A model generated the notes under the pieces. That model did no database searches. It saw nothing but the letters and a program-made list of their open reading frames with translations, and was not told the origin of the DNA. This document shows, one piece after another, positions 1 to 64,000 of a stretch of DNA of 64,000 bases. The position numbers were made by a program, and so were the translations under genes. The stretch's first letter is position 1. Each line of letters begins with the position of its first letter. The stretch comes from a virus, in IMG/VR virus record IMGVR_UViG_3300042691_050947; one strand, written 5' to 3'.

Positions 1-539
1 TTTTGTCGCCTACCGTCTTTATCGTTATCTGTAGTAAATTTCTTATTGGTCTTCCAGTCACCAACATATCGATTTTCACTTAATCTAAATAGGGCGTCTA
101 GTGTTCCAGCAAGACCCCATTTTCTGGAAAAAAGCCTAAGCTCTTGATGGATTGGGACAAATTTATGAAGCTTTTCTTCATAAAGTGCTAGAAACTTATT
201 AATTCGATCAACTTCTCTTTCATCAGTAGGCATGGTTGGATTTAATCCAGCATAATAGTCTTCGATCCATTTATGTACGTGACTTCCTAATTTTAGGGCA
301 GTTACATTGATCTCTTTCCATTCAGCTAAAATTATCTTTTTACTTGTACCTCTCTTTTTAGCAGTGAGCCCTGCCATAAAATCAGTGTCGTATGGCTTTT
401 TAAACTGCTCTAAAAAACCAGTCACAGACTGAAACATCTGGACTGGTCTTCCTGTGACTGGGTTTAAGTATGAGTAAGTATGACTCGGCTCATCAAAAAC
501 AAAGTTTGGGTCTTTAAAATATTCTAGCTTGGATTCCAA
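1..539 (-). CDS. PD-(D/E)XK family nuclease (Cas4/lambda-exonuclease-like); runs off the window start
   Basis: Not in the ORF track. Manual translation from TTG at 539 gives MESKLEYFKDPNFVFDEPSHTY...SVTGFL...GSHVHKWIE...QELRLFSRKWGLAGTLDALF...VGDWKT, with the typical G-x-x-x-H, E, AGTxD and DWKT motifs. Confidence 0.85.
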   Translation of the reverse strand, partial: MESKLEYFKDPNFVFDEPSHTYSYLNPVTGRPVQMFQSVTGFLEQFKKPYDTDFMAGLTAKKRGTSKKIILAEWKEINVTALKLGSHVHKWIEDYYAGLNPTMPTDEREVDRINKFLALYEEKLHKFVPIHQELRLFSRKWGLAGTLDALFRLSENRYVGDWKTNKKFTTDNDKDGRRQ

Positions 540-540
540 T

Positions 541-1275
541 TTATGGTTGTGTCTCGAATTCTTCTACTACTGGAAGAGATGAAAGTTTTAAAATAGCTTG
601 AATTCCAGCAAAAACATCACGTTGACAGTACTCGGCAATTCTTTGAGTATCTTCGTCTTGCCAAAAAACTCGGCTTACTTCTTCCCCTTTGATATCGCTC
701 TTTGGAGTCTCAAGACCAATTGATGTCACCAGTAACTCTAGAGAAACAAATCCTTCTTGCCAAGCTCCAAAGCTCCATAATTCAGAGGTATCAATGAATG
801 GCATTTCCCAAGGTTTAAGGTTTTGAACCTGTAAGCCCTTAGGTAGAGTCTTTCCATGAATTAAGAGTCTTTTACACATCATCGGTATATCAAAGCGTTT
901 GATGTTATGACCTGAAAACTTTAGGGCAGCAAACTTATCAAATACTTTTTGGATTCCATCAAGTACTTCATCCTCGTCTACTGAGCAATAGCTTTTTAAG
1001 ATCACGTTTGGATCCTCTCCAATAAAAGTTAATCGACCGAATGTAGCACAAACGATTCTGGCAAACTCTGGAGTCAAAGCGGCCTTTGATTGATATAACT
1101 CTTCATCAGTCATGTCTCGATTTTCTTCAAACCTGGAACGAAGGTATTCGCATCGCTTTGACCATAATTCTGCCATCTTTGGTTTATTGAGAGCAAGATC
1201 GTCCAGTGTTGCGTATTCTGATGCGGTTTCAAGATCAAAGAACACGACTTTTGCTAATTCTGCTGGTGTATACAT
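541..1275 (-). CDS. 3'-5' exonuclease related to the PolB exonuclease domain (DEDDy)
   Basis: ExoI FFDLET, ExoII GHNIKRFDIP and ExoIII YCQRDV motifs; KPWE...DT motif typical of Bacteroidota-type homologues. Confidence 0.85.
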   Translation of the reverse strand: MYTPAELAKVVFFDLETASEYATLDDLALNKPKMAELWSKRCEYLRSRFEENRDMTDEELYQSKAALTPEFARIVCATFGRLTFIGEDPNVILKSYCSVDEDEVLDGIQKVFDKFAALKFSGHNIKRFDIPMMCKRLLIHGKTLPKGLQVQNLKPWEMPFIDTSELWSFGAWQEGFVSLELLVTSIGLETPKSDIKGEEVSRVFWQDEDTQRIAEYCQRDVFAGIQAILKLSSLPVVEEFETQP

Positions 1276-1284
1276 ATATTGATT

Positions 1285-1404
1285 TTAATTGTTACTATCG
1301 ATATCATCAGCTTTATCGATGACTCTTCTTATGGCCTCTATAGCTAAAACAATGACTAGAAAAGTCACTACCATTGCCGCTGAAATAATTACAAATGTTT
1401 TCAT
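1285..1404 (-). CDS. Small (39 aa) single-TM membrane protein
   Basis: Manual translation MKTFVIISAAMVVTFLVIVLAIEAIRRVIDKADDIDSNN*; fills the gap between co-oriented genes and has an A-rich leader. Confidence 0.65.
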   Translation of the reverse strand: MKTFVIISAAMVVTFLVIVLAIEAIRRVIDKADDIDSNN

Positions 1405-1422
1405 AGTTTTTATATTTTTTTA

Positions 1423-2013
1423 TTAGTCCCACCAACCTTTTATGCCGGTGCCATCAAACCATTTATCCCAAAGCTCGCTTTCACTAGATCCATTTTCTTT
1501 TGCTCTATCATAAAGCATGATGAATTGAGAATACTTTTGACCCTGTAAAATCCTAAAAAGCTCCTCAAATTCCTGTTCCTCAAGCTCATTGGATAGACTA
1601 TAGATCTCACTATTTAATTTACTAGCTTCCTTAGTCTCCTTTCCTGGTTTATTTCCAAACGGACCATATGATAAATCAATGGACCTTCCTAGTTTTTCTT
1701 CAGCTAGTTCAATATAATCAGAATCGGCTTGACGATTTAGGATCTCAATAGCTCTTTTGATTTTAGCTACTTTTTTTAATCGAGGTCCCTCAACCTCGTT
1801 TCCATAGTGTTCTAAGGTATGTGCAAGAGGCTCAAGTGAACGAGCTAAAATTCTCATTTGATAGCTAGAATCCCAAGGTCTAAATCTCCAAATTACTTTC
1901 CAAAAGAAAAAAATATTCTTGACACCGTATGGTATATCATACCTAAAAAAATCCCAGATGCTCTTAAAAAAGTTTGGAATAGTATACTTAAAAAAATCTT
2001 TAATTGGTTCCAT
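1423..2013 (-). CDS. Hypothetical phage protein (Trp-rich, ends GIKGWWD)
   Basis: 196-aa ORF co-oriented with neighbours. Confidence 0.75.
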   Translation of the reverse strand: MEPIKDFFKYTIPNFFKSIWDFFRYDIPYGVKNIFFFWKVIWRFRPWDSSYQMRILARSLEPLAHTLEHYGNEVEGPRLKKVAKIKRAIEILNRQADSDYIELAEEKLGRSIDLSYGPFGNKPGKETKEASKLNSEIYSLSNELEEQEFEELFRILQGQKYSQFIMLYDRAKENGSSESELWDKWFDGTGIKGWWD

Positions 2014-2037
2014 AATTAGTGTTTATGTACTAAGTTC

Positions 2038-2547
2038 TTAGCTAAAGTCGGTCGATGTTGAAACCCTAAGCCCGTCTACGATAAGATCAAAATATTTGCT
2101 GTGATCGTATGCATAGTCTCGATGATAGCCCTCTTTTTTCATGTGATTTAAGTAATCCTGATTGTATATAAATCCATCAGGTTCTCCCCAAGAGAGGGCC
2201 ATCTGGATAAACTCCTCTACCTCTTGTTCAACTCCATATTCATCGACCACTCGACCACTACGAATGAAGGTAAGAAGCTCCTCTTTATTTGTATAATATT
2301 TGTCGCTATTGAAGTTCCAACAGAACTTCCAGCCCATGCTTCGTTTACCTAGGTGAATTGAGGTGTCTGTAATAAATTCGCTCCAGGGTGAGTGATATTC
2401 CCAGGAAGATTCACCATTTTCTAAAGTATGAAAGCCTCTCTCAATTGTCCCTAGAGAAAGATCTAATGCTTCTATTCTCTCTTGAAGTTTCTTTTTTCTC
2501 TCAAGCATCTCAGCGTGAGTAGGTATTCTATAAAAGTTTGTTCCCAT
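2038..2547 (-). CDS. Hypothetical phage protein (MGTNFY...IHLGKRSMGWKF type)
   Basis: 169-aa ORF; motif pattern recalled from conserved phage hypotheticals. Confidence 0.75.
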   Translation of the reverse strand: MGTNFYRIPTHAEMLERKKKLQERIEALDLSLGTIERGFHTLENGESSWEYHSPWSEFITDTSIHLGKRSMGWKFCWNFNSDKYYTNKEELLTFIRSGRVVDEYGVEQEVEEFIQMALSWGEPDGFIYNQDYLNHMKKEGYHRDYAYDHSKYFDLIVDGLRVSTSTDFS

Positions 2548-2548
2548 A

Positions 2549-2797
2549 TTAATTTAGTGCAAATTTGTATTCTTTTTTAGTTGACTTAGAATCTTCTGTG
2601 ACTCTAAATCGAGTAGCGTCATATCCGATCCACCGCATACCCATCTTGGTAACGCCTTCATTTGTGATTCCCCTGATGATGTATACTCTTTGATCTAACA
2701 TGTTATGATATTCGTTCTCAACGATATATTCTTCTCCAGCTACAACACATGCACCCTCAGGTAAGTTTTTATCGTTTACACAAACTACTTTTTTCAT
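2549..2797 (-). CDS. Hypothetical protein
   Basis: 82-aa ORF overlapping its upstream neighbour by 4 nt. Confidence 0.7.
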   Translation of the reverse strand: MKKVVCVNDKNLPEGACVVAGEEYIVENEYHNMLDQRVYIIRGITNEGVTKMGMRWIGYDATRFRVTEDSKSTKKEYKFALN

Positions 2798-3291
2798 ATC
2801 CTTTTAAGTATTAAGCACTTATTAGTATCAAAGCTTGGTATGTATCGATATGTTGTGATTTTATCTCCACTACCTTTAACTCCTTTTACTGAGCCAATTA
2901 TTTTAGTTTCATCAACTACTTTTTTCATCTCAATTTCAACATTAATTTCTGTTGGTTGTAGTATCGGTTGAGTAAATTCCTCAAAAGTACCTTTATTGTA
3001 TACACAAAAATCCCAAAGATTTCCCATGTCTTCCAAAGTAAACACCTTGTCTTTATTCAACTCTATTGCTTTGTTGAATCCATTTTTCCAGATAGTTCTA
3101 AATCCATCAGGAATTGATTCTTCAGCCAACTTCTCAACATCTACAACTCCAAATATCTCATCACAGTTTTGTTTGGATAGTTTCATCTTATCTGTTACTT
3201 CTAACATAGATACATCAGTTGTTGCTATAACAAACCTTTTATCATTAATAAGCACATACTCATCATGATCTTTAATTAATTTTCCTTTCAT
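2794..3291 (-). CDS. Hypothetical protein
   Basis: 165-aa ORF with ATGA overlaps at both ends. Confidence 0.7.
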   Translation of the reverse strand: MKGKLIKDHDEYVLINDKRFVIATTDVSMLEVTDKMKLSKQNCDEIFGVVDVEKLAEESIPDGFRTIWKNGFNKAIELNKDKVFTLEDMGNLWDFCVYNKGTFEEFTQPILQPTEINVEIEMKKVVDETKIIGSVKGVKGSGDKITTYRYIPSFDTNKCLILKRI

Positions 3292-4226
3292 ATTTTTTCA
3301 AATTCAAATTTTAACTCTTCAGTAAAAAGACCGTCATTAGCAACATATCGAAGTAGAGCCAGGTCCTTTGCTTTTGCCTCTATCTCAACATCTACGTCAA
3401 ATCCATAATCTGGAATGGAGTCATATACATAATCCGCATGTGAACGATTGATTACTGATGCATCTTCGTACAGTGACTTTGAGCTAGAGAAGTGCTGAAG
3501 CGGTGTGATATCGCCCCAAGTAGAGGCAGCAAGTAGAGCTGCTTGCTCTGCTGAAATATCATTAGTACAAAACCTGTGATGGAAATGGTCAAACGTAATT
3601 GGACAGCCGACTACTTTGTAAACTCCATTAAAAAGATCGATCACTCCAAACTGGCTTGGTTTATCATCATTTTCCACGACCAGCCTGGCTTTGGTGGAGG
3701 GGGAGAGCCGCTTAAAGTTATCGCAAAAGCGCTCCATTGCGGAATGCTTATCGCCATAGGATCCACCTATGTGGATGTTGATGGGAAACTGGTGGCTTTT
3801 AGGAAGAAACATAAGATCCATGATTCGAGCATGCTGGTCTAGGTCGTATATCGTCTTGCTCACTACCTCGGGATTGGGGGAAGCAAGCACATCAAACTGA
3901 CCTGGATGAAATGAGATTCGTAAATCGTGTTGATGAACGTACTCACCGATCCTTTTCATGATAGAACAGAGCTCAATAAAATTGGGCAGGTCTTCAAAGG
4001 AGTACTCGCTCATCCAGGGAAAGATATCACTGGACATGCGATAGACTTGAATATCGTGTGCGACGTTCCACTCAAGGATCTTATAGAGGTCCTTTAAGTT
4101 TTGCTCGGCTAGATCGCCAGCCCTAGGCAGACCTTGCTCCAGCCAAGTCTTACGAATCATGCCACGATTAATGGTGATTCCCTGATCACGCAAGCTTAAA
4201 TTTATGCAACAATATCCTAATCTCAT
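3288..4226 (-). CDS. uvsE: UV damage endonuclease UvsE
   Basis: MRLGYCCIN, YRMSSDIFP, RISFHPGQF, NIHIGG, RLVVENDD, FDHFHH, SHADY and EIEAKAKDLA motifs. Confidence 0.95.
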   Translation of the reverse strand: MRLGYCCINLSLRDQGITINRGMIRKTWLEQGLPRAGDLAEQNLKDLYKILEWNVAHDIQVYRMSSDIFPWMSEYSFEDLPNFIELCSIMKRIGEYVHQHDLRISFHPGQFDVLASPNPEVVSKTIYDLDQHARIMDLMFLPKSHQFPINIHIGGSYGDKHSAMERFCDNFKRLSPSTKARLVVENDDKPSQFGVIDLFNGVYKVVGCPITFDHFHHRFCTNDISAEQAALLAASTWGDITPLQHFSSSKSLYEDASVINRSHADYVYDSIPDYGFDVDVEIEAKAKDLALLRYVANDGLFTEELKFEFEKI

Positions 4227-4277
4227 GTAGTTAAGATACTAAAGTTTTTTAACTTTTAAAATTTTTTCCGTGCACGC

Positions 4278-4373
4278 GAGTACTACTAAAGTATCTTTAT
4301 AGTAATTAATTAAAGTAATAAAGAAGTAATATTTACTATTATAGTACTAGCTAGTACTCCCACCCACCATCCC
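4278..4373. repeat. Cluster of palindromes and inverted repeats plus a C-rich tract in the divergent intergenic region
   Basis: Perfect 16-bp palindrome AGTACTAGCTAGTACT (4343-4358); inverted pair GAGTACTA (4278-4285) / TAGTACTC (4352-4359); inner hairpins; CCCACCCACCATCCC (4359-4373). Confidence 0.75.
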
Positions 4374-4374
4374 T

Positions 4375-4402
4375 ATTGTACTACCCAAAAATTTAAAGGT
4401 TT
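4375..4402 (-). promoter_or_regulatory. Putative leftward promoter AAACC-N16-GTACAAT
   Basis: Matches the rightward element at 4431-4458 in both boxes and in spacer length. Confidence 0.55.
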
Positions 4403-4430
4403 TAAAGAGATAAATATTATGTAGCTTATA

Positions 4431-4458
4431 AAACTCTTAAGCTACTCCAAAGTACAAT
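4431..4458 (+). promoter_or_regulatory. Putative rightward promoter AAACT-N16-GTACAAT
   Basis: Ends 31 nt before the ATG at 4490; twin of the minus-strand element. Its upstream box lies in the loop of the GTAGCTTA/TAAGCTAC inverted repeat (4421-4445). Confidence 0.55.
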
Positions 4459-4489
4459 ACTTCCAGGTTTTAAAAATTATCAGTTATGA

Positions 4490-5149
4490 ATGACTATAGT
4501 CAGCATCGATTTTTCAATACTCTACCCGGGTATTTGTATTTGTAAGGATTTTAAGGAGTTTAAGTGGCTCTCTGTAGTAAACACCAAGCCTAAAAAGGCA
4601 GATCAGGAAAACCTGGACTATCTTGTACAAAACTACCCTAACATAAAAATCGAAAGGACTAACACGGTCAGAAAGACTCATCCAGAGTATCATGTCACAG
4701 AACGTGTAAAACTGATAAACTATAAAGAACTAATCTCTAAAATCATTACTGAATTATTACACGAAGTAGGCGACGATGAAGTTATCGTTGCAATCGAAGG
4801 AATCTCATTTGGATCAAAAGGAAACTCACTAGTCGACATCTCACAATCTACAGGAATTTTAAAACACGAACTCTTAACTCAAGTACTTAAAAACAACGCA
4901 GATAGACTTTTTATCTTTAGCCCTAGTGAGCTTAAAAACGCAATTGGCTGTAAAGGAAACGCGAACAAGATGGATATTTTTAACCAGTTTAAAGAGGATC
5001 CTCAAATAGAAGCGATAAAAGATTCTGATCTATATCGCGCAGTACACAATGAGAAATGGATAGTCCAGGGAGATAAGATACTCTCTCCCATTATTGACAT
5101 GGTAGACTCCGTATTAGGAGTAATTAAAATCTACCGGCTTTCAAAATAA
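4490..5149 (+). CDS. RuvC-like Holliday junction resolvase
   Basis: N-terminal SIDFS, central AIEG, PSELK...GNANK and C-terminal DMVDS give the RNase H/RuvC acidic set. Confidence 0.75.
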   Translation: MTIVSIDFSILYPGICICKDFKEFKWLSVVNTKPKKADQENLDYLVQNYPNIKIERTNTVRKTHPEYHVTERVKLINYKELISKIITELLHEVGDDEVIVAIEGISFGSKGNSLVDISQSTGILKHELLTQVLKNNADRLFIFSPSELKNAIGCKGNANKMDIFNQFKEDPQIEAIKDSDLYRAVHNEKWIVQGDKILSPIIDMVDSVLGVIKIYRLSK

Positions 5150-5159
5150 TCAAGCAAAA

Positions 5160-5558
5160 ATGGCTAGAAAAAAGAAAGGGGACACCCACTACATTAACAA
5201 CAAAGAATTTACTGCAGATATCATAGAATGCAAAAAGGCGGGTGAACTATCAGATTACTCAGTAAACTGCTTTATCTCCCTTGCAAACAGAGCGGCAGAC
5301 CGTCTTTACTTTAAAGACTATCGAGACAGGGAAGACTGCATTCAGTCAGCGATCCTAGACTGTTTAAAATACTGGAAAAGCTTTGATGAGTCTAAGATGA
5401 TCTCACCCAATGCGTTTGCGTATTTTACTCAAATTTGTAAAAACGGCTACGCAAAAGAGTGGAAAAAGATTCATAAAAAGACGGGGCTTGACGCTGATGA
5501 GACTCTTGAATTTATCTCAATTAATTCAAGCGGAGAAAATTCAGTATACAGTATATAA
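5160..5558 (+). CDS. T4 gp55-like late-transcription sigma factor
   Basis: HYINNKEF, YRDRED and NAFAYFTQI match gp55-family signatures; sits immediately before the structural genes. Confidence 0.8.
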   Translation: MARKKKGDTHYINNKEFTADIIECKKAGELSDYSVNCFISLANRAADRLYFKDYRDREDCIQSAILDCLKYWKSFDESKMISPNAFAYFTQICKNGYAKEWKKIHKKTGLDADETLEFISINSSGENSVYSI

Positions 5559-5572
5559 GTTTATTAAATCTA

Positions 5573-5579
5573 ATAAATA
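5573..5579 (+). promoter_or_regulatory. Putative late promoter ATAAATA
   Basis: T4 late-promoter-like core that recurs just upstream of many structural genes in this window. Confidence 0.55.
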
Positions 5580-5600
5580 AGATAAAGCTAACTAACGCTA

Positions 5601-8600
5601 ATGAACATTCAAAACTTAAACTTTTTTGATAAGTTTGGGAAAAACTTAAACTTTCTGTATGATGTCACTGATTCAACATGGAAGGGTACGATCTTTTTTA
5701 AGAATATTTCAGCATATCTTTTCGATAATGAAAATATCTTTATAATGGAAAAGGTTGGGACAAACGATTATCGTTTTCCTACCCTTGCCCCAAATCAATC
5801 CCTAAAGTTTACTTGGGAAGATTCTAAAAATAGCGATATTTTCTTTTTATATGACGTAATTCGTGACACTACCCTACTTGAAAACTTTATTAACAAGATC
5901 GAATCATCGACCATCTCTCACTCTGACTTTTCAAATAGTCCTGCTCCGCTTGACATTAAAATACCGTTGCAAGTAAACCTTGCATTTAGTCCAAACACTG
6001 AGATCGCATATGAAAGAAAGCTCTTAGTTAATTTAATTGACGGATCTACTGAGACTACGATAGCCGAATTTGACATATATGGAGAGGGAATTGAGGAGGA
6101 GGAAAGATTTAAGATATGGGCCCAAAACTTTGGAATCCGATTCCTAAGAGAGGATGCAAACATTCTTAAAGACTATGACATAAAGGAGGCATTTCCAGAC
6201 ATGGATGCTCTAAATAAAGCAAGAAAACAGTTACTTGTTAACAAGGAGGAAATCTATCCATATATCGGTACCTATCGAGGATTAATTAACTTTATCAACA
6301 TTCTAGGTTATCGAGATCTGCTAAAAGTGAAAGAATACTGGCAGAATATCAACGCTAGTTCTGCATATTTTAATAAGCTAGCAATGGTCGATATCACCGA
6401 CTACCTAGATGATGGTAAGATCCAGTCACTGGACCTAGTTGACAAAAACAGTAACCTAAAATCAGGTAAGCAGTTTAAAAAGACTGAGTTTCTTGCCCTA
6501 GTCTATGAATTTACTAGAGTCACTGGAGAATTCGATGATGATGGGATTCCTTTAATTGAGGAGACTACTGATTTTACAGTGGACGAAATTTTCTATAAAT
6601 TAAACCTTCTTCAAAAAAAGCTAAAGACTGAGATACTCCCAATTAACGTTAAGATAAAAGACGTGATTGGAGAGTTTATTTACTTTCAAAAGCTGACTAT
6701 TAACTATTGGCCCGACTCTACGATAATTCGTGATTATCAGATTAACGAATCAGTTGAGATCGGAGTCTATCCTGGAAACAGCACAAACCTTGTGCTTAGG
6801 TCGCTAGATCCCCTGTATCGACAATCAGATCCTAACGGAGTTGATTTTGGAGTGATTCGATTTAATGATTCAGCCAAGAATCCATTTGAGAACTTTCAAT
6901 ATTATGCAAAGTCTGAGATTCCAGCAATCGTCGAGTATATCACGGAATTTTATGATAACATTCGAGACCAACGACTACCTGATCTTGGGGCTAGGCTTAG
7001 CTGGGAATACGGTGACGATCCTCAACGTGTGATAGGAGCACCGATAGTATTGGTCGCAGACATAAATAAACTTACATTAAACGATGTTAAAGGAGTTAAG
7101 TTAGAAGACTTGGATGAGATTGCAGTAGGAATAAGCGCCTATTGGACCCTTGAGAATATTGACTTTCGTAACTATTATGAGATCAAGTGGAAGATAACTA
7201 AACCCGGACCAAACCCATATAATTTTGAATATCGAGGTCGAATCGCTGATCTATATCAACTTCCTCACTTTCTTCCATTTGCTGGAAAATATCGAATAAC
7301 GATCGAGCTTTACGATTTTTGCGGAAACATTAGCGCGTTTTCAAAGTTTATCGAAGTCTCAGATCAAATGAAACCAGAAATAATTGCTTTTTCAAGAATA
7401 GAGGACAAGTTCGAATATTCTATCAAAAACTTAAGCAATGTTCAACTAAGAGATTTTGGCTCGTCTCCAATTTATTATCCAAAAATTAATGTTCTAGATA
7501 ATGAAGATTCTGCAGTTAAAATCGATCTTTATAAGAACTTAACTGAATGGGGATCATTTTTCATGAACCGGTATGGTATGGGTCAAAACGTATACGATGT
7601 TGACATATACGATGTCGATACTGCAGCATATGTCGCATATAATGATCCTTTACAAAACCATCCTAGAAAAAGATATTGGGGTCTTGGAGAAAACGACACG
7701 CCAATCACTCTAAAAGATTTTAGAGATATTGAGATCGGCTCACTATATTGGATGCGATTAAATAGCTTTGTTCACGTTGATGATTTTGAAGCCGGCTTCT
7801 ACTTCTATACACCAACTGCTGGTGACACAATACAAATTTCATTGTTTACCCCATACGTTATCCCAGCATTTACTAGCTTAGATGATCTATGTACCATCAT
7901 GAATGCCAGCATCGATCCAGCAATAAGCCTATTTACCTATTCTGTTTTAAACGGGACTGATATTCATGCACAAGCCAAATTCCTAAGTAAAGAATTATAT
8001 CACACAATATCGTATATCGGCGCCACTATAACCGGCGATACCCACACGTATTTTACTCCTAAAAAAGTATTTTCAACCTCTCTTGTAAATCACTTAGTCG
8101 CAAACTATCCAGCGTTTGAGGAAGAAAATCTATTTGTTTTTGCCAAGACGAGCGACGTTCTTTCGGGTAACATGCAAAATCCAGCATTTTGGGTCGATGA
8201 TTACTGGTATTTTGATAACAATCAGCAATATGGGTTCATACCTACAACAATTGACCAAAACGTGTTTAACCTTGGTGATATTAAACTTTTCAAGGACACG
8301 TTTACTATTCCTGAAAACGGAATAGTCTTTTTTGTAGTTAATAACTTAGATGGAAAAAATGATTTTATCTGGTCGCTAACTAATACTGTTACTGGAGAAG
8401 AGATGATGAGAGTAAAATCAGTTCCTTTCTTTATCTGGAAGTTTAAAGATATTGGAAATTTCTCACTTAGCGTGAGAGTGATAGATAATCGTGAAACAAA
8501 TTACGAAAACTCAGTACAAAACTTTATTAGAGTTCTAAATAAGACCCAATATTCCTTTGAGATTGAGGATCGACTCAACGTTAGGAAAAACTACTTAATA

Positions 8601-8618
8601 AAGAACTCTGTTGCTTAA
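5601..8618 (+). CDS. Large virion structural protein (probable baseplate wedge subunit with PKD-like domains)
   Basis: 1005 aa; YIGTYRGLINFINILG resembles the wedge (gp7/P2 I) motif; GKYRITIELYD and GNFSLSVRVID look like PKD-type strand ends. Confidence 0.5.
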   Translation: MNIQNLNFFDKFGKNLNFLYDVTDSTWKGTIFFKNISAYLFDNENIFIMEKVGTNDYRFPTLAPNQSLKFTWEDSKNSDIFFLYDVIRDTTLLENFINKIESSTISHSDFSNSPAPLDIKIPLQVNLAFSPNTEIAYERKLLVNLIDGSTETTIAEFDIYGEGIEEEERFKIWAQNFGIRFLREDANILKDYDIKEAFPDMDALNKARKQLLVNKEEIYPYIGTYRGLINFINILGYRDLLKVKEYWQNINASSAYFNKLAMVDITDYLDDGKIQSLDLVDKNSNLKSGKQFKKTEFLALVYEFTRVTGEFDDDGIPLIEETTDFTVDEIFYKLNLLQKKLKTEILPINVKIKDVIGEFIYFQKLTINYWPDSTIIRDYQINESVEIGVYPGNSTNLVLRSLDPLYRQSDPNGVDFGVIRFNDSAKNPFENFQYYAKSEIPAIVEYITEFYDNIRDQRLPDLGARLSWEYGDDPQRVIGAPIVLVADINKLTLNDVKGVKLEDLDEIAVGISAYWTLENIDFRNYYEIKWKITKPGPNPYNFEYRGRIADLYQLPHFLPFAGKYRITIELYDFCGNISAFSKFIEVSDQMKPEIIAFSRIEDKFEYSIKNLSNVQLRDFGSSPIYYPKINVLDNEDSAVKIDLYKNLTEWGSFFMNRYGMGQNVYDVDIYDVDTAAYVAYNDPLQNHPRKRYWGLGENDTPITLKDFRDIEIGSLYWMRLNSFVHVDDFEAGFYFYTPTAGDTIQISLFTPYVIPAFTSLDDLCTIMNASIDPAISLFTYSVLNGTDIHAQAKFLSKELYHTISYIGATITGDTHTYFTPKKVFSTSLVNHLVANYPAFEEENLFVFAKTSDVLSGNMQNPAFWVDDYWYFDNNQQYGFIPTTIDQNVFNLGDIKLFKDTFTIPENGIVFFVVNNLDGKNDFIWSLTNTVTGEEMMRVKSVPFFIWKFKDIGNFSLSVRVIDNRETNYENSVQNFIRVLNKTQYSFEIEDRLNVRKNYLIKNSVA

Positions 8619-8647
8619 TAATAAATAACTAAAATAATTAATTAATT

Positions 8648-9601
8648 ATGCCTTTTACGCCGATTTCGTTACCGATTCAGCAGATGCTACTAACTAATTT
8701 TGTTACGGACATTGCGACTATAACAAATGCTAATACTCTGCTTCTTCAAGCACAGCTTGAAGACTTAATAAATGACCTTGAAATCGATATTTCGAACAAG
8801 ACAATAGGCACAGATACTCCAATCAACTATTTAAAATCAGATACTGTTATTCTACAGGATACTGGTCTAATCTATCAGACAGGTTCGCCGACTCCGACTA
8901 TTATTGCAACACTAGCTAAAAACATAAGTAATGAGTCAGTTCTTACTGTAGATCATCTAGTCAATAATATCACAGCTGGATTTGATGTTGTTACTCTAAA
9001 TGATTTAACAGTCAATACTTCAGCTATTTTTACAGGAACAGCTGATTTTAATGCTCCACTCACAATAAATTCTAGCGTAATCGAATCAAAAGAGAGCATT
9101 CAGGAAGATCTTCTTTGGACTGGGACACCTGCAACTCCAGCGGAAGCAACGATCACATTAAGTAACACTTCTAGGCAGAACATATTTCTTACATTGAAGG
9201 CAAGCACTGCACCTGACCCAACTCCAGTATATGATGGAGTCGGAACAATCGACTCAAATATCAATGAATTTAATGTAATCATTGATTTTGATGCAGTCAA
9301 CCCACCAGCCCAAAACACAAAATTCACCATTTATCTGATTGATATTATTGATTCAGTAGCATTAAACACGATAATTAGTCCAGCGGTCCAGACAGCTGCA
9401 ATTCCAATAAAGTTTCTTGCTGGTACCAACCTAAATACTACAAATGCAATCATATTGCACGATAACACTAGCTCAGTAGGAGTTGCAGATACTACTTTTA
9501 TTAATCAGTATGGAACTAGTGTTACGTTTAACTATATAATTGATGTAAATAATGACGACCGCCTTCTTGCTACAAGTCTAGTTGGAACGTCAGTATTCTA
9601 A
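8648..9601 (+). CDS. Putative virion structural protein (Thr/Ile/Asn-rich)
   Basis: 317-aa ORF, beta-rich composition, ATAAATA at 8621. Confidence 0.55.
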   Translation: MPFTPISLPIQQMLLTNFVTDIATITNANTLLLQAQLEDLINDLEIDISNKTIGTDTPINYLKSDTVILQDTGLIYQTGSPTPTIIATLAKNISNESVLTVDHLVNNITAGFDVVTLNDLTVNTSAIFTGTADFNAPLTINSSVIESKESIQEDLLWTGTPATPAEATITLSNTSRQNIFLTLKASTAPDPTPVYDGVGTIDSNINEFNVIIDFDAVNPPAQNTKFTIYLIDIIDSVALNTIISPAVQTAAIPIKFLAGTNLNTTNAIILHDNTSSVGVADTTFINQYGTSVTFNYIIDVNNDDRLLATSLVGTSVF

Positions 9602-9620
9602 TAAAAAAAGAAAAAATTAA

Positions 9621-11738
9621 ATGGCAGTAACTCCTTTAATTAAGCCAGTTCAGGACAAGAAGGGGATATTTTATAACTTTCAAAGTGCTCTTGAAGACAT
9701 AAATATCACGCTTGCAAATAGCGAAAATGCTGTTCGTTTTTCAAAGTTTGCACTACTTAGAATACCAGAGATAGGTACACCAAATACCCTAGCAACTGAT
9801 AACAAAATACAGTTTGCCGCAGCTGGTGAGTCTCCGATAATTGAAGGACTTAATCCAGACAATAACGTTAATTTAGCTGAAAGCTTTCAAAACTACGCAC
9901 TAAACTTGGAATCGTTATTATTAAGTAGACCAACATATAAAAAGAATGAACGACTAACTGTATCTGAAAGAGTCTTTTGGAAGTGGTTAAAGGAACTAGG
10001 ATCAATCAGGTTTCAGGATGCAAATGCTCTTGAAAAAAACACAGCAAACCTACCAGTAGATCCAGTAGATCACACCGAATATCGATTTGTAGAAAAACCC
10101 GAAACAAATTCTACCTATAATCGGGTAGTAAAATATATCGGTGATATCGATGTCGTAAACACTCTTTCTTCTAGCGAAAACTCATACACCGAAGTTTATA
10201 TTCACGTTCCTACCAATGTAGGAACCACTCCACACGTACTATTTAAGTCAGTAAAGGACGATAATTATAAACCTGGAATGACGATTGCAAATACTCTAGC
10301 TGCACCGTTAGACATTGAATATCTTTCAGGTAGAAAATACAATGAGACCCATCCATTTGGACTTTCACTAAAGGCCTTTTATGACTTAGACGATGCTAGT
10401 GTAACTGCCCAAATAAAAAACACACTGGCTGGTGCATACTCTCCAGGTAACTGGTTTACGGGAACAATAAACAATTCATACTATACTGACAATAACGGTT
10501 CTAATCAATATTATGTTGCATCAGATCAGTTTATCAAAAAGACATTCGGTCCAACCATAGTTGAATATCAGCGATCTACCTTGGATGGAATCTCTATAGA
10601 TTTTGACTTAGCTAACTATAAACTCGCTAGCGAAAACCCGGAAATCAAAGTTTTTTCTCAATTCAATGATTACGTAGCTAATCGTGATTTTGAATTTAAT
10701 GCGGTCCTAGTATATTATGATACGTATGATCCAAACAATTTAGATTCTACTGGAAATCCAATCGATTTTAGAACAAACCTATACGGTGTCCTATTTTTAG
10801 ACAAAGTTCAACAAAGCGGTCTAGAATTTGCGATTCCTCCAATAAGTAAGTATAAACCAGATCCAATAAGTAAGACCAACGGTAATGCTTTTTCATTTAA
10901 GTTAAACCTTAAATTAGATACTTCTATTGAGGACGCAAAAGTTGAAAAATCAATAAACGACTACTCAACCTTTTCTCTAGAGCTATTTACTGATGTTTTA
11001 ACCAAGTTCACCCAGCTCCAGACAAGTTTTTCGAATAAACTAATTGAACTAGAGGCTTTACAGCAACAAGTAAATTCAATTAAAGACTTATTAGTTAACT
11101 CTATTGACTCTAGCGAAATCCTAACTAGGGTTTCCAATTTAGAGACTTCTCTTATTGCAAATCAAGCGATTTTTAGCAATACTGGTGAACTTGTTGCAAT
11201 GATCGATAACACTAATTCTAAAATCAATTCAATCATTGCTGGTGATACTAACATTGTCGTATCATACGATTTAGATGGGATCCGACCTGGTGAAGGAATT
11301 GTGATCGACCGTAGTACACCAAATAGAGTAAGGGTAGTGAACACCAACCAACAATATAACATTGCAAACGGCTCTTTAACAAATATTGTGACGGGAAGTA
11401 TCCTAACCTTAGGTACCTTTACTAATTATTTTGTCCATCAAAATGCAAGTACTCCTACCATACTAACTAATGATCTTTCTCTTTACATCAATGATACAGA
11501 TATCAGATGGAAAAAAGGTCAAGTTCTTAGATTAGTCATAGAGGATGAAATCATTCCAGGGACATTTGATTTTAAAATATACACAGATGCTCTAAATAGA
11601 AATAATACTGGTGTGTATGGTGTAGTAATCGGATTATTTAATGACCTAGATTTTACTCCATCATTAAACAAACCTATTTTTGACATCATCTGTTTAGACG
11701 ATGCGACCTTTACATTTAGAGTAGACAAAATAAGATAA
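9621..11738 (+). CDS. Putative virion structural protein with coiled-coil segment
   Basis: 705-aa ORF in the structural operon. Confidence 0.55.
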   Translation: MAVTPLIKPVQDKKGIFYNFQSALEDINITLANSENAVRFSKFALLRIPEIGTPNTLATDNKIQFAAAGESPIIEGLNPDNNVNLAESFQNYALNLESLLLSRPTYKKNERLTVSERVFWKWLKELGSIRFQDANALEKNTANLPVDPVDHTEYRFVEKPETNSTYNRVVKYIGDIDVVNTLSSSENSYTEVYIHVPTNVGTTPHVLFKSVKDDNYKPGMTIANTLAAPLDIEYLSGRKYNETHPFGLSLKAFYDLDDASVTAQIKNTLAGAYSPGNWFTGTINNSYYTDNNGSNQYYVASDQFIKKTFGPTIVEYQRSTLDGISIDFDLANYKLASENPEIKVFSQFNDYVANRDFEFNAVLVYYDTYDPNNLDSTGNPIDFRTNLYGVLFLDKVQQSGLEFAIPPISKYKPDPISKTNGNAFSFKLNLKLDTSIEDAKVEKSINDYSTFSLELFTDVLTKFTQLQTSFSNKLIELEALQQQVNSIKDLLVNSIDSSEILTRVSNLETSLIANQAIFSNTGELVAMIDNTNSKINSIIAGDTNIVVSYDLDGIRPGEGIVIDRSTPNRVRVVNTNQQYNIANGSLTNIVTGSILTLGTFTNYFVHQNASTPTILTNDLSLYINDTDIRWKKGQVLRLVIEDEIIPGTFDFKIYTDALNRNNTGVYGVVIGLFNDLDFTPSLNKPIFDIICLDDATFTFRVDKIR

Positions 11739-11747
11739 CCTTAATAC

Positions 11748-14700
11748 ATGGAAACAAAACATACGCTATCTGACGTTTTAAAAAGACTTGTTGTTGACAT
11801 CGACAACATGAATCAATTTTTATTCAGCTTACAAAATATTCTAGAGTCAAGCTCAGAGAACGTCACTGTTTCTCAAACAAAGGTTGATGGGACTTCAACT
11901 AATATCACTGTTCCTTCATTTGGATATCTAAAAGGTAAGATCGAAGACATCAACACAAAGTTTGATACCTTAATCTCAGCAAATAGCGATGTGATTGGAA
12001 TAAAGTCTTCTAGTGGAGACCTTAGGAAATTTGAATTAAAAAAGACCTCACAACTAGTAAAAGACTTGGAGGCCGTTCAAAACTCAACCTTTGCCGTTCC
12101 AAGTTCATTTAAAGTAAAAAATAACTGGTTTTTTGAATCATTCCTAAATCCTTTGCTCTATGTTAGCTTAGACGTATCTGCTATCTTAACTGATGATATT
12201 GATCAATTCGTAGTCAAAAGAATCATAGTAAATTCAGTTAATAACGATGATGTTGCAACATTCTTTGACGATAACTATAAAGGACAGAACGACCTTTCTT
12301 ATCCTAGCCTAGTTCAGGAGCTTAACGATAATGGTATTGACTTTTTTGAAGACGATAATATCGTTGATATGGAAGTATCAGTAAATAGATATCAGGGATC
12401 TTTTGATGTAGTTAAGATATTGGAGGAGACTGGAAATCAGACTCTAACAAGCGGAGCAACCGTTTCAACATTACGTCGTCGATATAAGTTAAGTACTCTA
12501 GTTTATACTGACATATTATCTGGAATACAAAATAGCAAATCTCTAGCTGAGGGTGACGTTTTACTAACTGCAAACGATACTGAATATCGAGTAATCTCAA
12601 TAAATTCTACGGATACTGAGGTCGTGCTCGAGAGAATATTTGGAAACGATCCTATTACAATAGGCGCAGATATTCTTAAGTTAAAGCCAGTTCCATACCG
12701 TCGACCTGAATTACAAGTAAATGTAGGTTTTAATGAAAGAGAAGTGATCTTTATTAAACCTGTAAGCAAGGCTAAAAACCTAACAATTAATGATTTTTCT
12801 AAAGGGCTTGCTCTATATACAAATGAGTTGACAATTCCTTTGCAAGACGAGTCCACTACGACCCTCGCCGATTACTATAACAACTTTGTATCTGATTTTG
12901 GACTGATTCTCTTGAATCTAGCAAAAGAAAAGACATTACCGTCGATCTTAGCTATAACGCCAGATGCGCCAGCCCTAGACGAGACCAGTTTTAAAGTATA
13001 TCAAATAGATCAGCATATCCAAGATGATAATAGCATAACTGAATTAAACAATAACGTAAAGGAAAAAGCCGCTCTTCAGCAAGAGGTTGAGGAACTTAAC
13101 AAGAAGATTGACTCGATTAAATCGAGCATCACAACTATTTCCAAGACACCAAAGGAGGCAAAACGTTTACAAAACAAGTTGACTGAATCTCTTACTGCTC
13201 GGAACGAAAAAACAGCCGCTCTTTCTTCTATTGTCACTAACATTACAACTCAACTCTCTACGACCCCACAATTTGTTACCAATAAAAAATATGAAGTTCG
13301 AGGATTTTGGCAAATACCTAATCCTAAATTAGATAAGTATGGAACTCAAAACGTAGTCCAGTTTAAATACCGTTATCGATACTTAAGTCTTACTGGAACT
13401 CAACCGAACGCTCAACAACAATCATTCGTTGATGTTGATGGAGCAACCAAGACGGCAACCTTTTCTCCATGGACTGAGGTGTTAACTAAACCTAGACAAA
13501 AGGTATTGGATGAGACTACTGGTCTTTATGTTTGGGCCGAAGAGACTCTTACTGATTCAGAAGTAGTAAACACAAATCAATTAAACATAGCGATTAGAAA
13601 AGGAGAATTAGTTGAGATTCAAGTAAAATCTCTCTCTGAAGCAGGCTGGCCAACGAATGCTGCTGAATCAGTATGGTCAAACGTAATTCAAGTAAAATTT
13701 CCAGACAATATTCAATCTCAAGAAGAGGGTGTAGTCATGTCTCAAAAAGCATTTACCGAAAAGGCTAGGCTTGATTTTGAAAACAGCCTAAACGCTAAGG
13801 GACTAGACAATCACCTAGCTAATCAGTTTACTTCAGGCGATAAGTTCTATGCTCACCTAGCAGAAGACATTTCTAGTGGGTTTTTTACAAATGAAGGAAA
13901 CGTCATTGACTTGTATCAAAAATTAAAAAATCTACAGTCTACTCTAGATGCAATCCAACAATCAATTAACCTTGATCGTGGAGTAATCAAAGTAAGTGTC
14001 ATCGACTCAGAAGGAAACTCATTAGACGTTGCAAACGGAGACACAATTCAACTTTTTGCTGGATATTATAAGGACCTAATTAAGGATACTACTGGAGGAA
14101 CTGTGATCTATAATGAAGGTGCAATAATCACCAAACAGTATGCTATCTCTATTCAAAATACGTCAGCTACAAATCTTGAACTAATTTCCCTATTATTTGG
14201 AGGAATAAATGAATTAGCTGAAGGGATAGATCCAGTAACAGGTATATCTGTTCCCACTGATCCGTTAGCATATCCTACTTCAGATTATCACGTAAACCGG
14301 AGATATGATATTGTTCCGATTGGTGTCAATTCAAATCCAGTTCCTCTAATTTCTAACTTTAAACAAAAAGCTAGTACACAATCGGCTCAAGTAAAGAGCC
14401 AATTTATTCACTCTAGAGTAAGAGAGTATGGATTGTCTGAAGAGATTTATTCTCCTAGCGTTCCTGCAACAACATACGCTGGAGCTACCTATTATACACA
14501 AGCATATGTCTATGATGGCAGAACAGTCGGCACTACACAGTATGTTCCAGCAAACTGGGGACACTACTTACCGTTCAATCCTCAGTTATTAATTCCTGGA
14601 ACAGCAACTGATTCTAGAATTTGGAATGGAACGACTAATGCATCGTCAATTGCAAATGGCTCTGGATACCTTACTGAATTCTGTATCAGTAAAGATCATC

Positions 14701-15374
14701 CGCATCTTACTACATTGGGTCCATCATTCAATTCAGTCTATTCAGTTACTACATTGGCTGAAGCATTTCGACCAGATTTTAATGCAGTTGCACCAATCAC
14801 AGCAGCAGACTTTCAAAAATACTTGCCGTTTGCTCATTCACTTCACTTTGAGACTTCTGTCTCAGAAGTAACTAATGCATATGGTATTGAATATTATAAG
14901 CAGGCAAGTCGAATCACTCCTTTGACTCCATCTAATAACACAACATCGGCTGGTAAGAATGATAGTCACTATCCAATTAAGTTAGGTTTTGTGAAAGATG
15001 ACGAATATCTAATAGGAAAATATACATGTGGTTCATACCTTTATCTATACCCTACTACATATGAATCAGTATCTGTCGAAGGAAACTTCCCAGCGCGATC
15101 AGTTAAACCTGTCACATTTGGTCCAGAGAATGCATTAAATATCCCAGTATTGTTTCAGTTCAGAGCATCTGATAGGTTGGGATATATTGGAGGATATCGA
15201 AGAACCGGAGACGCTTTAACTAATATAAAATATTCAAAGAAGCTAGGCATTGATATTATCTTAAAAGATGATGCACCTTTCTCGTTTGATTTACAAGTAA
15301 GCGCACAATATGCTAAAGAGACTACTCTAGATGCACCATTGGTTCAAAGTAAAGGAAAAGTTTCAAGTTTCTAA
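11748..15374 (+). CDS. Large putative baseplate/tail structural protein
   Basis: 1208 aa; central coiled coil followed by an FN3-like segment (VEIQVKSLSEAGWP...SVWS). Confidence 0.55.
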   Translation: METKHTLSDVLKRLVVDIDNMNQFLFSLQNILESSSENVTVSQTKVDGTSTNITVPSFGYLKGKIEDINTKFDTLISANSDVIGIKSSSGDLRKFELKKTSQLVKDLEAVQNSTFAVPSSFKVKNNWFFESFLNPLLYVSLDVSAILTDDIDQFVVKRIIVNSVNNDDVATFFDDNYKGQNDLSYPSLVQELNDNGIDFFEDDNIVDMEVSVNRYQGSFDVVKILEETGNQTLTSGATVSTLRRRYKLSTLVYTDILSGIQNSKSLAEGDVLLTANDTEYRVISINSTDTEVVLERIFGNDPITIGADILKLKPVPYRRPELQVNVGFNEREVIFIKPVSKAKNLTINDFSKGLALYTNELTIPLQDESTTTLADYYNNFVSDFGLILLNLAKEKTLPSILAITPDAPALDETSFKVYQIDQHIQDDNSITELNNNVKEKAALQQEVEELNKKIDSIKSSITTISKTPKEAKRLQNKLTESLTARNEKTAALSSIVTNITTQLSTTPQFVTNKKYEVRGFWQIPNPKLDKYGTQNVVQFKYRYRYLSLTGTQPNAQQQSFVDVDGATKTATFSPWTEVLTKPRQKVLDETTGLYVWAEETLTDSEVVNTNQLNIAIRKGELVEIQVKSLSEAGWPTNAAESVWSNVIQVKFPDNIQSQEEGVVMSQKAFTEKARLDFENSLNAKGLDNHLANQFTSGDKFYAHLAEDISSGFFTNEGNVIDLYQKLKNLQSTLDAIQQSINLDRGVIKVSVIDSEGNSLDVANGDTIQLFAGYYKDLIKDTTGGTVIYNEGAIITKQYAISIQNTSATNLELISLLFGGINELAEGIDPVTGISVPTDPLAYPTSDYHVNRRYDIVPIGVNSNPVPLISNFKQKASTQSAQVKSQFIHSRVREYGLSEEIYSPSVPATTYAGATYYTQAYVYDGRTVGTTQYVPANWGHYLPFNPQLLIPGTATDSRIWNGTTNASSIANGSGYLTEFCISKDHPHLTTLGPSFNSVYSVTTLAEAFRPDFNAVAPITAADFQKYLPFAHSLHFETSVSEVTNAYGIEYYKQASRITPLTPSNNTTSAGKNDSHYPIKLGFVKDDEYLIGKYTCGSYLYLYPTTYESVSVEGNFPARSVKPVTFGPENALNIPVLFQFRASDRLGYIGGYRRTGDALTNIKYSKKLGIDIILKDDAPFSFDLQVSAQYAKETTLDAPLVQSKGKVSSF

Positions 15375-15394
15375 AAAAATGAACGTACATCAAT

Positions 15395-18300
15395 ATGAGT
15401 AATCGTGACATAAATTATGTTAAGTTATTAACGGAGGACAGTAGTTTTCAATTAGTTAGGACAAATCCTAAATTAACTGGAAACGTTAAGATCACGATAA
15501 ATGAATCAGGAAACCTGTGGTTAGAATCGATAAAAGCGAACCCTGAGCTTTCAAAAGATCTCTATTCTAAAGTTCCGATCGATACTGCTCAATCTCATCC
15601 AGCAAACTTACTTAGATTTTTTAATAATGGATCAACTCCAAACGAGATAATATTTGACCTAAATGAACAGGTGAATGCTACAAAGACTTCTAAGAATTTT
15701 AAGGATCAGTATGATTTTTCACACTATTTTAGTGGAGCAAAATATTTAGCATCCAATAAGTATACTGAAAGAATGTCGTATTTTGCCCCTCTGTATCTTA
15801 AAGAAGAGGTGCCAGACTATTTTATAATTTTTAAGATAGACGATCCCGCCAATTTTCCACTGGACCAAGTAAAACAAAACTATGTCTCTGGGGAGACAAA
15901 GACCGATTACTTAATCGATCTTTTCACTCGAGCTTCAATCATCAAGACATTCGACATTAGAGCAGAAACTATTCCTGGAAAATACTTGAGAGATTACATA
16001 AACAACGTAAATTTTCCAACGAGTCCATTGACTGTTCTCTATGAAGAGGACGACTTTACTACATGGAATGGCATCTTAATAAATGAAGGAATATTTGGAA
16101 GTAGGGGAGAGCTAATAAGCAGCCTCTATACTTCTTCCCAACCTTTAAAGTTCTTTGAAGAAAACATTACTAATGGATTTTCTAGAAATGGTGTGATTTT
16201 TCCAAATATTTTAAACCTAGAATTTGTATTTAATGACGATAGCTCAAATAAGTACGATTTTAATAGATATCTAGGAATGTATGTAAACGCCATTGAGTTG
16301 ACTAAGTTAGACATAGATCTTGACCGAGCATACTTAAATAGGGGAACTTGGGAAAACGAACCTCACTTTAGAAAGAGATTCCTAGAGACAGACGAAGTTT
16401 TTCTTACTCAATCAAATCCAGATGGCGTAATCGTTCCTTTTAAAAATTCAGAAGTAAAATTTTCAGACTTTTCAAGAACGTTTGTTGATTCAGACAATCT
16501 ATTTATAAATTACATAAGCGATAAGGATAGCCGGTTATATATGCCGAAACTAACTAATCCATTTAGTATCGAGTATGGACCTTTAAAAACAGCCAGTCTT
16601 TCTGCAATTGGGGCTCTAGTAAACGCAAATATTACCTCGCATGGATATGAGACAAACGATCTAATCGTAATTGATTCGATTGACTCTGAGTATTCTGGTG
16701 AGTTCCTAATAACTGCAATAGATCCCAATAACTTTGAGTATACTGTCTCTTCTGCACCAGCCAATCCTACCTCGACTGGAACCTCTAAAAAAGAACTTTC
16801 TACTGGTCAGTTTAGGTTTGCAAATAACAAGATAGATCTTGGATTATTTTTTGGACAGAGTAGAAAAAATTTTTTACAGGACATCGGTACTGCAACTAAG
16901 GTTGCCGGTAAATCACATGCCGTAATAAAAATAAATTATGCAGGTCGAGTAAGTCAGTTTAACTTGTCTTTAGTCGGCACGAGTTACATTGGATCAACTG
17001 GTGTAACTACTACTGGAGGCAGTGGTACTGGCTTGACACTAGATCTAATCGATAACGGTGCAGGTGGAATATTATCAGCTACGATAGATCAGCCTGGTTC
17101 AGGTTATCAAGTTGGCGATGTAATCACGATCGATGGTGGAAACAATAACGCAACAATTACTGTTTCGGCTGTCATAAACGCTTCGCTTGACAATTATGAT
17201 GAGATTAAAATATATCATCCAAATGGCACGCAAATTGACTCAATAGGTAAGTATGATTTAATAGTCTCAACTCAACTTTACCCATTGATTCCCAATCCTG
17301 GAGAGTACTATGTCTATAATGATTATGATAATGTCCTAGGATATGATGAGTTTTACATGAATGGTGGAGGCACTGCAAGTCAGATCGCAAGCGCACTTGC
17401 CGGATGTATTAATGGTATTCGAAGTAGAACATTTACCGCCTATCAATATGATGATCGTGTATTTATTAAAGCCAATTCTCCTGGAGATTTTGATCAGTTA
17501 CATAAGATCTCTTTCTTTTCTCCAGTAAATGAATATTCAGTAATCACAATAAATAGCACAAATACTGGATCTGCTCTGATTGGCTCAGTCTTTTCCTTTA
17601 TGGGAGGATCTAAAGAAACGGGTAATCGACTAATCATAGATGCTGGTCATCTCAGTAAGATCGAGACAAACTTAGATTCTATTCTTGTAAAATCATCAGA
17701 TAGCTGGTCAAAGATCAGAAAAGTATCACAATGGGTTGATGAGATCACTGAAACTAACTCAACTACTCAAGCGCTAAGATCAAAGGCCGTCTCAGAATAT
17801 GATGGCAAAATAGCAATAGTATTGGAAGAAAATGAGACTCCAACAATCTCTAATAAAGAATTCCTAATGAAACCTAAGTTTAGGCCTTCATTTGGTCTAC
17901 TCTCTTTTTATCTAATTAAGGATCTAGACTTTGATTTTTACTCAAGTACATACACTAATTTTCCAATAATCGATTTATATCAGCACTATTTTATTCCAGA
18001 AGGAATGGACCTATTGGAACCAGGAATAGATTATATCGTATATAACGGTTCAATTTTAACAGAGGGCACTACTTATCCAGCAAACTCAACATTTACAGTT
18101 TCTACGATTACCTCATATTCAATAGTAACGGGTACTCCATTAGTAACATATGATCCTTCTACTACAAGTTCAGTGATTCCAGTCAATGATGAAAACAAGG
18201 AGCTCAAAGGTTTTGACGGATTCTCAATCCTAAAGGACCCAAGTAAGATTGTTCAGCAAGACACAAGTAATGAATACATATTTAAGACAAAATACTTAAA

Positions 18301-20836
18301 TGGTCTTACTAATACTGAATATGATTACTATAAAGAAAATGAAAGTCTAGATTTTGCTCTACGGTCTAAGGTGATACCATACATCACTAAATGGGGAATT
18401 AAGAACGGTAAAGACTCTCGAGATAATCCGTATCGATTAAACACTGAATTGATATTTGGTAGAAATAATTTTTCTCCTGACCATGCAGACAGGTCTCAAA
18501 ATCCTATTAATTTTACGCATGAATGGTTTTACATAGAGAGCAAGTTTAATTATGTATACGATGAGAGCACTGCTGCACAAAACACAAGTTATTTTGATGT
18601 CCCACTCAATGAATCGGCTCTTCTTTCTGATCCTGATTACTTTATCAACTATTTTACCTATACTCCAACCTCGTTAACAGGCAAAGAGATAGCTGATACC
18701 CAATTTAGATACTCATCACTTTATAAAAATGCTGCAGACCAATATGAGGCTTTCTTTAAAGGCTTTAAGTTAACATTTAAAGACGTCACTGACCCTGCTG
18801 TTTTGGGAGCAGATGGAAAACCTGTTGCAAAAGATATTACTGCAAGGTTTGATGGATATAGGTTTAGCTGCATCTTAAAACCAGTATTAGAAGACATTAA
18901 CGATCATACTAAGCCTCCAATAAGATATAGAGTAGTCGAACATAAAGATTACAAATTCATACTAGTAATCATAGAAATATTCATAGGAAGCCTCTCTGAA
19001 ATAGACGATTATTGGAAAGATTCTAGTTTATTTGGTACCACTCAAGTCAGCACGTCTAATTTTACAGCCCTGACTCCAAGCTCAGTAGAGTACTTTGACA
19101 GTGTTAATGGAGACTATCGATTATCATTTAACCAAGTATCTAACTTAACTCACACTCTTCTCTATTCCCTAAAGAATAAGAAATACAATACACTATTGAA
19201 TTCTTTTTCCAATATTAAAATGGGTTCAAAGCTTAACATTACTCCTACTGGATTCAATGGAGCTAACTATACTATTCGCGCATTAGCTAATGCAAACACC
19301 CCAAATTATGTAGGATCATTGACTGACGATGTCATCAACCCTACCGATTCTACCCTAATCTTTATAAAAGATCTTAGTACTAATTTTGATATCTTTGTGT
19401 GTGGACTAGTAAGCTTTGTTCCAACTGTTCCATTGATTAATCCAATAGATTATTCTCTAGAAAAGTTTGTACACTACGATGGCATAAACTATGGAGTTGG
19501 ACTAGTACTACCTTCCCTAGCACTATATGGAATACTTCCAACAAGTACCGTTTCCTTTATCAATCAGAATTTTGCTTTTAAAGTAATGACTGGTGGAGAA
19601 AAATACTTTGAAAAACTAATTGAAAAGATCTCATTTGCAAAGTTTAAAAAATACATTAATGAGCTAGACAATATCATAGAATATTCTTCGTACTCTCTTA
19701 ACTCTGCCGGAGTCTCTGTTCTTAATCCTAATCCTAACTTTTATCTAGAGGTACTTGACGTTAGTTACATTGAAAAACAAAATCAATTAATAACTAACTT
19801 TACTGAGAGCATACCTATCCAGTTTTCTGGACAAGATGAAATCGGTACAGATTATGAAGTAGCCGATCTTCCAGTAAAATATGAACTAAACAGATATAAG
19901 GGAGAATACGAACCAGTCGTTCGAAACTACTCTATTTACCAATCAAATTATAAGTTTACCAAAAACGCAATAAATGATCTTTCTTTAAGTAACACTAAAA
20001 TAAATCCAGAAGTTTCCAATTTTCTGACTATTCAAAACTTTAATCATATTAAAGTAGCAGACACTCAAGTTTTAGTTTTAGAGTCTGACGAATCATACTT
20101 ACCGATTTATCCTAAGATAAGCGAAGTTGCAATCGGTCAAGGAGAATATTTCCTACTTCGAGGTAACTGGGATTGGGGATTCCACTACAAGTATTCAAAT
20201 AAGGAACAGTATTTACCAGTTTCCGGTGCACTGCGAATAGAAGAAGATGATTCATTCTTAGCTAAATTGATAAACCTGCCTGAGATAATAGAGCTTAATG
20301 ATTTTAATATCGAGTTTATTGATCCTGCAATAGAGTTTAAATCAGTAGACATATCCAAAGTAGAAATAGTAGCTAAGGAGACTCCTAATGCAGTAGAGGG
20401 AATCATCAATGTGAATAATGTTCTTACTCGATTCCTGATTGAGGATGGGATCGATGCAAAATTTAACGAGTACCTAATAAACTCAAACCAGTATATTGGA
20501 AACTTTACCAGTATTTCTGATCCAGACATAAATGTTTCCTCGTATGTTAGGGAATACATAAAACTTAATATCTTAAAGTTGTATGATATTGATATAAATG
20601 CCTTTTATGCAAAAGAAGATACTACATTAGTGTCAACTAATCAACAGGCTGGCGCAAATCCAAACTCAATAGAATTTGTTTTCTTGGATGATAAAAAACG
20701 CTTTACTCAAGGTTACAACATATTAAAGTCATTGCAAATAAATAAAAAAGATAAGTTGATACTCCAATTTAGTTTCTTAAAGAAACCTGGTACTGGTCTA
20801 TTAATAAGTCCAAAGATAAAAATTAAATTCATCTAA
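15395..20836 (+). CDS. Very large putative baseplate/tail structural protein
   Basis: 1813 aa; contains the GGSGTGLT...PGSGYQVGDVITIDGG module common in T4-like structural proteins. Confidence 0.6.
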   Translation: MSNRDINYVKLLTEDSSFQLVRTNPKLTGNVKITINESGNLWLESIKANPELSKDLYSKVPIDTAQSHPANLLRFFNNGSTPNEIIFDLNEQVNATKTSKNFKDQYDFSHYFSGAKYLASNKYTERMSYFAPLYLKEEVPDYFIIFKIDDPANFPLDQVKQNYVSGETKTDYLIDLFTRASIIKTFDIRAETIPGKYLRDYINNVNFPTSPLTVLYEEDDFTTWNGILINEGIFGSRGELISSLYTSSQPLKFFEENITNGFSRNGVIFPNILNLEFVFNDDSSNKYDFNRYLGMYVNAIELTKLDIDLDRAYLNRGTWENEPHFRKRFLETDEVFLTQSNPDGVIVPFKNSEVKFSDFSRTFVDSDNLFINYISDKDSRLYMPKLTNPFSIEYGPLKTASLSAIGALVNANITSHGYETNDLIVIDSIDSEYSGEFLITAIDPNNFEYTVSSAPANPTSTGTSKKELSTGQFRFANNKIDLGLFFGQSRKNFLQDIGTATKVAGKSHAVIKINYAGRVSQFNLSLVGTSYIGSTGVTTTGGSGTGLTLDLIDNGAGGILSATIDQPGSGYQVGDVITIDGGNNNATITVSAVINASLDNYDEIKIYHPNGTQIDSIGKYDLIVSTQLYPLIPNPGEYYVYNDYDNVLGYDEFYMNGGGTASQIASALAGCINGIRSRTFTAYQYDDRVFIKANSPGDFDQLHKISFFSPVNEYSVITINSTNTGSALIGSVFSFMGGSKETGNRLIIDAGHLSKIETNLDSILVKSSDSWSKIRKVSQWVDEITETNSTTQALRSKAVSEYDGKIAIVLEENETPTISNKEFLMKPKFRPSFGLLSFYLIKDLDFDFYSSTYTNFPIIDLYQHYFIPEGMDLLEPGIDYIVYNGSILTEGTTYPANSTFTVSTITSYSIVTGTPLVTYDPSTTSSVIPVNDENKELKGFDGFSILKDPSKIVQQDTSNEYIFKTKYLNGLTNTEYDYYKENESLDFALRSKVIPYITKWGIKNGKDSRDNPYRLNTELIFGRNNFSPDHADRSQNPINFTHEWFYIESKFNYVYDESTAAQNTSYFDVPLNESALLSDPDYFINYFTYTPTSLTGKEIADTQFRYSSLYKNAADQYEAFFKGFKLTFKDVTDPAVLGADGKPVAKDITARFDGYRFSCILKPVLEDINDHTKPPIRYRVVEHKDYKFILVIIEIFIGSLSEIDDYWKDSSLFGTTQVSTSNFTALTPSSVEYFDSVNGDYRLSFNQVSNLTHTLLYSLKNKKYNTLLNSFSNIKMGSKLNITPTGFNGANYTIRALANANTPNYVGSLTDDVINPTDSTLIFIKDLSTNFDIFVCGLVSFVPTVPLINPIDYSLEKFVHYDGINYGVGLVLPSLALYGILPTSTVSFINQNFAFKVMTGGEKYFEKLIEKISFAKFKKYINELDNIIEYSSYSLNSAGVSVLNPNPNFYLEVLDVSYIEKQNQLITNFTESIPIQFSGQDEIGTDYEVADLPVKYELNRYKGEYEPVVRNYSIYQSNYKFTKNAINDLSLSNTKINPEVSNFLTIQNFNHIKVADTQVLVLESDESYLPIYPKISEVAIGQGEYFLLRGNWDWGFHYKYSNKEQYLPVSGALRIEEDDSFLAKLINLPEIIELNDFNIEFIDPAIEFKSVDISKVEIVAKETPNAVEGIINVNNVLTRFLIEDGIDAKFNEYLINSNQYIGNFTSISDPDINVSSYVREYIKLNILKLYDIDINAFYAKEDTTLVSTNQQAGANPNSIEFVFLDDKKRFTQGYNILKSLQINKKDKLILQFSFLKKPGTGLLISPKIKIKFI

Positions 20837-20837
20837 G

Positions 20838-23321
20838 ATGCCAATTAGAATAAACCTAAAGGAAATATTTTCGTCAGATCCTCAAGAGATATTAGTCGAT
20901 AAGTTAAACTTTAACTATAACAAGTTGCTTGAGCTTGGCGTGGGTACTCCAGGACCAACTGGTTTGACTGGACCACAAGGAGCAGCAGGACCGGTCGGAT
21001 TAGTCGGACCTCAAGGAGATCGTGGAGCTACTTGGTGGGTAGATTCGGGTGATCCAAACACTCTTACTTTTACCGGATTAATCGATGGCGACCTGTATTT
21101 AGATCAGACATCCAACGTTTTTCAAGTTTGGAAATACGATGATACTACAAGTACATGGGTATCTGTTGTAAGCATTGCAGCAATCGTGACATCATACCTA
21201 AGTAGTCTATCAAACATTCCGTTTGAAACAGTCACGACTTTCCAAGCCCCAGGTTCGACTGCAGTAAATAAGTTTATCCTATTTGATAAACGAGACGATT
21301 ATGTAGCCGACGCCACTCGAGGTACTGCTAACGTTTCCCTTAACAATATGTTATTCCTAAATAACTTTGATGAGACTGATGTTACATATCCGACCTTGGG
21401 TCAAGACCAATACAATTCTCTACTTTCAATATTTCCTGCGCATGATGATACGCAAGATTCAGGTAGAGCTCAATCTGGTAGATACCATATTGAAATGGGA
21501 TCCCTTTATATGGACAGCGATGTGTTGCCAGTAGGTACCATAAAATACAGTGATCTTAAGCATAACCTAAAAGCTAAGTTTTATAAGCAATATGTGGATC
21601 CAATACTTCCACCACAGCTTCCAGCAACTAATACATGGATCAATACTGCTAGGTTTTCTCTTTCCTATACTGAGAGTCAGTCTCTGCTCGATATAGATCA
21701 GAATGCTGCATTTGAGTTTCTTTTTCCAAAGTGGAATAACGAAGGCATGTCGCCTATTCGAGAAGAGTTATCTGTTGTATTTAGTTCAGCTGAAGCAGTC
21801 GTTGAGCGTAGTCCAGCACACACTCACATTGTAGCAGACGGTATTCATATTTCAACTACGAGTTCTTCTATAAACTCTACGATAGGCTTAGCTCTAGACT
21901 ATTCAAGTTTAAATGCTAAGCTTGATGCTAAGAATCACCTAATGTTAGACTCTAATTCTGGAGTAGATGGAGTGATTCTTCTAAATAAAGGCACTTTTGT
22001 TAATGGCGACGCGAATATTGTCGATGGATTAGCTATCGGTTCAGGATACGAAGATTTAACTGCACCTGCAAATAGCTTAATCGTTGAGGGTCAATTAGGA
22101 ATTGGAACGTCTGTTCCTTTTGGTAATTCAAGTCAACACATTTATGCTACTGGTTCAACTAGCATTAGGACAATATCAGTACAGGAAATAGATACTCTAT
22201 CTTTTTCAGGTTTCATTAAATTGCTTTATTGTCACTCTTCGTTGATAACTGATGTTACTGGCTCCCCTACTACTACTCTATATCGAACTAGTTTTTCTGG
22301 AAGTAGTCAGTTTGGAACTTTAACTGGAATGGAAATAGATTTAAGCTTTGCTACAAGCATAGCGCACAGTGGAAATTTCTATGGAACTAAGATCGCGTTA
22401 AACAACACATCAGACTTTAGCGGAGCGAACCGACAAGTATTTGGTAATTACTTTCAACTTGCACCAGATCTGAGCGCAGTTACTGGCAGTGGCGCACTTA
22501 GAGGAAGCTTAGTCGAGCTTTCGGGATATGTTCCAAATTCAGTTACTGAGATACGAGGATCAGACCTTCTAATACAGCAAACAAATGGGGCGCTTAGCCA
22601 AGGTGCAATATTCGGTAATAATATTAGACTTAACGTCAATTCATTGGGTTCAGCTGCTTCAGCTGTCACAGGTATAAATATCACAATGAATACTAGTAGT
22701 TTATATACTTTACCTAACCTTTCATATGGAATCAATATAGCGAACGCTGGTGAAATTCCAGCGAGTGGAGAAACATATGGTTTAAAATACAACCACTTTG
22801 GAACAAAGGGAGCTGGTGCTAGCGCATACGGATATTATATTGAAGGTAATACTGATAACTATACAGAAGGAGATTCTCGATTTAAAGGATCCGTCTCAAT
22901 TAATACTGATTCAACTAAAACCTTTAATCCTGGATTAGGAAATTTGCTTCTTCCACAATATGTTCAAAACGTTTGGCATGGCTGGTTTGAAGTCCAATTT
23001 GCAAATACTCCTGGCGCTCAAATATTTTATGTTAATCAGGATGTACCAGACGGATTCGATTGGAATGAATTAGACCTTGTAAATAATACAGTCGCTAGCT
23101 CTAGTACTGCATATATTCGTGTCCTCCATCCAACACTTTCATCAAAGGCAGTATGGCAAGTGACTCCAAAATATGGAAGTGGAGGCCTTGGTCAAATCTG
23201 TACTATCTTCACCGTTTCAAGTGGGACTACTTTTTCAACTATCTATATGAAAGATGCTACTGGTGATTGGGCTGCATCTAATAGAATCGCATTCTTTTTT
23301 AGCGTGTTTGAACCAATATAA
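20838..23321 (+). CDS. Tail fibre-like protein with collagen-like repeat
   Basis: (GXY) run GTPGPTGLTGPQGAAGPVGLVGPQGDRG, then DGDLYLD motif and a beta-solenoid-like C-terminal half. Confidence 0.7.
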   Translation: MPIRINLKEIFSSDPQEILVDKLNFNYNKLLELGVGTPGPTGLTGPQGAAGPVGLVGPQGDRGATWWVDSGDPNTLTFTGLIDGDLYLDQTSNVFQVWKYDDTTSTWVSVVSIAAIVTSYLSSLSNIPFETVTTFQAPGSTAVNKFILFDKRDDYVADATRGTANVSLNNMLFLNNFDETDVTYPTLGQDQYNSLLSIFPAHDDTQDSGRAQSGRYHIEMGSLYMDSDVLPVGTIKYSDLKHNLKAKFYKQYVDPILPPQLPATNTWINTARFSLSYTESQSLLDIDQNAAFEFLFPKWNNEGMSPIREELSVVFSSAEAVVERSPAHTHIVADGIHISTTSSSINSTIGLALDYSSLNAKLDAKNHLMLDSNSGVDGVILLNKGTFVNGDANIVDGLAIGSGYEDLTAPANSLIVEGQLGIGTSVPFGNSSQHIYATGSTSIRTISVQEIDTLSFSGFIKLLYCHSSLITDVTGSPTTTLYRTSFSGSSQFGTLTGMEIDLSFATSIAHSGNFYGTKIALNNTSDFSGANRQVFGNYFQLAPDLSAVTGSGALRGSLVELSGYVPNSVTEIRGSDLLIQQTNGALSQGAIFGNNIRLNVNSLGSAASAVTGINITMNTSSLYTLPNLSYGINIANAGEIPASGETYGLKYNHFGTKGAGASAYGYYIEGNTDNYTEGDSRFKGSVSINTDSTKTFNPGLGNLLLPQYVQNVWHGWFEVQFANTPGAQIFYVNQDVPDGFDWNELDLVNNTVASSSTAYIRVLHPTLSSKAVWQVTPKYGSGGLGQICTIFTVSSGTTFSTIYMKDATGDWAASNRIAFFFSVFEPI

Positions 23322-23324
23322 ATA
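23317..23324 (+). promoter_or_regulatory. Late promoter, exact T4 consensus TATAAATA
   Basis: Ends 17 nt before the ATG at 23342. Confidence 0.6.
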
Positions 23325-23341
23325 AAAAATAAAAATATAAA

Positions 23342-23662
23342 ATGGGATTAAAAATAACAACTCAAATTTATACGAATGTCGGACCTTCGTCTGAGGCTTA
23401 TGTAAACATAGAATCAATCGAGGTTAAAAAGAGCCAAGGCATTATTGTCAAGTTAAATAATTACCTAAGTAAAGAACTTAGAGAGTCGGATCCTAGTTCA
23501 AAGATAGTGTCAACTAAGCTCTACGATAGAGTCTTTATTGCAGTTGAGCCTGAATCAACTGAACTTGCTGGACTAGAAGCAAATCCGATTCATTCTTTTG
23601 TATATTCTAAAATAAAGGAAAAATTAATTGCTCTTGAATTAACGGTAGAGGACGATATTTAA
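23342..23662 (+). CDS. Small fibre-associated protein (possible chaperone)
   Basis: 106 aa directly after the fibre gene; position and size fit a fibre assembly partner. Confidence 0.5.
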   Translation: MGLKITTQIYTNVGPSSEAYVNIESIEVKKSQGIIVKLNNYLSKELRESDPSSKIVSTKLYDRVFIAVEPESTELAGLEANPIHSFVYSKIKEKLIALELTVEDDI

Positions 23663-24495
23663 TCGATCCATTGACTCAAGGTAAAAGGCATTAGCCTCTC
23701 TATCAAAAGCAGACCGTGCAATTCATTTATTATTGCGGGTTCAAATTTAAGACCCTTAGCTATTCCCTTGTTTAAAAGAACAGTATCTTTAATGACGTTT
23801 GCCACCATTTTTTCAGGAGGCCCATCTAAGACCGCAAATATCACGTTCTTATATTCATTCATCTTATCTAATTCAGGCGCCTGAAGCTTATCTAGTTCTT
23901 CTCTGAGAGCATTTTCTCTTATCTCTGAAATGGTGATCGTCTTTATCTTTTTAAAAGAGTGACCAAGGTCCCTTTTTCGATCGCTTGTTATTTTCCAAAT
24001 GGAATATTTTTTATTACCGGCAGTATTGATTACTATAAATATTTCATTCTGTTCATGAACCATCTCATTCATATAGAAAAAATTAACGTCGTCCAATACA
24101 TTTAACTGTATGTCCATGTAATCTAGGATCAAATTTAAAAAAACATAGTTTGCATTTCTAAAGATCTCAACAGCCTCGTCCTTTTTAGTATAGATCTGTT
24201 TAAGTTCGTTTGTGATCTGTTTAATTCGATCGTTTTTCCAAACCGGATGCATTTTAAAATCACGAAGGTGACCATCCACGGCTAGGGTGTTTAGGTTTAA
24301 ACTATGAAAAAATAGCTCATAAAAGTGATCTAAATAGCCTTCTTCCAGGTCATGCTTATATTTTTGGCTTGCTGCGAGCAGAACATAATTAAAGTACTCG
24401 GGATCAAGATAAGATCCTTTAGTTATCCATAACGGATCGAGTATTTGTTTTTTCTTCAAAAGACTTGCTCGTTTTTTATTATTTATTTTACTCAA
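23659..24495 (-). CDS. Hypothetical protein, opposite in orientation to the structural operon
   Basis: 278-aa ORF with a TTG start, filling a gap with no plus-strand ORF. Confidence 0.7.
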   Translation of the reverse strand: MSKINNKKRASLLKKKQILDPLWITKGSYLDPEYFNYVLLAASQKYKHDLEEGYLDHFYELFFHSLNLNTLAVDGHLRDFKMHPVWKNDRIKQITNELKQIYTKKDEAVEIFRNANYVFLNLILDYMDIQLNVLDDVNFFYMNEMVHEQNEIFIVINTAGNKKYSIWKITSDRKRDLGHSFKKIKTITISEIRENALREELDKLQAPELDKMNEYKNVIFAVLDGPPEKMVANVIKDTVLLNKGIAKGLKFEPAIINELHGLLLIERLMPFTLSQWID

Positions 24496-24555
24496 AATCC
24501 GATACTAGTTTAGATAAAAAAATAAAATAAATAAACTAAATACGTATTTACGTCA

Positions 24556-26700
24556 ATGGCTAAAACTACCGTAAAATTATTAATTGATCCTCAAAATAAT
24601 TCTTTGACTTTTAGTAAAAACTTTAGAATTTTTTCAACGTGTGAACCAGTTACAGGAATTATAGAGTTTACTGATTTTATTGAAGACTTGATTATTTCTA
24701 CACCAAACACATTAGATCTAAACAATTTGAGTCGGAAATTTAGATACTCAAGAAATAGACTTGATTGGTCACTATGGTATGATGTTGAGCCTGGAGATCT
24801 AGGCGATGCTGCTGGCATATTCTTAGATGCACATGACGAATTTTATTTTGAAGTAAAGTATGAGTACGATGACGGCACATCAAATGAGCTATCCACTCCA
24901 ATCGAAATAAATGAGATTAAGCTTAGGTTTACCCAAGCGTCTCCAGTAGCAAATACCTACACTCCTCAAATGTTGTGTAGCGATGAAAAGTGCACTTCCA
25001 TAATACAGAATAGGGATCCTAGCTTCAGACCATATAACGTCGATAGCGCGATCGGAATGTTTCAGGAACTTTCTTTCTTTACCAATCAACTATATGGTCA
25101 CCAGGTGGTATACTTTAGGACTCTTCCGGAGTCCGACAGCGGCGATTATGTTTTTAAAGAGTGGACACTTTATAAAAACATAGATCGTAAGTGTATTAAG
25201 GTAATGGTCAAAGACAATGCCTTTCCGGACAACGTTCCTAAATTTACGGAGTTTGGAATAGATTTTCAATTACCCTTTGAGGTCGAGATCGATCATAAAT
25301 ATTTTCAGTCCATTTTTGGAGTTAATTCTGAGCCGAGAAAGAGAGACTTTTTATACTTTCCCCTACTTAATAGAATGTTTGAGATTCAGGGGTCATACCT
25401 TCATCGAGGATTTATGATGGCACCGACCTTTTGGAAAATACACCTTAAAAAATACAATCCAAACATCGATATGCTTCTCACTGATGACACTCGAACATTC
25501 TTAGATAACGTGATCACCAATGCAGAGCAGCTATTTGGAGAAGAGGTGAAAAAGGATATTAAGGACGGAACCATGCCAGCTCAATATCAAAAGATCACAA
25601 CGACCTTTGACTCTTCTAGAAAATCTCTACATCCTGATATTATACAAAGACCGTTAAAGTACACCTACAATTTTGCTCCGCTGATAGAAAACTATTATGA
25701 CTTAAGTGGGATACTTCCTACTGATTTGCTTGTAAATCTTACGAACGATTCACCAGTCCTATCCACAACTCAGCAGGTGTTTAACTTGGCCAGTCTGGAC
25801 AAGGTCCCGGCTCCTTTAAATAACGTGATCCTTGCATATCAAAATAGCGAACTATATGTCTCTTGGAAAAATGGAGGTATTATAACAAACGATAAAAATT
25901 CTCTCGGAGTTTCAACTCGATACATTAGGGTTAGGGGCCCGTTTGACTCCATCGCAAATCATATAGGATCCAATGATGAGGGAAGATACATTAGAATAGA
26001 AGCATATCGTGATATTAGTCTTACTGATCAGAGAAACATTCAAGTTGATTCTAGCGGACCCGTGCCGACCGCTCAATTTAAGGTTAGAGACACGGCAGTC
26101 ATCTATAATGCTCAACCTAAATTTAATGCAGATACTGATAAAAACCTATCATTTACCTGCCTATTCAATGTCCCAAGCACATCAGATACCCTAAGTTTTA
26201 TTGATGGATATGACGATGAGACTTCTTCTGGAATCCGGGTGACCGGTACTTTTTCTAGATATACTTCGACCTTACCTGAAGGGGATTTTGTTCTTAGGGT
26301 AACTGTAAATAGCACAGTTAAATCGTACACCATTAACAACTTTATAAGTGACACTTGGCATGCGATGGTAGTTTCAATGTCCAACGAATTTTTACAGGTT
26401 GGTGCATACGTGTACAGAATCAAGGAGGATCCGAGCGACATCATCAACCACAACGATTTTATTAGAGTTCTTTCAAACATCTCATCCTTTACACAGCATA
26501 CCTTTGATCTTACTCAAAACTATACCTTACCTAGTTCAAAATTACTAATTACAAACATTCGAGTCTTTAATACTATGTTGAGGGAAGAGGAGCATGATTT
26601 TATCCTAAGCCAACAGTTTTTAAAGGACGAGTCAATGTTGGTGTTAATCGATAACTGTCGACCTCAAACTAACTTACCATACATCGCTAAAAACAGATAA
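24556..26700 (+). CDS. Neck/head-closure protein (T4 gp14-like core) with N- and C-terminal extensions
   Basis: LYGHQVVYF and FGIDF...EPRKRDFLYFPLLNRMFEI resemble gp14 (PxEGDLIYFP...FEI); C-terminal WHAMVVS...ITNIRVFN is LamG/ConA-like. Confidence 0.65.
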   Translation: MAKTTVKLLIDPQNNSLTFSKNFRIFSTCEPVTGIIEFTDFIEDLIISTPNTLDLNNLSRKFRYSRNRLDWSLWYDVEPGDLGDAAGIFLDAHDEFYFEVKYEYDDGTSNELSTPIEINEIKLRFTQASPVANTYTPQMLCSDEKCTSIIQNRDPSFRPYNVDSAIGMFQELSFFTNQLYGHQVVYFRTLPESDSGDYVFKEWTLYKNIDRKCIKVMVKDNAFPDNVPKFTEFGIDFQLPFEVEIDHKYFQSIFGVNSEPRKRDFLYFPLLNRMFEIQGSYLHRGFMMAPTFWKIHLKKYNPNIDMLLTDDTRTFLDNVITNAEQLFGEEVKKDIKDGTMPAQYQKITTTFDSSRKSLHPDIIQRPLKYTYNFAPLIENYYDLSGILPTDLLVNLTNDSPVLSTTQQVFNLASLDKVPAPLNNVILAYQNSELYVSWKNGGIITNDKNSLGVSTRYIRVRGPFDSIANHIGSNDEGRYIRIEAYRDISLTDQRNIQVDSSGPVPTAQFKVRDTAVIYNAQPKFNADTDKNLSFTCLFNVPSTSDTLSFIDGYDDETSSGIRVTGTFSRYTSTLPEGDFVLRVTVNSTVKSYTINNFISDTWHAMVVSMSNEFLQVGAYVYRIKEDPSDIINHNDFIRVLSNISSFTQHTFDLTQNYTLPSSKLLITNIRVFNTMLREEEHDFILSQQFLKDESMLVLIDNCRPQTNLPYIAKNR

Positions 26701-26704
26701 TGCC

Positions 26705-27490
26705 ATGAAAATATCAAACAACGAAAACATAAGAAACGAAAATGTCCAGGACATTTTCCTAAGAAACGCGACTCTTTCGATGCTAGATCTGTTAAACCGA
26801 CAGGTCGTGATAGAACTTCGAAGAAACGATAAGGTTGAGCTGCATGAGATTCCATTCTTCTATAACTTTGGTGGAGATGAGGGATTTATGAAAGACTTTT
26901 TTATTGATCTGCCTACTGACTGTAAGTATCCCAATCACGCTGAGGGAAACTATGAGCAGATGCCAAGGGGAGTAGTCACCCTCTCCTCTTTTTCAATTAA
27001 ACCGGCAAATAACACCAATAAGTTTGTTCGGGGAAGCTTTAATCAGGAGACTCGAGACGAAAACGATGAAAAGGTCCTAAAGGCATTTTCAGCCAGGCTT
27101 TTTACCCTACCGATGTCATTAAGTTATAACATTAAGATAGAAAGCGATAACATCAACAAGACCTTTAAGATAATGGAAAAAATATTTGATTTTTATTATA
27201 AAAATCAGGTAAGATACTTTCAGTTTAGAGGAATTAGGATTCCAGCGCAAGTAACATTTCCAGACACCGCGCAGTTCACTAAGAGTTATAACTTTGTATA
27301 TAGCGATGCCAATATAGTTTCAATATCGCTTGATCTAGAAATGGAGACGTACTTTCCTAGCTTTGACGATCACTCTAAAATGTACAAGGGTAACACGATC
27401 AAACAGTTTAACCTACGTGAAAATACTGGAATCATTGGAACCTCACTTAATGATAGTTGGGTCGATCAAGATTATCCTCCAGCTGAATAA
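26705..27490 (+). CDS. Tail sheath stabiliser / tail terminator (T4 gp15-like)
   Basis: EIPFFY, MPRGVVTLSSF and PMSLSYNIKI pattern; follows the gp14-like gene as in T4. Confidence 0.65.
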   Translation: MKISNNENIRNENVQDIFLRNATLSMLDLLNRQVVIELRRNDKVELHEIPFFYNFGGDEGFMKDFFIDLPTDCKYPNHAEGNYEQMPRGVVTLSSFSIKPANNTNKFVRGSFNQETRDENDEKVLKAFSARLFTLPMSLSYNIKIESDNINKTFKIMEKIFDFYYKNQVRYFQFRGIRIPAQVTFPDTAQFTKSYNFVYSDANIVSISLDLEMETYFPSFDDHSKMYKGNTIKQFNLRENTGIIGTSLNDSWVDQDYPPAE

Positions 27491-27500
27491 ATAATTAAAT

Positions 27501-28073
27501 ATGGAAGCAAAAATAAAAAGTTTTAGTCAATTCATAGGAGAAGGAAAAATATCCGATAACCTTAGATACCACATAGATAATGGATATAGCATTGCTGAGT
27601 CGGTCTTTCGGCCTGGATCAGAGGCCCATGTTGTGATGCTGACTGAGGCTAGGGAAAAGTTCTATGATGGCATGCTTTATCTGGGAAACACTGATAAGAA
27701 GCTGTTTGAAGAAACTGATCTTGGTCTGACTGCTATTTTTAACGGTAAACTTGTCCCGTTAGATCTTCCATTGGAGATACTTGATCTAAATGAGGAGAAG
27801 AAACCTCGGTTAAACTATCCCATGCGAGGAGGTACCAAAAAATATCAGGTCTATGTTAGAAATCCAAAGACGGGTCGAATCATGAAGATAGCTTTTGGAG
27901 ATGTGCATGGTGGACTTACTGCAAAGGTAAGCAATCCTAAAGCCAGAAAATCCTTTGCTGCTCGCCATAATTGTGCTGAAAAGAAGGATCGAACTAAGGC
28001 TGGCTATTGGGCTTGTCGAATAAACCGATATGCTCACCTTTGGGGAGGAAAAACTTATCCTGGATATTGGTGA
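27501..28073 (+). CDS. Conserved phage protein with RKSFAARHNC...AGYWAC domain
   Basis: Basic C-terminal domain of a widespread viral DUF (DUF6321/DUF5754-like, from recall); N-terminal IKSFSQFIGE tag. Confidence 0.7.
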   Translation: MEAKIKSFSQFIGEGKISDNLRYHIDNGYSIAESVFRPGSEAHVVMLTEAREKFYDGMLYLGNTDKKLFEETDLGLTAIFNGKLVPLDLPLEILDLNEEKKPRLNYPMRGGTKKYQVYVRNPKTGRIMKIAFGDVHGGLTAKVSNPKARKSFAARHNCAEKKDRTKAGYWACRINRYAHLWGGKTYPGYW

Positions 28074-28342
28074 TGGTGTATACTGATAATAAAATAGGTG
28101 ATGATCTAATTAGAGTTTTTGACGATTCAATTAATCCGATCGAGCTAAAATGGCATCGTGATGATGAAGACAGATCAGTGATCGCAATCGATAAAACGGA
28201 CTGGAAGATTCAGCTGGAAGATAGATTGCCGCAGAGCCTAAATTCAGTAGTCTTTATTGAACGTGGACAGTGGCATCGTGTGATAAAAGGAACTGGCGAG
28301 CTAAGAGTAAAAATAGTAAAGAGTGATGAATCTAATAAATGA
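28073..28342 (+). CDS. Small cupin-like phage protein
   Basis: Start moved to ATG 28073 (TGATG overlap); WHRD...WHRVIKG histidine motifs. Confidence 0.65.
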   Translation: MVYTDNKIGDDLIRVFDDSINPIELKWHRDDEDRSVIAIDKTDWKIQLEDRLPQSLNSVVFIERGQWHRVIKGTGELRVKIVKSDESNK

Positions 28343-28742
28343 GACGATTGAAAAACATGGAGAGGTATGGAAAGTCTTTTCTAAGAAAAAAGTTAACGGA
28401 AAACGCAAGCTTCTTGGGACCCATAAGACTCGTGATAAAGCGGTCGATCAATTACAGGCGATTGAGAGCTCTAAGATGAAAAACGAATCGACTATCTTAA
28501 CTTATTCTGAATTTATTAATGAACGTAAAAAAGAAAAAGTTAATCCCGTGTATCTTACTAAGGATGCGGCTGAGATGAAGAGCGAAATAAAAAAGCATGC
28601 TAAAAAATCAGATGATGATGCCAGCGCATATACGAGTCACCCCGACGGTGGATGGAAGGCCGACTATTCTAAGTCTGGCGCAAGATATAAAACTAAACCT
28701 AGTAAATACACTAAGGCATTTCAAAAAAAATACGGCAAATAA
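28323..28742 (+). CDS. Basic hypothetical protein, probable head-internal protein
   Basis: LINE and TYSEFINE motifs; ends KTKPSKYTKAFQKKYGK. Confidence 0.65.
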   Translation: MMNLINETIEKHGEVWKVFSKKKVNGKRKLLGTHKTRDKAVDQLQAIESSKMKNESTILTYSEFINERKKEKVNPVYLTKDAAEMKSEIKKHAKKSDDDASAYTSHPDGGWKADYSKSGARYKTKPSKYTKAFQKKYGK

Positions 28743-29422
28743 TGTTAAATTTTAATCAATATCTAATATTAGAGAAAGGAAATGAGTCGTGTCCTATCGC
28801 CACTCAAAACTTAAAACTAAATACTAAGAATAGGGATAAAGCAATTGACGCAGATTACATACAATACGGCCCAATGAATCTTTCTGACGAACAGTATTGG
28901 GTCGATCTCGCAGACCATTGGAATACGACACCGGACGTTGCTAAAAATTCCAACTGCGGAAACTGTGTAGCCTTTGATATTTCACCAAGAATGGAAGAGT
29001 GCATGCCGGGCGAAGTGTCTGATCCGGATGGAAGACTCGGTTATTGCTGGATGCATCACTTCAAGTGTCACTCGGCCAGGACCTGTAGAACATGGGCAGC
29101 TGGCGGACCCATTGAAGAAGATTCAGTTTCTGCAGACTGGCAAAGCAAGAACGAAGATGAAGTTAATGAGGTAAGAAAGACCAAAAATTCTCCCGATTGG
29201 CACGACTCAGATGCACCAGACGCTAAGGGAAAGTTTAAAGAGCTTGGAGTAAAAGAGCTTGCGAAATGGTTGATTAGAACTCGTGGAGGAGACATGCGCA
29301 AGATTACGGGAAGCCTAAATCAGCAGATAGTGTTTAATCGTAATGACAATCCCACCTATGCTAAAAAGATGGAGAGCGTTAGAGAAGAGGTAAAACGTCA
29401 GCTTGCAAAAAAGAAGAAATAA
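28742..29422 (+). CDS. Cys/His-rich conserved phage protein
   Basis: CPIAT, NCGNC, GYCWMHHFKCHSARTC cluster (putative metal binding); MLNFNQY tag. Confidence 0.7.
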   Translation: MLNFNQYLILEKGNESCPIATQNLKLNTKNRDKAIDADYIQYGPMNLSDEQYWVDLADHWNTTPDVAKNSNCGNCVAFDISPRMEECMPGEVSDPDGRLGYCWMHHFKCHSARTCRTWAAGGPIEEDSVSADWQSKNEDEVNEVRKTKNSPDWHDSDAPDAKGKFKELGVKELAKWLIRTRGGDMRKITGSLNQQIVFNRNDNPTYAKKMESVREEVKRQLAKKKK

Positions 29423-29423
29423 A

Positions 29424-29702
29424 ATGTTAAACTTTAATCAATGGCTTAGCAGCATTAACGAGTCTGCTGAAGCTGCCTTAAAAAACAAAGCAAAGACCAG
29501 CAAAATTCCTTTGGGAATTCTTAGGACAGTTTACAATAAAGGAATGGCGGCTTGGAGGACTGGCCATCGCCCTGGGGTAACCCAGCAGCAATGGGCTATG
29601 GCTAGAGTAAATTCATTTATAATGGGAGGAAAGACCACCCAAAAGGCAGATAAGTCCCTATGGGAAAGGGCTAAAAAAGCAAAAAAGAATAGAAAAAAAT
29701 AA
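29424..29702 (+). CDS. DUF5824-like basic protein
   Basis: Start moved to ATG 29424; [16 protein letters not shown]...[10 protein letters not shown] signature; MLNFNQW tag. Confidence 0.7.
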
Positions 29703-30250
29703 TGCTATTAAACGTAAGACAAAGCGGGTTTATATTTCAGTTTCCGCCTGATTTCTTTTCACCTGAAATTAAGGAAAAATATAAAAAGTATTATCAGAGC
29801 CTGATCCTTCCATATGATACGATAGACGATTTTATGTCCTCGACGATACAGTCAATCGATTTTCCAGGATGGACGATGGATCCTGCTGTGCAGACTCGAC
29901 TATTTGGTAAACAACAAGAATACAAGAGCTCAAAGCAAGTGGTAGATCTATTCACTCGAGAATTTACGCTAACTTTCAAGCTTACTGATGCCTACCTAAA
30001 CTACTTTATCTTTTTGGAAAATTCCTTAAAATACCTTGATTTTTCAAATAAACAGCCAACATTTTCCCCAATGAGACTTTCTCTATTGGACAACGAGGGA
30101 TATCTTGTATCTTCAATCATTTTTAAACGACCTGTGCTTAAAAGCCAGGATGGATTTAAACTATCATACAGCTCAGCCACACCTGACTTTACCACGTTCA
30201 CGGCTAAATTTGTTTACTTTGATTTCGATATCGAACTAGATTTTAATTAA
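29702..30250 (+). CDS. Tail tube-fold protein (T4 gp3/gp19-like)
   Basis: [23 protein letters not shown] and FTAKFVY pattern of tube/tube-terminator proteins. Confidence 0.55.
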
Positions 30251-30303
30251 GAACTTTAGGGTATCTTTGAGTATATTATAGTCAAATAATACTATTTGAA
30301 TAT

Positions 30304-31194
30304 ATGGCAAAAAAGCAAGCAAACAAATTCTCCATTTTTCATATTGAAGGTGGACTAGGAAAGCATATCGCAGCAACAGCCGTTGCTAAGTGTATTAAAA
30401 ATAATCACCCAGATCGTGAATTAATCGTAGTTTGTGCGTATCCGGAAATATTTTTAAATTTACCTGCAATCGATCGAGTATATAGAATAGGGTCGACTCC
30501 ATATTTCTATAAGGATTTTATCGAGGGAAAGGACAGCTTAATCTTTAGACACGAACCCTATTTCACAAGTGAGCACATCCATAAGGAATTACCTCTTATT
30601 GAAAACTGGTGCAAGCTCTATAATCTTGAATTTTCAGGAGAATATCCAGAATTAATATTTAATGTTAGACAAAAACAGTATGGTTTTAAAAAATGGAATC
30701 GTGAAAGACCAATTGCCGTGATTCAAACGAACGGGGGTCCGCTAAATGACCAGCCATACCTCTATTCATGGACTAGGGACATTCCAAACACGACCGCAAA
30801 TGAATTGGTCGCACACCTAAATCAATCATATCATGTCATTCAAATATGTAGGTCCAGCGAACAGTCTATCCCAGGAGCAGAGGCTATCTTTGAACCGATG
30901 TCAAACATGGAACTATTGTCCCTTCTGCTTTTTTCACAAAAGAGAGTCTTAATAGATTCAAGCATTCAGCATGCGGCAGCAGCACTAGACCTAAGATCAA
31001 CTGTCCTATGGATCGGCACCTCCCCTAAAGTATTTGGATACAGCATTCATGAAAACATCATTGCTAATCTTCCGACTGAAGTCAAGCTTCCAGACAGCTA
31101 CCTATTTGACTATAATTTTCATGGAGCAAATCATGAGTGTCCGTTATTAGATCTAAATATCTTTGATACTGATGAAATTTTAAATTCTCTATAA
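30304..31194 (+). CDS. GT-B glycosyltransferase, GT9 (heptosyltransferase)-like
   Basis: EGGLGKHIAA...YPEIF at the N terminus and IDSSIQHAAAAL...VLW...P..FG at the C terminus. Confidence 0.75.
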   Translation: MAKKQANKFSIFHIEGGLGKHIAATAVAKCIKNNHPDRELIVVCAYPEIFLNLPAIDRVYRIGSTPYFYKDFIEGKDSLIFRHEPYFTSEHIHKELPLIENWCKLYNLEFSGEYPELIFNVRQKQYGFKKWNRERPIAVIQTNGGPLNDQPYLYSWTRDIPNTTANELVAHLNQSYHVIQICRSSEQSIPGAEAIFEPMSNMELLSLLLFSQKRVLIDSSIQHAAAALDLRSTVLWIGTSPKVFGYSIHENIIANLPTEVKLPDSYLFDYNFHGANHECPLLDLNIFDTDEILNSL

Positions 31195-31829
31195 TGGATT
31201 TTACGCATCGTCACCTTAGCATTAACGAATACTTTGATCGGATATTTTATTTGAATCTAGATAAGGACACTAAGCGTAATGACAGTATCCTTAGTCAGTT
31301 TAAAGAAATGGGCATCACAAACTTTGAAAGAGTTGCAGGAAGTGAGGTGGAGGATCTTCCAATGAGAACTAAATATAGAAATTTCATAAAAGATGACTTA
31401 AAATATATTAAGGGTCAACTTGGATGTAGAGAGGCTCACCTATCAGCTATTAGATTAGCTAAGATTCGAGGATATGACCGAATCTTAATATTGGAGGACG
31501 ACGTCACATTTCTAGAAGATCCGTCCGCTCTACTTAATGCCAACCAATGGTTACATAACGATTGGGACATGCTCTATTTTGGTGGATTAGTCGAACCTTT
31601 CTTTAGAAACCAAATAGTTTGTGCCCATGCATATGGAGTAAGCTCAAACCTATTTGATGATATTCTACAGATGGGACCGGCTTCTGGAATGGAAATCGAT
31701 AACTTTTACGCTAAGGTAATTCAGCACATGAGTTATAACCATAATCAGAGCGGTAAGTATAGAATCCGAGTCATCCAACCGTTTAATAGAATAGTGCAGA
31801 ATAAAAATTACGAATCCAACATAGTATGA
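31194..31829 (+). CDS. GT25-like glycosyltransferase
   Basis: YLNLD...R, GCREAH, ILILEDD, WDMLYFG, AHAY and EID motifs. Confidence 0.8.
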   Translation: MDFTHRHLSINEYFDRIFYLNLDKDTKRNDSILSQFKEMGITNFERVAGSEVEDLPMRTKYRNFIKDDLKYIKGQLGCREAHLSAIRLAKIRGYDRILILEDDVTFLEDPSALLNANQWLHNDWDMLYFGGLVEPFFRNQIVCAHAYGVSSNLFDDILQMGPASGMEIDNFYAKVIQHMSYNHNQSGKYRIRVIQPFNRIVQNKNYESNIV

Positions 31830-32641
31830 AAAAGATATTTTTTCAATCATCCCTACCCAGAGCAGGTTCAACCTTGTTACAGAATATCATAGGCCAGAAT
31901 CCAGACTTCTATGTGACTCCTACTTCAGGCGTCCTAGAATTAGTGTATGCTGCCAGAAACAATTACACTAATTCTCCAGAGTTTAAAGCACAGGACTCAT
32001 CCCTGATGCGATCTGGCTTTACTCAGTTCTGTCACGATGGAGTCATAGGATTTTTTAACGGCATTACGAATAAGCCGTACGTCTTGGATAAGAGTCGAGG
32101 TTGGGGAGTACATTATGGATTTCTAAGTTCCTTCTATCCTGAACCCAAAATTATCTGCATGGTCAGGGATCTTAGGGGTATTTTTGCTTCGATGGAGAAA
32201 AACTTTCGTAAGAATCAACACATGGATTCAGGTATCGTTAACCACTCAAACATGACCGGTACGACTACTGAAAAAAGAATCGATATCTGGGCAGGAGGTC
32301 AGCCCGTTGGGCTCGCACTAGAAAGGTTGCAGCAAGTTTTTAAAGAAGGAATAAATGAAAAAATTCTATTTATTAAGTATGAGGATCTAGCAAAAGACCC
32401 GGTACCGGAAATGAAGAAGATATATGAATACTTGGGCATACCTTACTTTAATCATGATTTTAACAATATTGAACAGATCACGCAAGAGGACGATACAGTA
32501 TATGGAATTTATGGAGATCATCAGATTCGTAAAAAACTTGAACCTTTAAAGTCAGACTATAAAGAAGTATTAGGTCAGAGCGCATGCAATTGGATCAAAG
32601 CCAATTATAAGTGGTTCTATGATGAGTTTAAATATTATTAA
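31826..32641 (+). CDS. PAPS-dependent sulfotransferase
   Basis: 5'-PSB loop SLPRAGSTLL, 3'-PB motif RDLRGIFAS, KYEDL..DP. Confidence 0.85.
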   Translation: MKKIFFQSSLPRAGSTLLQNIIGQNPDFYVTPTSGVLELVYAARNNYTNSPEFKAQDSSLMRSGFTQFCHDGVIGFFNGITNKPYVLDKSRGWGVHYGFLSSFYPEPKIICMVRDLRGIFASMEKNFRKNQHMDSGIVNHSNMTGTTTEKRIDIWAGGQPVGLALERLQQVFKEGINEKILFIKYEDLAKDPVPEMKKIYEYLGIPYFNHDFNNIEQITQEDDTVYGIYGDHQIRKKLEPLKSDYKEVLGQSACNWIKANYKWFYDEFKYY

Positions 32642-32652
32642 GTAGCTAATGC

Positions 32653-33069
32653 TTATGCCTTAGTCACCGCATCATCAAGATCAATGATAAACTGAGAAAT
32701 CTCTGCTGCAAAAGTCTCTGAAATATCTGCGAACGGGATCTTTATTTTTTGATTAGTAGACTTATTTCGAATCGGCAATTCAGGCAACCTCTTTCCGTTT
32801 CTACCTGTTCGAATAGTAATCGAATCAGAGTATATCTTAATTAATGGAATTGTTCCGGTGAATCCGGGTTCGGGTTCAGGGCCTTTATCCAAATCCTTTT
32901 TTACTGGTGATAGATAAAGAAGAATCGAATCCACTATTCCTTTATATGATTCTATTTTACTAACATCATACGTCGCATTAATGGATCTTGATTTTGCTAT
33001 GTATTTTGCCATAGAAGATTCACCGTTATTTACAATAGTTAAGTAATCAAAGGTTGGAGTAGCTGCCAT
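32653..33069 (-). CDS. Hypothetical protein
   Basis: 138-aa ORF at the end of the minus-strand fibre operon. Confidence 0.65.
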   Translation of the reverse strand: MAATPTFDYLTIVNNGESSMAKYIAKSRSINATYDVSKIESYKGIVDSILLYLSPVKKDLDKGPEPEPGFTGTIPLIKIYSDSITIRTGRNGKRLPELPIRNKSTNQKIKIPFADISETFAAEISQFIIDLDDAVTKA

Positions 33070-33087
33070 CTAAATTTAATTTTTTTA

Positions 33088-34488
33088 TTAAGGTATTATG
33101 CAAATCATTCCAGAATCGCTCCATAGCATTCCTGAACAGAGTCCAGCAGCACTAGTTGGAATGTTTTTAATTGATAATTGATTTACAAAAGTTGTGCAAG
33201 TTGAATCTGCAGTAATACCTACACCAACGATAAATGAACTTGGATAACCATTCAAGTTATTTGAGCATCCTCCAAGTATTCCAGAATAATCTCCATTTGC
33301 AATATTATTATATCCTCCACTAATAGTAGAATAGATTCCGCTAGCAGTATTACCATATCCTCCACCGACAGTTGAACATCCTCCACTTGCAGAATTGCAA
33401 TATCCTCCAGAAACAGTTGAATATCCTCCACTTGCAGAATTGCAATATCCGCCGCTTACTGTTGAACTCGTTCCATTTGCAGAATTGCAATATCCGCCGC
33501 TTACTATTGAGTGAGAGTTAGTTGCAGCATTACCATATCCTCCACCGACAGTTGAACATCCTCCACTTGCAGAATTCAAATATCCGCCGCCTACTGTTGA
33601 GTAAGAACTACTTGCAGTATTATCACATCCTCCAGAAACAGTTGAATAATATCCACTAGCCGTATTGCTATATCCGCCGCCTACTGTTGAGTGAGAATTG
33701 GTTGCAGAATTCAAACGTCCTCCTCCAATGGTCGACCAATTGTATCCGCTTGCAGTATTGCCGGATCCTCCTCCGATCGTTGAATAGTTTCCGCTTGCAG
33801 TATTATTAGATCCTCCTCCGATCGATTCACAACCATAGTATGAGCTAGCAGTATTTCCATATCCTCCGCTAATTGTCGAGTACCCATAATCTGAACTTAC
33901 TGTGTTACTATTTCCTCCACCAATGGTCGAGTATGCTGCGCTATTAGTATTAGTTAGTCCTCCACCAATGGTCGAACCTACACCAGTTGCTAAATTTCCA
34001 TATCCTCCGCTAATTGTTGATGCGATGTTTGAAGAAACGTTATTATATCCTCCAGAAACGGTTGAATAGTCTAGAGATGCATCATTATATGCTCCTCCAG
34101 CAACAGTCGAATAATATCCACTAGCAGTATTAATGTATCCTCCGCCTACGAAATTAAGATCTCCCGCTCCTCCTGCAGTGTTTCCATATCCTCCACTGAC
34201 CGTTGAAGCATATCCGCTAGCAGTATTAGTATATCCGCCAGAAACAGTAGAATAGTCTCCACTTGCCGTGTTATTATTATCGATTCGATAAGTAGAATTT
34301 GCTCCTGAATCAACGTCAATTACTCCTCCTCCACCTTCAACCACACTGATTGTTCCAGTTGAGTCCATTTTAGAAAGCGTGCCCGCCGTGTCTAAATCAA
34401 ATCCTATAAAGTAACTGCCTGCAGGTATTTGAGAAAAATCAATTGATGCAAACGATACTCTTGGTAATTCTATTCCAGATCCGTACAT
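33088..34488 (-). CDS. Gly/Ser/Asn-rich 15-residue repeat fibre/adhesin protein (UspA1/YadA-head-like beta-roll)
   Basis: More than 20 copies of N-T-A-S-G-x-x-S-T-V-x-G-G-x-x; C-terminal NIPTS...W cap. Confidence 0.75.
   Translation of the reverse strand: MYGSGIELPRVSFASIDFSQIPAGSYFIGFDLDTAGTLSKMDSTGTISVVEGGGGVIDVDSGANSTYRIDNNNTASGDYSTVSGGYTNTASGYASTVSGGYGNTAGGAGDLNFVGGGYINTASGYYSTVAGGAYNDASLDYSTVSGGYNNVSSNIASTISGGYGNLATGVGSTIGGGLTNTNSAAYSTIGGGNSNTVSSDYGYSTISGGYGNTASSYYGCESIGGGSNNTASGNYSTIGGGSGNTASGYNWSTIGGGRLNSATNSHSTVGGGYSNTASGYYSTVSGGCDNTASSSYSTVGGGYLNSASGGCSTVGGGYGNAATNSHSIVSGGYCNSANGTSSTVSGGYCNSASGGYSTVSGGYCNSASGGCSTVGGGYGNTASGIYSTISGGYNNIANGDYSGILGGCSNNLNGYPSSFIVGVGITADSTCTTFVNQLSIKNIPTSAAGLCSGMLWSDSGMICIIP
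33349..33576. repeat. Exact 48-bp direct repeat within a 45-bp-periodic coding repeat
   Basis: ATTACCATATCCTCCACCGACAGTTGAACATCCTCCACTTGCAGAATT at 33349-33396 and 33529-33576, 180 bp apart. Confidence 0.85.
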
Positions 34489-34515
34489 GTATCTCTATTT
34501 TATTTTTATTTATTT

Positions 34516-36057
34516 TTAAACTATCTTCAATACGCATGAATCGCTCCAAACCATTCCAGTAATTCCTGGATTTGTTGTAGGTATATTCATAATTGCTAAA
34601 CAGTTTACGTGGAATGTGCATGCTGCAATTGAAGTGATGCTGCATCCAAATATTCCTGAATAACTACATGTAGCCGAGTTATCTGTCCCTCCAAGGATAG
34701 CTGAACATGCTCCACTAGCCGTGTTATTTCTTCCTCCAGCAATAGTTGAGGCGCCGTTACTTGCAGTGTTGTTACATCCACCAGAAACGGTTGAACCTGT
34801 TCCACTTGAAGTATTTGATTTTCCTCCAGCCGAGATTGATGCATATCCGCTCGCAGTATTTCCTGCACCTCCAAGAATAGCTGACCATGATGAATTTGCA
34901 GTATTCCATAGGGCTGCACACGATCCTCCTCCTCCTCCTATGACTGAAAGTGTTCCGCTAGCAGTATTACCTCGACCTCCACCAATTGTTGCACAATATG
35001 TACTTGCCGTATTATTACAGCCTCCAGCGATTGTTGAAGCAAGTCCACTTGCAATATTACATCGACCTCCTCCAAGTGATGACCATGCTCCGGTACCACA
35101 TGCTATGTTAAACTCTCCTCCACTGACAGTTGAACCAGTAGAATATACGGCATTCGATTTACCTCCGCCAATCGTTGAATAAAATGAGCTTGCGGTATTA
35201 CAATATCCTCCACTTATTACTGAACCGTTTCCGCAAGTAAAGTTTGCAACATTATTGCATCCTCCTCCAACAACCGAAGCTATTCCACTTGAACAGTTAT
35301 TACAGCCTCCGCCAATAAATGATATGCACCCACTTGAAACATTATTACAGCCTCCACCAACCGTTGAAAAATAATTACTTGCCGTGTTGATAGCTCCGCC
35401 GCCGACTGTTGAAAGGTATCCGCTTGCCGTGTTACTATCGCCGCCGCCAACAGTTGAAAAATTTCCACTTGATGTATTATATGATCCGCCAACTGTCGAA
35501 TAGTCTCCGCTTGCAGTGTTAGAATATCCTCCACTCACAGTCGAACCGCCTCCACTTGAAGTGTTACACTGACCTCCGCCTACTGTTGACCAAGTCCCGG
35601 ATGCAGTACCACACTTCCCGCCAAGTATTCCAGAATAGCTTCCGCTAGCTGTGTTACAATATCCGCCACTAACGGTTGAACCGTTTCCACTTGCGAAGTT
35701 ATTACATCCGCCAGAAATAGTTGAATAATTCCCAGTCGTAGTGCTTCCTTTACCGCCGCCGATCGTTGAAGTATAACCACTTGCGGTGTTGGCGCATCCA
35801 CCAGAAATAGTTGAATAATTTCCATTGGCAGTATTATTGTTATTAATTCGATATGTTGACCCTGTACCTGAACCAGCATCTATAATCACACTACCTCCTC
35901 CACCTAATTGATACTCACAGCCATTATCAGCCAAATAGTACCATAGCTTGTCTGACTTAGGATACATTTTACTATATCCACTTTCAGGAGTCGATGGTTG
36001 GCTGCTTACCGTTTTGTGCTGGTCGATACTAAGTTTTTTCTTTCCGCTGTATGCCAT
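34516..36057 (-). CDS. Second, Cys-rich 15-residue repeat fibre/adhesin protein (paralogue of 33088-34488)
   Basis: Same repeat; shared STYRI(D/N)NNNTA entry and NIPT...WSDS C terminus; about 25 Cys by manual count. Confidence 0.75.
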   Translation of the reverse strand: MAYSGKKKLSIDQHKTVSSQPSTPESGYSKMYPKSDKLWYYLADNGCEYQLGGGGSVIIDAGSGTGSTYRINNNNTANGNYSTISGGCANTASGYTSTIGGGKGSTTTGNYSTISGGCNNFASGNGSTVSGGYCNTASGSYSGILGGKCGTASGTWSTVGGGQCNTSSGGGSTVSGGYSNTASGDYSTVGGSYNTSSGNFSTVGGGDSNTASGYLSTVGGGAINTASNYFSTVGGGCNNVSSGCISFIGGGCNNCSSGIASVVGGGCNNVANFTCGNGSVISGGYCNTASSFYSTIGGGKSNAVYSTGSTVSGGEFNIACGTGAWSSLGGGRCNIASGLASTIAGGCNNTASTYCATIGGGRGNTASGTLSVIGGGGGSCAALWNTANSSWSAILGGAGNTASGYASISAGGKSNTSSGTGSTVSGGCNNTASNGASTIAGGRNNTASGACSAILGGTDNSATCSYSGIFGCSITSIAACTFHVNCLAIMNIPTTNPGITGMVWSDSCVLKIV

Positions 36058-36063
36058 GTCTTA

Positions 36064-36957
36064 TTATATTTTTGCCTGAAGTACGATCTTACCGCTAGAT
36101 ATTGCACCAGTAGAAACGATCTCAATTGAATTATCGTCAAGGTGTTGAATGTCAACATCTACTAGAGTATCTCCATCCCTAACACTATATACAAAGTCTT
36201 TAGTGCCCAATCCGTGAGTTATTGTTAGAGGTACTAGAGCAGTTGCTACAAAGTTTTGAACTACTACTTGCATGCTTGTGCCAGTTGCTAGATTAACCAC
36301 CTTAACTATTCCTGAACCAAGATTGTTTATTTGACCTGAGCCGGAAATAATTAAGGTTCCGTTTGCAATGACCAGTTCTCCATAGTTATTTACGATTCCC
36401 TCCACCGTAAAGTTACCGTATATCCAATATTGATAATCATCTTGAATGGTTAGGATCTCACCAGAATCAATTACTTTCTTGTGACCTCCATTTCCACCAA
36501 TGGATCCAAATCCACCAGTTAAACTAACCCAGCCTCTATCTTGAAGATAGCCGATAAAGTCTTCTCCAAATACAGGATCTAGTCCAGCAACTCCGGTGTA
36601 TACCATCTCTCCCGGAACACCGACTGCTGGATAGGTTGGAAAATCAGTAAACCTTTGTCGTTGAGTCTCAGCGACGTCAACCAATAGAGATTTACCGACT
36701 GCGTTACCCGCAGAAGTAATCGTGAAAGTTGGAATGCTACTTTGAGAGATTGTGAGCTGATTCGTGATCTCGGCAAGAGCAAAGGTACCTGAATAGAGGG
36801 AAAAAGAATTAGTTATCTCATCATAACTAATGTTATCTAAGAATTCTAAGTTTGCATCAGATAGACTTTTAAAATTTAAGTTCGTCACGTCGATAAGCGA
36901 AGTCAAACTTGAATTAGTCAAGCGGCGAATCGTCTGTAAATTATTATAGATTGCCAT
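36064..36957 (-). CDS. Putative structural / fibre-attachment protein
   Basis: 297 aa; TITHGLGT C-terminal module typical of fibre proteins; minus-strand ATAAATA at 36980-36986. Confidence 0.55.
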   Translation of the reverse strand: MAIYNNLQTIRRLTNSSLTSLIDVTNLNFKSLSDANLEFLDNISYDEITNSFSLYSGTFALAEITNQLTISQSSIPTFTITSAGNAVGKSLLVDVAETQRQRFTDFPTYPAVGVPGEMVYTGVAGLDPVFGEDFIGYLQDRGWVSLTGGFGSIGGNGGHKKVIDSGEILTIQDDYQYWIYGNFTVEGIVNNYGELVIANGTLIISGSGQINNLGSGIVKVVNLATGTSMQVVVQNFVATALVPLTITHGLGTKDFVYSVRDGDTLVDVDIQHLDDNSIEIVSTGAISSGKIVLQAKI

Positions 36958-37027
36958 TCTATAGTTATTTTATTTTTGTTATTTATCTTTTAAAATAAAT
37001 AGGAAAAAATACTTGAGTATCGCTCTC

Positions 37028-38401
37028 CTATCGATTTATGATCCTCGTAGATTTATCAATCTCTGAATTCAAAGTAAACTTTCCTCTATTTACTAGACAC
37101 TCAACTAGGGTCGCATTTATAGTTTTAGTATCCGGATTATCTAAAAAACTAGATGAAATTTCGTTCGACTCGCCCAAATACTCACAATCAATTAATTTAG
37201 AAAACTTGATCAAGTTATTTGAGAACATTGAGCAATCTTCAAGCTTAGAGTTACGAATGATACAGTTTTCAAAAAGACAGTTCTTAACGTCACCCTCGAC
37301 CCTACAGCCAAAAAATTCAACCCCTTCCAATAAGATGCTTCTTTTAAGTTCAGCGTCCTTTACTTGGAGTCTAGCTCTTCTGGTATCATAATTAATGGTT
37401 GCCTCAGTTATTCCTCCGCCCACAATGAGTCGAAAAATCTTTTCCCTGATTCTAGGATAGACTGCTTCTAATAGGTGAGGTGCCTGGTTTAAGTCAACGT
37501 GTAGAGAAATACCGGGAAAAGTTGATCTAAGTCCAAGAAGAGATCGAGTTCCGTCTATTGCTGATCGAAAGTCCCTAACCATCTCCGAAATTTTAATTTT
37601 TTCCTGGTTTGAATATGAATAGTTTTCAGTTAGAGTCTGGTACGCATGCTCGATCACAATATTTAAAGTCTCAACCGCCTCCTTCTTTTTTCGAGTGTAT
37701 TCTTTTCCGGAAATATAGTTTACAACGAGTTTTCCGCTAGCCAATTGAGAAAAGTCAGTGGCAAAAAAATCAGATTCGGGAAAATTTAGCTCAATCGTAT
37801 CTCCACGTTCAACTATCGATTCAGTTAAGACCATGTCATACAACCTTTTGGGCTGGACGTATTGAAAGTGATTTTGATAAATTAACTTATTTTCATTCTC
37901 TGGCTGAGGCCATAACTCAAATAGTCTCTTTTCATCTAGACTTATTAAATACTTTAACCTGTTTAGTTTTTGCATGCCGACTGGCAATTGTAGGGCATTC
38001 TCATTAAGTTTTATGGTAGTCTTTACGCGACATCGATCCGTGGTAAAGCCTATCGCTTCGATTATGTTTGATGCTTTTAAGTACATGTGAATCGCCTCTT
38101 GATAAGGAAGCATGCCAGTACTAAGCTGCATTTCCTTGTACCCGTTAGAATATGTAGGTGATAACTTAAAGGTTTCATTGGTGGGATTAAAGTCGTTTTT
38201 TACATCACTAAACCACCTTACCTTTTTTCCAAGTGACCTGGAGATCTTTGCGGCAGCATCCATTTTTCTCATCGGTGAAAAAAATTCAAAACTAAATGAA
38301 ATTTGAGTATTATCGTAAATGCTTTTTTTATCTAGCGATTTAAACATTAGCCTAGTTTTCTTTATTCTATTTATCTTATCAAATCCTTTATAGAAACTCA
38401 A
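37028..38401 (-). CDS. Degenerate amidoligase-like N-terminal domain plus beta-helix C terminus
   Basis: FSFEFF, MQLSTGMLPY and TTDRC resemble phage COOH-NH2 ligase motifs; C-terminal pentapeptide-like repeats (NCLFENCIIRNSKLEDC). Start may be ATG 38347 rather than TTG 38401. Confidence 0.5.
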   Translation of the reverse strand: MSFYKGFDKINRIKKTRLMFKSLDKKSIYDNTQISFSFEFFSPMRKMDAAAKISRSLGKKVRWFSDVKNDFNPTNETFKLSPTYSNGYKEMQLSTGMLPYQEAIHMYLKASNIIEAIGFTTDRCRVKTTIKLNENALQLPVGMQKLNRLKYLISLDEKRLFELWPQPENENKLIYQNHFQYVQPKRLYDMVLTESIVERGDTIELNFPESDFFATDFSQLASGKLVVNYISGKEYTRKKKEAVETLNIVIEHAYQTLTENYSYSNQEKIKISEMVRDFRSAIDGTRSLLGLRSTFPGISLHVDLNQAPHLLEAVYPRIREKIFRLIVGGGITEATINYDTRRARLQVKDAELKRSILLEGVEFFGCRVEGDVKNCLFENCIIRNSKLEDCSMFSNNLIKFSKLIDCEYLGESNEISSSFLDNPDTKTINATLVECLVNRGKFTLNSEIDKSTRIINR

Positions 38402-38463
38402 GTATTAAATAAATAGATCTGTATTGAAGATAAATGGATAAATAAAATAAATAAAGTTGCTAC

Positions 38464-40128
38464 ATGGCAAAAGTCACAGACAATTTTAAAGTATTTACTA
38501 GACTCAGCTTATATGTTGAAGATCTACTCGCACAAACGATAAATTACTTAACAACTAAGTTTAGCCAAAGTAAATCAATCTTTACTTCCGCATCGCCATT
38601 TGGCCAGCTATTATTAGTAGTTGAGAACCTAACGCAATTGGTTTTTTACTATATTGAGGACTCGATCACTGAACTTAACATTAATGAGGCAACTCGACTG
38701 ACTTCAGTATATTCACTTGCTACTTTGGCTGGACACAATCCAAGCCGTGCAGTATCAGCGGTCGGTGAAATCAGCATATCCACCATTCCGGGAGCAGGCG
38801 AACCTCCTACCGATTTTGTGATCATACCTAATCTTACTCGAGTTAGATGCCAAAATAATGGACTTGTTTATGTCTTAGACCTTCCTCAAGACGAGATAAA
38901 ATTTTCATTCAACGGAACGACCAATGGTCTTCGAATAGGAATTAGACAGGGAATCATTGAGTCACAGACCTTAACCGCAAAGGGTGAGCCGGTGGAAAGC
39001 TTTTCAGTCGGAAGCCCTCAAAACTACTACATCGATAATTTCATGGTAAATGTTCACGTAAATGGAGAAAAGTGGACAAAATACGATTCCATGCTTGACA
39101 TGCCTAGGGGAGAAAAAGCATACATGATTAAAACCGGAATAACTAGCGGAGTCGATCTTTATTTTGGAAACGGCAATTTTGGAAAGATACCTCCAAGAGG
39201 ATCTGATATTCTAGTGGAATATTTAGTCACGGAAGGATCAAACGGAAACATTCGAACAAATGATATGTCAAGCATCAAGTTTGAATTCATTGATACTGGA
39301 TTCAGCATACTTGGAGAAGAGATAAACCTAAACGAGTATATCAAGATCACCACTACAAACGCTCCATTTTTTGGTAGCAATTCGGAAGACTCTAAATTAA
39401 CTAGATTACTCGCACCAAAGCAGTCTAAAAGTTTTGCGCTAGTTAATGTCGATCACTATGAGAGCGTGCTTAGAAAATTAAAACTTTTCTCAATAATTAA
39501 CGTTTCGATCGATAGCGTTGACTCTAGAATGATAAACCTATTTCTTATACCGGACATTAGAAAGACTTTTAGTCTAGCTCAAGATTACTTTAGCGCAGAC
39601 ATCGATCGTTTTATAATGAACGACTATCAGAAAAATCAGTTATTACAATACATTGAAAAATCTGGAAGCAAACTAATTTCTACGGACGTTCAGATAATTG
39701 ATCCCATTCCTAGCGAATATGTGATAAACACATCGATCATAGCATTCGATGATGTTTCGATAGACATCATTAAACGAGACATCTTAAATAAGTTGGGTGA
39801 ATATTTCATCCAAAATACTAGGCTTACCCGAATACCAAAGAGCGATCTAATTAAGATTATTGAGGAAATAAATGGAGTTGACTCAGTTTCAATCAACATC
39901 GTCTCAAAGAAGAATGAGCTATTAAAAATTCAAAAACCAAGCGCAGCAGACATAGGAATTGATGAGTTTAACGACATAATAGTAGATTATCAGGAGCTTC
40001 CATTAATTAGAGGAGGATTCACAGATAGGTATGGAAATGTCTATTCTGCTGGAATCACTGAGGACTCATTAGGACCAGTAAACATTCAGGTCAAGGATAT
40101 TGTTCCTAGACCAAAAAACATTAATTAA
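38464..40128 (+). CDS. Baseplate wedge subunit (T4 gp6 / baseplate J-like)
   Basis: LYFGNGNFGKIP...VEYLVTEGSNGN, EATRLTSVYSLATLAGHNP and IEEINGVDSV motifs. Confidence 0.8.
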   Translation: MAKVTDNFKVFTRLSLYVEDLLAQTINYLTTKFSQSKSIFTSASPFGQLLLVVENLTQLVFYYIEDSITELNINEATRLTSVYSLATLAGHNPSRAVSAVGEISISTIPGAGEPPTDFVIIPNLTRVRCQNNGLVYVLDLPQDEIKFSFNGTTNGLRIGIRQGIIESQTLTAKGEPVESFSVGSPQNYYIDNFMVNVHVNGEKWTKYDSMLDMPRGEKAYMIKTGITSGVDLYFGNGNFGKIPPRGSDILVEYLVTEGSNGNIRTNDMSSIKFEFIDTGFSILGEEINLNEYIKITTTNAPFFGSNSEDSKLTRLLAPKQSKSFALVNVDHYESVLRKLKLFSIINVSIDSVDSRMINLFLIPDIRKTFSLAQDYFSADIDRFIMNDYQKNQLLQYIEKSGSKLISTDVQIIDPIPSEYVINTSIIAFDDVSIDIIKRDILNKLGEYFIQNTRLTRIPKSDLIKIIEEINGVDSVSINIVSKKNELLKIQKPSAADIGIDEFNDIIVDYQELPLIRGGFTDRYGNVYSAGITEDSLGPVNIQVKDIVPRPKNIN

Positions 40129-40129
40129 C

Positions 40130-40375
40130 ATGGTAAAAGAAAGCATATATCGTCCCATATTTGAACGAAGAGAAAAAAGGATAAACATGGGTTTTAATTA
40201 TAAGGGACAAATCTTAAAAAAGACTCTTTCTTCTCAAATGTTTGGGGCTCACCCTCTGCTAGATTATCTATTGGATCAGGTTGAGAAGATCGTATATGAA
40301 TGGGTAGAAGCAGTTAAGCAGATCAAGATCAACGCTAATCCTGCATTAGATAAGTACGAAAATAAAATTAGATAA
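40130..40375 (+). CDS. Hypothetical protein
   Basis: Start moved to ATG 40130, 1 nt after the previous stop. Confidence 0.65.
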   Translation: MVKESIYRPIFERREKRINMGFNYKGQILKKTLSSQMFGAHPLLDYLLDQVEKIVYEWVEAVKQIKINANPALDKYENKIR

Positions 40376-40379
40376 ATTA

Positions 40380-41114
40380 ATGGGTAGCAGTAAATCAGGA
40401 ATGGGCCGAGAAAATCGTGCTCACCTCAGAGACGAGATTCAGTCCCTATTAAGTTCGATCGGAACTGAAACTCATGGAGACATGGTAATCGATAACGAGA
40501 TCTCAGAAAAGACTAGGCCTGAAAGTCCATATGACTTTGAGGAAATGAGCAATCAATTTACGGTAAAAGCTAGAGAGATCACCGATTCTCTATTTAAGAA
40601 CTTTGTGGACATTGGAATTTTTGAAAAGAACGATTATGCTCGACACAAAAAGGAACTTGATACTATCAATATTTCAAACCTTTTCTTTCAATTAAAAACA
40701 ATAAAGATCACCATCATTAAGGTGATGGAAGAGATAACTTCGGGTAACACTCATCCTCGATTAATTGAGGTCATGGGCCAATTACAGGACAAGATGGCAT
40801 CGATAACCAAGATGCAGGCAAATTACGTTCTATTTCTTGAAGATACTTATCGTCAATTAAATTCAGCCGCACCAATCAATCCAGATTCAGAAATAATCGA
40901 TTCTAGTTCAAGTGAGGGACAGTTTTTTATTACGGTAGGTACCAAAAACCTAATAAATACCTTACCTGATGAACCCAAGTCGACTGACATTAAAGTACCT
41001 ACTGGAAGTTTATTGGACCCATCTAATAAATCAGAATTGATGAGAGAAAGAAATATTGAACTTACTGATGATGAGGCGGACGATGATTTTATGGATATAA
41101 ACGAAATAATTTAA
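40380..41114 (+). CDS. Terminase small subunit (T4 gp16-like), putative
   Basis: HPRLIEVMGQL and FITVGTKNLI resemble gp16 PRxxEV and FxGSTxxL; directly upstream of the large subunit. Confidence 0.6.
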   Translation: MGSSKSGMGRENRAHLRDEIQSLLSSIGTETHGDMVIDNEISEKTRPESPYDFEEMSNQFTVKAREITDSLFKNFVDIGIFEKNDYARHKKELDTINISNLFFQLKTIKITIIKVMEEITSGNTHPRLIEVMGQLQDKMASITKMQANYVLFLEDTYRQLNSAAPINPDSEIIDSSSSEGQFFITVGTKNLINTLPDEPKSTDIKVPTGSLLDPSNKSELMRERNIELTDDEADDDFMDINEII

Positions 41115-41118
41115 TAGT

Positions 41119-43098
41119 ATGAAAGACGTCATGACAAACGGTGGCGCCTTTAGTCACCGAAAATTATCAAACCTATCTGGTGCACCGGAAGATACGAATA
41201 CGTCAATATGGACGACCATTAGAATCAATAAGTTGTTAGATTCTATCGAAAATGATGGATTTGATATTAAAGGTCTTCATAATTCTCCATTTAAAGACAA
41301 TGATATAAACCTAAAAAGAGGTAACCTGCCCTTTGAGTACACGCCAGAAGAAGTTGAAGAACTTAAAAAATGTAAGGCCGACGTCCTCTATTTTGCTACA
41401 AATTATTGTAAGATTCAAACTGGAGACGGAATCATGTTCATTAAAGATACGGAAGGTCTTCGCGATTTTCAAGAACAGATTCTTGAATCATTTAAAGGAA
41501 ATAAATGGAACATCTTAATGGCAAGTCGACAGACTGGTAAATCAGTTACGTCTGCGATCTTTATTCTTTGGTATCTTCTTTTTAAATCAGATAAAACTGC
41601 CCTAATCGTTGCTGACAATTTTACTACGACTCGAGAGCTAATGGACAAGTTTAGGATCTGTTTGGATGGGCTTCCGTTCTTTATGAAACCAGGAATCAAA
41701 CACATCAATTCAGGAAATATTAAATTTGATAATGACAGTCGTATTGTAGGTAGAACGACGACTAAAAAATCAGGTATCGGTCTTACCGTAAACGTCTTGT
41801 ACATCGATGAGTTTGCTCACATTGACGAAGCAAAATTAGATGAATTTTATCGAGCAATCGTACCTACTATCACGGCTGACCCTAACGCAAAAGTAATTAT
41901 TACTTCTACACCAAACGGTAAAAATAAGTTTCATGAAATTTGGATGGATGCGATCGCAGGCAAGAGCGATTATGTTCCTCTTCGAGTCGATTGGTGGCAG
42001 GTTAAGGGTAGAGATGAGGCATGGAAACAATCAGTTATTGCAAACCTAGGTTCAGTTGAAGATTTTAATCAGGAATATGGTCTACAGTTCTTTTCATCAG
42101 ATCAACTTCTTCTAAACTCAAATGAGCTAAAGAGACTTTATAATATAAAAGCAGATTATGTAAACACTCAGTTTGCTTTGTCTGAAGACAAACAATGGAT
42201 CAATGAATGCTTTACCATTCACCCAAATTGGACAAAACGTCTTTATCATGATTATAAAAACGATAAATCAAAGTTTGTATTTTCAATAGATACAGCGGAT
42301 GGGACTGGAGGAGACTACTCAGTTTTAAACATATATAAAGTTGTCTGTTTACCTATTAATGAACTCCTAAAAAAGAAAGAAGCTATTCGAAGCGAAATCG
42401 ACACTACTGCGTTGGTGCAGGTCGCAACATTTAGAACAAATGAGTATGACATAAATGATTTTGCAGCAGGCGTAGAATTCATCACGTATGAATTGTTTAA
42501 TCCTGAAAATGTTCGGATAGTGCTTGAGATGAATCATAAAGGAGAGATAATAAAAAATAGATTAGAAGATAATGATAACTATTGGCCGTCTCAACTAGTT
42601 CATACAAAACACACTGAAATGGCAGTTAATGTCAAACCTGGCTTAAGGTTAGGGCCAACTAATAAAATTAGATATTGTGAAAAATTCAAATATTTCGTTG
42701 AGATTAAAAAGATCATACCGAATGATTTTTTAACAGTAATGGAGCTAATGGCATTCGGTAAGAGCAAAGGAGGAACTTATCGAGGACAAAATGGAAATGA
42801 CGACCTTGCCATGACTTGCGTGAATTTGGCTCCATCTCTAGATTCAAATCAGTTATGGGAACTTTCGATTGAGACATACGAAGCAACTTCACAAGAATAT
42901 AGAAAAGAAGTAGAGGAAAAAATATTTAGTCTATTTAGATCAAATTTGAATAAACCCTCATTTGACTATGATGCATTAAGAGACATGAATGCTCAGTCCG
43001 ACCCTGCTGGAAAAACTTTGGAATCTCGAAAACACGTGTTTGATCTTAAGGCGCTAGATCAAATGCAAAAAATTAAGGACAGATTTTTTAAAAGTTAA
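41119..43098 (+). CDS. terL: Terminase large subunit (T4 gp17-like)
   Basis: LRDFQ adenine motif, Walker A ASRQTGKS, Walker B LYIDEFAH, ITSTPNG, FNQEY, nuclease SIDTADG and NDDLAM. Confidence 0.95.
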   Translation: MKDVMTNGGAFSHRKLSNLSGAPEDTNTSIWTTIRINKLLDSIENDGFDIKGLHNSPFKDNDINLKRGNLPFEYTPEEVEELKKCKADVLYFATNYCKIQTGDGIMFIKDTEGLRDFQEQILESFKGNKWNILMASRQTGKSVTSAIFILWYLLFKSDKTALIVADNFTTTRELMDKFRICLDGLPFFMKPGIKHINSGNIKFDNDSRIVGRTTTKKSGIGLTVNVLYIDEFAHIDEAKLDEFYRAIVPTITADPNAKVIITSTPNGKNKFHEIWMDAIAGKSDYVPLRVDWWQVKGRDEAWKQSVIANLGSVEDFNQEYGLQFFSSDQLLLNSNELKRLYNIKADYVNTQFALSEDKQWINECFTIHPNWTKRLYHDYKNDKSKFVFSIDTADGTGGDYSVLNIYKVVCLPINELLKKKEAIRSEIDTTALVQVATFRTNEYDINDFAAGVEFITYELFNPENVRIVLEMNHKGEIIKNRLEDNDNYWPSQLVHTKHTEMAVNVKPGLRLGPTNKIRYCEKFKYFVEIKKIIPNDFLTVMELMAFGKSKGGTYRGQNGNDDLAMTCVNLAPSLDSNQLWELSIETYEATSQEYRKEVEEKIFSLFRSNLNKPSFDYDALRDMNAQSDPAGKTLESRKHVFDLKALDQMQKIKDRFFKS

Positions 43099-43147
43099 AT
43101 TATTTTTAGTATAATAGTCTAGAAAACATCGTGTAAATCATAAAGTT

Positions 43148-43456
43148 ATGAAAATGCTTAAGTTTGAGGGAGACATTGGATTAGATGAAGTCTTTAATCG
43201 TCACAAAATAGAGATATATGATAATCTTTTACAATCGATTAAAAATCACTACTTGGATGAAAAATATTCTGAGATTACTGTGATCAAGATTTCGATAAAT
43301 GAATCAGAATATACGATTAATTTAACACGGGATAAATTCATAAGTGGATTGGAGGGTGCGATCTCCTTTTATGAATCCCACGAAGAATACGAAAAATGCG
43401 CAGACTGTTTGAAAATAATTAATGCGATTAAAAAAAATAATATTATGGAGATATAA
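43148..43456 (+). CDS. Hypothetical protein with EEYEKCA (UVR-like) helix pair
   Basis: 102-aa ORF; C-terminal motif. Confidence 0.65.
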
Positions 43457-43460
43457 GATT

Positions 43461-44087
43461 ATGGGGTACGAATCAACTAACGCAAAAATCAATGAGAGAA
43501 TTCAGGAAATATCTGAAAAGTTTCTTAAAAAAGAAAATACTGATCGCGAAAGAAATGAATTAGCGACATTAATTTACCCAAAGCTTAAATATTATATCTG
43601 GAAATTTTGTAAAAACGAATTAGACACGGAAGAGGCTCTACAGTTTACATTAAAAAAGATTTTTAAGAATCTTGCTCAATTTGATTTTGAAAAAGGAAGA
43701 TTTACCACTTGGATCTATACGATTGCCCGTAATGAGACCCTGTTTTATCTGCATCACTTGAAGAAAAACACCCATTACGATATTAATGCGTTGTACACAA
43801 AAATAGATTTCCCAGATAACGTATTAGAGGAAGGCGAGTCCTTTTCTGATATCGATGACATTTATCAAACGACAGTCGACGAAATTTTATTGATTGAGGA
43901 TCCGCTACTTAAAAATATCGCCATCGATAAAATGATAAAAAATAAAAAGGTCAAGCAGATAGCGATCGACTATGAAATAAATGAAAACACTGTAAAGACA
44001 AAACTTCGTAAAATTAGAGCCGATATAAAATTTTCCGTGTTAAGGAAAAACCCTCAATTTGAAGAAAAAATAAAATTCATCCTATGA
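43461..44087 (+). CDS. ECF-type sigma-70 family RNA polymerase sigma factor
   Basis: Start moved to ATG 43461; region 2 [18 protein letters not shown] and region 4 [23 protein letters not shown]. Confidence 0.85.
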
Positions 44088-44545
44088 TACTTGAATACCT
44101 TTATCCAGCCCGAGTATACAAAAAATTTTCCACGTGTATTAAAGAATTAGCGAACTATAATAAATTTAAAAAGATAGTTCTTGAGTTAAATGATACTGGT
44201 AAATTGGAAGAGATAGGGCTCAAGATAGATTCTAATTCTAACATGTATATAGGAATCGACCTTAATCCTGAACTTCTCCTCTATTCTGAGACTTCTCAGG
44301 AATCCGTTGAGCTTCGACTTATCTCAGAAAAAATGAATAAGTATAATGACTTCCTAACTAAGGAAGGAATACTTGACTCAATAAAAGTAGATTATGAGAG
44401 AGTCCAAAATGATGAATTTTATGGATACATCTTGCAAATCAGTTTTAGCTTTAAAAAATATAAAAGGTCGGACCTAATCTACTCAATCAGTTACTTTGCT
44501 TCCCTCCTTCTTCTTCCTCTACTAGCAATACTCATGATTCTGTAA
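44084..44545 (+). CDS. Hypothetical protein with C-terminal TM anchor
   Basis: Hydrophobic C terminus. Confidence 0.65.
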
Positions 44546-44569
44546 TAATAAATAAAAAAATAAACTCAC

Positions 44570-44860
44570 ATGAAAAAACTAGAATTTTTTATAAACACTC
44601 ACTATCCTAAGGTTCTTTTAATCCTAGGAATATTAATCTTTTTCAATACTTGTGGAAACCCTACTAAGTCTTTAAATAAAAAGATCGATACGTTATCCCA
44701 AAAGATAGATTCCCTAGAATCGATCACAGTAACTCGAAAAGAATTAAAAATTGAGGGTTTAAAATCAGAAAAAAGAATGATTCAGTCAACTGATCGTAAA
44801 TTAATTGATGTGAACAGACAGTCCGAAATAGACAAGGAGATCTCTGTTCTAGAAAAATAA
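44570..44860 (+). CDS. Small membrane-anchored/lipoprotein-like coiled-coil protein
   Basis: Hydrophobic stretch ending FNTCG followed by a heptad-rich segment. Confidence 0.55.
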   Translation: MKKLEFFINTHYPKVLLILGILIFFNTCGNPTKSLNKKIDTLSQKIDSLESITVTRKELKIEGLKSEKRMIQSTDRKLIDVNRQSEIDKEISVLEK

Positions 44861-44869
44861 TCGAACTCA

Positions 44870-45700
44870 ATGATTTCTTGGATAAACAAAAACAAAGAAT
44901 CAATAATTAGGGCTGCGTTCCTAGTACCGATTCTTTCAGTCGCAATAATTTCCATTTCCCATGTCGTTAAATGGTATGATTTAGGAAACCCAATAAGCTG
45001 GGCAATATATCTTTCAATCGCAATAGAAGTAGCTGCACTGTCCTCAATTGCAGCATCATCGGTTAGGGTTAAAGGATTCTCAGTTTGGCTAGTCTTTATA
45101 ATAGTCACACTAGTTCAATTCATAGGTAACATCTATTTTAGCTATACTGAAATTGACGTTACGTCAAAGGCATTTAAGGATTGGGCAGAACTGACCCTTC
45201 CAGTATTTGAAGCATTTAGCGATACTTCTGATCTGATTTCACAAAGAAGATTGCTTGCCTTGCTTGAGGGAGGTCTTCTTCCCATAATTTCCCTAACGTG
45301 TCTTCACTTCTTTATTAAGTATGGAGACCGTGATTTTGAACAGCCTGCTGTGTATACAGAAGAGGACAATGCTCAAGATTCACAAGAAAAAATAGAAGAA
45401 TCCGAAAAATCCCATTTGCAAAAAGAAGCGGATAGGGTTTGGGAGAAAGTTGCTGAACTCAAGGAAAAAGGTATATTTACTGAACCTACTGAAGAAGAAA
45501 AAAAGGACGAACCCACGGCATTGGCTAATTCTAAGTATCGATTAGAGGAGACTGATGACCTTCCGCCGATCGACGAGACAGTCCAATTTACACCAAGTCA
45601 AGAGGATAACTTAGAAAAAAAGACCCCGACTAACGTAAAATCCGGAGTGTCTTTAACTAAATTACCATTATCGAATATCAATAAATTAAGACGTCAGTAA
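44870..45700 (+). CDS. Multi-pass membrane protein with acidic C-terminal tail
   Basis: About four hydrophobic helices followed by a charged low-complexity tail. Confidence 0.65.
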   Translation: MISWINKNKESIIRAAFLVPILSVAIISISHVVKWYDLGNPISWAIYLSIAIEVAALSSIAASSVRVKGFSVWLVFIIVTLVQFIGNIYFSYTEIDVTSKAFKDWAELTLPVFEAFSDTSDLISQRRLLALLEGGLLPIISLTCLHFFIKYGDRDFEQPAVYTEEDNAQDSQEKIEESEKSHLQKEADRVWEKVAELKEKGIFTEPTEEEKKDEPTALANSKYRLEETDDLPPIDETVQFTPSQEDNLEKKTPTNVKSGVSLTKLPLSNINKLRRQ

Positions 45701-45725
45701 AATAAATAATAAAAAATACTGGCCA

Positions 45726-46262
45726 ATGATACCTAATTTAAACGAGATATGCGACTGTTGTGGCGGCTATGAAAACCAGCCGATTCTTCAACTGTTTGAT
45801 AATAAATGTTTTGGTATCGTTGATGGAAAGGAGATAACTGAAGATTTTTGTCTAAAAGATTTTGCATTTCCAACGGACGGCTACTCCTGTATTGGCATAA
45901 CGGTTAAAGAAGGAGGAGTAAGTTCAGAAGAAATCACACTATTTGACAATGACTTACCTGTTCCATTAGCAATATTAGAAAGCGGTAAGCCGTATGTTAG
46001 AGGAATTTTAGTAAAAGTAACATATCCAACGAATGATCTAAATTCAGAAGAAATACCTATTTCTGATAAGAATGTGACTTTGTATATTACACAATATAAT
46101 GGAGACATGACATTCTATCCAATGTACAATTTCTTTTCCATCTTTACTAATCCTAAATCAAACGATCCGACTCAAATAATAAATAAAATAGTACTAGGTA
46201 ACACAAATACTAACTATCCAATTAGAGTGTCTGCATTGATTTTATTTGGAAACGCATTATAA
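45726..46262 (+). CDS. Hypothetical (probable structural) protein
   Basis: 178 aa; ATAAATA at 45702. Confidence 0.6.
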   Translation: MIPNLNEICDCCGGYENQPILQLFDNKCFGIVDGKEITEDFCLKDFAFPTDGYSCIGITVKEGGVSSEEITLFDNDLPVPLAILESGKPYVRGILVKVTYPTNDLNSEEIPISDKNVTLYITQYNGDMTFYPMYNFFSIFTNPKSNDPTQIINKIVLGNTNTNYPIRVSALILFGNAL

Positions 46263-46276
46263 AAAACATTAAAGAA

Positions 46277-46681
46277 ATGATTAATTACGCAACTGAAATA
46301 ATTAACCTTACTGCTGGAATAAATTATGAACCTACGTTTATTCCAACAGATCGTCGAAGATCTGCGACCGAGACAACTTCATTAGGGTATTATCAGATCG
46401 GTGAACTTGCTCAATATGGAAATGCGAAGGGACCCATCTTTAAAGTAGAGTTTGCAGACCTAAGCTCACTAGCAACTGCAACTCAAGTTAAGATTTGGGG
46501 CTTAGATAACGATGATCTTAATGCTCCAATATATCCGGTTACCTATCTTCAAACATGGAGACCAGTAATCGATGTATATTTAAAAAAATTCGTTTTCTTA
46601 GATGTTTTAGGAGATGAAGTCGAGGAGACTGGATACTCTGTTATTGGATATAAGAAACGTGCAATACCTACCGTATACTAA
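46277..46681 (+). CDS. Hypothetical protein
   Basis: 134-aa ORF in operon. Confidence 0.6.
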   Translation: MINYATEIINLTAGINYEPTFIPTDRRRSATETTSLGYYQIGELAQYGNAKGPIFKVEFADLSSLATATQVKIWGLDNDDLNAPIYPVTYLQTWRPVIDVYLKKFVFLDVLGDEVEETGYSVIGYKKRAIPTVY

Positions 46682-47139
46682 TGGAAAGAATTGATGAATT
46701 TAATGCTTCTTCAAACGGTCACTTAATGCAGGGCTTGCCCTTCTATGGAACTAAGGGAGACTTTAACTTTACTACAGGAAGAAGCCAATTTACTCCTGGA
46801 GTATCCGTTAGCCAGCGTCCTCTTGCTGACATGTCTGTTAAGGGTGATCCTGGGCTATCCCCATTTGATTTACAAATAAGTAAGTTAAGATTCTACTTTA
46901 AACCCGGAGATAGGGTCAGAGGAACCATTGTAAACTCACAAATAGATTCTGAAAACGGAAAGGTAATGGTAGGAAAGCTTTATAAGATAGTTCCCGACTA
47001 TGCTAACAATACGATTCGAGCATGGATAAAAAATCCTTCTACTCTAGAGTCTACTGAGATCTACATCGATACTATCGAGAGAATCTATGAAAGTTCAACA
47101 CGACGAGCTCTTTCTTTCTCCCAATTCATTAATTCATAA
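46681..47139 (+). CDS. Hypothetical protein with SH3/KOW-like segment and C-terminal LSFSQFINS tag
   Basis: FKPGDRVRG motif; C-terminal tag. Confidence 0.6.
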   Translation: MERIDEFNASSNGHLMQGLPFYGTKGDFNFTTGRSQFTPGVSVSQRPLADMSVKGDPGLSPFDLQISKLRFYFKPGDRVRGTIVNSQIDSENGKVMVGKLYKIVPDYANNTIRAWIKNPSTLESTEIYIDTIERIYESSTRRALSFSQFINS

Positions 47140-47204
47140 CGTAAACTTAGATCTGTTAGAACCAATCAGTTATTTTTGTATATAAAATAAAAAAACTATT
47201 TTAT

Positions 47205-48197
47205 ATGCTTTCAAATGGGATTGATGAAGAAGAAGCTGCTCGTTTTCTTGAAGAGCAGGATCGCTTACATGGAATAAACACGATTAAAGTCGATGAGGTT
47301 GCACCTGAGCCTGAACAAAAGAGCTTAGGCCAAATAAAAGGATATTCTGAACCTCCTGAAATGTCAGCTGCCGCTGAGTCTTCTTGGAAATTATTGGATC
47401 TACGATCACTTCCTTCACAAGGGTTATTCTACCCGGCAGGCACCGAATTATTATTAAGATCGGCAAAGACTAGAGAGATTCGACACTGGTCAACGATTGA
47501 TGAAAATGATCCGCTTGATGTTCGGGAAAAAATAAATTTCGTACTAAATGCATGTACCAAAATTAAAGTTTTAGGAGGAAGACCGCTAAACTTCAATGAT
47601 TTTTTAGAAATAGATCGATATCACATACTTTTTAGAATATATGAGCTTACTTTTCCAAATCAAGAAAATAAGCTTTGGGCAAACATAAAATGTGAAAATG
47701 ATGCTCACGTAAATAGAACACAGGTCTTGAGCAATAATTTAAAAGGGTTTGAATATCCAAACGAATTAATGAAATGGTATTCAGAAGAAGATCGGTGCTT
47801 TAAAATAGTTTCTGAAAAGCTAAATGAGACCTTCTATCTTTACTTGCCCACGATAGGAGTTGAAAACAAGTTCAGGACAAAAAGACAAGACGATATTAAT
47901 AGGGGAATGGAAATAGACGAGGCCTTTTATGAGTTTGGTCCGTATTTAATTGGTGATTGGCGACCGGTAAATTCAAGCTATCTTACTGATCTTAAGTTTA
48001 GTTCAGCAAATTGGCCAGATAATAAGTTTATCTTTATCCATAAGTTCACAAAGCAGCTGAAGGAGGCAAGCCTAAATAAGGTGTTAAGCGTTTGTGAAAA
48101 ATGTAAAAACGTCACGGAGAGCCACATTTTTTTGGAAGGAAGCTTCACTGTCAAAGATATTTTCATTATTTCAGTTAGACTTGATGAACTTATTTAA
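47205..48197 (+). CDS. Baseplate hub assembly protein (T4 gp26-like)
   Basis: LPSQGLFYP, LLRSAKTRE, DRYHILFRIYELTF and terminal CEKC motifs. Confidence 0.65.
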   Translation: MLSNGIDEEEAARFLEEQDRLHGINTIKVDEVAPEPEQKSLGQIKGYSEPPEMSAAAESSWKLLDLRSLPSQGLFYPAGTELLLRSAKTREIRHWSTIDENDPLDVREKINFVLNACTKIKVLGGRPLNFNDFLEIDRYHILFRIYELTFPNQENKLWANIKCENDAHVNRTQVLSNNLKGFEYPNELMKWYSEEDRCFKIVSEKLNETFYLYLPTIGVENKFRTKRQDDINRGMEIDEAFYEFGPYLIGDWRPVNSSYLTDLKFSSANWPDNKFIFIHKFTKQLKEASLNKVLSVCEKCKNVTESHIFLEGSFTVKDIFIISVRLDELI

Positions 48198-48399
48198 GCT
48201 TAATAAAGACTTGGCAGTGAAGCTTAACCAATCATTTGATACTTTATATGAACTTGAATACATGGAGTATTCTTTACTATTAAACATTGTGAATGAAGAA
48301 ATAGAAAAGAATAATAGCCAAGAAGACGTCTTCGGCGGTGCTATTAGCCAGGATCAGCCAGTAAGAGTCAATCTTCCGGATCACTTAAAAATTAAATAA
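48184..48399 (+). CDS. Small gp51-like hub assembly / tail chaperone protein
   Basis: ATG 48184; LYELEYMEYSLLLNIVNEEIE resembles the gp51-like small chaperone pattern; follows the gp26-like gene. Confidence 0.5.
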   Translation: MNLFKLNKDLAVKLNQSFDTLYELEYMEYSLLLNIVNEEIEKNNSQEDVFGGAISQDQPVRVNLPDHLKIK

Positions 48400-48419
48400 A
48401 TAATAAAAAATTCTAAATT

Positions 48420-50162
48420 TTGAGCGTTGAGCTATATGTAAAACAGGCTACTCAAGGAATTCAAAAAAAGATACAGGAAAACCTTGAATATGCAAAGGCG
48501 AATCCTTATCCTTCTGATGAACTCAAGACTGCATTCAAAATACTTGGGCCAGATTCTATTCTTAGTGGGATTTATTCGCTTAGCGGTCAACTACGCGATC
48601 CGAGGGGTCTCCTGTCCGATGAAATTAAAGCGGCTAAAGCGGAAGTCGCTAAGGTTGAAGGAGTTAACCTTGAAGAAGAAGGCAAACGTAAAGACAAGGG
48701 TAAATACAAAGTTGTTGGGCCGGATCTATGGAAAAGATTACAAAACGGTCAGCTTGGCATCGACAAAAAGGACGCTGCTGAAAATTATTTACCTAATATC
48801 AATCCTGAGGAGGAGATACGCGCAGCCTATCAAAAGTTTTATTCAACTGTTTCATCACTTCAATCAAGTGATCCAAAAATCACAGTAGATCAATTTTTCA
48901 GCATACCGGATGAGCTATTTGTAGATAGGTTAAAAACGATCTATGGAATCGATCTTTCTCTAAATTCTTTTGGAGCAGATGGATTAGTAAAGGCCGCATT
49001 TGCATCTCTTTTTACTGGAAGAAAAAATGAACCTATTTCTTCCACAATCAACGAAAAACCAAAGACTGAATCTACTGAGAATAAGCCTCAAACCTCAGTT
49101 AAGTCCAACGTAGCGATCAATGAAAAACCGCAAGTTGAGTCCAATACTGTTAAACCACAGACTTCCGTTAAATCAGAAGGTACAATCAACGAAAAAACAA
49201 ACACTAACGTTGAATCTACTGGTGTTACTAGCTCAGAAGGGTCGATGACATCAAAGCCGGCTGAGGTGATGGAAGAAAAACCAAAACCTGAGGAAAGCCG
49301 GAGTACTGCAATCAACATAAACCTTGAAAATAAGGAGACCGCTCCGGTAAAAACCGAGACTCCTCTAGGATCGACATCAGTGACGACAAACGTTGTAAAT
49401 CAGCCAACGTCGACTGCAACTACCGTAAACACGACATCCTCATCAGTTTCTGAAGGGTCAAACCAATCCAATTCAACTACCGTAAATAACGAACCGTTTA
49501 AGTTAAAATCACAGAAAAAGAAGGTTCTGGATATGGAAATAAACTCTGAGTCTAAAAAACCAAAGGGTTTCTTTGCAACGGTTGGAAAATTCGCAAAAGA
49601 CGTAGGTTCAGCATTAAATCTGCCGTCAGTTTCAGAACTAGGAGAGCAAGCTAGAGGATTTTTTGGAGCAACCGGCGCAAACGTTTCTTCTAGATTCTCT
49701 GAAATAAAGGAATCCTTTTCTGAAAAAGAATCAAGGTCTTCTTCCGTAAATGAAAGTTCATCATCTTCTAACACAAATGCTGCATCTTCAGAAAGCTCAG
49801 TTAATAAAGAAGAGAAGGCAACTACTCTTAAGGTAGAGCAAGGAAAACCTCTAGTCTTTAGTGAGCCTAATCCGTCGAGTCAAACGTCGCAAACTAACGT
49901 AAATACTTCTTCTTCAAATGTTTCAAATCCTGCTTCTTCTCAGAGTTCATCAAACTCTTCTAACATGGCCTCAAATTCATCAACTGTCAATAACCAATCA
50001 CAAAACAATAATACTTCCCAGAATGTTCAAAATCAATCTATGCAACCTCAAAATAATCCCGGAGCAATAGTTAACGTCGACCTAACTCAATTAGCGCAGT
50101 CCATTGCTAGGGTAGAAAAAATACTGGTAAGCGGAATCGAAGTAACAATAAAAGAAACATAA
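48420..50162 (+). CDS. Low-complexity Ser/Thr/Asn-rich protein, candidate tape-measure/hub (gp29-like) protein
   Basis: 580 aa, TTG start, follows the gp26/gp51-like genes; internal 21-aa repeats. Confidence 0.45.
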   Translation: MSVELYVKQATQGIQKKIQENLEYAKANPYPSDELKTAFKILGPDSILSGIYSLSGQLRDPRGLLSDEIKAAKAEVAKVEGVNLEEEGKRKDKGKYKVVGPDLWKRLQNGQLGIDKKDAAENYLPNINPEEEIRAAYQKFYSTVSSLQSSDPKITVDQFFSIPDELFVDRLKTIYGIDLSLNSFGADGLVKAAFASLFTGRKNEPISSTINEKPKTESTENKPQTSVKSNVAINEKPQVESNTVKPQTSVKSEGTINEKTNTNVESTGVTSSEGSMTSKPAEVMEEKPKPEESRSTAININLENKETAPVKTETPLGSTSVTTNVVNQPTSTATTVNTTSSSVSEGSNQSNSTTVNNEPFKLKSQKKKVLDMEINSESKKPKGFFATVGKFAKDVGSALNLPSVSELGEQARGFFGATGANVSSRFSEIKESFSEKESRSSSVNESSSSSNTNAASSESSVNKEEKATTLKVEQGKPLVFSEPNPSSQTSQTNVNTSSSNVSNPASSQSSSNSSNMASNSSTVNNQSQNNNTSQNVQNQSMQPQNNPGAIVNVDLTQLAQSIARVEKILVSGIEVTIKET

Positions 50163-50164
50163 AT

Positions 50165-50404
50165 ATGGAAAAACAATTAAAGGATCAATTACACAATTTA
50201 TATTTAACCTATACTGCAATCAGTCAGCAATTCAATAGAATTGAGACTGAAGCTGCTAGATTAGAGGAAGAACGTAAGGCTGTGAGTACGATACTTCATG
50301 ATACTCGAGAACAGGAAAAAAATGTAATAAATAAATTAGAAGAAATATTAGATAGGAAATTAAATCCAAACGATATACTTGAAATAATTAAACAGTATGA
50401 ATGA
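50165..50404 (+). CDS. Small coiled-coil protein
   Basis: 79-aa helical ORF. Confidence 0.6.
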   Translation: MEKQLKDQLHNLYLTYTAISQQFNRIETEAARLEEERKAVSTILHDTREQEKNVINKLEEILDRKLNPNDILEIIKQYE

Positions 50405-51191
50405 AATTAAGGATTTTGCAAGCAAGGCATTTAATGTGATATTGTTGCTCATAATTCTATTATTAAGTCTTAAGAATTGTCAGTTTCAAAATAGTGCCAT
50501 GAGCGAAATCGAGGACCTTCGAAGATCAATAATTGATTCAGATAAATTAAAGAAGGAGGCAGACGGTCAGTATGCTAAGCTCGTTGATTATTATAATAGT
50601 CAGCGAGACTTAATGAATGATCTTAAAAAATCAAATAGATCTCTTTATGAGACTATCAAACAGCAGGACGAGCGACTATTGAGCATAACTAGTGCGGTCA
50701 TTACGTTAGATGAAAGAGTAGTACAGGGATTTGCAAAAGTTGACCCAGCAGATACGAATAACCTTAACCTTTCCTTAAAGTATCCGGATGAGAAGGACCC
50801 ATTCGTTTTTTGGGACGGATTCGTAAACAAGCATACTGCCGCTTATCAGGGAAAATTCTCTTTCGGTAAACTTCCTATTCAAGTAGTATTGACTGAAGAG
50901 TCGAGAGGTCTATGGAAAAGTAGGATAATCGGCCCGACCTGGTTAAAAGTTGACTCAATGTCAATTGAGAGCCTGCCGCCAGATTCGTACCCGATAGTTA
51001 AAGCAAAAAACATACAGTGGCTATTTGGCGGTTCATACATTCAGGGATTAAATTCTAATGGAAACGGAATAGGCATAAACTTAGGTTTAAACTTATATGA
51101 TCGACACAATATATTAGTTGGAGCTAACACTCTAAATCAAGTAAGTGTCGGTTACCTGTATAAAATTAAGTCATTCAAAAGAAATAAGTAA
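50397..51191 (+). CDS. N-terminally anchored coiled-coil protein (spanin-like architecture)
   Basis: TM helix ending LKNC, coiled coil, and amphipathic beta-strand C terminus. Confidence 0.5.
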   Translation: MNEIKDFASKAFNVILLLIILLLSLKNCQFQNSAMSEIEDLRRSIIDSDKLKKEADGQYAKLVDYYNSQRDLMNDLKKSNRSLYETIKQQDERLLSITSAVITLDERVVQGFAKVDPADTNNLNLSLKYPDEKDPFVFWDGFVNKHTAAYQGKFSFGKLPIQVVLTEESRGLWKSRIIGPTWLKVDSMSIESLPPDSYPIVKAKNIQWLFGGSYIQGLNSNGNGIGINLGLNLYDRHNILVGANTLNQVSVGYLYKIKSFKRNK

Positions 51192-51193
51192 TA

Positions 51194-53248
51194 ATGGCAC
51201 AAAGCAGATTCATAAATTTATCCTCATATTGCATAGTTGAATATCAATTTGAGCAGGTTCCATCCTTAAATTTTTACAACGATGATTTCATATTGGTTGA
51301 AAATCAAATCGATGGAACACACCAAATATTTAACACAGATGCGTCATACAACACGCTAAAAAATATTCAAGACCTTAGTGTAGTCTCAATAGGCACAAAC
51401 GAGTATGCTTATCTAGACAGCGAAAAGGTTCCTAACTATCTTCAATATAATACTGATCTAATTTCATCCACCATTTCTGGCTATAACGTCGTTATGGATA
51501 GGGTCAGATTTCACTTTATTTCGGGATTTGATTTTGATACGTTTAAAGCGTTAATCTTATCGATAAGTAATCCGGAAAATAATGGAACTACTAATATCTT
51601 TGCAAATATCCTAGTTGCTCCAGAGACAATATCAGAGCTTATAATCTTTAATCCTAAACCTCTATTTCTTTCAAGTTCAGTTTACGATAGATATATCGAT
51701 ATTTACGTTCCATCTATAAAAAATATTAACACGGATTTTAACACGGCTCCAGTTCCAGCTCTAACCTTTGCTGCAGCGATCACTCCAAGCACTAGCGGAC
51801 CTGTTGGACTAGTCTACAATAATCCAATAACTGTATCTTTGCTTGAGTGTGGGACAAAATCCATTATTTACACAAATACTTCCATCACGTACGATTCGTA
51901 TACTGTTTCCGACTCATACTCTGCAACTGTTTCCCAAACAAATGAATTTGATAATGTCGGAGCATATATAAACCAATCGTTAGTAGGTGATTATCTAGAA
52001 TTTTATCTTACCTTCAACTCAGCTTTTCCAGGAGAACTAATATCGATATTGGATAAGAGAAATCCAAATGACGATTGGATAATAGTTCATCAGTTAAGCA
52101 TATTTGAGCAAGTAGGGACAGCCTTTATAAATACTTCTAGGTTCGTATTTTTTCAAGAAACAGATTATGACGAGCCCAACGTATTTAGGCCAGTTCTTAA
52201 ATATGCGCATGAAGCAATTAGCATGTCAGTAGATTATATTGCCAGGCTAACAAATAGACGAAATGGCGAACAGATAATTAGGGAAGCTTCATTTAACCTA
52301 GTTTCTCCGAAAAAATATGGAAGAAGCCTGATAAACTTACCTCTACTTGATAAACCACAATCCCAAAAAATATACAATAAGATCGTTAAGAATAACTTTG
52401 AAGCGACTTCACTTTTTATTGAGCCGACTCCCATTAGTAAGCAAAGTGTCATTACTCCATCAGTACCAACGCAAGTTACTGAAGTTGTTCGTACAGAATT
52501 CGTGCCAATCTTTTTTAATAACAATAATATTTCAATATCTAATGTTAATTCAATGATCAAGTCGACCGATTCTTCTGAGGAAGTTGTGTTTGGTCCTGGA
52601 AAGTTACGATTTATCTTGTCGCCGTTTGATAATATTCTTAAATTAAAAGTATTTACTGAGGCTACTTTGGCAAATGCTGAAAATCCATTAGTTCCTCTAG
52701 ATCTAAACGTGAATGCCGCAAAATACCGACTAGTCTTTGAGACATCGTCAGGTAAAGTATCAATCGATAATGTAAACGACTCTAGTCAGGAAAACCTATC
52801 GACTGGTCAGATAACATTCAATATAGCTAAAAAAGAGAGCGAGTCTGTGACCAACTCAAAAAATAGGACAATGTATGTAGTATCAGTTTCCCAAGACGGT
52901 CGGGAGACATTAATGTATACTGGAGAGTGGAGAAAGCCGAGTGAACAGTCTGATGTTGATGCTGCAATCGCTCAAGCAAAGGCAGATGCCGCTGCTAAAA
53001 AGGACCTAACTAAGATACTTGGTGGAATCAAGGACCGACTATCACTGATCACTAAATTAGATCTTGCAAATAAGGTTGATGCTAGGTCTACCGTAAAGGG
53101 CAAGGGAGAAGCTCCTATAGTGAATAGGTTTGGCGTAACCGACTCAAAATCGATAAGTACAAGTGGGGCTTCACTTTTAACCTATGAAGAAAAAAAGAAA
53201 CAAAAGGAACAGGATGCACTAAATAATGCATTGAAAAAGAAGCAATAA
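51194..53248 (+). CDS. Putative virion structural protein
   Basis: 684-aa beta-rich ORF. Confidence 0.55.
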   Translation: MAQSRFINLSSYCIVEYQFEQVPSLNFYNDDFILVENQIDGTHQIFNTDASYNTLKNIQDLSVVSIGTNEYAYLDSEKVPNYLQYNTDLISSTISGYNVVMDRVRFHFISGFDFDTFKALILSISNPENNGTTNIFANILVAPETISELIIFNPKPLFLSSSVYDRYIDIYVPSIKNINTDFNTAPVPALTFAAAITPSTSGPVGLVYNNPITVSLLECGTKSIIYTNTSITYDSYTVSDSYSATVSQTNEFDNVGAYINQSLVGDYLEFYLTFNSAFPGELISILDKRNPNDDWIIVHQLSIFEQVGTAFINTSRFVFFQETDYDEPNVFRPVLKYAHEAISMSVDYIARLTNRRNGEQIIREASFNLVSPKKYGRSLINLPLLDKPQSQKIYNKIVKNNFEATSLFIEPTPISKQSVITPSVPTQVTEVVRTEFVPIFFNNNNISISNVNSMIKSTDSSEEVVFGPGKLRFILSPFDNILKLKVFTEATLANAENPLVPLDLNVNAAKYRLVFETSSGKVSIDNVNDSSQENLSTGQITFNIAKKESESVTNSKNRTMYVVSVSQDGRETLMYTGEWRKPSEQSDVDAAIAQAKADAAAKKDLTKILGGIKDRLSLITKLDLANKVDARSTVKGKGEAPIVNRFGVTDSKSISTSGASLLTYEEKKKQKEQDALNNALKKKQ

Positions 53249-53333
53249 CTATCACCGTTGACTCAACACTGAATATATCTTTAAATAATTAACGATTTAT
53301 TGAGATAAATAAAAAAAAATAATAATTCACGAA

Positions 53334-55628
53334 ATGAAAGGCTTCGTAGACAAAATATTAACTGAACTTAAGACTAATACTACTCTTAAATCAGAACCAC
53401 TAGTAAAACTTTTAACTGAATCGATTGATAAATCGATATCGTTGGGTGAACCTACAAGTTCAATCTATACAAATTTAAAGAGCGGTTTGACTGCCATAAA
53501 CAAGAACATAAAAAATTCAAAAATAACTTCAATCTTAGAGCAGTTTAAAAAGATCGAGATCACTCCCGAATCTCAAACACTTAAGATTGCAAAAAAGGCA
53601 AATCTTTCTCAAAGGTTAAACTTGATAAAAGAATCAAAATTTGGATCTAGCCCAATGATTAAGACTCAAGTTGAACTTTTTGAGTCTTATCTGAATAACG
53701 GCACTCCTGATTTTGCTCTATGCGAGAATTTTATCTCGTTTTTCTCAAATCATAAGTACGATTCAGTCATTAACGCTCAAGTAGAAAAGGTTAAAGCCTA
53801 TATCAATGAAAATCGTTCAGAAATATTATTCTTAAACGCTATCTATTCTATGGATAACATGAATAACCAGCAATATGCTAGCGTTAGTGCAGATCTTAAA
53901 AACATGTTGATTGGAGAATCATATACTTCTGATATCTTAAAATTAAAATATGGCACGACTGTTCCTGTAATTAATCAGCTTGTAAATGAGTTAAGAATAG
54001 TCGAGTCTCAAACTGCAGGTTATTTTACTTTAGGAGAAGGTAACTCATTCACACAAGTAACTAACCTGATCACTCCTGCGACTAAAGCTAAGGACGGAAT
54101 GATTCTTTATATGGATAACCGATTTATTTCAATCCGTGAATCCAGAGGATTAACTGGAAAAGAAACTAAAGTATACATTGATGGAAAATTCAAGATTGCC
54201 GAAGTTGATCCAAACTACGTAAAGGAAAAATTTCCAAGATTCTATAAAGTCTCTGAAGCATTTGCTACCCTAGGTTTTTCTAAGAACATTGATGGAACTA
54301 GCATAGATTCATCAGCAATCCGAAACTTTAACATTAGTTTCAAGACAAACGAAGAAAAAGAATTAGATCTTTATCTAAATGAGTCTAAGGTTTCTAACTT
54401 AGATGATATTAACTTAATGGAGGCTCTTTCTTTAGAAAGCAATGAAGTTAAAAGTAGAGTAATTTCTCTATTTGAAAATTCAAGCAATCTTTTTAATTTC
54501 GATTTTATTAAAGAATTAACGAATGATCGTACTTTAAGTGAGGCATTTGTTCTTAAATTAAACAATGAATTCTATATCTGTGAAAAATTAAATTCAGCTG
54601 AAAGAGAATGGAAAAAAGTAGACGAATACGAAATGTATGAGTTTTGCATGAACAAGTTCAACTATGACATTAGCCCTATCTTTAAGAGCAAAATCGATGA
54701 AAAAATAGATACTTACCAAAAGATCGAAAAGCGAAAGAATGCAATTTCAGTAGACATTAGCAAACTTGAAGAAACGATGGAAAAACTTCAAAAAGCTATT
54801 TCTAATCCTGATCTAGACTCAGACGCAGTTAAAAAACTTAGTGGAATCAGAGAATCTATCGAGGCATCCATTAACTCTCTTAAAAATGATTATGTCGGAC
54901 TAGACTTATTTAAAAAGGACATTAACTCAGTTTATGGAAATGGACGACGCTCTCAATTAAATGAGAATACTCCAGGTCAGATGGCAGCACTAGCTCTTAA
55001 AAAAGCAAAGGGTGCTATCGTTGATATGAGAAAACATCAAGAAGAGTTAAATCAACTTGTAGCACAAACAAATTCATTGGTGAGTCCAATAGTTGGTAAA
55101 ACTATTCAGCGATCAGGAGATGTCGGTCCTGCTGAAATAACTGAAGCTTATATGGAAAGCAGCAATGATGGCAAGGGAAGCCTATCGCTCAAGCTTGAAA
55201 CTACAGGCGGAATTTTTAATATCTATGTAGTATCTCATCTTACTGATCCAATGAATCAAAACTCATTGACTACTAAGATTACTGGATTTGCCCCAGATCC
55301 AGAAAACATTCAAGAAGGTCAGTTGATGGATAATAGTGCGGGTGCAGTATACAGCATATTAAAAATGAATTTTACTAGCATCACTAGCATGCAAGAAAAC
55401 ATGGCAACTGTAAATACAATAACTAATTGCTTGCAAAAAGTAATCGATACGTATAACTCAGAAGGAATCGCAACCTCTTTAGCAGGAGAAGTCAATCGAG
55501 ACTTGACGGCTAGCGCTCAAGCGGCTCCTACTTTAAAACCTAAGGATGTTGCTCAAATTCCTCTACCTGGTGCCAGCTCATCTAACACTGCTTCTAATGC
55601 AACACCACCTACTCTCGCAAGCAAATAA
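53334..55628 (+). CDS. Putative prohead core/scaffold-type protein with many (I/L)-x-E sites
   Basis: Helical 764 aa with LTES, IKES, INEN, IGES, IVES, IRES (x2), LNES and LNEN; ATAAATA at 53305. Confidence 0.5.
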   Translation: MKGFVDKILTELKTNTTLKSEPLVKLLTESIDKSISLGEPTSSIYTNLKSGLTAINKNIKNSKITSILEQFKKIEITPESQTLKIAKKANLSQRLNLIKESKFGSSPMIKTQVELFESYLNNGTPDFALCENFISFFSNHKYDSVINAQVEKVKAYINENRSEILFLNAIYSMDNMNNQQYASVSADLKNMLIGESYTSDILKLKYGTTVPVINQLVNELRIVESQTAGYFTLGEGNSFTQVTNLITPATKAKDGMILYMDNRFISIRESRGLTGKETKVYIDGKFKIAEVDPNYVKEKFPRFYKVSEAFATLGFSKNIDGTSIDSSAIRNFNISFKTNEEKELDLYLNESKVSNLDDINLMEALSLESNEVKSRVISLFENSSNLFNFDFIKELTNDRTLSEAFVLKLNNEFYICEKLNSAEREWKKVDEYEMYEFCMNKFNYDISPIFKSKIDEKIDTYQKIEKRKNAISVDISKLEETMEKLQKAISNPDLDSDAVKKLSGIRESIEASINSLKNDYVGLDLFKKDINSVYGNGRRSQLNENTPGQMAALALKKAKGAIVDMRKHQEELNQLVAQTNSLVSPIVGKTIQRSGDVGPAEITEAYMESSNDGKGSLSLKLETTGGIFNIYVVSHLTDPMNQNSLTTKITGFAPDPENIQEGQLMDNSAGAVYSILKMNFTSITSMQENMATVNTITNCLQKVIDTYNSEGIATSLAGEVNRDLTASAQAAPTLKPKDVAQIPLPGASSSNTASNATPPTLASK

Positions 55629-55634
55629 TATAAA

Positions 55635-55898
55635 TTGAGGAACATATTATCATATCAGGAATATCTAAGCGACTCTCTAAAAGAGTCGCTTGATCCTTAT
55701 GTCGAATCCAAGTTAAAATTTAAGATTGGAGATCTTGTTCAAGTAAAGGACCGACTGGGTAAAATAACCGCATTTAATGGAAAAGAATATCTAGTCTTTC
55801 TTAATAATAAAAACGAGAGGGTTCCAGAATCACAGATCGAACGGGTTACTCCAGGTAAAAAGAAGAAAAAAGTAAATAAAAATAAAAAGAGCTCATAA
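55635..55898 (+). CDS. Small SH3/KOW-like basic protein with ILSYQEY tag
   Basis: TTG start; FKIGDLVQV motif; Lys-rich tail. Confidence 0.6.
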   Translation: MRNILSYQEYLSDSLKESLDPYVESKLKFKIGDLVQVKDRLGKITAFNGKEYLVFLNNKNERVPESQIERVTPGKKKKKVNKNKKSS

Positions 55899-55912
55899 AA
55901 ATGAGCTCTTTT
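55885..55912 (+). terminator. Intrinsic terminator
   Basis: 12-bp perfect stem AAAAGAGCTCAT-AAAA-ATGAGCTCTTTT followed by GTTTT. Confidence 0.85.
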
Positions 55913-55963
55913 GTTTTATAATAAAAATTTTTTTTGTATTTTATATAAAACTAAATTTATATT

Positions 55964-56239
55964 ATGCAAAATTCTATCAAAATTGGCCCTATCCAAAAGG
56001 GCAGACCTACCCCACAAAGACATTCCCTAATTAAGGAAAGATTGACTAAAATGAAAGTAGGAAACTTTTTTGAAATCTCCGGATTTTCTCAAAAGTCTGA
56101 GATACTTAACATACGTGCATCAATTGGATATTTCTCCAAAAAGGAAAACGTTAAGGTCTCTACATCAGTAAAAAATGGAGTTCTTCGAGTGGAAAAAATC
56201 AAGTCTATCAAAACTAAGGAAGTATCTAAAGTAAAATAA
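55964..56239 (+). CDS. Small basic protein, possibly DNA-binding
   Basis: 91 aa, Lys-rich, KMKVGNFF motif. Confidence 0.6.
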   Translation: MQNSIKIGPIQKGRPTPQRHSLIKERLTKMKVGNFFEISGFSQKSEILNIRASIGYFSKKENVKVSTSVKNGVLRVEKIKSIKTKEVSKVK

Positions 56240-56258
56240 ACAATATAAAATTTTTTAA

Positions 56259-57059
56259 ATGGATACTCGTATAGATTTTAACACTGCCAAAAAGTTTGAT
56301 CAGCTTGAATTGATCGATTGGAAAACCAAGTACGGAGACTTTCAATTCTACATCCGTAAGGGATTAAATGAGATCAAGTACAATGTCGGTACCAACGTTT
56401 CAAAAAGTCCAAAAAGCGGAGAATACATTAAACCTCTAACATCAGCGGCATACGGTCCAGAAATGGACATCAATGCTGTTTTTAATCAAGAAGATACGTG
56501 GTTAGATATCGGAGGTCACATTGGTCTTTTTGCGATCAGAATGGCTAGACAGTTTCCAAAAATAAAAGAAGTAATTTCTTATGAAGCTTTGCCTCATAAT
56601 GCTTCTTTTGCACTAGAAAACATCAAGATAAATGGAGTCGAGTCTGAATGTAAAGTAGTACAGAAAGCAATTGTTCCAGGAATAGAAGAAAAAATAGAAT
56701 TTTTTATTTCAAATGATTCTGGTAAACACTCGATTCTTCCTATTCGAGGCAGAGAGGTCCTAACTGTTCCTGCGATAAATATCAATGATGCGATTGCCAA
56801 TCATGGAGCAACCGCCATTAAAATGGACGTTGAGGGAGCAGAATATGAGCTAATCAAATCAGTCACAGACTGGTCAAATGTCAGGATAGCAATAATTGAG
56901 TATCACTTTATGTACAAATTATTAAAATCAAATCGAGTTGAAAAATTTCAAGAAATAATATCTATTCTTGAAAATAATTTTGATGTTGTTCGTAAGATCG
57001 ATGCTGTAGAGTACGGAAAAAACTTTATTACGCATATCGTCGCTATCAAGAATAACTAA
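56259..57059 (+). CDS. FkbM-family SAM-dependent methyltransferase
   Basis: WLDIGGHIGLF, SYEA and IKMDVEGAEY...IIEYH motifs. Confidence 0.9.
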   Translation: MDTRIDFNTAKKFDQLELIDWKTKYGDFQFYIRKGLNEIKYNVGTNVSKSPKSGEYIKPLTSAAYGPEMDINAVFNQEDTWLDIGGHIGLFAIRMARQFPKIKEVISYEALPHNASFALENIKINGVESECKVVQKAIVPGIEEKIEFFISNDSGKHSILPIRGREVLTVPAININDAIANHGATAIKMDVEGAEYELIKSVTDWSNVRIAIIEYHFMYKLLKSNRVEKFQEIISILENNFDVVRKIDAVEYGKNFITHIVAIKNN

Positions 57060-57076
57060 CATATTGTTTGATGATA

Positions 57077-57102
57077 AAAAAGAGCGCGAGCGCGCTCTTT
57101 TT
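57077..57102 (+). terminator. Intrinsic terminator (bidirectional-looking)
   Basis: AAAAAGAGCGC-GAGC-GCGCTCTTTTT perfect stem. Confidence 0.85.
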
Positions 57103-57120
57103 AAGTTAAAGATTAAAATC

Positions 57121-57384
57121 ATGAAAAAACTACTTTTACTTTTATTTTTAAATGCTTCCTTAAGCTATTCACAAACGGACTTTGTGAATAATCAGATAGT
57201 TGTTTCAAACCTCTCGATGGACACCGTCTATATTTTAGATGATGAAATGGGAAGAATGATTTACTCAACGTGGGAGTATAACCCATATCACAATGGAAAA
57301 AAGGTCGCTATATTCTTAGTTAAGGACCTGGCTCCATATCGAGAAATGTACGAGAGACTAGCTAATATTCGGAGAAAAAACTAA
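57121..57384 (+). CDS. Small secreted protein
   Basis: Start moved to ATG 57121; MKKLLLLLFLNASLSYS-Q is a Bacteroidota-style signal peptide with +1 Gln. Confidence 0.65.
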   Translation: MKKLLLLLFLNASLSYSQTDFVNNQIVVSNLSMDTVYILDDEMGRMIYSTWEYNPYHNGKKVAIFLVKDLAPYREMYERLANIRRKN

Positions 57385-57391
57385 CCTTTAC

Positions 57392-57817
57392 GTGGTTAAA
57401 GTAAAGAGCCCATACCTACTTCTTCAGGAAATCTACCACGATGATCCTTGGAAATCACTAATCTGTTGCATAATGCTTAACTGCACATCTAGAAAACAAG
57501 TAGATTTAGTGAGAGATGCATTCTTTAAAAAATATCAAAGTCCTGAAGTTGCAATGCAGTCGAACCCGACTGAAATGGCAGAATTGATCTCAATATTGGG
57601 TTTTAAAAATCGTCGTACTAATACAATACAACGATTCTCGAATGACTGGCTGTCTCTAAGTTGGTCTGAACCTAAAGAACTATATGGAATTGGAAAGTAT
57701 GCTCAAGATTCATGGGATATCTTTTATAAGGGTGATCTCTCAATTGAACCGAAGGATGGAGTATTGGGAAAATACTTAGCCTGGGCAAGAACTCAGCCTG
57801 AAAACCCAGTAAAATAA
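57392..57817 (+). CDS. MBD4-like HhH-GPD DNA glycosylase
   Basis: LLQE..HDDPWK..ICCIMLNCTS, HhH PKELYGIGKYAQDS..IF and catalytic-position Asp in PKDGVLGKY closely parallel the MBD4 catalytic domain. Confidence 0.85.
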   Translation: MVKVKSPYLLLQEIYHDDPWKSLICCIMLNCTSRKQVDLVRDAFFKKYQSPEVAMQSNPTEMAELISILGFKNRRTNTIQRFSNDWLSLSWSEPKELYGIGKYAQDSWDIFYKGDLSIEPKDGVLGKYLAWARTQPENPVK

Positions 57818-57820
57818 GAC

Positions 57821-58903
57821 ATGAAGAAAAGTTTATATGCATATTTTGGTCTTCTTGACCTACACGACATCGATTCTCCAGGACATTCACTATATCAGAT
57901 CGGATTAGTCGATTCTTTACGAGAATCATTTGAGGAAGAAAAATTCGATTTTTATTCTTACTATCCAGAAGAAGTAATTAAATCTGCAAGTCTTCAAAGT
58001 TTTCCAGAAACTCCATTGGGTAGATTGTTTCATGAATATCGAACAAGACTATTTGATCAGCCCATTCATGACATAGATGAATTAATACAATTAATTTCAC
58101 AACGTGTGTATTCTAAATTATATCTAAAGGCAAGATTTAGAAACCTTTCGACTCTTTCTAAAAAATGGAAAGATGCTAGAGACTTTGATAAGATCGTTGA
58201 ATGTGCAATCGACGCAGGCTACACAAAGGAAGAAATAATCATATTAGACACTGATCTTTCTCTTTCAGATAAGTTCGTCGAACAGACTAAAGATTTTGTG
58301 ACCATCTTGATTCCATCAATCGACTTTCCAGGAATATCAAACATGTTCTTAGTAGACTGTGTGAATCTAAATTTAGCTCAATCAAAAAAAGGAATAACTA
58401 GCGTGTTCTATGGAAACATCGACACCTCTAAATATAAAAGCGGCAACTCAAAAAGTGAGATCTTGCCCGATGTTCTTGCATGGATAAGTCGAAATCACTG
58501 GTCAAAGGATGAAGATTTTTACCTAATCTGTAAAAAGAATGATTTCGATTCTCTTTCAAATAAGCTGTCGTCCACCTATCACATTGATAGAAAAGATAGG
58601 GTTAAGATCTGGGAAATTCTCGAGTCTTCTAGGGTCATGGTAAATATCACTAAAGAAAAATATAACGATCGAAAGTTTATACCTGCTAGAATATATGAGG
58701 CTATGATTTTCGGCATGATTCCAATTTCATATAAGTTTGATTTCTTGTGCTCAGCCTTTTCTTTTGATAATCTTGAGGATCTTTTTGAAATTTATGCATA
58801 TCTTGGTGAGTGTGATCATGCTGGATTAGAACAAGCATACAAGCATTTCATAAATAGCTATATTGACCATTTAAAATTAAATTCTACTACGTATTCTAGG
58901 TAA
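57821..58903 (+). CDS. GT-B glycosyltransferase resembling T4 DNA beta-glucosyltransferase
   Basis: SVFYGN and KYNDRKFIPARIYEAM...YKFD parallel T4 BGT DVIYGG and KNYNDNFITLRVWETM...EEFD (recalled). Confidence 0.6.
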   Translation: MKKSLYAYFGLLDLHDIDSPGHSLYQIGLVDSLRESFEEEKFDFYSYYPEEVIKSASLQSFPETPLGRLFHEYRTRLFDQPIHDIDELIQLISQRVYSKLYLKARFRNLSTLSKKWKDARDFDKIVECAIDAGYTKEEIIILDTDLSLSDKFVEQTKDFVTILIPSIDFPGISNMFLVDCVNLNLAQSKKGITSVFYGNIDTSKYKSGNSKSEILPDVLAWISRNHWSKDEDFYLICKKNDFDSLSNKLSSTYHIDRKDRVKIWEILESSRVMVNITKEKYNDRKFIPARIYEAMIFGMIPISYKFDFLCSAFSFDNLEDLFEIYAYLGECDHAGLEQAYKHFINSYIDHLKLNSTTYSR

Positions 58904-58956
58904 CTGATTAAAAGTAAAGCCAGCGCTATTAAATAATAAAAAGAGCTGGCTGCCCT

Positions 58957-60942
58957 ATGAAAAAATTATTTTTAATCGTATTCCTGTTTGGAATATCGAA
59001 TATCGTCACTTCCCAATGTAGTACTTATCAAATTTACGAAAGCTTTACTAGTACTCTACCCACACAAGGAGGTACTTGGACTGCAAACTCAATGATCGCA
59101 GTGACAACGTCAGTTCGTACAGGAACCCATGCAATCGGTTTTAATGCTGCTGGTGATTGGATTCGAACTCCCCAAATTGCTAATCCTGGAGCATTAACAT
59201 TCTGGTACAGAAGAAGTTCAAATACCACTGCATGGATTCTAAACATCCAAACTTCACCCGATGGAACAACCTGGACGACTCGAGGTTCAATCACAACTGT
59301 GACTGCAACTTATGCTCAATACACGCTAAACATTGGGGCTTTGAGCCTTACTAATGTTTTTATTAGATTAATAGATGCTCGCGCATCTGGTGCTCATGAA
59401 AGATATGTTGAGGACCTTGCAATAACATCGACCTCCACTTCTTCAAACACCCTATTGCCAATACTTGCAGCTTGTAGCCAAACTCTAAATTCAAGTTTAA
59501 CGTATGCATTAAGCGATGATGGAGGACCGGCTGGACCAATATCAACTGGATATAGTAATAGCGTAGATCGAACGATAACGCTAACACCATCAGATGGGAC
59601 TAAAAAATTGCAGCTCTCATTTACTCAAATGGATTTAGAAACAACCTACGATTACTTGTATGTGTACGATGGAGCAAATACTTCTGCACCATTGCTTGCA
59701 ACACTTAATGGCACCACGATTCCATCTAACATGTCTGCAACAAATTCAAGTGGGCAGCTAACGATAAGATGGACGTCGGACATATCTAACGTGGGAGCTT
59801 GGGGTGGATTTTTAGCATCAGTAACATCCATTACTTTACCGACTCCGGCTTGCTTGTCTTCCCCTACGGCACCGACAGATGGCTCAACAGATATCTCACA
59901 GTCCGTCTCTTTAACTTGGCCGATCGCAACGTATGCAACAAGTTATGATGTTTATTTTGGGACGACTCTACCTGGAACACCTACAACTAATACAACATCG
60001 ACCACATATTCCCCAGGAACATTGCTAGAAGGAACGACATACTATTGGAAAATAGTACCCAAAAATTCCATTGGAGAAGCTACAGGTTGTGCTACTTGGT
60101 CATTTACGACCCTAACCAGACCAATCAATGATAACCCAAGCGGCGCAATTGCATTGACGATCGGCAATGCTGTTACCTATGCAACTTACACCAACCTATA
60201 TGCAACAAATACCACAACTGAATCGACACCAAGCTGTGCTTCATATGCTGGAGAAGACGTATGGTTTAAAGTTACGCTACCTCAATACGTGACATCATTG
60301 GACTTTGATACACAAACCGGCGTAATTACAGATGGAGGAATGGCAATATATCGCGGAACACCCGGATCGCTAGTGGAAATACAGTGCGACGACGATAGTT
60401 CCCCTAATGGGCTGATGTCTTTCATCTCAAGAACAGATTTTTTTCAGTACGAAACGATTTATATTCGAGTTTGGGAATATGGTGGGGGCACAACGGGCAC
60501 ATTTGGAATTTCAGTTACGACACCACAACCTTTACCGGTCGAGCTTTTATATTTTGAAGGAGTGACGTATCCGACCTTTAATCTATTAAAGTGGTCGACC
60601 TCCTCAGAGAACAATTCATCCTACTTCTGCATTGAAAAATCAATAGATGGAGAAGAATGGAAATCTGTAGGGAGCGTACAGGCAGCAGGCAATTCGACTG
60701 AGAAGTTAAATTACTATTATCTAGACAATATTGAGCAGTTCGATATGCATTACTATAAGTTAATTCAGTATGATGTGGATGGTCAGTTTGAAGAGTTTGG
60801 TCCAATATCGTTAGATAATCGAGATAATCCTAAAAAAATAATCGGCTACTTTAATATGCTGGGTCAACCTGTTGACGAGTTTGAGAAAGGGGTGATTATC
60901 GTCCTGTATGAAGATAAATCAATTAAAAAAATAATAAGATAA
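58957..60942 (+). CDS. Secreted CUB + FN3 domain protein with T9SS-type C-terminal sorting region
   Basis: Signal peptide with +1 Gln; CUB DLETTYDYLYVYDG...LTIRWTSD; FN3 ATSYDVYFGT...TYYWKIVPKN; LPVELLYFEG module and FNMLGQ C terminus. Confidence 0.8.
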   Translation: MKKLFLIVFLFGISNIVTSQCSTYQIYESFTSTLPTQGGTWTANSMIAVTTSVRTGTHAIGFNAAGDWIRTPQIANPGALTFWYRRSSNTTAWILNIQTSPDGTTWTTRGSITTVTATYAQYTLNIGALSLTNVFIRLIDARASGAHERYVEDLAITSTSTSSNTLLPILAACSQTLNSSLTYALSDDGGPAGPISTGYSNSVDRTITLTPSDGTKKLQLSFTQMDLETTYDYLYVYDGANTSAPLLATLNGTTIPSNMSATNSSGQLTIRWTSDISNVGAWGGFLASVTSITLPTPACLSSPTAPTDGSTDISQSVSLTWPIATYATSYDVYFGTTLPGTPTTNTTSTTYSPGTLLEGTTYYWKIVPKNSIGEATGCATWSFTTLTRPINDNPSGAIALTIGNAVTYATYTNLYATNTTTESTPSCASYAGEDVWFKVTLPQYVTSLDFDTQTGVITDGGMAIYRGTPGSLVEIQCDDDSSPNGLMSFISRTDFFQYETIYIRVWEYGGGTTGTFGISVTTPQPLPVELLYFEGVTYPTFNLLKWSTSSENNSSYFCIEKSIDGEEWKSVGSVQAAGNSTEKLNYYYLDNIEQFDMHYYKLIQYDVDGQFEEFGPISLDNRDNPKKIIGYFNMLGQPVDEFEKGVIIVLYEDKSIKKIIR

Positions 60943-60967
60943 GATAAATAATAAGAAAAAGATCAGC

Positions 60968-62821
60968 ATGTCTTACTTATCCCTAAATGAAAACCAGATC
61001 CAGCAAATCGATGCTTTAAACTCTATACTTGCTCAAGCTGAACCTACGCTTTCCAAGATGCTCACCTTTGAGTCTCTAGTAAATGAAGCTCACGTATTAA
61101 ATGTGCTTGAATCAAGCATCCCAGAAAGTCTACGATTTGACCTTCACCTTGACATGATCCTAAAGATCGGAAAATCAACAGTTTCTGACTATTATACAGC
61201 AATGCCTTCGGGTCACAATTACATTTTAGAAGCAGCTAGAAAGGTATTTCCAAACTCTCCGATGATCACAGAATCGATCGAGACCTTTCGAGCATACTTA
61301 ATATCTATGATTAATGAAGACGCTTTTGCTTTAAGTCAGCCTCTACCCGATATGGCAGGAAGCTTTGATAAGGCGGTAGCCGGTGGAGAATTGGAAGCAC
61401 GGACAGGTGATAGCAAATGGGGAATTCTTAAAAAGTTGTGGAATGCTATAACTGAAGGCGGATCCACGATCGGTATTATTCATTTTATTATCGATATAAT
61501 CGGAGTTTTTGGAGACTTCATTGTCCCTGGAGTTGGAGTTGTTGCAGACATCATTAATGCTATTATCTATGCGATTCGGGGAGAATGGATCCTGTGCGCG
61601 ATAAACGTGATTGCAGCTATATTTGTTGGATTTGGAGACACTCTAAAACTATTGAAAGGATCGGCAAAGGGTGCGCAAAAGTTACTTTCAAAACTCATGG
61701 GAAAAGAAGGAGCTAAGGAGGGAGCTGAGATGATAGCAAAAATGTCTGCCAAGGAATCCGGAGGAGTGATCAAGCTTCTTACTACAATCTTTGGAAATAT
61801 CGGCGGAGCACTAGGAAAAGCAACTTCTTTATTTGGAACCTTCGTTTCGGCTATGGGTAAAGTAACGAGTTGGGTTCCTGGATTAGGAAAGTTATTGACT
61901 CCGATTTATGAAGGACTCGGTAGAGCGCTTACAAAATTTGGAGATGGCATGTCCCTAGCGAGCGCTAATCTTAAATTAGCAACGACTGGTGCTAAAAAAT
62001 CTGCAGCAATGACAATTGATGCTGCTGTAAAATCGGGAGGAGATTTTATATTTGATGGACCATGGGTAAGAGTGATGAGTAAAGAAGGCAAAGAAATAGG
62101 AAAATATCCAGTAAAACAATTAGATGCTCTTACATCAAAGCAGCTTCTTGAAGTAACATCTAAAAAGGCAGGATCTGGTGCAAATATCCTCTATAAAAAT
62201 GCGGATGACATCCCGAAAGTAGAAAAGGTACTGAAGGATCCAAAGATTCAAGATGGATTTAGAAAAAGAGCTTATGCATTTTTTGAAAGCACTCCAAAAC
62301 TAAAGGGAATGGCTAGAATGTTACCTTCATTAAAATATTTTATAGGAAAACAGATCTATAAAATTATATTTGGTACTAACTTTGTAGACGGCGCTCAAAA
62401 TAGATGGGATAAACGTGAGGTTGAGGGTCATGGAAATGGAGCATTAAATGATTGGATATCCGATAGAATTGCTAAGGAAAAAGCAGAATCCGGTGCTGTG
62501 TATATTCCTGCATTAATGCTAGATTCACAAGATCAAGAGGTAGTTGATCGAATAACTAAGTATCAAAATAAGTTTGCAAAGGATCTCAATCAGCCTTCTA
62601 TCATGCATGTTGTAACTAATAAATATGATAAGGAGTCGGCTCCTCCAGATGTTCGAAAATTCTTTGATGAAGTGGAACGAGGCAATGTTAAGCGAGGCGG
62701 ATCTCGAGATAGAGTTGATCACTCTAGCGCAGATCGTCTTTCTAACCAATATGGAAAAATCGGTGAAAGTAAATCGCCTAAGATCATAAGAAACATATCT
62801 AATTTTTCAGATTTTAAATGA
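60968..62821 (+). CDS. Probable head-internal/ejected protein with a membrane-inserting (pre-toxin TG-like) region
   Basis: IHFIIDIIGVFGD...GVVADIINAIIYAIRGEW hydrophobic hairpin; Gly/Ala-rich amphipathic helices; TFESLVNE, MITES and MINE sites. Confidence 0.55.
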   Translation: MSYLSLNENQIQQIDALNSILAQAEPTLSKMLTFESLVNEAHVLNVLESSIPESLRFDLHLDMILKIGKSTVSDYYTAMPSGHNYILEAARKVFPNSPMITESIETFRAYLISMINEDAFALSQPLPDMAGSFDKAVAGGELEARTGDSKWGILKKLWNAITEGGSTIGIIHFIIDIIGVFGDFIVPGVGVVADIINAIIYAIRGEWILCAINVIAAIFVGFGDTLKLLKGSAKGAQKLLSKLMGKEGAKEGAEMIAKMSAKESGGVIKLLTTIFGNIGGALGKATSLFGTFVSAMGKVTSWVPGLGKLLTPIYEGLGRALTKFGDGMSLASANLKLATTGAKKSAAMTIDAAVKSGGDFIFDGPWVRVMSKEGKEIGKYPVKQLDALTSKQLLEVTSKKAGSGANILYKNADDIPKVEKVLKDPKIQDGFRKRAYAFFESTPKLKGMARMLPSLKYFIGKQIYKIIFGTNFVDGAQNRWDKREVEGHGNGALNDWISDRIAKEKAESGAVYIPALMLDSQDQEVVDRITKYQNKFAKDLNQPSIMHVVTNKYDKESAPPDVRKFFDEVERGNVKRGGSRDRVDHSSADRLSNQYGKIGESKSPKIIRNISNFSDFK

Positions 62822-63675
62822 AGTTAAAAGATTTTACAAGCTATTCAAGCCATTATTCAAAGGACCCTAAAAACTTTGAAAAAAGAATCGCCATTGCTTC
62901 CACACAAGGTGAAGTTCCACTATTTGAAAATTTTTCAAAGATTGATGATGTGCTTAATCTTTCTAAATCAGTTCCTCTGATAATGTGGGGAAATTTTAAT
63001 CTATCTAATTCGGGGATGAATGAAAGCTTCTGTAGCACAGTGTACAATCAAAAAACGATTCCTAGCAAGTTTGAAATAACTCAAGCCTTTAATGATGAAG
63101 ATTTTATTCCTAAAAAAATAAATGATCGATCCCTAGTAAAAAAGATGAAGTTTCCGATCATTGGGGTCAAGGGAGACACTGAAGAAGAATTTAAAACATA
63201 CGGCAAATTTAAAAAAACAGAAAGATTTTTTGACCATTTTAAAGAAAAACTGGTTCCTTCTTCCAGGTTTGAAGTCCTTGTTTCTGACGATGAACCCATA
63301 CACGTTCATAAAAAAATAAACAAGACTCCCTTTGATGTCGACCTAAATAGGTGGAAAAACCTAGAAGAGTGTAAAAAGATCTGCAAAAAAATAAATTCTA
63401 AGTATTCACCGGAATTCTATATCATAACTTTACTTGAATCAAACGATGCTCTTTACCTTGATTCAATCACAAGAAATACTCGACTTACTCCACCTCAAAG
63501 CTTAAAGCTTTACGAATCAGCGTATGAAAAGTATTATTCTTCTCAAATACCTTTTTGGGTAAAAAGAAAAATGTTTGAATCTCACGTAAAACCTTATTTC
63601 GTTAAAAAGTACTATGATTCTCTTCTTTTTAAACCTACTGGCACAATTGATTATAAAAAATACTTAGATCAATGA
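62818..63675 (+). CDS. Degenerate RimK-like ATP-grasp fold protein
   Basis: Order of segments FIPK, KFPII, FKEKL...FEVLV and FYIITLL...LYLDSI follows ATP-grasp, but the catalytic residues look substituted. Confidence 0.45.
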   Translation: MKLKDFTSYSSHYSKDPKNFEKRIAIASTQGEVPLFENFSKIDDVLNLSKSVPLIMWGNFNLSNSGMNESFCSTVYNQKTIPSKFEITQAFNDEDFIPKKINDRSLVKKMKFPIIGVKGDTEEEFKTYGKFKKTERFFDHFKEKLVPSSRFEVLVSDDEPIHVHKKINKTPFDVDLNRWKNLEECKKICKKINSKYSPEFYIITLLESNDALYLDSITRNTRLTPPQSLKLYESAYEKYYSSQIPFWVKRKMFESHVKPYFVKKYYDSLLFKPTGTIDYKKYLDQ

Positions 63676-63860
63676 TTATCATCAAGTGTTCCGGTAAAAA
63701 AATAGAATGGGTTCTTAAAAAATATAGACAGAAGGTCGATCAGATCGGCCAGATCAATGAGCTTAAGTCTAGAAAAGAATTTGAGAAGCCTAGTGTAAAG
63801 AAAAGAAAACAGACTAGCCGAGCTAAGTATAACAATAAAAAGAGGAATGCTAAACTTTAA
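63672..63860 (+). CDS. rpsU: Ribosomal protein bS21 (phage-encoded)
   Basis: 62 aa, basic; IEWVLKKYRQK...ELKSRKEFEKPSVKKR...AKY signature. Confidence 0.9.
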   Translation: MIIIKCSGKKIEWVLKKYRQKVDQIGQINELKSRKEFEKPSVKKRKQTSRAKYNNKKRNAKL

Positions 63861-64000
63861 TCAATTTATAAACGAGAATATGGAAGAGCTAGCGTTCGGT
63901 GAAAGAAGGGCGGCTGGAGTAGCGATAATATACGACAATAAGATATTGTTAATCCATCCAACAAATTCTTCTTGGAAAAAATCAACCTGTGGAATACCTA
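63847..64000 (+). CDS. Probable NUDIX hydrolase; runs off the window end
   Basis: Manual translation MLNFNQFINENMEELAFGERRAAGVAIIYDNKILLIHPTNSSWKKSTCGIP; AAGVAII...ILL...GIP typically precedes a Nudix box, which lies outside the window. Confidence 0.65.
   Translation, partial: MLNFNQFINENMEELAFGERRAAGVAIIYDNKILLIHPTNSSWKKSTCGIP

Follow-up and report, generated by a model that had tools for sequence, protein, structure and literature searches.

A glycosyltransferase, FkbM methyltransferase and MBD4-type glycosylase block of a T4-like phage as a candidate DNA-modification cassette

Do a glycosyltransferase, an FkbM-family methyltransferase and a DNA glycosylase that are encoded side by side in a phage act together on its DNA? 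Phages classically protect their DNA from restriction and CRISPR by attaching a sugar to hydroxymethylcytosine, and enzymes of this kind serve as tools for mapping 5-hydroxymethylcytosine (5hmC). The block analyzed here (Table 1) comes from a large uncultured T4-like phage, and lies in a 64-kb stretch of DNA (referred to as the window); no match to the block was found among 50,697 cultured-phage records by DNA and protein searches. The first-pass annotation proposed that a possibly methylated sugar is added to a base, and that the glycosylase is dedicated to offsetting deamination. Our results suggested that the phage's own DNA is the probable target of the cassette, which would attach to it a sugar, perhaps a methylated one; we infer both the acceptor and the methylation of the sugar, and the DNA reading rests on genomic context.

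Table 1. Coordinates of the features in and around the block
Feature	Position	Strand	Remarks
Strong bidirectional intrinsic terminator	55885..55912	.	12-bp stem and T-run; closes the upstream p764/p87 unit, 5' of the block
p91, small basic protein (91 aa, pI 10.6)	55964..56239	+	ORF; first gene of the block
Late-like promoter motif, degenerate (2-mismatch) copy AAATAAACAATATAA	56234..56248	+	Just 5' of the FkbM gene
FkbM-family SAM-dependent methyltransferase (266 aa)	56259..57059	+	PF05050, TIGR01444, phrog_8156
Intrinsic terminator, GC-rich hairpin and T-run	~57077..57102	+	Directly 3' of the FkbM stop
Small signal-peptide ORF (MKKLLLLLFLNASLSYSQ...)	57121..57384	+	Lineage-specific insertion
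Stand-alone MBD4-type HhH DNA glycosylase domain (141 aa)	57392..57817	+	PDB MBD4 match; without methyl-CpG-binding domain
GT360, GT-B fold glycosyltransferase of an unclassified family (360 aa)	57821..58903	+	Constant element of the cassette

The terminator that had been placed ahead of the block is real: its RNA folded at -17.1 kcal/mol (z -7.4), a value equaled by none of 200 shuffled sequences. The start of the glycosyltransferase ORF 3 nt past the stop of the MBD4-like gene was likewise confirmed by the ORF listing. The first gene, p91, had no match in Pfam, PHROG, or NCBIfam, and was kept directly 5' of FkbM in closer relatives (35-67% identity). The motif AAATAAATAATAAAA, with up to two mismatches, occurred 16 times in the window against 2.6 expected, mostly just 5' of structural genes, and the canonical T4 late promoter TATAAATA was not enriched there (5 matches; 9.4 expected). 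The block had been described as lacking the late motif; at the same tolerance this applied to the starts at 55964, 57121, 57392, and 57821, but not to FkbM, which is preceded by a degenerate copy. The hairpin 3' of FkbM (-15.8 kcal/mol, z -3.5) is part of an insertion seen in the window only. The signal-peptide ORF within it was listed from a TTG at 57064, an extension that contains the terminator, and the signal peptide begins at the ATG at 57121; tblastn over 80 related loci returned zero matches to this ORF, which is probably outside the functional module. The earlier caveat that a terminator and a secreted gene separate FkbM from the other two genes is correct in that both elements are present, but the insertion is unique to the window, and the FkbM gene of relatives runs up to or into the following gene, so that a single module is favored.

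The methyltransferase was assigned correctly as FkbM, both curated cut-offs being exceeded: 45.2 bits against 22.7 for PF05050 (Pfam; E=1.5e-11) and 78.9 bits against 37.7 for TIGR01444 (NCBIfam). The protein also matched the methyltransferase family phrog_8156 (6.4e-15), and contained the glycine-rich motif I of class-I SAM-binding proteins (WLDIGGHIGLFAI, residues 81-93, including LDIGGHIG), in a region aligning with the SAM-binding segment of the O-methyltransferase 3tfw. Characterized FkbM enzymes O-methylate sugars and the hydroxyl groups of polyketides and natural products, and none is known from a DNA-modification pathway; a literature search found no paper in which FkbM, hydroxymethylcytosine, and phage appear together. 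Of 74 related loci, 70 had FkbM 5' of GT360, and the other four cassettes had no FkbM; the methyltransferase was better conserved across the clade (45-92% identity) than GT360 (36-88%).

The MBD4-like assignment was also borne out: residues 5-132 aligned with residues 8-136 of the 4ew4 chain at E=1e-25 (phmmer, PDB), while the Pfam HhH-GPD score (23.5 bits) was below the cut-off of 26.2. The HhH and the catalytic Asp were retained in the context GIGKY..DS (LYGIGKYAQDS, as compared with LHGIGKYGNDS in MBD4), and this Asp106 was found in nine of ten aligned relatives, with Ala in the remaining one (L032). The DNA-intercalating Arg of the LNRTSG loop was absent, the window reading LNCTSR; this position was Cys in nine of the ten relatives and Arg only in L051, and Arg34, three residues later, was invariant. 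The N-terminal methyl-CpG-binding domain of full-length MBD4 was absent from the phage protein, which consists of the glycosylase domain only. The substrates of MBD4 (T, U, and 5-hydroxymethyluracil opposite G) correspond to the bases expected when C, 5mC, and 5hmC are deaminated. In 41 of the 74 loci, FkbM and GT360 flanked a DNA glycosylase gene that overlapped its neighbors or was separated from them by a few nt. The MBD4-like gene was present in 43 of the 74 cassettes and absent from 31, even from relatives with 85-88% GT360 identity; it was found in at least 486 viral loci, and 59 of the 80 that were fetched were outside the cassette, two of these adjoining Fpg/Nei. The gene, optional and widespread in unrelated phages, therefore looks like a general repair add-on, and not the dedicated partner that had been proposed. 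The window also encodes a UvdE UV-damage endonuclease.

GT360 was modeled confidently (pLDDT 93.7) as a GT-B fold with two Rossmann domains, and the Foldseek comparison with T4 β-glucosyltransferase (BGT) gave an E-value of 2e-6 and the best TM-score. The GT4 enzymes TarM, BshA, PimA, and WaaG matched as well as BGT when the whole model was searched, and this tie left the fold search without power to separate BGT/AGT from GT4. The label "BGT-like" applies to GT360 at the level of fold, in the Foldseek comparison with BGT, but not at that of family membership. None of 41 family members matched PF09198 at E≤5, the PDB gave no match by sequence or profile at E≤10, and searches of Pfam, PHROGs, and NCBIfam yielded nothing usable. 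When the family was compared with a 22-member BGT alignment by hhalign, the value was E=0.0023 (probability 12.7%, 97 columns in the donor half only). This was the best of the hhalign comparisons, which also covered single T4 BGT and AGT sequences, and we therefore dropped the claim of a remote BGT homologue. The BGT motif cited in the first-pass annotation was accurate: T4 BGT 252-283 (..KNYNDNFITLRVWETM..) aligned with GT360 272-304. However, this match did not exceed chance (E=0.21, probability 0.3%), and T4 AGT gave the better score over this donor-binding element of GT-B enzymes (E=0.011).

The donor-site Arg/Glu helix was conserved between T4 BGT (FITLRVWETM; R269/E272) and GT360 (FIPARIYEAM), R290 and E293 being invariant in 41 sequences. 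Such an R..E helix is common to GT-B enzymes, and AGT aligns there too. After the strand taken to correspond to β4 of the N-domain, which in T4 BGT precedes the catalytic Asp100, GT360 reads LKARFRNLS (residues 100-110), with no Asp at this place; invariant H22, D118, D143, and D145 are possible alternatives. The E-x7-E motif of the GT4 type was incomplete, with the second Glu present (E293) but K285 at the position of the first. PF13524 matched 10 of the 41 members weakly (best E=0.0015) and PF00534 matched one (0.025), neither matching the window protein; the PF13524 label is, however, also carried by 22% of a cluster of true BGTs. The Atlas feature neighbors of GT360 included PF09198 clusters at 0.95. 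The isoelectric point was rejected as a discriminator (family median of 6.1; 9.05 and 6.11 for T4 BGT and AGT, respectively). The family is narrow and almost entirely phage-borne: among 185,579 species genomes there was one match, on a 254-kb phage-like contig where the gene is flanked by p684, p764, and FkbM. The first-pass annotation had allowed for a grouping with cell-envelope glycosyltransferases; in these genomes, the family was absent from cellular envelope gene clusters.

Genomic context was more informative. Over about 75 related loci, the order was (p91)-FkbM-[MBD4-like, optional]-GT360, usually immediately 5' of the conserved gene p617. Sister loci without GT360 had the order p684-p764-...-BGT homologue-p617-p285 (20 loci, or 15 distinct tree rows, in one clade), and their BGT homologue was genuine: 36.6 bits for PF09198 against a cut-off of 27, and E=4.4e-14 for PDB 1bgt. 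No locus had both glycosyltransferases, and each type was typically located directly 5' of p617, with gaps of 37-476 nt (GT360) and 70-540 nt (BGT). In the p684 tree, the deepest split (support of 100) had GT360 cassettes on either side, and the BGT phages formed a single clade, sister to the subgroup of the window; the exchange is thus one evolutionary event, and the 20 loci are not independent. FkbM also adjoined homologues of BGT, a family unrelated to GT360, in two further lineages: it was 8 nt 5' of BGT in one sister locus (L156), and 29 nt 3' of it in the L189 group, with a 5-hmdU DNA-kinase-like gene (PF18723, E=3.5e-12) coming next. The cargo of the slot was variable, including a T9SS-type CUB protein in the window and SPFH and NfeD genes in L112.

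The genome search that the first-pass annotation suggested, for a hydroxymethylase, TET/JBP, or DNA methylase, gave no match in the 64-kb window, but detected a hydroxymethylase-like gene in four large relatives. Each of these, namely G002, G003, G004, and the 254-kb contig (L395/G007), combined the cassette on one contig with a divergent homologue of thymidylate synthase. Among solved structures, this homologue was closer to MilA CMP hydroxymethylase (9e-18) and T4 gp42 (1e-13) than to thymidylate synthases; residues equivalent to T4 Glu60, Cys148, and Asp179 were invariant, and scores were far under every thymidylate-synthase equivalog cut-off. The enzyme could instead be a dCMP methylase. 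Homologues of the gp56-type dCTPase were found in all three cassette-bearing relatives tested. The relatives with the hydroxymethylase-like gene had no BGT or AGT homologue (AGT was searched in three large relatives), and no homologue of the T4 gp1 dNMP kinase was found in three large relatives; the gp1 and AGT negatives are uninformative. In 18 loci of more distant phages, BGT homologues and hydroxymethylase genes were neighbors, an arrangement also found in T4. The cassette of G004 was ~100 kb from its hydroxymethylase-like gene. The proposal of a sugar on a base is thus supported by the exchange in the BGT slot, the FkbM-BGT pairs, and the hydroxymethylase-like genes, but not by the motif argument originally given for it. 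The DNA glycosylase gene between FkbM and GT360, the compatible fold, and the near confinement of the family to phages also speak for it. The location of the cassette among late-type structural or cargo genes and far from the hydroxymethylase-like gene, the plasticity of the slot, the single exchange event, and the absence of the pathway genes from the window were counted against a role on DNA.

The reading that we prefer, a phage DNA-modification cassette in which GT360 glycosylates hmC, FkbM tailors the product, and the MBD4-like enzyme is an optional repair function, has in our estimate a little over an even chance of being correct. Hydroxymethyl-dCTP would be made in this clade before replication by the gp42-like dCMP hydroxymethylase and the gp56-like dCTPase, found in relatives and not in the window. 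After replication, GT360 would transfer a sugar from a nucleotide-sugar to 5hmC of the phage DNA, with a putative donor site of invariant G198, N199, K211, R257, K278, R290, and E293; the invariant pair H22 and D118 may act as a general base of the His-Asp type known from inverting GT-B enzymes. O-methylation of a hydroxyl group by FkbM would follow, most simply on the attached sugar, and the four cassettes without FkbM are consistent with such a tailoring step. The MBD4-like enzyme would excise U, T, or 5-hydroxymethyluracil opposite G after the deamination of (modified) cytosine, as a repair add-on that is co-transcribed with the cassette but not obligate. The full version of this scheme, in which hmC is decorated with an O-methylated sugar by GT360, as a new family of DNA glycosyltransferases, together with FkbM, and a eukaryote-type MBD4 glycosylase was recruited to counter deamination of the modified base, is possible but rather doubtful.

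Alternatively, GT360 and FkbM may make or modify a glycan located elsewhere than on DNA, such as a methylated sugar of virion proteins (capsid, fiber, or internal cargo) or of a polymer of the host envelope; the MBD4-like gene would then be an unrelated repair gene inserted by chance. The cassette lies between genes with the late motif, probably structural or cargo, and other glycan genes are present: a GT25 and a sulfotransferase at 31194-32641 of the window, and, in complete relatives, GT2 genes and a GT1 domain within a 980-aa protein. The GT2 and GT1-domain genes led us to reject GT360 as the only glycosyltransferase of the complete relatives, and they could be the DNA enzymes instead of GT360. 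The equal fold matches to TarM, BshA, PimA, and WaaG, the acidic GT360 family, the mobile and optional MBD4-like gene, and the typical sugar and natural-product substrates of FkbM enzymes agree with this explanation; the weak PF13524 matches also do so, but the same profile labels true BGTs. On the other hand, it does not explain why a genuine BGT homologue occupies the same position 5' of p617 in the sister clade, in strict mutual exclusion with GT360, or why FkbM pairs with BGT beside a 5-hmdU DNA-kinase-like gene, and the single cellular match of GT360, on a phage-like contig and not in an envelope cluster, argues in the same direction. We consider a non-DNA glycan unlikely.

Two further explanations modify single steps. 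It is improbable that GT360 glycosylates hmC-DNA while FkbM acts elsewhere in the pathway, for example with a nucleotide precursor, a base, or the 5-hydroxymethyl group as its substrate (the last leading to methoxymethyl-cytosine where no sugar is attached): in spite of the higher conservation of FkbM than of GT360 across the clade, its pairing with two unrelated glycosyltransferase families, and weak class-I similarities (to TRM5/TYW2 for the window protein and to TlyA-type 2'-O-methyltransferases for that of L189), the characterized enzymes act on sugar or polyketide hydroxyls, constant adjacency to a glycosyltransferase suggests sequential action on the product of that enzyme, and the four cassettes without FkbM fit a tailoring step. 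Very unlikely is a counter-defense or anti-host role of the MBD4-like glycosylase, by base excision from host or competitor DNA or by processing of modified bases within the modification chemistry. The change at the Arg finger in most members may alter substrate handling, and host glycosylases that act on modified phage DNA are known from recent work; however, the catalytic Asp and the whole MBD4 domain layout are conserved, the gene adjoins Fpg/Nei in other phages and UvdE here fits a repair toolkit, and its irregular occurrence in near-identical relatives speaks against a step that the pathway requires.

If the full scheme with an O-methylated sugar is correct, both a methylated glycan on DNA and an FkbM enzyme acting in a nucleic-acid pathway would be without precedent. 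With a new family of DNA glycosyltransferases paired with a methyltransferase, DNA hypermodification chemistry would extend to tailored (methylated) glycans, new enzymes for labeling modified bases would become available, and the evasion of host defenses by abundant freshwater T4-like Bacteroidota phages would be explained. The occurrence of the 141-aa MBD4-type domain in so many viral loci is of interest for tracing where this glycosylase, known mainly from eukaryotes, arose, and raises the question of how phages cope with deamination when their cytosines are modified.

Several known systems may be compared with the block. In the T4 glucosyl-hydroxymethylcytosine system (gp42, gp56, and α- and β-glucosyltransferases), BGT is adjacent to the hydroxymethylase and neither FkbM nor a DNA glycosylase is involved, whereas GT360 is undetectable in the BGT (PF09198) and AGT families, is not adjacent to a hydroxymethylase, and is coupled to FkbM and often to a DNA glycosylase. 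The methyltransferase resembles FkbM O-methyltransferases (PF05050/TIGR01444) in both cut-offs and in the SAM motif. The glycosylase is similar to mammalian MBD4 (PDB 4ew4, 1ngn, 4e9g, and others) in domain layout, HhH, and catalytic Asp, but differs in its short length, the missing methyl-CpG-binding domain, the Cys mostly found at the Arg finger, and its optional, mobile nature. Virion glycosylation systems of phages and giant viruses, such as the capsid glycans with methylated sugars of mycobacteriophages and chloroviruses, have glycosyltransferase and methyltransferase genes among structural genes, as does the cassette. They are not known to include a DNA glycosylase within the operon, to swap places with a DNA glucosyltransferase, or to co-occur with a hydroxymethylase and a dCTPase. 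Phage GT-B enzymes from metaviromes act on DNA and hypermodify 5hmC with diverse glycans (10.1101/2023.12.21.572611). FkbM, O-methyl sugars, and glycosylases are not mentioned in that study, and its experimentally verified DNA enzymes, often accompanied by thymidylate-synthase homologues, gave Foldseek E-values of 1e-5 to 1e-7 to T4 BGT (10.1101/2023.12.21.572611), the range in which GT360 also falls.

The window derives from a large uncultured phage of the myovirus type, with baseplate wedge, tail-fibre, and neck genes, and matched none of 50,697 cultured-phage records at the DNA or protein level. The block lies on the + strand between the conserved genes p764 and p617 (see the table). The open reading frames, terminators, FkbM methyltransferase, and MBD4-like gene in the first-pass annotation of this block were largely correct, whereas its reading of a motif of the T4 beta-glucosyltransferase (BGT) family was not.

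Features of the block between p764 and p617
Feature	Position	Strand	Remark
p764	53334-55628		conserved gene flanking block upstream
p87		+	first ORF after p764
Terminator	55885-55912		strong, bidirectional; z -7.4
p91	55964-56239	+	basic protein, no family
FkbM methyltransferase	56259-57059	+	
Second hairpin terminator	~57077-57102		z -3.5
Small signal-peptide ORF	57064-57384 (likely start 57121)	+	between FkbM and MBD4-like gene
MBD4-like gene	57392-57817	+	
GT360	57821-58903	+	360-aa ORF; begins 3 nt past MBD4-like gene
Secreted CUB-domain protein	58957-60942	+	661 aa; PF00431, E=1.8e-6; between GT360 and p617
p617	60968-62821		conserved gene flanking block downstream

The CUB-domain protein was found in some relatives only. 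In the window, 16 sites of the motif AAATAAATAATAAAA (two or fewer mismatches), spread over positions 20736-60956, were detected against 2.6 expected, a six-fold enrichment, and copies were located 10-25 nt 5' of many structural genes. We regard this motif as a candidate late promoter, distinct from the T4 late promoter TATAAATA, for which no enrichment was found in the window. The neighbours of the cassette (FkbM, an optional MBD4-like gene, and GT360) were genes preceded by the late-like motif, and a degenerate copy was present immediately 5' of FkbM.

Relatives of GT360 were found at 80 IMG/VR loci (36-88% identity), and the cassette was counted, without dereplication, in the 74 loci with at least 1.5 kb upstream: FkbM was a short distance 5' of GT360 in 70, an MBD4-like gene was placed between the two in 43, both were present in 41, and neither in two. 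Even where GT360 identity reached 85-88%, relatives differed in having the MBD4-like gene or lacking it. Of the three cassette genes, GT360 is constant, FkbM nearly so, and the glycosylase optional. The terminator and secreted ORF between FkbM and the MBD4-like gene and GT360 were unique to the window in comparison with the 80 related loci, in which the signal-peptide ORF (57121-57384) had no counterpart; together with its own terminator, this ORF is a lineage-specific moron splitting the operon. Since the insertion is unique to the window and FkbM abuts or overlaps the next gene in relatives, this separation, initially noted as a caveat, is no argument against a single module.

GT360 gave no match in Pfam, PHROGs, NCBIfam, or PDB by sequence or profile, and its family is narrow: 55 representatives in 1.84 billion proteins, every one unnamed. 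Its only match in cellular genomes was on a contig of 254 kb assigned to a Bacteroidetes MAG. The AlphaFold model (pLDDT 93.7, pTM 0.92; 41-sequence alignment) has a predicted GT-B fold, and GT360 is predicted to work like a GT-B nucleotide-sugar transferase; invariant residues in the same alignment were H22, K103, R105, N108, D118, D143, and D145 in the N-terminal half, and G198, N199, K211, R257, K278, R290, and E293 in the C-terminal half. The T4 BGT segment given in the first-pass annotation was correct and aligned to GT360 272-304, but with an E-value of only 0.21; T4 alpha-glucosyltransferase (AGT) aligned at the same element with E=0.011 (both comparison sequences were T4's own genes). 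Against a 22-member BGT-family alignment, GT360 scored E=0.0023 with a probability of 12.7%, in the donor-binding half alone. With this comparison and no PF09198 (BGT family) match among the 41 GT360 family members searched, GT360 cannot be assigned to the BGT family. Weak matches to PF13524 were detected in 10 of the 41, the N-terminal (acceptor) domain folded alone gave nothing beyond generic Rossmann-like matches, and envelope enzymes were equally close to the GT360 model in fold.

The 141-aa MBD4-like protein, correctly named at first reading, matched solved MBD4 glycosylase domains over nearly its full length (E=1e-25), with the HhH-Asp context kept and without a methyl-CpG-binding domain; most family members have Cys in place of the LNRTSG-loop Arg of MBD4. 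MBD4 acts on U, T, and 5hmU opposite G, a range that would suit a phage with modified cytosines. Viral contigs carried MBD4-like genes at at least 486 loci. Among 80 sampled, 59 were outside the cassette clade, with no GT360, FkbM, BGT, or hydroxymethylase inside 4 kb, and in two of these outside lineages the gene adjoined an Fpg/Nei glycosylase. The wide spread outside the clade, the Fpg/Nei neighbours, and the patchy presence in the cassette suggest that this gene is a general mismatch-repair accessory. It does not look like an obligate partner, nor like the dedicated one initially proposed, being optional in the cassette and widespread in unrelated phages. One cassette homologue (L032:5609-6007) has Ala replacing the catalytic Asp (GEYAAAS), and is possibly a variant that is inactive or only binds DNA. 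The window also encodes a UvdE UV-damage endonuclease (3288-4226, - strand; PF03851, E=9e-56), which together with the MBD4-like glycosylase points to a DNA-repair toolkit of the phage's own.

The dCMP hydroxymethylase that the first-pass annotation had suggested seeking was absent from the 64-kb window, as were dCTPase, BGT, AGT, and Dam homologues, while a hydroxymethylase-like gene was found on the cassette's own contig in four relatives: G002 (207 kb), G003 (253 kb, 94% complete), G004 (271 kb, terminal repeats, 100% complete), and the MAG-binned 254-kb contig (L395/G007). This divergent thymidylate-synthase homologue was closest to MilA CMP hydroxymethylase (9e-18) and T4 gp42 (1e-13) among solved structures, with thymidylate synthases at 1.5e-10 and weaker, and scored far under every thymidylate-synthase equivalog cut-off. 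Equivalents of T4 Glu60, Cys148, and Asp179 (the last of which specifies cytosine) were invariant, and the gene adjoined a dCMP-deaminase-like gene. G002, G003, and G004 each contained a canonical thymidylate synthase as well and a homologue of the dCTPase gp56 (~1e-21), and no BGT or AGT homologue. Based on the hydroxymethylase-like and gp56-like genes, the clade very probably makes hydroxymethylcytosine (hmC) DNA or, less probably, 5mC DNA. The canonical thymidylate synthase occupies a 380-450-aa open frame in L085/L086 (G004:229880-231025), L082, L083, and L084; the G004 copy aligns with the Pfam model as three separate segments, a pattern suggestive of insertions or a fusion.

Sister loci, gathered first through p764 and then through the BGT-like protein, included 20 with the order p684-p764-...-BGT homologue-p617-p285 and without GT360 or an MBD4-like gene. 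Their BGT homologue scored 36.6 bits with PF09198 (cut-off, 27) and E=4.4e-14 with PDB 1bgt. The usual site of both GT360 and the BGT homologue was immediately 5' of p617, and no locus contained both. In a p684 tree (quick IQ-TREE search, midpoint root), GT360 cassettes were found on either side of the deepest split (support 100), and the 15 distinct BGT-bearing phages formed one clade (91), sister to the GT360 subgroup of the window (92). The swap is a clean in-place exchange and counts as one evolutionary event. The slot of one BGT-bearing sister (L112:12951-15127) also has genes for an NfeD-like protein and an SPFH/flotillin protein (PF01145, E=3e-29), a membrane-scaffold pair unusual for a phage.

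Assignment to the FkbM family, made at first reading, is secure by profile searches (PF05050, E=1.5e-11; TIGR01444, 78.9 bits with a cut-off of 37.7). At L156, one of the sister loci, FkbM (PF05050, E=2.4e-8) is located 8 nt 5' of the BGT homologue, and in an unrelated lineage (L189, L190, L191, and L218) an FkbM gene (PF05050, E=5.8e-15; TIGR01444, 68 bits) is located 29 nt after a BGT homologue and is followed by a gene resembling 5-hmdU DNA kinase (PF18723, E=3.5e-12). FkbM is thus associated with DNA-type glycosyltransferases from two unrelated families, and this pairing is our best support for FkbM in a DNA pathway. Within the literature library searched, no paper connected FkbM, hmC, and phage; FkbM, O-methyl sugars, and glycosylases go unmentioned in the main preprint on DNA glycosyltransferases of phages (10.1101/2023.12.21.572611). 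The compact cluster of the unrelated lineage (L189:5248-11686, IMGVR_UViG_3300047392_000199; also L190, L191, and L218) encodes a myo-inositol-1-phosphate synthase domain protein, the BGT homologue, FkbM, the 5-hmdU DNA-kinase-like protein, a cREC_REC domain protein, and a dUTPase_2-like protein, and could represent a distinct route of DNA hypermodification not described before, whose adduct might be methylated or derived from inositol.

In the reading we favour, GT360 would glycosylate the hmC-DNA of the phage and FkbM would then tailor the product; we give this about an even chance. Context partly supports the module first proposed, but neither BGT family membership of GT360 nor a dedicated glycosylase. 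That GT360 and FkbM act on a glycan attached elsewhere than to DNA appears rather unlikely, and variants of these readings account for the remainder. GT360 is not the sole candidate DNA glycosyltransferase, since complete relatives also encode GT2 enzymes and a 980-aa protein that includes a GT1 domain, and the tail/neck region of the window couples a GT25 (PF01755, E=7.3e-8; phrog_2835 'glucosyltransferase') to a sulfotransferase (PF13469, E=4.2e-21) at 31194-32641. The GT25 was conserved in G002 (63% identity) yet G004, a complete genome, gave no match for it, and this pair is therefore a second, separate glycan system. These other glycosyltransferases, the variable cargo of the slot, the neighbours with late-like motifs, and a GT360 fold that resembles envelope enzymes just as closely temper the case for a DNA role; the exchange with BGT homologues in the slot, the pairing of FkbM with DNA-type glycosyltransferases, and the hydroxymethylase-like genes of relatives are the context on which the DNA reading rests.

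In a further 18 loci, a BGT homologue adjoined a hydroxymethylase homologue, and the BGT and hydroxymethylase genes of T4 are likewise adjacent.
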